DNA of 42,025 nucleotides from Intoshia linei (lineage: Eukaryota > Animalia > Orthonectida): assembly GCA_001642005.1 (NCBI GenBank), contig LWCA01000191.1:1-42025 (forward strand). The letters run 5' to 3'. This document shows positions 1 to 42,025 of the stretch, one piece after another; within the stretch, counting starts at the first letter, position 1, and every line of letters starts with the position of its first letter. The notes beneath the pieces were generated by a model. It had not been told where the DNA came from. It did no database searches and was given only the letters and a program-made list of their open reading frames with translations. The position numbers and the translations under genes were made by a program.

Positions 1-150
1 TAAATTTAAAAAAAAATATATCTTCAGGGCCAAAACCACAAATTACCTTTTTTTAAATGAAAACAGGCCTAGAATTTAAAAAAAATTACAGGCAGTAGTT
101 GTATATTGTTGAAATATGCACACAAAAAATTTCAATCTGAATAATTGGAT
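1..150 (+). repeat. Internal segment of the dispersed Helitron-like repeat family (intronic, runs off the window start)
   Basis: TAAATTTAAAAAAAAATATATCTTCAGGGCCAAAACC...AATTACC...GAAAACAGGCCTAGAATTT...AATTTCAATC aligns by eye with 3342-3480 and with the reverse complement of ~11200-11335. Confidence 0.75.
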
Positions 151-187
151 TAACGTAGAAAATAAAAATTAATTATTTTTAAAATAG

Positions 188-479
188 GATATGCGATGGT
201 TCCACATTAAAATTAATAGAACGATGTACATTACGAGACAATAACCAAATCTTGCCATTATTCAAAATTTTCCTAATGATACTTCTAAAAGAGGACATGG
301 ACCACATAAAAAAGTATACAGAGTCTGAAGAATACATAACATTTGTAAAACAAAATACAAAACAAAAAATCACATCAAAATACTATAAAAATTTTTTCAA
401 AATATTAAAAAGCCTAAACATTCCAATATCTCATGCAATGATTCGATTTATCCGAGAAATTCATTTTAGCGAAACATGA
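188..479 (+). CDS. Probable terminal exon of an unidentified gene starting left of the window
   Basis: AT-rich tract ending in TAG at 185-187, then an open frame ICDGSTLKLIERCTLRDNNQILPLFKIFL...IHFSET* to 479. It converges on NRBP across an 89-bp gap. No recognisable motif. Confidence 0.5.
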
Positions 480-568
480 CAAAAATGAATGTAAAGTTAA
501 AAATTAAAAATAAAAAAGTTTTAAATATAAACAAAACAAGTAAAATAAATTAAAACCAAATGAGGATT

Positions 569-2233
569 CTAGTTTCTAAAATGTGGCGTAGTAAGATCCC
601 ATGGCTGTGTCAATTTTTTGAGGCATTCATCCAAATTTTGAGAAATTTGATCAACATCATTATCATTAATAAATCCTAATTGAACCAGTTCTAATGCTAA
701 AGTTCTACCTGAAGCATCAGGATGTAATTGTGAGTGTAATAAACGATGTATTTTGTCTTGCATTTCAAATACAACAATAATTTCCCAATCATTTTTATCG
801 TTTTGAAATAATTTAACAGAATAAAGAGATGAATGGCGTGTTTCGGCGTCGTAGCGAATAACCCCCTTTTTATTATTAACAATTGCACATGTTGATATGG
901 GGGCAAAAGCTGTAAGAGGATAATAACCTTGCTTGACGCTTTGAACAAATTTATTGAGAGAATGTGCATTATTTCGATCGTCAACTTTAGATTTTGAATC
1001 TGGTAGTATTTTGCTGATACGCTCCTTAAGTTGAGCGATAGATTCATTTTTTTTAAAAATAAATTTTTCAATTTTTACAAAAGTGGGAGTAATGTCATCT
1101 AAATCCGTAGTGTAATTGACGTATGCATGAGCCGTCAACAATTTAAGAGAATGGATTTCTCGGATTGCTTTATGATTTAACAATTTTCGAGCAGTAGATC
1201 GTTTGGTGGAATTTTTGATACAACAATTGATGAAATGATGTTGTGTTTTGTCTTGAATAGTATCCAAGGTGGAATGGATCAATTCAAAGTCTGATTTGAT
1301 GATTAAATTTAGAGCGTCCGCTTCCGACATGATTGAAGTCAATGATGCCAATTCTTTGCCCAAGGAAGGTAGATTGTCAGTTTTTTCTACAGTGTTTGCT
1401 GGGGAAGAATTTTTGGATGAATTTGAAACATTGGCACTAATAATTCTATTTAAATAATCTTTGGGTCTAATTAAATCATTTCTAGCAATTTCAAGAGATA
1501 TTATGCCAAATGAATAAATATCAGACAAGTGTGATTTTTGTTTGGTTTTTAAAGCTACTTCGGGGTCGGTATATAATTTATATTTTTGTTTAACAACCTC
1601 TAAAATTCTAATTTCTTCACCTTCACTGGTAGCGTCAATTCGTTTGAATCCGTTAAGTTTATCAAGATTAACACATCCAATTTTAATTAGTCCGTTGTAA
1701 TGAAAAAAGATTGAATCTTGCGAAAGGTGGCCATGGATAAGTTTTTGTGGGTGATTGTACATGTAGTTTAGAGCAGAGAGTAATTGAGAGTTCCATCTGC
1801 ACCAAGAATAGTTAAATGTGTTGTTTTCATCAGAACGATTGCGTCTTTCAATTAATAGCTGTTTTAATGATCCGCATGTCATGTACTCTGTAATGAAAAT
1901 TACTTTTCCGTTTTGATTTTTACTGGGTTCTATTACCCAATGATTGTACAATCCAATTATGTTGGGATGGCGAACTTCCAATAATGCGTCAAAATAACTT
2001 TTGTTTTGTCTGTATTTATTTAATCGATTGTTTTTTTCTGTTAGCGCAATTTCATGCCAAACTACTTCTACACCGTCTTCAGAATCCATTGCTAGCGAAA
2101 CAGTGTCACATCCCGGTATCGTTCGCTGTTCCAAAATAACTTTACGTTTTTTGTATCGACCGCACGGACTCGTTTCCACAATTTCCGTTGAATCACTATC
2201 ACTTGTGTCACCTTTCCATTTTTCCGCGACCAT
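569..2233 (-). CDS. NRBP: Nuclear receptor-binding protein (NRBP/Madm) pseudokinase, intronless, 554 aa
   Basis: ETSPCGRYKKR...LAMDSEDGVEVVWHE, VIFITEYMTCGSLKQ, the degenerate catalytic loop HGHLSQDSIFFHYNGLIKIG and C-terminal LALELVQLGFINDND match the NRBP1/Madm signature. Confidence 0.93.
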   Translation of the reverse strand: MVAEKWKGDTSDSDSTEIVETSPCGRYKKRKVILEQRTIPGCDTVSLAMDSEDGVEVVWHEIALTEKNNRLNKYRQNKSYFDALLEVRHPNIIGLYNHWVIEPSKNQNGKVIFITEYMTCGSLKQLLIERRNRSDENNTFNYSWCRWNSQLLSALNYMYNHPQKLIHGHLSQDSIFFHYNGLIKIGCVNLDKLNGFKRIDATSEGEEIRILEVVKQKYKLYTDPEVALKTKQKSHLSDIYSFGIISLEIARNDLIRPKDYLNRIISANVSNSSKNSSPANTVEKTDNLPSLGKELASLTSIMSEADALNLIIKSDFELIHSTLDTIQDKTQHHFINCCIKNSTKRSTARKLLNHKAIREIHSLKLLTAHAYVNYTTDLDDITPTFVKIEKFIFKKNESIAQLKERISKILPDSKSKVDDRNNAHSLNKFVQSVKQGYYPLTAFAPISTCAIVNNKKGVIRYDAETRHSSLYSVKLFQNDKNDWEIIVVFEMQDKIHRLLHSQLHPDASGRTLALELVQLGFINDNDVDQISQNLDECLKKLTQPWDLTTPHFRN

Positions 2234-3069
2234 ATTGTATCAAACGGATTTAAAATTTGTAAAAATTTTTTCCATAAACATGATTTGTGTACAATTGTAG
2301 TTTACTACTAGTTTTCGTATTAAAGTAATTTAATGACATTTGTCGTTCAATAAATGGTTTTTTAGATTAACTATTCAGTTTTCAAATTGTCATAGTAAAG
2401 TTTTAATTTCAAGCCATTCTACAAAATTGATAATAAGCCAATTATATGCAAAATTACGGCTTGTCGGTTGGTAACTCAATATTTTGTATAATTAATCTTT
2501 TAATTAAATATTTAAACAGCTTTTTGATACATTTAACTCTTATAAAATGTATTTTGTAACAATGGTTTTTGTTGCATGTAAATATTTATTAATCTCAATG
2601 GAAACATACCATTTATTTGAATTGCGAAGATATCTTATATGTAGAGTATTATATGAAGATATATGTTTAAGTTTGTCAATTTTGAAGGGTGTTTAAATAT
2701 TTAATTTAATATAGATGTTTGGTCAATAAAATTTAGCAATTTTATGTAAATGACATAAAATTAAATAGTAGATTCAAGGTTATTTATCAGTGTTTTCAAT
2801 TTGGTTCAAGTAATGGTAAATGCGATTAGGAGTCGCAAGATGTTACATTTATAAAGTAATATCCTGGATAAGCTCTATTTTTCAAGAAAATAACGATAAA
2901 AGTCAATTTTTCCCTGAAGGCTGGAAATGATATTTTTTATTAAATTTTAATGGTTGGATAAAAATAAAATTTTTTAAATAATAATGTAGCGGTGGTTAAA
3001 GATTTGGGATAAAATACATCCAGAAACTCTGTAATAAAAATGTAAAAATATAAAAATAAAATTAATAAA

Positions 3070-3646
3070 TCCTTACTTATATAATATGCTACGCGATTTT
3101 TGTTTTTGTGTCTGTGTGTGATGCTTTATTTCAATAACTACTCGTCTTAGAATTTTATAAAGTCCACATTTCAATTAGTTTTTTCCGGGGGTGTTCGCAA
3201 AATAAATTTCAACCTCCCAAACTCATATCTTATGGGTCAAAAACCTTAATTGTCCTTTTTTTGTGAAAATCAACAAGTTAGAGAATTTAAAAAAATATAT
3301 AAGCTGATGCGGATTTTAAAATCATAAACATTATGATAAATTTAAATTTAAAAAAATTCTATCTTCAGGGCTAAAACCCCAATTACCCTTCTTTTTTAAT
3401 GAAAACAGCCCTAGAATTTCAAAAAATTTACAGGTGATAGAGGTGTATCATTTTTAACACACATTAAAAATTTCAATCCGAATAAGTAACGACTTCACGG
3501 TCAAAAAAGCATTTTAGTATTCATATATTTTATTTCCGAAATATTTTATTAAAACAAAAAATGTGAAATATTGAGTCCGAAAATTAAAAAAAAGGAAGGG
3601 AATTTGGGGTTTTGGCCATGAAAAAATAATTTTTTTAAATTTAAAT
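3070..3646 (+). mobile_element. Non-autonomous Helitron-like element with an internal ~60-bp inverted repeat
   Basis: Starts A|TCCTTACTTATATAATATGC followed by a TG/TCTG microsatellite, as in the 5' ends of non-autonomous Helitrons. An identical start occurs at 26359 (-). 3341-3399 and 3583-3646 are imperfect reverse complements. No 3' CTRR end found. Confidence 0.6.
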
Positions 3647-3719
3647 TTAGATTTAGATTTAAATTTTTTTTAGATATTAATTTAGAATTTAGAATTCATT
3701 CATTCAGGAATCTTTAAAA

Positions 3720-5229
3720 AAATATAATTGTGATAATTTACCATCAAATAGTCATTCTTACGTAAAAAATATTATTGTGAGATTTGCTGTTGACAAAAAA
3801 GAACAATTACAAAAATATTTTAAAGAGCAAATTGAATTGAGCACTAGGTATTTTCTAACCCTAGATGAGTACACTTCCGTTAAAAACAAACGCTACATAA
3901 ACATTAATGTTCATTAGAAAGCAAAACATTGGTCATTGGGTCTTATGAAATTAAATGGATCAATTTGTAGTACTAAACTGATTGAAATAATTTCTAAAAA
4001 ATTAAAAGAATTCAATATTTATCTAAATAAACACATAGTTGGATGTATCATAAATGGAGCGTTAGTTATGGTTAAATTGGGAAAAGATATTGAACGACTT
4101 CACCAAATCTGTATAGCTCATACAATCCATTTAGCGATAAATGATACATTATACACCTCAAATAATTATAATAATATTTCGAATTCAGATGCTGAAAGTG
4201 AGACATCGATGTAGAAGAATTTGACGATTTCGAATATATTGAAAACATAACTAATAATTATATTATTATACTAAACATAAAAAAATTATAGATAAAGTAA
4301 GACCAATTAGTAAAATTTTTAGAAAATCCTCGATTAAAAACGAAAAATTGCAAGATTTCGTGTATGGCGAATTTGGTAAAAAAATGAATTTATTAATCGA
4401 CATTAAAATTAGATGGAATGGTCTATTACCTATGATAACACGGTTTATAAAACTAAATAATTGTATACATAAAGCTCTCAGAGGAATTGGATCAACGTAT
4501 ACAATTAACAAAACAGAATTAACTACTTTACAACATCTTATAGATGTTTTAAGTCCTATAGAAGTTGTTACATAAAATATATGTTCTAAAAATATTAATA
4601 TTTTTGATGCGGAATCATCTATGCAATTAATACATCTATTTCCTTAAAATTTTATGACTCTATTTTTAAACGATATACATCACGTATAAGTATAAAAACT
4701 AATTCTATTATATAATATTTACATGATTTTAGAAGTATGATGAATAGTATTTTTCCATTATTGCCTAAAAAAATAATAAGATCAAATATAGAAATAGAAC
4801 TTAAAAGATTGAATATTGACGACAATTTTAGTGAAAAAAACAAACAATTCCGTGAACCCCAAATAGATCATGATATTTTAAATAATGATAATCAATTTCA
4901 ATTTTTAAAAGAATACATGAATCCCATGAATACAAACATCATACCTATCAATAATAACATCAGCAGTGTATTAAAATGTTACGAAATTACACAACTAGAA
5001 CTCAACTTTTAGAATCATTATATAGGTCTATATTGTCTATTTAAGCGACAAAAATCGACAATCTGTGTAAGCAGAAAGAACATTTTCATCAGTTGGTCTA
5101 TTTCTAACTAAAATTAGATCTAGGTTTTCAGATGAAAGTATTGATGCACTATGTTTTTTAATACAATTTTTTAAAGATGTCTAATAAATTTTAACCGGTT
5201 AATTTTTTTCCGGTTATTTGTCATCCCTA
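3720..5229 (+). mobile_element. Degraded hAT DNA transposon (transposase pseudogene plus right TIR)
   Basis: Interrupted hAT motifs: LTLDEYTSVKNKRYININVH, CIAHTIHLAIND (CxxH), IRWNG, and dimerisation-domain AERTFSSVGLFLTKIRSRFSDESIDALCFL (5071-5160). Ends TCATCCCTA (reverse complement TAGGGATGA, Ac-like TIR) with CCGGTT subterminal motifs. Multiple stops and frameshifts. Confidence 0.88.
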
Positions 5230-5699
5230 GTATTTAATCGCAAAATTATGTTAAAGTTGTAGATAGGGTATATCTTCTCGAATAAATTATCAAATCATTA
5301 CAATCACGGTCAACAATGAATTTCTAAAATTACCTTACGTTAACCTTTAATTTACAATATATAGCTGACTACGAGTAAACTTGTAATTTAAAAAATCTTA
5401 ACATTTTGATTTCATATTGTCAAACCTATTATTTTCCTGATTAATTTTTATCTATAAACCTTATTTACAAATAATAGTGTGTAAATGTTAATAAAATTAC
5501 TAATTTTTCAATTCATAATAGTATTTTTAATAATTGCGACCAGATTTCCACAACATATTATTGCAACACGAATACAGCTGGTGCCATCCCTGTACATTTA
5601 ATTATATATAATTAAACTACTCACAATATATTCTTTCAAAATTTGCATATAAAAATAAACAAAAGTTGATAAAAAATGTTTATATTTTATTTGAATCTC

Positions 5700-5762
5700 A
5701 CGGACATCCAGGAATATAGTTCTGGACCCCTAGGTGTTCAGAAATCCAACCTGGAACCACTG
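5700..5762. mobile_element. Right end of a hAT-type MITE
   Basis: Ends GGAACCACTG (reverse complement CAGTGGTTCC), similar to the ends at 16303 and 20101. Confidence 0.4.
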
Positions 5763-5877
5763 ATCTATGGAATTTAAAAACTGAATCCCATACAATTATG
5801 TATTTGAATTTTTTCGAGTATCTAAATTAATTTAAACAAAACTTTATAAAAATAAAAATTTAATTTTCAAAATTAAA

Positions 5878-8800
5878 ATGAACAAATTTTCGACAAAAAT
5901 TTGCGATAAGACGGAAGCAATAAATATTTTAAACAAACTGGACAACTTGTTGCGAATAAACGCACAAGACCGAATAAACACTGTAGGTAAATTTTCCAAA
6001 CTATTTGAATCATTTCCATTTCCCCTAATAATCAATACTGGATTTTTGAAACTATCAGATTTATACACTGTATCAAACTATCAAGTAAGACTGTCAATAT
6101 ACGAAGTAATTTCAAAAAGTAGAAATTACATTGGAATGATAAGTAACCGTAGAATGTTTATCGAGTCAATTTACGGAGTTTTATATAGCAATGATTTGGA
6201 ATCTAAAAGTTTAACATTGAGATTATTTGGAGTGGTAGCAAAATTAGTTGTAACTCAAAACGACGAAGAATGTACAAAAATGTTGACAATGATTGAAAGA
6301 GATCCAGATTTTTGTAAAATTCGTATGAGTAGTTTATCCAAAATGCCAGTTAAAATTAAAGAAAACGTTGTAGCCGGAAACAGCGAAAAAGTTTTTTATT
6401 TTATCAAAAATGTTATTCATTATTTTGATAAAAATGCCTTTATTTTACAATCTGCTTTGGAAGCATCAATATATTATGTGGGTTTATCGTCATTATTTTG
6501 TGACATGATTGCTAACGATTTGGTGGATATTATTGTTGATAAATTTATTAAAAGGGAAAATGTAAACATGTTGAATTCTTGCGTTGTAATTTCGTATATT
6601 TTGAAATTTTCAGTTTGTAATAAAATTAATTGTGAAAATGGGTCTTTTGGGTACAGGATATTGGATCTTTTGAAAGCTATTTTTGCAAACATGTTGCCGG
6701 AGGCTTTGGTGGAGCATGATTTATGTAATAGGCTTTATGATTTGTATCGTGAGATTGATATGTCGTTTAATTTGCCAGTTAAATTGTTTTTGATCGATGT
6801 TACTACTTTTATTGCAAATAATACTCAAATTAATACTATGGGTCATTTTCAAAAGTTAATGTCCATTTTAATGGAATGGGGTGGAAAATTGGACATTGAA
6901 ACTTATGCTATTTTGCTAGCTTTGTTTAATTCATTGTATTTGCTTATTGAAGGAGGTATTTTGCTCGAATCGGAGCATTTTAGGCAAATTTTTCAACTTG
7001 GTAAACGTTTATTTGGAGTTTATTATTCATTGATTGAAATCAGTGGTATTTATGCCACAAAATGCACCCATATAATACAGCTATGGTTCAATTGTATTAT
7101 TATTTTGGTAAATTCTGTAATTTACATTAAACCATTTGTTAATTTGATTATTCTCGAAAATGAAGATTTTGAAAAGTGTCAAAAGGATGCACAGTTTCAA
7201 ATTAACTGGTTAAGGTTGAAATTGATTTATTTTAATCATTTGTTTACCGATAAAATTAATTTAAACTATGAAAAACTTAGTTTAAAAGAAATGCCTTTGG
7301 AATTACCATTTATTGGTAATATTGACGAATTTTATGATGAAGTACGCTCTGTAATTTTTAGACCTTACGAATATCAAAATAATTTCAATAAACGTCTGAA
7401 ACACTTTTATCAGTTGTTATTTCGATATATTGAGAACATTGAAGACAAACCTTTTGTTTTAAACTTTTTTTTTTACTCTTTTTGGTTTACTTGTGCCAAG
7501 TTTTCGAAAAATGAATTACACTACAAATATATTAAGATTATGCTCCCAATTTTAGTCTATTTTTCAAGACGATTCACTTTACCCCAACAATTCACACATG
7601 AATCTGAAACTATGCAAATATTTTTGAATTTAAAAGAGGCTCTATTGAGTCTAAATGCACACAGTCACATCAGAGTACTTTTTAAACTATGGTGTCTCTT
7701 TAAATTACAAAAACAATCCAAATTGAACTGTATAAATCTTATTTCAACTCAAAATGAGTTGAAAAATGAAAATGTTGTTTTTTTTATAAATTTGGGCATA
7801 GATGCCATTTGTACCATGCAATATGATTCTGCTGTACAGTTTTTTGCATTGACTGAAAAAATTTTGATCAAAGAAAATTTTTATTTCAATTTAAAGCTAT
7901 TTAACATTTACCTCAAAGCTTTAAAAGCACTTTCTCATCAAGAATATATTGTATCAAGTCAATTCTTTGATTATTCATCTAATCAACAGGTTTGTTCACT
8001 TGAAGGGTACACCAACTTTTTGGAAACCATTTCTCACGTTTTAATTCAAGATTCAACTTCAAATTTATACCTTTTAAAGAAATTTGTCGAATTAAGATAT
8101 GAAATGCACAAAATTGTACAAAGTCTACTAAATATCAATAAACACCCCCTTTTAATATCAATTCAAGAAATATTATTCAATTTGTACCGTATTTTCGATG
8201 AAACAAATTTTAATAATGAAGGAAATGAAAAAGCTGTGGGATTGAATGATGGTTTAGAAAATATTGAAAAATTCATCAAATTTGATAATTTTGATCAACA
8301 AATTAAAGAAATTGTTGACATTAATTGTTTTATTGCCCTCAATGATATTTGTCAGTCTTTTGTTGCAATTATTGTTCGACTAAAATTCGAAACTTTAATT
8401 CTCAAATGGTCGGAATTACTCTTATGGACAAATGTAGATTGTGTTTTTAAGGAATCCATCTCATTTCACATTGAAATTTGCAGACTTTTGGTCAATTTAA
8501 TCAACTGTTTATTCACATCAAATGACGTAAATTTCAAAAAATTCAACTGTACTGCATTTTCTAAAAATGGTAACGTTATATTCAACAAAATTACAGAAAA
8601 ATTGAAACGTACGACAAATATGGTGACATTTTTTGCTCAATCCAAGTATAGCATCATTTTCAAATGTAGCATTTTATTTTACATTTTAAAAAAAATTTGT
8701 CAATTGGACACGTGTTATTCTTTTTCATTTTTTGACACTTATAATGAAGCTAATCAATTGGCGAGTCTAGTTCTCACTCCGTCAACTTGTCCCTCTGTTA

Positions 8801-9336
8801 ATATAAATGAAATGTTTGCTCTGAAAGTTGAAGGAGTTTTTAAAAATAGACAAAATTTGGATAATGATATTAAAATTTTCAATGTAAATAAAAATTGTAT
8901 TCATAATGATATGTGTAAAAATTATCAAAAATTTTCCAATCATGTTACATTTTTACCAAGATTAAATTTTGTTGATTCAAATTCAATCAACCCCAAAAAT
9001 GTTTATATTTTAATTAGTCTCATTGAAGTTCAACCTGATGTACATAGAATTGATAAAAAAAAATGTACAAAGTATAAGAGAATTAACGTTTTGAAAACTA
9101 TTTCTGATAAGGTTTTTGTCAAGGATAATTACTTTGTGTGTGAATTTTTACTCACTTTTCCTAAATTGGCTACTTATGAAATTGATGTCAATGTTCAACT
9201 TGATTCTTTACCGCAGAGTAAGGGTGCTAAATCAAATTTTCAAAAGTTGAGATCTTTGAATGATGAAAAACAAGAATTTTCCAATCTAAATCTCATTAAA
9301 AAGAAATGTTCCATGATTGTTAATGTTGGGTTGTAA
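5878..9336 (+). CDS. INTS7: Integrator complex subunit 7, intronless, 1152 aa
   Basis: N-terminal FSKLFESFPFPLIINTGFLKLSDLY...GVLYSNDLESKSLTLRLFG corresponds to INTS7 FPRLFQKYPFPILINSAFLKLADVF...SVIHSNDPVARAITLRMLG. C-terminal DNYFVCEFLLTF resembles NDYFSTQFLLNF. Confidence 0.88.
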   Translation: MNKFSTKICDKTEAINILNKLDNLLRINAQDRINTVGKFSKLFESFPFPLIINTGFLKLSDLYTVSNYQVRLSIYEVISKSRNYIGMISNRRMFIESIYGVLYSNDLESKSLTLRLFGVVAKLVVTQNDEECTKMLTMIERDPDFCKIRMSSLSKMPVKIKENVVAGNSEKVFYFIKNVIHYFDKNAFILQSALEASIYYVGLSSLFCDMIANDLVDIIVDKFIKRENVNMLNSCVVISYILKFSVCNKINCENGSFGYRILDLLKAIFANMLPEALVEHDLCNRLYDLYREIDMSFNLPVKLFLIDVTTFIANNTQINTMGHFQKLMSILMEWGGKLDIETYAILLALFNSLYLLIEGGILLESEHFRQIFQLGKRLFGVYYSLIEISGIYATKCTHIIQLWFNCIIILVNSVIYIKPFVNLIILENEDFEKCQKDAQFQINWLRLKLIYFNHLFTDKINLNYEKLSLKEMPLELPFIGNIDEFYDEVRSVIFRPYEYQNNFNKRLKHFYQLLFRYIENIEDKPFVLNFFFYSFWFTCAKFSKNELHYKYIKIMLPILVYFSRRFTLPQQFTHESETMQIFLNLKEALLSLNAHSHIRVLFKLWCLFKLQKQSKLNCINLISTQNELKNENVVFFINLGIDAICTMQYDSAVQFFALTEKILIKENFYFNLKLFNIYLKALKALSHQEYIVSSQFFDYSSNQQVCSLEGYTNFLETISHVLIQDSTSNLYLLKKFVELRYEMHKIVQSLLNINKHPLLISIQEILFNLYRIFDETNFNNEGNEKAVGLNDGLENIEKFIKFDNFDQQIKEIVDINCFIALNDICQSFVAIIVRLKFETLILKWSELLLWTNVDCVFKESISFHIEICRLLVNLINCLFTSNDVNFKKFNCTAFSKNGNVIFNKITEKLKRTTNMVTFFAQSKYSIIFKCSILFYILKKICQLDTCYSFSFFDTYNEANQLASLVLTPSTCPSVNINEMFALKVEGVFKNRQNLDNDIKIFNVNKNCIHNDMCKNYQKFSNHVTFLPRLNFVDSNSINPKNVYILISLIEVQPDVHRIDKKKCTKYKRINVLKTISDKVFVKDNYFVCEFLLTFPKLATYEIDVNVQLDSLPQSKGAKSNFQKLRSLNDEKQEFSNLNLIKKKCSMIVNVGL

Positions 9337-9423
9337 ATGCTTTTTAGAGTACATTTTTATTTTAGTATTGTGTTGATTAAGTTTTTAATTAATTTAATAA
9401 TTACATTTGAAAAATAACATTTT

Positions 9424-9583
9424 TAGAATTTTATAAGGTCCATATTTTTATTACAGTTTTTTCCGGGTGTGAAAGCAAAATAAATTTCAACCTCCCAGAC
9501 TCACATTTACGGGTAAAAAACCCCAATTGTTTTTTTTTAAATCAAATGAGTTAAAGAATTTAAAAAAATATATACTCTGATAC
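9424..9583 (+). repeat. Fragment of the Helitron-like repeat family
   Basis: TAGAATTTTATAAGGTCCA...TTTTTTCCGGG...AAATAAATTTCAACCTCCCA...AGAATTTAAAAAAATATATA matches 3148-3310. Confidence 0.75.
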
Positions 9584-9689
9584 AATCCAACTAAATGCAA
9601 TCTAATGATTAGAATAGTTTTATTAAAAGAGTTAAAACTAAATTTAAATAAAATTTTTATGATAAATAGCCTTGAAATCGAGAAGATTG

Positions 9690-10920
9690 ATTCATTTAAT
9701 TTTATTAAAAATTATAAACTTCGAATAAAACTGAAAGAAAATGCAAAACCAATGTGATTTAAGAAGAACGGCAACAATGTTACACACGGCTATTAACCCT
9801 TTCAATGTCTGTATTCTATACTATACACATCAATTTCACTTCACACGTCTGTGTATTCTATGATATACACAGCATAATTTTGAAAACTTTAATTTTTTTA
9901 TTTTCATACATATTCACATAGGTAATTTTAAAATAATACAAGTTTCAATTAATGCATAAATTCCAAACGTGTGGTGATGCATCATAAAATAGTATCAGAC
10001 AGTGAAATGGTTAAGAATAAATTAGATGAACTTGTTAATACTGATATAATTGAACCCATCGAGAGTAGCCGCTGGACTAGCGCATTTGTATCTGTATCAA
10101 AAAGAAACGGTGATGTTAGAATATGTATTGATATGCGAACTGTGAATAAACAAATTGAAATTGATACTTTCCCGTTATTAACTACAGAAGAAATTTTTAA
10201 TAGTACTAATGGTGCTGTTCTGTTCTCCAAAATTGATTTGAAACAAGCCTATCATCAGGTAGAATTAGACGAATTATCAAGACTATTAACAGCGTTTATA
10301 ACTGAATTTGGACTTTATCAATATAAAAGAGTTCTATTTGGTCTTGCATCAGCCCCATCCTATTTTCAAAAATTGATGTCAATTATTTTGAAGGATATTA
10401 AAAATGTAGTTTGAATGCTTGACGATATAATTTAATATGGAAAAACTTGGGTTGAACATGCCGATAGCCTTGATAAAGTATTAAAAAATTAAAAGAGTAT
10501 AACATTACTTTGTCTACAGAAAAATGTGAAATTCGATAATACCATAGAATATTGATACCATACGAACATTGTCACAAAGAGATCCAGAAATTGCAAATGT
10601 GGTGAATTTTCTCAGTAACTCTCACCTCATTGATCAATTAATACTACAGTGCGCGACACTTGAATAGGGACTAAAGAAAAGCCGGAACTTAAATTCATCA
10701 AAGCTCAAACAAGCGAAAATGCGATTAAATTTTTACGTGAAATCTTCGCTCGTGAAGGACTTCCACATAAAAATAATAACGGATAACGGTGTTTAATTAA
10801 CATCAAATGAATTTGAATTTTTTTTAAAAAAATTACAAATAAAACATACTGAAACAGCAAATTATCACCCGCAATCTAATGGCCAAACTGAGCGATTTAA
10901 TAAGACACTAAACCAAGATT
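9690..10920 (+). pseudogene. Ty3/Gypsy LTR-retrotransposon pol remnant (RT plus integrase core, RNase H region deleted)
   Basis: RT motifs IIEPIESSRWTSAFVSVSKRNGDVRICIDMR, FSKIDLKQAYHQ, FGLASAPSYFQ and *MLDDII*. Downstream integrase IFAREGLPHKIITDNG...YHPQSNGQTERFNKTL (~10740-10910). RT-then-integrase order; in-frame stops. Confidence 0.9.
9793..9882 (+). mobile_element. piggyBac-type terminal fragment inserted in the Gypsy remnant
   Basis: TTAA CCCTTTCA...GTCTG(TG)TATTCTATACTATACAC, with the subterminal motif duplicated. Near-identical to the reverse complement of 17783-17830. Confidence 0.7.
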
Positions 10921-11109
10921 AAAAAAGCTGTAAAGGAAGACATAAATATAACAAATTCTTTGAATGATATAATTTTCGATTATTAAAAATTATTTTTCAT
11001 CGGGAATGCATTCATTTCTGGGGTTGAATTTTTGTATTTATATCAACTGGATCTCTAAGAAGCTCTATCAGAATAATCTTTTCTTTTTTTTAATTTTCGG
11101 ATTGTTAAT

Positions 11110-11430
11110 TATTTCACATTTTTTGTTTTAATATCATATTTCGAAAAAAAATATATGAATACTAAAATGCTTTTTTGACTGTGAAGTCGTCACTTAATCG
11201 GATTGAAATTTTTTGTGTGTTAACAAAATACAACTGTACCACCTGTAAATTTTTTTAAATTCTAGGACTGTTTCGATTAAAAAAAAAGGTAATTTAGTGT
11301 TTTGGCCCTGATGACATATTTTTTTTAAATTTAAATTTATGATTTTCAAAAAAAAAGGATAATTGGGGTTTTTGACCCGTAAGATGTGAGTTTCGGAGGT
11401 TGAAATTTATCTTACTTTCATACCGGGAAA
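11110..11430 (-). repeat. Inverted copy of the Helitron-like repeat family
   Basis: Reverse complement matches 3180-3570, e.g. GACTTCAC.GTCAAAAAAGCATTTTAGTATTCATATA and AAATTTCAACCTCC.AAACTCA. Confidence 0.8.
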
Positions 11431-11852
11431 ATCTTTAGTAGAATTTTTACTAGATATACAATGTATATTATACATTGTATGTTTGAAACGTTTTAGAACA
11501 GAGTGGGAACATTCATCTGGTCAAAATTTATTCCAAAAACAATACCACTTCCTTTTTAAGAATATAAACATCACTATTATAGTTTGTGGTTTTGATCCTT
11601 ATAATCCATACGAGTCTAAATATAGTCTGTGGATCCATTTTATCATTATTTTTACTTTATCAAGGGAATAATTTGTAATTGCATTTCATATAAAATTTTC
11701 ATACTAACAAAAAAAAATTAAAATTTTTCCTGTCACTATGCTCATTGGTCATAAAATTCAGTAATCCCAGGTGAACGGATGATCGCCTTTGGCGACCCCT
11801 ACGTTAAATCAGAAAAAAAATATTTATTATTTTTTGTTATATATTAAAATAA

Positions 11853-24247
<12,395 letters not shown>

Positions 24248-24341
24248 GTTATTTTTTGCTTTCCAATTCCCAATAGATACACGACGGATACAGATAATTT
24301 TAAATGTTTACAAAATATAAATAGAAACATTTATTATACAA

Positions 24342-26488
24342 TCAATGTTTTTTTTCTGATTTCGTCATGATACCTATAAGATTGTTAGTGTAAAGGCAAT
24401 CTTTTCCAACTTCGTCATATTCTGACCAATTCTAAAGTTTAAAAAATATATTTATAGATAGTGCTTCGAGAATGTTCTATATGTTTGCAATCATAATTAA
24501 TTACATTACATTGTAGTTGTATTTATTTGCATTATTGCAATTTGCAACCATTATAAAAGTACTCGAAAACTCTATAAATTATGTACATTGGATAGATCGG
24601 CATTTTGAAATAGAGTTTTTGAGAGATTTGAAGAAACTATAAAATATCCAGGTAAATATTTAACCAAATTCATTCCACGGCATTCAAATGTAGCTAATAT
24701 TGAATAATCTCTAAAGTCGTCTTCGAAAATTTCTTTTACTGAACCAGGTACAATAGCTAAATAAAATTAAATAAGTTTACAATACTTTAAGTTTAAACAC
24801 ATTGAATTTTCGCATCTACATATTTTGCATTTCATGGCGAAATTGCATTTTCCTCTTCCTCCCTTTAGTGGAACTTGATCCTAAACTATGGTTTAGAAAC
24901 CTTTTTTATTTTCCACGTTAATTTTATGGCTGGCTTAAATTTTTAATTTTTTGTAATATAATTTCTATATTTTAGTGAAAATTCGTGAAATTAAATTGAG
25001 GCAGAAATTAGTATATTTAAAGCATTTTTCAATACAAATTGATCAAAAAAAGGGTAAAATAAAGGAAAAATGTGATTTTGATTATATTCATTCAAATAAA
25101 TTCTTAAATTGCAAAAATTCATTTTTCGGGATGAATTGATCAAAAAAAAAGGGTGAAATTACCGAAAAATCTTGTTTTTGAATTTATTTATTCAAATAAA
25201 TTCTTAATTTATAAAAAATGCATTTTCCGGATAAATTGATCAAAAAAATAGTGAAATTAAAGAAAAAACTTGATTTTGATTATATTTATTCAAATAAATT
25301 AATAAATTACAAAAAAAAACATTATTCTGGGCAAGTTTATGAAAAATGGGTGAAATCAAAAAAACTTGATTTTAATAATATTTATTAAAAATAAATTCTT
25401 AAATTACAAAAAAGCATTTTTCGAGATTTAGTGGTTGACACTCAATTTGCAATATAAAAATCCCCCGCCCTAAAAAATAATTTGTAGATTGTTAAATATA
25501 TTACATTCCAAAAAATCCAAATATATTTTTTCATAGTCCCAATGATCTATCAATATTTTCAAAATATTATTGAATGAATATCACTTTCACGACATCTACA
25601 TTTTATTAAAATTGTTTAATCGTTAACTAAATTAATTTTGTTTGTAATTTTATTTTTAATATATGGTATTTGTTGTTATGAGTTAATTATTTTGAATTTG
25701 AAATATTTGCGTTGTGCTGAATGAAATGTTTTCTACTTTACCTATTTTTTATATTTTAATTTAACTCCATTTTGAAGCTTTTATTTACATAGTCCATGTA
25801 AGTGACATCCACTGTTAAAAATAAATAAGTTTAATTGTACAACAAGATATAGATGAATTTCGACTAAACTCAAATTTTAGTTAATACATACTATGTATTA
25901 CATAGTCAATGAGTGAAATTTTGAAATAAAAAAACAAATTTGTTAGAAAAATGTTTATAAGATATAATATGAGATGAAGGGTTTACAAATGGCAATATAA
26001 AAATTATTTTTTTAGATTTGTAGACCTCATCAATGGTTACATCAAAAATGATGATAAAACATAATTAAATTCCAGATAAAGATTACCGTTTCAGTAAAAA
26101 AGATTGTCTTTTCATGTTTTTCTCCGCATGCAGTACAACTAACCTATCGAAATATAATAAAAAAAATATATAATATCAATTTAATAAATACTTAAAAATA
26201 CCAATTATGTATCAATAATTAACTATGAATCTTAATTACCCCGGAAAAAATTGTAATTGAAATGTGGACTTTATAAAATTGTAAGACTGGTAGTTATTGA
26301 AATAAACGGTAACACAAACACACAAACAAATATTGCATAGCATATTATATAAGTAAGGATAACCTCAAAACTCCAATTACAATTATCTTCAACAGCGATC
26401 GATTTAACGTTTTCAGATGATATCTTTACTTTTAAATCTACAAACTAATACAATTACAAGACTGGTATCATATAATTAATTTTACCAT
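24342..26488 (-). CDS. CZIB: CXXC motif zinc-binding protein (CZIB/C1orf123, UPF0587), 6 coding exons; missed by the ORF track
   Basis: Spliced product M|FVDLKVKISSENVKSIAVEDNCNWSFE|VSCTACGEKHEKTIFFTET|DQVPLKGGRGKCNFAMKCKICRCENSM|SIVPG...ATFECRGM...|NWSEYDEVGK...KH*. It has the family motifs CxxCGE, LKGGRG, KCKxC, FECRG and WxxYDE. Confidence 0.9.
25015..25425. repeat. Degenerate tandem repeat, ~98-99-bp unit, ~4 copies, in a CZIB intron
   Basis: AATTGATCAAAAAA..G(G)TGAAAT...TTGATTTTGA..ATTCAAATAAATTCTTAAATT..AAAAA.GCATTTT recurs with starts near 25038, 25135, 25234 and 25333. Confidence 0.8.
26239..26359 (-). mobile_element. 5' fragment of the Helitron-like element in CZIB intron 2
   Basis: Reverse complement TCCTTACTTATATAATATGCTA...TTTATTTCAATAACTAC..GTCTTA.AATTTTATAAAGTCCACATTTCAATTA..TTTTTTCCGGGG matches 3070-3190. 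Confidence 0.8.
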
Positions 26489-26806
26489 TTTTTAGAAAAC
26501 TTTATTTATAATGTACTGTAGTTGAACTTTATAAATTTTTGACAATTAATTTTAAAGTTTAACTCATTCATATGATGAGATTGTTTATATTCACTCAAAT
26601 GAAATGATATAGTTTACATATTCAAATTCAATGTATAAAGGTTTATCTAAGCTAATACACTTTGTAAGGTTGAGTCAACTTGAGTTTTTTAAAACATGAT
26701 ACAAAAAATACATGTATAAAACTTATAGGTGAAATAAATGTTTCTAACTATAGGACCTATAGTTAGGTGATAAAAGTTAGTTTGAATTTTAGTTCATCTT
26801 GGGAAA

Positions 26807-29800
26807 ATGATATTTGCAATTTTTCTTTATACATTTTCAATAGGGTTAATATTTTGGATACCATTTAATAAGGTTGAAGAAAGTTTTCAAGTTCAAGCTT
26901 TGCATGATAATGTATATGTTGATAATTTGAATGACGTATTTTTACGTTTTATTTGGTTGTATAATTCAATTAGTTTGATCATTTTGAGTTTCCTGGTGCA
27001 GTTGATCGCTCTTTTATACCAAGTTATGTCAACTCTAGAACTTTAAAATTGATCATACATGTGCTCAATATTTGTGGTATACCTCCAAGTAAAATATTGG
27101 TTCTTTGTATAGGTAATTTTATGAATATCTGTAATTTTGTATTATTCTAGGACGATTGATTTTATCTTTGTTGGCACTAATTTCGTTTGTTTATTATTAT
27201 GCAAGTTGTGGGAAAAATTCTAAAAAATATTTTTTTATTGTACTTTATACACAATTTCACATCCTCTTTTATTCAACACGGTTTTTATCCAATTATATGG
27301 CTTTGCCTTTTGGTAAATTATATTAATTTTAGTTTATTTTTCTCAAATGCCTACTTTGGTAATTGGGATAGTTTTGAAATGATATTTACTAATGTCATTT
27401 TAATGTTAAATTTAATTTTAGTTACTATTGGCTTAGCCGCAGCAAAAAATGGAAAATCAAAGTTATTCATATGGACAGTGGTTTTTTCAGCTATAATTTT
27501 AAGATGTGAAGTTGGTCTATTGTTTTGTATTTATGCAGTAACGTTATTAATTCAACGAAAAATTAAATTTGGGAATCTTGTAATACAGACATTTATTGCA
27601 TTAGGGTTTTTTATTGGTAATTTTTTTATTCTTGAATAATTATCAATTAAATTGCAATGTTATGGTTTTAAGTGACTTTATTGTCACACTTTTAACAGAA
27701 ACAATTTTTTTGGTAATTTCACTATTTTTAGATTGTTTTACGAAAATTTGTATTCTAGAAATTTAACCCTTATGAGACAATACTGATTTTTGAAATTGAA
27801 AGCAAAAAATTTATTTGAATAAATAAAACAATTTTTATCATAATTAGTTAATTTCATCTTTGTTTGATGAACGTGTTCCAACATTCTTTTTTGGTAATTT
27901 AAGTCTTGAATTTCAGTTTTTTTTAATGAATTTTAATAAACACATTTTTTTGTAATTTGATTAATTTTTGGTAGAACCATTTGATAACTTTTTTATTTAA
28001 ATATTTTATTATACAATTCTACTAAATTTACATTTTTTCGTGTGTTGACTTTATTTGAATAAATTTCTCATTTATATGAAAAAAACTTCTAATTTTTCTA
28101 TCACATGCTACGAAAACCTTTTATTTATCAAGTGAAACAAACAAAATTTTTTGATAATTCCCTTTTGAAATAATTTCCAAAAAACATTATAATTTAACTT
28201 ATTTTTGATAAAATTTTTAGGAAGTACTTTTTCCTATAATTACTATTCATTTGATTTATTATAGGTAACGATTATTCGAAACACCTTTTTCCTAATTTCA
28301 TTATTTTTTGAAAAAATTGCCATAAAATACTTTAATATGTGACTTAATTTTAAGTTAATGATAAAATTGTTTTTATTTAACTGTAAAACCATAATTTTAT
28401 ATTAATTTCAACAAAAATACTTTTTTAGTAATTTCACTATTCATTGCATTAGTATTTTGGTTAAATTTCTACATTAAGGTTAAAAAGTTTTAAAATCATT
28501 TTTTTTTCACAATTTTTGGAAATAATTTTTTTAAAGTCACTTCAATTTGATTTATTTTTAGGAAAATTACTCAAAACGTCTTTTTTCGCAATTTCACTAT
28601 TTTTTTGAAAGAAATTTCTCAAAAACATTTTAATTTTATAATGATTTATTTTTTTAAAAAAATTAATAAAATAACCCTTTTTTTCACAATTTTACTATTT
28701 TTAGAAATAAATAATATTTTATTTAATTTTAATTAAATTTAATATTTTTTGAAAGAATTTCCATGAAAACTCTTTAATTTAAGTTATTTTTTGTTTAAAT
28801 CCCTATAAAATCAATATTTTTGGTTATTTTATAATTTTTCGCATTACAGTCAGACTTGTCGATAGTGAACATTTGGTTCTGAATTTTTTTAATGTTCACT
28901 ATAAAAAAATAATGAACAATGAAAATACAATTGTAATGAATATTATTAATCATGAATCTAAATTTATTTTCTATATAATCAGTTAAGTTCACTATCTAAA
29001 GGGGTCACTATCAACAAGTCTGACTGTAATTGATTTATTTTTACAATTGAACATATTTCGATTTAATTTGATTTTTTTATAAATTATACTAAAAGTGCAC
29101 ATAAGAGTATACAATATTGTTTTTTTACCATTTTGATCAAACCTTTTATGGTTATACAATACAGTACTATTTAAATATATTACACTTAATGTATTCCAAT
29201 AATTTTCATATTTTTTAAAAAATACAAATAAATTTATTTTAAATCGTTTTGGATCACTTAAACGTTTATTTTCGTTGATAAAATTGCTTTTTTGTAGACC
29301 TTTTATTACGCACCCATTTGTATAACTTTAATAGTTACATCGCTTCTAAAACGATCTAAAATTATAAAAGAAAAATGCTACTAGCGAAGGCTTAGTGTAA
29401 AATCTTATTTTAGTGACGCTTACCATGCTGTTAATTAATATAAATATTTTTATTTAGTTGTATCCTTTTACATCGATTCTATATATTGGAACAAATCAAC
29501 AATACCTGAAATCAACGCATTTATATTTAACATAATTAAAAATGAAAATGTAAAATGGGGTACTATGCCATTTTTCTGGTACTTTAATACAGCTATGCCT
29601 AAAATGATGGGAGCTTATATTTTTATATTTGTTTACCAATGCCTCACACATAAAAGACAATTTCTTTACACAATGCTACCTTCTCTAGTCTACATTTTTA
29701 TTTATTCCTTTGTAGCACACAAAGAAAATCGTTTCATCGTGTACGCCCTAATTCCAGCGACAGAAATAATTAGCCAGGGCATGGATTCTATTTGGTAATT

Positions 29801-30338
29801 ATTCAGCGTGACCAACTACTTTGAAAAGGATAATTTATATAAAACAATTAATTTAGTAAGAAACATATAATGGGCAACATTTTTGTTAAACTTTCAATAG
29901 TTATAAACGTAGCTCTATGCATTATTGGTTGCTTCAGAGGATATTATAACTACCCTGGCGCAACAGCAATGTTAAAATTAACCGAATATCACAAAGTGCA
30001 TGATACTATCCATAAAACAGGTAATTTGATATTTCGCATACCTTAATAATAATTTAGTTCACGTTGACACGTTTTGCTTACAAAACGGGGTTTCTCGTTT
30101 CATAACACTAAAAGGTTTAACTGTACACAAAAAAGAAATTCAAAATTATGATAATTGGTCTCTAGAAAAAGACGATATTAATTATTTGATAATGGAAGTA
30201 AAATACGCCGAAAAGTTCAAAAAAAGGTCGAAACTTCTTTACACAATATCAACAACTTGTAAAATGAATATATCAAATTTAATGAAATTGCAATTTTTGT
30301 GTCCACGTGTGGTTGTTTTAAAAATTAATAAAAGTTAA
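26807..30338 (+). CDS. ALG12: Dol-P-Man:Man7GlcNAc2-PP-Dol alpha-1,6-mannosyltransferase ALG12, 7 exons
   Basis: PFNKVEESFQVQALHD, DHFEFPGAVDRSFI, QFHILFYSTRFLSN, KWGTMPFFWYF, AHKENRFI, NYPG and VHVDTFCLQNGVSRF follow GT22-family ALG12 motifs in order. Stop TAA at 30336-30338. Confidence 0.92.
27700..28780. repeat. Highly degenerate AT-rich repeat array in the long ALG12 intron, related in inverted orientation to 25015-25425
   Basis: Recurrent AATTTCACTATTTTT and TTTATTTGAATAAAT are reverse complements of motifs in the 25-kb array. A TTAACCCT occurs at 27763. Confidence 0.5.
28847..29026. mobile_element. Tc1/mariner-pogo type MITE, 180 bp, TA target duplication
   Basis: TA|CAGTCAGACTTGTCGATAGTGA ... 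TCACTATCAACAAGTCTGACTG|TA: 22-bp TIRs with one mismatch. Confidence 0.9.
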
Positions 30339-30682
30339 CTTTTCTCCATTTCATTCAATTCGTCAATTGGAATAAAATTTCGATGTTTATATTCTTCTTT
30401 TACAAATTCAGCAAATACTTTTTGACTAGCGTCAGATCGAGCTAAAAATGTATAAAAATTGGAATTTATTATTAATTTATGGAAATTTCAAAAATTACTT
30501 AATTTTCCAATTTTGTGAAAAACGAACATTGTTATCACAAAAGACAAACTTCCCATTCTAATAACACGGCTATTATTCCACAAGTATTTAAAAGGAAATC
30601 TATCCACTAGGGCTGAAAATGAATAAGGATACAACATTCGACCTCCACCTTTATAATTTTTAAACAACTCTTTTTGTGACAT
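30335..30682 (-). CDS. Small single-TM protein resembling Drosophila roh/CG30415, 96 aa, 2 exons (30682-30499, 30441-30335)
   Basis: GGRMLYPYSFSALVDRFPFKYLWNN...FVFHKIGKL|TRS resembles the YPYTFSAKVAQFP...FYKIHKL.NS motif I recall for roh. A GT-AG intron keeps the frame to ...NEMEKS*. Confidence 0.7.
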
Positions 30683-30781
30683 TGTACTTTATTGCAATTG
30701 ATACGAATATATAAAAATAAATGTTTAGTAGTGAAGTTTATTTCAATGCAAAAGGAAAATGTTTCAAAAATTTTTGAATAA

Positions 30782-32782
30782 ATGACAAAAACTAATACAT
30801 TGCTGAATTATGCCGGCCTACAGAACGTTGAAATGCAATTGATTCAATTTTAGTATTTTATTTTAGTTTGGGAATACATGTTATCTAAATTCAGTTATAC
30901 AAGCCATGTATTTTTGCGAATCCTTTCGAAATCAAGTGTTGAGTTATAAATGTGACAAAGAAAATTTGTTGACAACTTTGTCGGAATTATATAAACAAAT
31001 GAATGGAAATATTCCAGGAAAACAAAACGGAATTGTACATCCAAAAAGATTTTATAATTGTTTATGTATGCATAATGGTTTTAACTTTTTTTACATTTTT
31101 ATAATTTACTCGAAAAAAATTTAGAAATTTTTAATAACGACAATGAACATGATGCACATGAATTTTTTAATTACATTTTGAATAATATAGCCGATCTTGT
31201 GCAAAATGATTTGAAACATACCTCATGCAATGTGAATTGGGTTTATGATTTATTTCAGGGTGTAATGACAAATGAAACAACATGTTTATGTTGTGAAAAT
31301 GTAATTATCGAATTAAATTTCAATTTTGATAATTCAAATTTAGATTAGTACCAAAGATGAATTTTTTATAGATTTATCTCTTGAAGTAGAATCAAATATT
31401 TCCATTTATTTTGCTCTTAAAAATTTTTCAAAAAAAGAATTAATGTGTGCAGATAGTAAATACTTTTGTAATGTATGTAAATGCAAACAAGAAGCTAAAA
31501 GAAGGTTTTACATTTTAAAAATACAGTATAATTTCTACAAATGGCATATTTGTTGATTTGAATTGGTTGGCTAAACAGAGCCGTCTTAAGCCAGTTTGTG
31601 GCCCTGGGCTAAGCAAAGGACTGGAGGCCCTTTAAAATTTCGAGAGAAGCGATAAAAAAAATTAGAGTCCCTTTTTTTGAAAATAAATAAAAGAAAATCA
31701 AAGATTTCCTACTTTCTTTTTTGAATATTCACTTAATAAAAAGGTTTTAATGTTTAATATTATCATTTGAAACAGTTTTTATGTCATTATTATATGATGA
31801 ACATTGTAGAATATATTTTAAATTAAATATTTACCAGAACTTTGATTCTTTAAACTATTTTCTTTCTAGCTATTTGAATTCCTACACTTCAAAACTTATA
31901 AACTGTTTCTTAAGATATAAATGAGAAGTATTTTTTAATAAATTGGGGATTTCTTTTGAAGATATAAATGTAAAGTACTTTTATTAATTTGGGGGCATTT
32001 TTTAATGAGTAGCCCTGGGCTACAGCTCATATTGCCCATGCCTTAAAACGTCTCTATGGCTAAATGCTTTTACTTCTATAATTCCAGCTAGAGAGAATAC
32101 TGTACAAAGTAGTACCGTATTTTTTGGAGTATAAGGCGCGAGAAATTTTATTAAGTGATATCTATGAAAAATGAAGAATCAAATGGTACAATATATAGTT
32201 AGAAAAAAATTTCTCTTGCAAAATCCTTATATAAGGCGCATTCCTAATTTTTCATGTAAAAGGGTGCGCCTTACACTCCGAAAAATACGGTATACGTTTT
32301 ATTTATGTATTTATTTGAATTATTTACAGAATACGAATTAAAAAACCCCCTAAATTACTTGCTTTGCATTTGAAACGATTTAAATATCAAGACTCTCTTA
32401 GACGTTTCACTAAATTAAATTACAAGGTCTCTTTTTCTCAAGAATTAAGATTTCCAAACCTGGTATTTTTTAAACTTTGATTATTTCAAAATTTCATATT
32501 TGTAGATTGGCGAAAAATATAATAAATTGTATAAACTGATTGCATGTGTAGCACATTGTGGTTTAACAATTAGTAGTGGTCATTATTTAACTTTTGTCAG
32601 ACAAGGCAATGGGTGGTTATTATTTGATGACAATGCTGTTGAAGTAAAATTCTATATTATGGATTAATCATTTATTCTAGAATTTACCTTATTGGAATAT
32701 TGAAAGTTTTTTTGGTGGCAGTACAAATATGCCCACTAGATCGGAAACTGGTTACATTTTGTTTTATCAACAAACTATATAA
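30782..32782 (+). CDS. USP46: Ubiquitin-specific protease USP12/USP46, 7 exons
   Basis: Cys box GLQN|[25 protein letters not shown], zinc finger TTCLCCE...[20 protein letters not shown], His box SGHY...WLLFDD, and terminal [10 protein letters not shown]. Confidence 0.92.
31576..32056. mobile_element. hAT-superfamily MITE with a perfect 8-bp TSD, in a USP intron
   Basis: TGGCTAAA|CAGAGCCGTCTTAAG ... CTTAAAACGTCTCTA|TGGCTAAA. Internal GCCCTGGGCTA occurs near both ends. Confidence 0.9.
32115..32290. mobile_element. Tc1/mariner-type MITE, TA TSD, in the same USP intron
   Basis: TA|CCGTATTTTTTGGAGTATAAGGCGC ... GCGCCTTACACTCCGAAAAATACGG|TA. Confidence 0.9.
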
Positions 32783-33040
32783 AATGTAATGTTTATATTT
32801 TTATTAAATTTTAAATTTCTACCATCTATTTCAGTTATCACTGATCAATCTCCAAAACAAAAAAAAGATATATTTTAAATGGAATTAACATACAATCGTT
32901 TTCACATTCATATAATAAGACATGGTGTATACATTCGCTGTATACAGCATGCGTTATTTTGAGTGTTTAGTTGTATTAAGAAAATGTATCATTGTAAATT
33001 TGAATGTGTTGTAAAAAATACTGTTACATACATACAGCTA

Positions 33041-33597
33041 CTGTTTTTTCTCGATTATAAGAAGTCTTTTTATATTCGAGAGTAGAAGGAAAAATGCTTA
33101 TAATCAAAAACAAGCAGACCTTGAAAAATACACTAAAAGTTGGCTTTTATATTTTAAAACTCGTTAAATTTGTATTAAATTACATCTTGGGGTATTCTCA
33201 AAATCTATTTGAGATAAAACTTATAAATTAAATAAATAACAATGAAGACTATTGAGGAAGTAAAAAATGAGATCTGTGAAGGACTTAAAGAATTTTTGGT
33301 CCGAAAGAAATATTAAAAACACGTTCGAATCACTTATCTTAATGAATTTTTTGTTGCTTCTAAAAAATTTGAAATTCAGATTACTTTCAACAAATTGCAT
33401 AAACAACATATTGTATATGGTGAAAGCCAAACTTCTAAATTAGAAATTTTATTATATGAAGGAAGTTATTTTTTAAAAATAAATTGATGTTGTCTAAAGT
33501 TCTTTCGATCAAATACAAGCAGAAGCTGCTTATATTCAAATTTTATTTAGTTAAAAATTTTTATTTCAGGGGTCTGCTTATAATCGAAAAAAGACAG
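33041..33597. mobile_element. Tc1/mariner-type MITE, TA TSD, between the USP and EEP genes
   Basis: TA|CTGTTTTTTCTCGATTATAAG ... CTTATAATCGAAAAAAGACAG|TA, with internal GCTTATA(A/T)TC and CAAGCAGA repeats. Confidence 0.85.
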
Positions 33598-33729
33598 TAG
33601 GTGCTGTTTGTACGGAGGACAAAACAGTCAACCTAGTTTTTTTATAAAGATGTAAAAATAAATGAACAAAGAATAAAACAAGAAATACTGAATTATTTGT
33701 TTAATTAAATCAAGATATTAATATATACA

Positions 33730-35607
33730 TTATTTAAATTGAAAAACTGATTTAAGGGATAAATGATCGGAAGGAACACACCTTGACGGAATATGCTTTT
33801 TGTTGAAAAAATGTTTTTTAGCAGTTGTTTTCATAATACCAACTAAATCCAATTTATCCTCTTCATAAAAAATGTAATCGATTGTCTTCATATAATCAAA
33901 TTTCTCCCATTTTGAATTATAGGCGGTTCCAATATTCTAAAAAATGTTGTAAATGCGAAATAATGATGCGTCCAGTGGTCACCGTGCCACGGATATTAAA
34001 TGTAAAATTACATTAACATAATTTGCATAAGAATCTGTAAATTTGATTCCTTGGTTCATTTCATCTGGAATAAAATCAAGTAAACTCTTTTTCTAAAAAG
34101 AATGATCAACGACGAAAAATATTACCTCATCATCAACATTTACAGCATCATAAGATTTTCGCAATTGTAAAATTTGATCTTTCGATACTTTACCAGTAGT
34201 CATAAAACTGTACATTGCTGATTCAGGAACAGAGTTAAAATCTCCACATATAACGATAGGCACATTATTGCTTTTAAATTGCTTGAGATATTCGACGGCA
34301 CTAATAACTTCAAAAACTTGTTTATTAAAATTGACAAAGTCGGCATAATTGATGTGGGTATTAGCTACAATGAAGGTTTTACCATTAAACTCAAACTCTG
34401 AAGTTAATATTACATCTGGCATCTTTTTAATTAATTTAGATACGACTCTGTGATCATTAGAATTTATGTTATACTTTTTCATAGAATTTTCAAAGATATC
34501 AGTCAATTTTTCAGCGTTAAATCTTTTTAATTTGATATTTTTGTAAAAAGTCGCACATCCTTCAATATAACGTAGTTTATTATTAATATACGATCTCATT
34601 TTAGAAACACATTTATATCCTAACATAGCCATCGCGCCTTCGAGGTGACTTTTTAAAAATGCCCCCTCCACTTCCTGCATACACACAACATTGGCATTCA
34701 GTGCCCGGATTTCATCAATTAAAATTGGTAGTCGAGTAATATTGCGCAAATGACTGTAAGGTAGCCAAGGAAAATTACTTAATTGTGTATAACCTTGTGC
34801 AAGAATATTGTAAGACACGACAGAAAAGGTTTTACTGGGATCAACGTTATTCAATTTGTCAGAATAGTCTATAAAAGTTCTTTCTTTAAAGGAATCGTTT
34901 CTGAAACTGGTATAAGTACTGGATAGTTTTATTTTGTGCATATCACTTACTGTACATTCAGCATGACGTAATTTTCTTTCCTTTTTCACTTTTTTCTTGT
35001 ACAAAATGACAACATCACCATCAGAGCAATTATTTGAAGTAGATGCACCTGAGGAAATATTATTGACGGAAATATCATTTTCTTTGGTTTTTTTATTTCC
35101 TTCAGAATCTGAATAGTCGTCAGAGGAAAATTTGGACTTTGATAGTTTTTCAGGTGAAATGTTGACGTTAGATGAAATATCTGGTTCAATAGATAACGCT
35201 GAATTGTCATTCGTATTTTTTGAATTTTCATGAAGTATTTCATCATACTTTGTTGATGGTTTTTTCTTTTTTGAAGTAATTCTTTTTGACGTTTTCGTTT
35301 TTTTTAAATTGTGCGAGGAATACGTTGAACTATCATCTGTAATAGACAAATCTATATACATTAATTGCACATTTTTAGATTTATTCGAATTTCTACGAGA
35401 TTTTCGCTTTTTATGTGGGTTCAAAATTTGCTTTTTCGTTTTACAGTCTTCAACATTGTCTGAATCAGAACTCTTTAGAATTGTGTCACGTTTAGATATC
35501 ATACTTTTCACTTTATTTAACGGTACATCTTCATCAGTTTGGTCTGCATTCAAATTTATTTTTTTGCTTTGATTTAATGTTTTCAAATTTCTTTTATTTT
35601 TGTACAT
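33730..35607 (-). CDS. EEP-superfamily nuclease of the CCR4/PDE12/Angel/nocturnin group with a long Lys/Ser-rich N-terminus, 3 exons
   Basis: SYNILAQ, VVCMQEVE, EGCATFY, IVANTHI, ICGDFNSVP; after two short introns, TIDYIFY and PSDHLSL...FQFK* (33730). Confidence 0.85.
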
Positions 35608-35714
35608 TACTGAAATGAAACTTTATTTTAAATTAAATTATCGAAACAAATTTTTTCAGTTGCCAAATAGAGATTGAAAGTGATGAGACGAGTACGATAT
35701 AAGTGCAATTTTAT

Positions 35715-36725
35715 TTAATTTTTACACAACTTTTTAATTTTTAATATATTTTTTATAATTTCATCAAGTATCATACAATTTATGCGTCTACGCGATAATT
35801 CAACAATTGTTTCACCGGTTAGCCAAGGGATAAAGTTCTAGATAGTTGTATAAAAATAATGTATTAATACTAACCAATTTCACATCCATTTTTATGGGAT
35901 CATAGAAAACGCCTTGATTTTTAAGTGTATTTAAAACTGTACAAGTAAGACCAGACACGTATGAATTGACCATTTTATCTAAATTTTATTTATTTATAGT
36001 GAAATGGAAGCTAAAAAACTTTTTAAATTTTTTTGTTCATTTTGATTGATTATCTCAATAATATTCTCAGTTTGATTCAATCGATGTTTCTTTTCAAGTA
36101 AAGACCTTTGGTTTTGTTGGATAAGCTTTTCTCGTTCTGAAATTTCGATATTTCTAATGAAATGAAACTGGCTCTCTTTGCACCGCATTTCTTTCAATTC
36201 GTTTTCTTCAGAAACTTCGACCAAACTTTTCTCAATAGTTGTACCTACCAAAAATTGGAGAATAGGAATTACTTGAATGTCAAAATTAAACAATTCGTTT
36301 GGTAAAATTTCTGTAGCAGCATTTTTAAATATTCCAGGTTTTTCGTATTTCGGCGACGGTGGACGATCATAATACAATTCCGAAGACCAAAAATCGTCAA
36401 TTTCAATATCCCGATCTGTAATTTCCTCCAAAACGCGATTCGGGTGTTCCATTGTCATCAAATTTACCGGCTTTTTAGTTCTATTCAGTTTTAGTTTCTT
36501 TTTGGATAATACTTGACTGAATGGAACATAACATTTAGCATACGTATTCCCTCGAACAATCCTTTTATCATGCATTATGTTAACGTGACATGACTGTTCC
36601 ATCCGGAGCATGTATATCTCTTTAAATTTACGATTCTGAATTCGCTGCGCCTCCAAACCACATCGATATTCTTTCACATTTTCACCGAAAATATCCATTA
36701 AATTATTTACGTGCAATTGTTGCAT
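35715..36725 (-). CDS. RSPH3: Radial spoke head protein 3, 3 exons
   Basis: NIMHDKRIVRGNTYA, DRPPSP, ATEILPNELFNFDIQVIPILQFLVGTTIEKSLVEVSEENEL, then spliced GVFYDPIK...|NFIPWL; stop at 35715. Confidence 0.9.
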
Positions 36726-36856
36726 AGATTAAAATTAACAGATATTTTAATTGTCATTCAAGTCTTAAATTAAGTGGACTTTCAATTAAAATGTTAGGAA
36801 AGCAAGACAACGTATCAAATTTTATTATAATTAAAATAGAATATAAACGTGTTTAA

Positions 36857-37537
<681 letters not shown>

Positions 37538-37682
37538 TGAATATAAGAATTAAAATTACAAAATTACAAGTTACCACTGTGTACAGTTGTCAAGAATAAC
37601 ACGTGTGACAAAATAAATTTAACATCTGGTACCACGTAGTAAATATACGAACGAAATGTGTAATGTATTTATTTGACAAAAT

Positions 37683-40600
37683 TTACAAGTTAAATCGACT
37701 TAAACAAATCGATTCGCCATTTTCTAAATATTCTTCTCGAGTGACAAAAATTCGCTGCATGTTTTCACTGTTGCATAAATTTCGACCACCTAGCCAGGGA
37801 AATCCTATGGGACTAAAATAAGGTTAGAAATTGTTACGATTAGGTATTACTCTTCCGGAATCACAATATTTATATCGATATCACTGTCAACAATGGATCG
37901 TAAATCTTGGCGACTAATTTAATGTAAGTCAAATAAAATAACAACTTACAATCGACTAACAAATCCATCAAAGTTCATGTTTCCTCCAATCAATAGAATG
38001 TTGTCGTACATTGTATAAGCATCATCTATTTTACAAAATGAATAAATAATTCGGAAAATTTACAGTTAATAAATTCATCACGAAATGTTTCTCAAGCCGC
38101 CATACCCGAAAATTCAAATTAGAATACAAAAATACTATATGAACCACTTTTCTAATATAGATAAAAACAAACCTCCGTAAAATTTGTGGCAATTATCAAT
38201 TACATATTTAGTTGCCTCGACTATGCCCATTTGGTTTATTCCTATATCGGATGGATTAAATAACAATTCCGGTACTGTAAATCTTTCAACTCCTAACCGT
38301 ATGGACTAAACTTTAATTTAAAATGTAAATTAATCTTAAAACTTGATAATCTGTTTTATTTTTTAATCGTTCGTCGCTAATTCCATTTCTTATGAAACCA
38401 CGATTAGTATCAGCAAAATCAGGTAATATGTAATCTTGTATCAAGTCGGAATCTGGTAAATTTGATCTAAATAACAAATTAATAATTATTAACAATAAAA
38501 TCATTGTAAATCTGCAGTTCCTTAACTTTTCAATATTCGCGCATGCTCATAAATGATAACGGCGGTTCGCGAGCATTGTTAACAGGTCATATTTCTGTTT
38601 AATGTACAATATTTTATTCAAAAAATATTTGATATTATCAAAGAAAAAACAATATTAATGCAGATTTATTATTAGAGTACTCAACAAAAAAATTTAAAAT
38701 TTAATAAGGGTCAATCTTATCTTCATTTAAATAATTTTATCTTATTTATCGATTAACTAATTAAATCTTAATTCATTATGTGATCATCTTAATTTAAGAT
38801 GAACGATAAATATTAATTATTTAATTAAATTAAATAATCATACCATTTGCAACGATGGTATTTTAACTCTATATTATCATATATAAGTAATTTTCTTGCT
38901 AAGATTCTTGCAGGTGTACTGATTCTCAAGAATATACTTTTTAGTGTTCCATTTCTAAAAATAAGCATGCGAAGAGGGCTTGAGTAACGTAGATTAGACA
39001 GATACAATGTACTTTTTAGAAAATTTTCTAAATCATACATTTGATATCCAGAGGTTAATAAACTCATTTATAAGCACCTTAATGGTTGCCTAAAACAATA
39101 AACCGATTCGCCATCGACTCGTAGGCTATTGATCTATTTTAAGAATTGAAAAATAAAAAAAATTACGTGACACTCTTCATATCCCGATAAAAATCAGATG
39201 TGACATAACAAGAATCTTCTTTAAGTTGGTTAATAACATAAGTTTCATCCATGACATTGAGTTGTCTAAAAATGTTAATACAGTGGAAATTTGATTGTGA
39301 AAACACTTCATCGTAAAAACACTTGATAGTAACTAATGTAAATACAGCTAAATTGAAAAATGAACTTTATATTTTAAGACAATATAAAAACTTAATATTG
39401 TACTTTTGTAAAATTACTAACATTTGTAATATGTGAATTATATTTTACTTTTTTAAAAATTTTCATAAATCTATTTAAAATGTGCACTATTATAAATATC
39501 TATTTATCTGAGATATTATTTTCTAATTTAAATTGTTACATTATTAATATTGATTTTTTTAAAGTTAATATATTTTATTAGTTTTAATTGTCCTTGAAAC
39601 AGATTCGTCGTTATTCCTAATTTCAAAAATTAACTAGTTTTTACAACTAACAATTCACATTTTTATCAGTTTCATATATTAGATCATGTTTTCTTAACTG
39701 AGGGGTCGATAAAAATATTTCTAGAGTCGCGTCATTTTATTGAAAATTTTAAGTTACTTTAACTATGTGAAACATCTTTTTCAAACTTAACATACATAAA
39801 AATTCCCCTTAAACGTTGATCAAAAACATACCCTTAAACTTTGGTTAAATTCATCTGCCACCTGTCCATAGGATTTTCCGGAATCGATTTAAGTTTAATG
39901 ATGTTTATTTTATCAAAAATACTTATATATTTACGTTTCATAATTTCGTGTTTAAAGAATTCGCTATATTTACTTTATGACTTTTTCATTTTTAAAGTTG
40001 TCTTAATAATAAAAATTATTGCATAAATATATTTAGCTGATTGATATTTGCTGTACTTACAATCGAGATTCCACTGTAAAATTAAATCAATATAATACCC
40101 ATATGAGATGATTTCTTTAAGGTGATTTGTGAATAGTTTTCCTCCAATATTAATTCTCACTGTAAAATCTGATATACGCTTTCCTTGCATATAAGGTATA
40201 ATATGAGTAAATGAATATCCGGAATCAATAATTAAACAAGAATTATTCTGTGTTGAGCACAATTGTTTAATAAATCCAAAAAAAGGAGCTATAAAGATTA
40301 GAATGAAAATTTAAAATTAGACTTACTGACACATCGAAAAACACCAGCAAATTCGAATTCTTCAAAAAAAATTTCATCCATATCGCACTTGACAGAAATA
40401 AAATTGGCGATAGGTTCAGTGATACAAATCCTAGTGTCTTTATAATCAACATTCAATACATCAGATGAGAAGACACGTTCCCAAATGCGTTTTTGAACGT
40501 TTCCGTTGACAAGATATCCCTTAAAAGTTTAGTTAAAGTAAAGGAAAATACAGATGAATTAAATAATTCTTACTCTATCAAAGGGAACCATATAATACAG

Positions 40601-41147
40601 ACCAGACTTGTCATTACATTTTTCGGTTTCATCGGCAACAAATACACGGTTTTTTATGTTTTTCGCTTTAGTAATGCAATTTGGGATTAACCTAGGATGG
40701 AACAAATTATAATAAAATATAATAGATGGCATAAATAAACAATTAACAAAACTGTTAAAACAACAAATTTTATTGTGAAGGTTTAACAAAAACAATGTAT
40801 TCTCCTTTAATCGTCACCATTCCCATATAAGAAACGTTGATACCAATTTTTTCTGCAATTTCATCAGTGTAAATTTCAATAGCGTTTCGTAACACCATAT
40901 TAGAAAAACAGTCCATACAGGAAATTATACCGGCAAATTCTCTGGACAGCAATTTACCATTTTCTAATGGAACATTTGTTTTCACCGATACCTGTTTACC
41001 AAGTAGATTCTTTAAAAAATTAATTTTGTCAGTTTTATTCATTTTACATTTTTAAATAAAGTTTAAATAAAATTACATTGGTTTCAGCATGTGGGACCAA
41101 TTTACTTTCATGGTGTAGGCTCCATTATCCATTACAATGTATTTCAT
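37683..41147 (-). CDS. ACTR6: Actin-related protein 6 (SWR1/SRCAP subunit), ~10 exons
   Basis: MKYIVMDNGAYTMK..|LIPNC...GLYYMVPFDR|GYLVN..., IIDSGYSFTHIIPY, GGKLFTNHLKEIISY, QLNVMDETYVINQLKEDSCYV, DYILPDF, ERFTVPELLFNPSDIGINQMGI, VTREEYLENG...RFNL*. Confidence 0.92.
40770..41042 (-). CDS. Sm/LSm-fold protein (LSM6/SmF-like or NAA38-like), intronless, nested in ACTR6 intron 1 on the same strand
   Basis: Sm1 motif FLKNLLGKQVSVK...FAGIISCMDCFSNMVLRNAIE and Sm2 motif MGMVTIKGEYIVFV. Uninterrupted 90-aa ORF. Confidence 0.82.
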   Translation of the reverse strand: MNKTDKINFLKNLLGKQVSVKTNVPLENGKLLSREFAGIISCMDCFSNMVLRNAIEIYTDEIAEKIGINVSYMGMVTIKGEYIVFVKPSQ

Positions 41148-41289
41148 GGTGTCTTGTTACTGTGTTTTGGAATATTTTTAAATATTTTAAATTTTCGGAA
41201 TGAAAAAATTATGACATGATCATTATTATGCAAATTGAATTTGCATGGAAACATTTCAATATTAACAATTTTATTTATCAACAAAATAA

Positions 41290-41508
41290 ATGTCAATATT
41301 TTCAACAATTTCTTTGTCGCGACAGGCTGTGGTTACGTCTTTGACATTTACAATTATAATGACAGCATATGTTCATAACCTTATGGATTATCAGAGTCGT
41401 GTAAATTTTTCATTTTTTTTTTTACATTTTTAGCAAGAAAAATTGTCTTTGCACAGGAAAATTCGTAAGAAGGACATGAAAATACCTGGATTAGGATTTA
41501 ATTGTTAA
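41290..41508 (+). CDS. Small protein resembling cytochrome c oxidase assembly factor PET117, 2 exons (41290-41400, 41434-41508)
   Basis: MSIFSTISLSRQAVVTSLTFTIIMTAYVHNLMDYQSR|QEKLSLHRKIRKKD...: a hydrophobic segment, then YVH and LH in PET117-like order. 33-nt GT-AG intron; divergent from ACTR6. Confidence 0.5.
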
Positions 41509-42025
41509 ATTAAATTTTATCATGTACAGTATTCTTTCGATAACTCGCCATTAATTTAAAATATAAAAGTTATAAACCATCTTTCAAAATTAGTTGCGAT
41601 TTTATGTACTTAAGTTTTAAATCACGTTGAAATTTAAAATGCTTCTAAATAATGCAGATGGATAAATCATTTATTTAAAAAAGAGAAATCTATATTATGC
41701 TTACAAAAAATTGTATTTATATTTATTCTATTTAGTAAACCCATTTTTTAATTCAAATGTAATTTTTAGAAAATATTGAATTCATTTCAGTTGTAAAAAT
41801 GAATTTTTTGATTAGATAGATTATAATTATTTTTTATTAGGCCGTTTCTTGTAACGCCCAAATGATTAAATTCACAGATAAATAGATGTAGATGACAAAA
41901 TAATATAATATATTGTTTAGAAATAGCCTTAAATTGACAACAGAAAAATTGGAAATATTTTAATTAGCATAAGTTTGGAGAGAAACGAATTACAATACTT
42001 AAATTTTAACATAGAATGTGATTCA

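Follow-up and report, generated by a model that had tools for sequence, protein, structure and literature searches.

A complete LSm-domain gene on the same strand within the first intron of ARP6 in the orthonectid Intoshia linei

We find that the first intron of the ARP6 gene of Intoshia linei encloses a complete LSm gene on the same strand, and that one stretch of 460 nt yields two mature RNAs: an ARP6 mRNA from which the nested unit has been spliced out whole, and an LSm mRNA that ends at a poly(A) site in use within the intron. The explanation that we favour, and consider rather probable, is that LSm is an independent intronless gene nested in ARP6 intron 1, with a transcription start at or just after the host donor and a poly(A) site of its own. 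The window, by which we mean the whole stretch of DNA analysed, comprises 42,025 nt of contig LWCA01000191.1 (assembly GCA_001642005.1), and ARP6 and LSm both lie on its minus strand. The RNA data are Logan contigs from three public runs of one study (X1, X2 and X3), which we take to represent cDNA from their spliced joints, poly(A) tails and empty introns; the joints have GT..AG ends, and introns and intergenic DNA are hardly covered at all. Such contigs cannot map transcript ends exactly, and their depth, a single figure per contig, is a poor measure of expression. The coordinates of all features are collected in Table 1.

Table 1. Features of the ARP6/LSm locus, and Sm and LSm genes elsewhere in the genome that were confirmed against solved structures
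Feature	Position	Strand	Basis
ARP6 exon 1, coding part (23 codons + 2 nt)	41077..41147	-	Translation; joined to 40691 by splicing in all three runs
ARP6 intron 1, 385 nt, GT..AG, enclosing the entire LSm transcription unit	40692..41076	-	Joint in three runs; splice dinucleotides
LSm mRNA, minimum 5' leader, including the ATGTAA start-stop (41049-41044)	41043..41067	-	X3 contig 13
LSm ORF, 90 aa + stop, intronless	40770..41042	-	ORF list; Pfam LSM match; single genomic copy; RNA contigs of X1, X2 and X3
AATAAA poly(A) signal, sharing bases with the LSm stop codon	40769..40774	-	Sequence; poly(A) addition seen 12-14 nt past it
LSm mRNA cleavage and poly(A) addition site	40755..40757	-	X2 contig 9, 21 non-templated T
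U/GU-rich stretch from the poly(A) site to the ARP6 acceptor	40692..40754	-	Sequence
ARP6 exon 2	40574..40691	-	Contig joints; open frame
ARP6 exon 3	40327..40519	-	Contig joints; open frame
ARP6 exon 4	40099..40288	-	Contig joints; top solved-structure match human actin-related protein 6, E 1.2e-17
ARP6 exon 5	39167..39265	-	Contig joints and loose-end consensus located in the window
ARP6 exon 6 (next constitutive exon)	from 38466	-	Contigs
Small neighbour oriented head-to-head with ARP6; ORF of 61 codons split between two exons (41290-41400, 41434-41508)	41290..41528	+	X2 contig 8
LSm6, elsewhere in the genome			Solved structure, E 1.9e-17
SmG, elsewhere in the genome			Solved structure, E 4.8e-6
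LSm7, elsewhere in the genome			Solved structure, E 5.7e-27
SmF, elsewhere in the genome			Solved structure, E 2.7e-12
LSm8, elsewhere in the genome			Solved structure, E 1.1e-13

The coding part of ARP6 exon 1 opens with an ATG at 41147, encodes an N-terminus typical of actin-related proteins and terminates in CCA AT, after which the intron begins with GTAATT. The intron ends in CCTAG at 40692, and the first G of exon 2 completes an ATG codon and keeps the frame open. A sequence-only reading of this DNA had proposed both the in-frame joint across a 385-nt GT-AG intron and the presence of a complete LSm gene, on the same strand, inside it, and both proposals were borne out: the 41077/40691 joint occurs in all three runs (listed as 40689/41075, with the cut at +2), so that ARP6 mRNA is indeed made by splicing out the entire nested gene, and the ORF matches the Pfam LSM profile (PF01423) with an E value of 3.1e-11, scoring 43.2 bits against a cut-off of 23.4 and covering profile positions 1-66 of 66, and is represented in RNA contigs. 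The ORF was also recovered by a six-frame search of the genome, at 40.7 bits. Since a frame of 90 codons stays open at 27% G+C with a chance probability of roughly 3e-4 per start, the LSm ORF is not a chance frame. The profile match is not due to chance either. The ARP6 transcript reaches further upstream than the coding part of exon 1.

The smaller signals described in the sequence-only reading are likewise in place. The 34 nt between the ARP6 donor and the LSm ATG contain no AG, which puts this ATG out of reach of splicing to an acceptor there; if the intron is retained, the exon 1 frame runs into an immediate stop (ATG TAA), and an ATGTAA start-stop precedes the LSm ATG. An AATAAA overlaps the LSm stop codon and is followed by GU/U-rich sequence, and polyadenylation, predicted near 40750, was found at 40755, 12-14 nt past the hexamer. 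Taken singly, some of these elements say little in DNA of 27% G+C: a stretch of 34 nt is free of AG by chance in about 27% of cases at this composition, an AATAAA turns up about once per 290 nt, and chance would supply about 0.03 ATGTAA sites to a leader of such a size.

The LSm transcription unit, at about 313 nt, fills four fifths (about 81%) of the 385-nt intron. The LSm contigs extend to within about 9 nt of the host donor, and between the poly(A) site of LSm and the acceptor of the host lie 63 nt. To judge from its position, this last stretch has to do double duty, supplying LSm polyadenylation with its downstream element and ARP6 intron 1 with its branch point, pyrimidine tract and acceptor. 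Subtracting the nested unit (41067-40755) leaves an intron of about 72 nt. A structural RNA switch at the donor was considered and rejected, in that the predicted fold of exon 1 plus leader was no better than that of shuffled sequences (z -0.8). A 10-pair inverted repeat at 41077-41101 was picked up by a scan for bacterial-type promoters and terminators, which does not apply to a eukaryote.

The exon chain of the host was read from the RNA contigs, with all frames open and with an ARP6-like C-terminus. Searched singly rather than as a joined protein, exon 4 matched solved structures of ARP6 (1.2e-17) far better than those of ARP5 (1.3e-4) or actin (about 1e-3). The five ARP6 introns measure, in order, 385, 54, 38, 833 and 700 nt. 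The genome as a whole spans 41.6 Mb at 27% G+C, and introns of 33-54 nt were seen in it. Upstream of ARP6 and head-to-head with it, a small gene on the plus strand has a 33-nt GT..AG intron and an ATTAAA, and X2 contig 8 shows both its joint (41400/41434) and 24 non-templated A after 41528; its two exons, also searched singly, gave no Pfam match.

The 3' end of the LSm mRNA is seen directly in X2, in which contig 9 spans 40755-41036 and carries, ahead of 40755 on the plus strand, 21 non-templated T, the poly(A) tail of a minus-strand RNA; the genome has no run of A at this position. As to the 5' end, the informative property of these data is that a de Bruijn contig terminates where two paths share a 30-mer. 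Were exon 1 part of the LSm mRNA, the path from exon 1 into the intron would be no less abundant than that into exon 2, and the ARP6 contig would split at 41075, as it does in X1. In X2, a contig of 1043 nt (contig 8) passes unbroken through ARP6 exons 5, 4, 3, 2 and 1 and on to 41400, and in X3, contig 12 passes unbroken through the ARP6 joint as far as 41332, so that most LSm mRNA in these two runs must lack the last 30 nt of exon 1. The LSm contigs lie apart from the ARP6 contigs in both runs (40755-41036 in X2 and 40847-41067 in X3); the one from X3, contig 13, is wholly genomic, with zero loose letters and no link to exon 1. Mean contig depth was 80 for LSm and 48 for ARP6 in X2, and 116 and 12, respectively, in X3. 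Because the LSm leader region occurs once in the genome, repeats do not account for the contig breaks, and that explanation was set aside. Contig ends are not true 5' ends, given that the X2 LSm contig stops within the ORF, at 41036.

From these contigs, we infer that the 5' end of the LSm mRNA lies between about 41103 and 41043 in X2 and X3, with RNA in X3 extending to at least 41067, 9 nt past the donor GT. In X2 and X3, then, the bulk of the LSm mRNA does not include ARP6 exon 1, and its start probably falls at the host donor or immediately past it; it is without the ARP6 start codon and most likely without the donor as well. A scan for promoters identified no promoter element for this start, the scan being for bacterial-type elements and not applicable to a eukaryote.

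X1 gives a different picture. Here, the graph is broken precisely at both ends of intron 1, and a contig spanning 40662-41104 runs continuously through 30 nt of exon 2, the whole of intron 1 and 28 nt of exon 1, with the spliced joint borne by a short separate contig. The depth of the junction, 80, falls below that of the exons, 145, a gap that would accommodate a sizeable share of unspliced molecules. In the same run, ARP6 intron 4 is covered at a depth of 2.8, and the link between exon 1 and the intron may reflect low-level unspliced RNA or DNA, or else a genuine class of intron-retaining transcripts.

The sequence-only reading had inferred a switch at a single promoter region, with either spliced ARP6 or intronically polyadenylated LSm as the product. 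In its full form, transcripts would share one start and exon 1, splicing would give ARP6, retention of the intron and intronic polyadenylation would give LSm, and the efficiency of splicing would set the ratio between them. Every signal required for such a switch is present and in the correct order, the intronic poly(A) site is in use, the donor (AAT|GTAATT) lacks G at -1 and +5, and the X1 contig attests to molecules that run on from exon 1 into the LSm region. However, the deeper LSm contigs of X2 and X3 are unlinked to exon 1 and the ARP6 contigs of these runs are unbranched, so an LSm mRNA carrying exon 1 is not the main form there; the contig of X3 that contains exon 1 has one tenth of the depth of the LSm contig; and the X1 link can be explained by low-level unspliced RNA or DNA, intron 4 also being covered in that run. 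Translation of LSm would, moreover, have to follow a 24-aa uORF and the start-stop, and would be inefficient. The bulk LSm mRNA of X2 and X3 is without exon 1, and the proposal that exon 1 acts as a 24-aa uORF on the LSm mRNA therefore lacks support as well. A separate LSm start inside the intron had been named beforehand as telling against the switch and not against the nesting; the contigs, which cannot map the 5' end exactly, point to such a start, and the switch is disfavoured while the nesting stands. We regard the switch as improbable. The feedback loop built on it, in which weak splicing would raise the level of a splicing-related LSm protein, is not supported either, since the canonical Sm and LSm2-8 genes lie elsewhere in the genome and the nested protein is none of them. 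Somewhat better placed, although still unlikely in our estimate, is a single broad promoter region with two start clusters flanking the donor, which would co-regulate the two genes by choice of start site rather than by splicing, ARP6 exon 1 serving LSm as its core promoter. The contigs place the 5' end of LSm within about 10-35 nt of the donor and some 80-100 nt from the ATG of ARP6; beyond ARP6 exon 1 and its 5' UTR, no space is left upstream for a promoter of LSm alone; and both genes are expressed in every run. Yet the ratio of LSm to ARP6 depth varies widely (about 1.2, 1.7 and 10), against tight co-regulation, contig depth being a poor measure of it.

Two further explanations fare much worse. 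The ORF could be a dead or accidental insertion, such as a retrocopy, transcribed merely as part of an ARP6 intron, and it is indeed intronless, sits in an intron and has no orthologue that we could find. Against this, its frame of 90 codons is intact in AT-rich DNA and matches Pfam LSM from end to end, a poly(A) site of its own is in use, and its contigs are at least as deep as those of the host exons, the other ARP6 introns being nearly empty. The sequence-only reading had described such a relic as silent, with a parent copy elsewhere; the gene is expressed, single-copy in the 41.6-Mb assembly and without a parent anywhere in the genome, and we consider a dead retrocopy effectively refuted. 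We likewise rejected, as scarcely credible, the liberation of the LSm mRNA from a longer, operon-like precursor by spliced-leader trans-splicing: the 34 nt between donor and ATG offer no AG acceptor, and X3 contig 13 is pure genomic sequence to 41067, with no letters of a foreign leader.

How an independent, nested LSm gene and its host could coexist may be pictured as follows. ARP6 transcripts start upstream, carry the donor, pass the poly(A) site of the nested gene without being cleaved and lose that gene by splicing, and LSm mRNA, which ends at the AATAAA-directed site at 40755-40757, probably starts at the host 5' splice site or a few bases past it. Which protein a transcript gives would then depend on whether transcription starts before or after the donor, with ARP6 exon 1 possibly doubling as the LSm core promoter. 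In vertebrates and flies, a 5' splice site bound by U1 snRNP suppresses nearby downstream poly(A) sites, an activity known as telescripting. By analogy, a donor-bearing transcript of this locus would be bound by U1 snRNP, the AATAAA some 300 nt downstream would be suppressed and the intron spliced, and a transcript starting past the donor would have nothing to splice and be cleaved and polyadenylated at 40755. The remainder of about 72 nt is consistent with an intronless gene having inserted into a short intron of ordinary size. A bolder version of this scheme, to which we assign a small likelihood, just under that of the two start clusters, treats the locus as a two-protein unit under one compact promoter region. 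In such a unit, the place of the start relative to the 5' splice site would set the outcome, an upstream start leading to U1 binding, a silenced poly(A) site and ARP6, and a start a few bases downstream leading to LSm, with a minority of unspliced, upstream-started transcripts also ending at the LSm poly(A) site. If this were true and the nested protein replaced LSm1, the unit would tie an mRNA-decay factor to a subunit of chromatin remodelling.

The identity of the nested protein can be narrowed by exclusion. A search of the genome with the Pfam LSM profile returned 19 exon hits, which, the nested gene aside, correspond to 14 genes: SmB, D1, D2, D3, E, F and G, and LSm2, 3, 4, 5, 6, 7 and 8, assigned from their sequences by visual inspection, which is the basis for nine of them, with the other five also confirmed against solved structures (Table 1). 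The best score of the nested protein against these is 13 bits, to LSm7; it is not any of the 14 canonical proteins, nor a recent copy of one. All 14 lying elsewhere in the genome, the nested protein is not a core splicing factor. Among solved structures, its best match is archaeal Sm1 (1e-3), followed by human LSm6 (0.022) and SmG (0.03), the eukaryotic matches all being weak; Schizosaccharomyces pombe LSm1 ranks 21st with an E value of 0.55, behind archaeal Sm, LSm6, SmG, SmF, LSm7 and LSm5, and no Naa38 or Mak31 chain appears among matches at E up to 10. A word-index search for orthologues returned the protein itself alone, and HMMER against 1.84 billion representatives returned itself and three long, unrelated-looking proteins (E 3e-5 to 4e-4). 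A contig look-up with the exact protein found nothing on record. As regards the fold of the family, an N-terminal helix plus a bent five-stranded sheet, the ESM Atlas model (pLDDT 0.81) reaches a TM score of 0.76 to an LSM cluster, the clusters being generically labelled 'LSM domain-containing', and a single-sequence AlphaFold2 model was poor (pLDDT 45.6).

The residues expected of an RNA-binding Sm protein are nonetheless kept, to judge from the alignment. Both the Sm1 motif (Asp-x-aromatic-x-Asn) and the Sm2 motif (basic-Gly-acidic/Asn) are present: aligned to archaeal AF-Sm1, D44-C-F-S-N48 faces D-I-H-M-N, and I-K79-G-E faces I-R-G-D, Lys replacing Arg. F46, N48 and K79 fall at positions that, on the strength of the AF-Sm1-RNA structure, we take to form the uridine pocket, and the pocket of the nested protein thus looks RNA-competent. 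The protein ends 4 residues past the last strand, with no C-terminal tail, and no further exon can follow because the poly(A) site lies 12-14 nt past the AATAAA at the stop.

Canonical LSm1 was found neither among the 19 Pfam hits nor in searches with the genome's own LSm8 and SmB, conducted exon by exon in a draft assembly, and this apparently vacant slot speaks for LSm1, as do the D-x-F-small-N and G-E motifs, which are presumably LSm1-like. Against LSm1 stand the absence of specific similarity, even though the other Sm and LSm proteins of this genome are highly conserved, and the missing C-terminal tail. Searches of the genome with the Pfam profiles Mak10, for the NAA38 partner Naa35, and PAT1, for the LSm1 partner, came back blank, and they did so in every control genome too, which deprives these blanks of weight. 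We would rate a much-changed LSm1 as a tentative possibility and an NAA38-like protein as unlikely, and put a lineage-specific or other protein a little short of an even chance. In all of these cases, as far as its sequence goes, the nested protein is an orphan, fast-evolving Sm-fold protein that keeps the aromatic/Asn/Lys triad of the pocket.

The locus is of interest on several grounds. It offers a natural test case for how RNA polymerase II transcripts pass an efficient poly(A) site soon after a 5' splice site, and another for the limit of gene overlap under genome compaction in a reduced parasite. The nested protein, for its part, is an orphan of the Sm fold from a genome in which canonical LSm1 was not found. 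There is a warning for annotation as well, since gene models of ARP6 exon 1 and of LSm can easily go wrong here. On present evidence, the locus reveals no new regulatory principle.

Set beside the LSm/Sm family, of which LSm1, NAA38/LSMD1 and archaeal Sm1 are the nearest candidates, the nested protein has in common a full-length Sm domain, a predicted N-terminal helix and the Sm1 and Sm2 motifs. It differs in lacking specific similarity to any eukaryotic paralogue, whereas the canonical orthologues in the same genome score between E 1e-6 and 1e-27 from single exons. It further departs from the family in about 7 extra residues between strands 2 and 3, in the Lys that stands for Arg in Sm2 and in a Ser for the usual Met or Leu before the Asn of Sm1, and from LSm1 in lacking its C-terminal tail.

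Competition between splicing and intronic polyadenylation is familiar from the secreted and membrane forms of immunoglobulin mu and from the intronic poly(A) site of CstF-77/su(f). The ARP6/LSm locus resembles these in having a functional intronic poly(A) site and in that splicing and cleavage compete on those transcripts that hold both signals. It is unlike them in its products: there, the alternative products share a promoter and 5' exons, whereas the LSm mRNA mostly lacks host exon 1 and encodes an unrelated protein. Telescripting by U1, by analogy with the vertebrate and fly work, would explain how ARP6 transcripts pass an efficient AATAAA about 300 nt beyond the donor.

The closest relatives of the arrangement are the host/nested gene pairs of other animals. 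The nesting of genes within introns is common. The sequence-only remark that nested genes are commonly antisense holds only weakly: in mouse and human, nested genes in the same and in the opposite orientation are 'broadly similar' in number, and they often occupy the first intron (PMC11694760). Tandem nested genes, that is, those on the same strand as their host, provoke host intron retention and premature polyadenylation (PMC3192792). Like known pairs, the present one has its nested gene within a single host intron, here the first, with both genes expressed and the nested gene intronless and equipped with its own poly(A) site. Unlike them, it does not make use of a long intron: known hosts accommodate nested genes in their longest introns, usually of kilobases, whereas here 385 nt are about 81% filled, and without the nested unit the intron, at about 72 nt, would be near the reported Intoshia linei median of 57 bp (PMC6543705). 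A whole gene and its poly(A) site fit into these 385 nt, with a start that probably abuts the host donor and a putative downstream element that shares sequence with the acceptor region of the host. A gene within a gene is a known kind of arrangement, and it is the degree of compaction alone that sets this one apart, making ARP6/LSm one of the tightest host/nested pairs known to us.

The 5' neighborhood of ARP6 is shared with a small expressed gene on the plus strand, arranged head-to-head with ARP6 at an ATG-to-ATG distance of 142 nt. A 33-nt GT..AG intron (41401-41433) divides its open reading frame of 61 codons, which includes a hydrophobic stretch. ATTAAA follows the stop codon (41506-41508), and in the RNA contigs the transcript ends beyond 41528 in a non-templated poly(A) tail. 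Neither exon, searched separately, gave a Pfam match. Since a contig from X2, one of three public runs from a single study (X1, X2 and X3), joins this gene and the spliced ARP6 mRNA, the 5' regions of the two genes overlap or abut. In the inverted repeat at the end of ARP6 exon 1, one arm contains CCAAT and the other ATTGG, and RNA folding across the region was no better than for shuffled sequences.

Additional features in and around ARP6
Feature	Position	Strand	Context	Evidence
Small expressed gene	41290-41528	+	Head-to-head with ARP6	RNA contigs
Inverted repeat, 10 pairs (G-T pairs counted on + strand)	41077-41101		Ends exactly where ARP6 exon 1 ends	
X1-covered stretch	39916-40033		Part of ARP6 intron 4 (40098-39266, 833 nt)	X1 contigs
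RNA-covered segment, 282 nt	38844-39125	-	Inside ARP6 intron 5 (39166-38467, 700 nt)	X2 and X3 contigs

Within ARP6 itself, X2 links the intron 5 segment to exon 5 across a 41-nt GT..AG intron (39166-39126). Because the ARP6 frame meets a stop after 18 codons of this segment, a transcript carrying it would either encode a shortened isoform or be a target for decay. This form has a contig depth, a poor measure of expression, of 15, and the main form 48.

At 40027 and 40033 the X1 contigs in intron 4 pass into sequence that is unlike the window, and there is also an odd joint (39925/39965) with TA..GC ends; the stretch may be a fragment of a repeat or mobile element expressed from elsewhere. Near the window end, an X1 contig differs from the window at 12 of 170 nt (41834-42003), while every other contig, wherever it lies, is identical to the window. 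The differing contig may come from a diverged allele or a paralogous copy, or the X1 sample may have contained a related organism.

Exon-wise searches of the draft Intoshia linei genome, with the Pfam LSM profile and with its own LSm8 and SmB as queries, found no canonical LSm1 gene. The genome does have the full set of seven Sm genes together with LSm2-8, all of them highly conserved, and several of these genes have introns inside the Sm domain.
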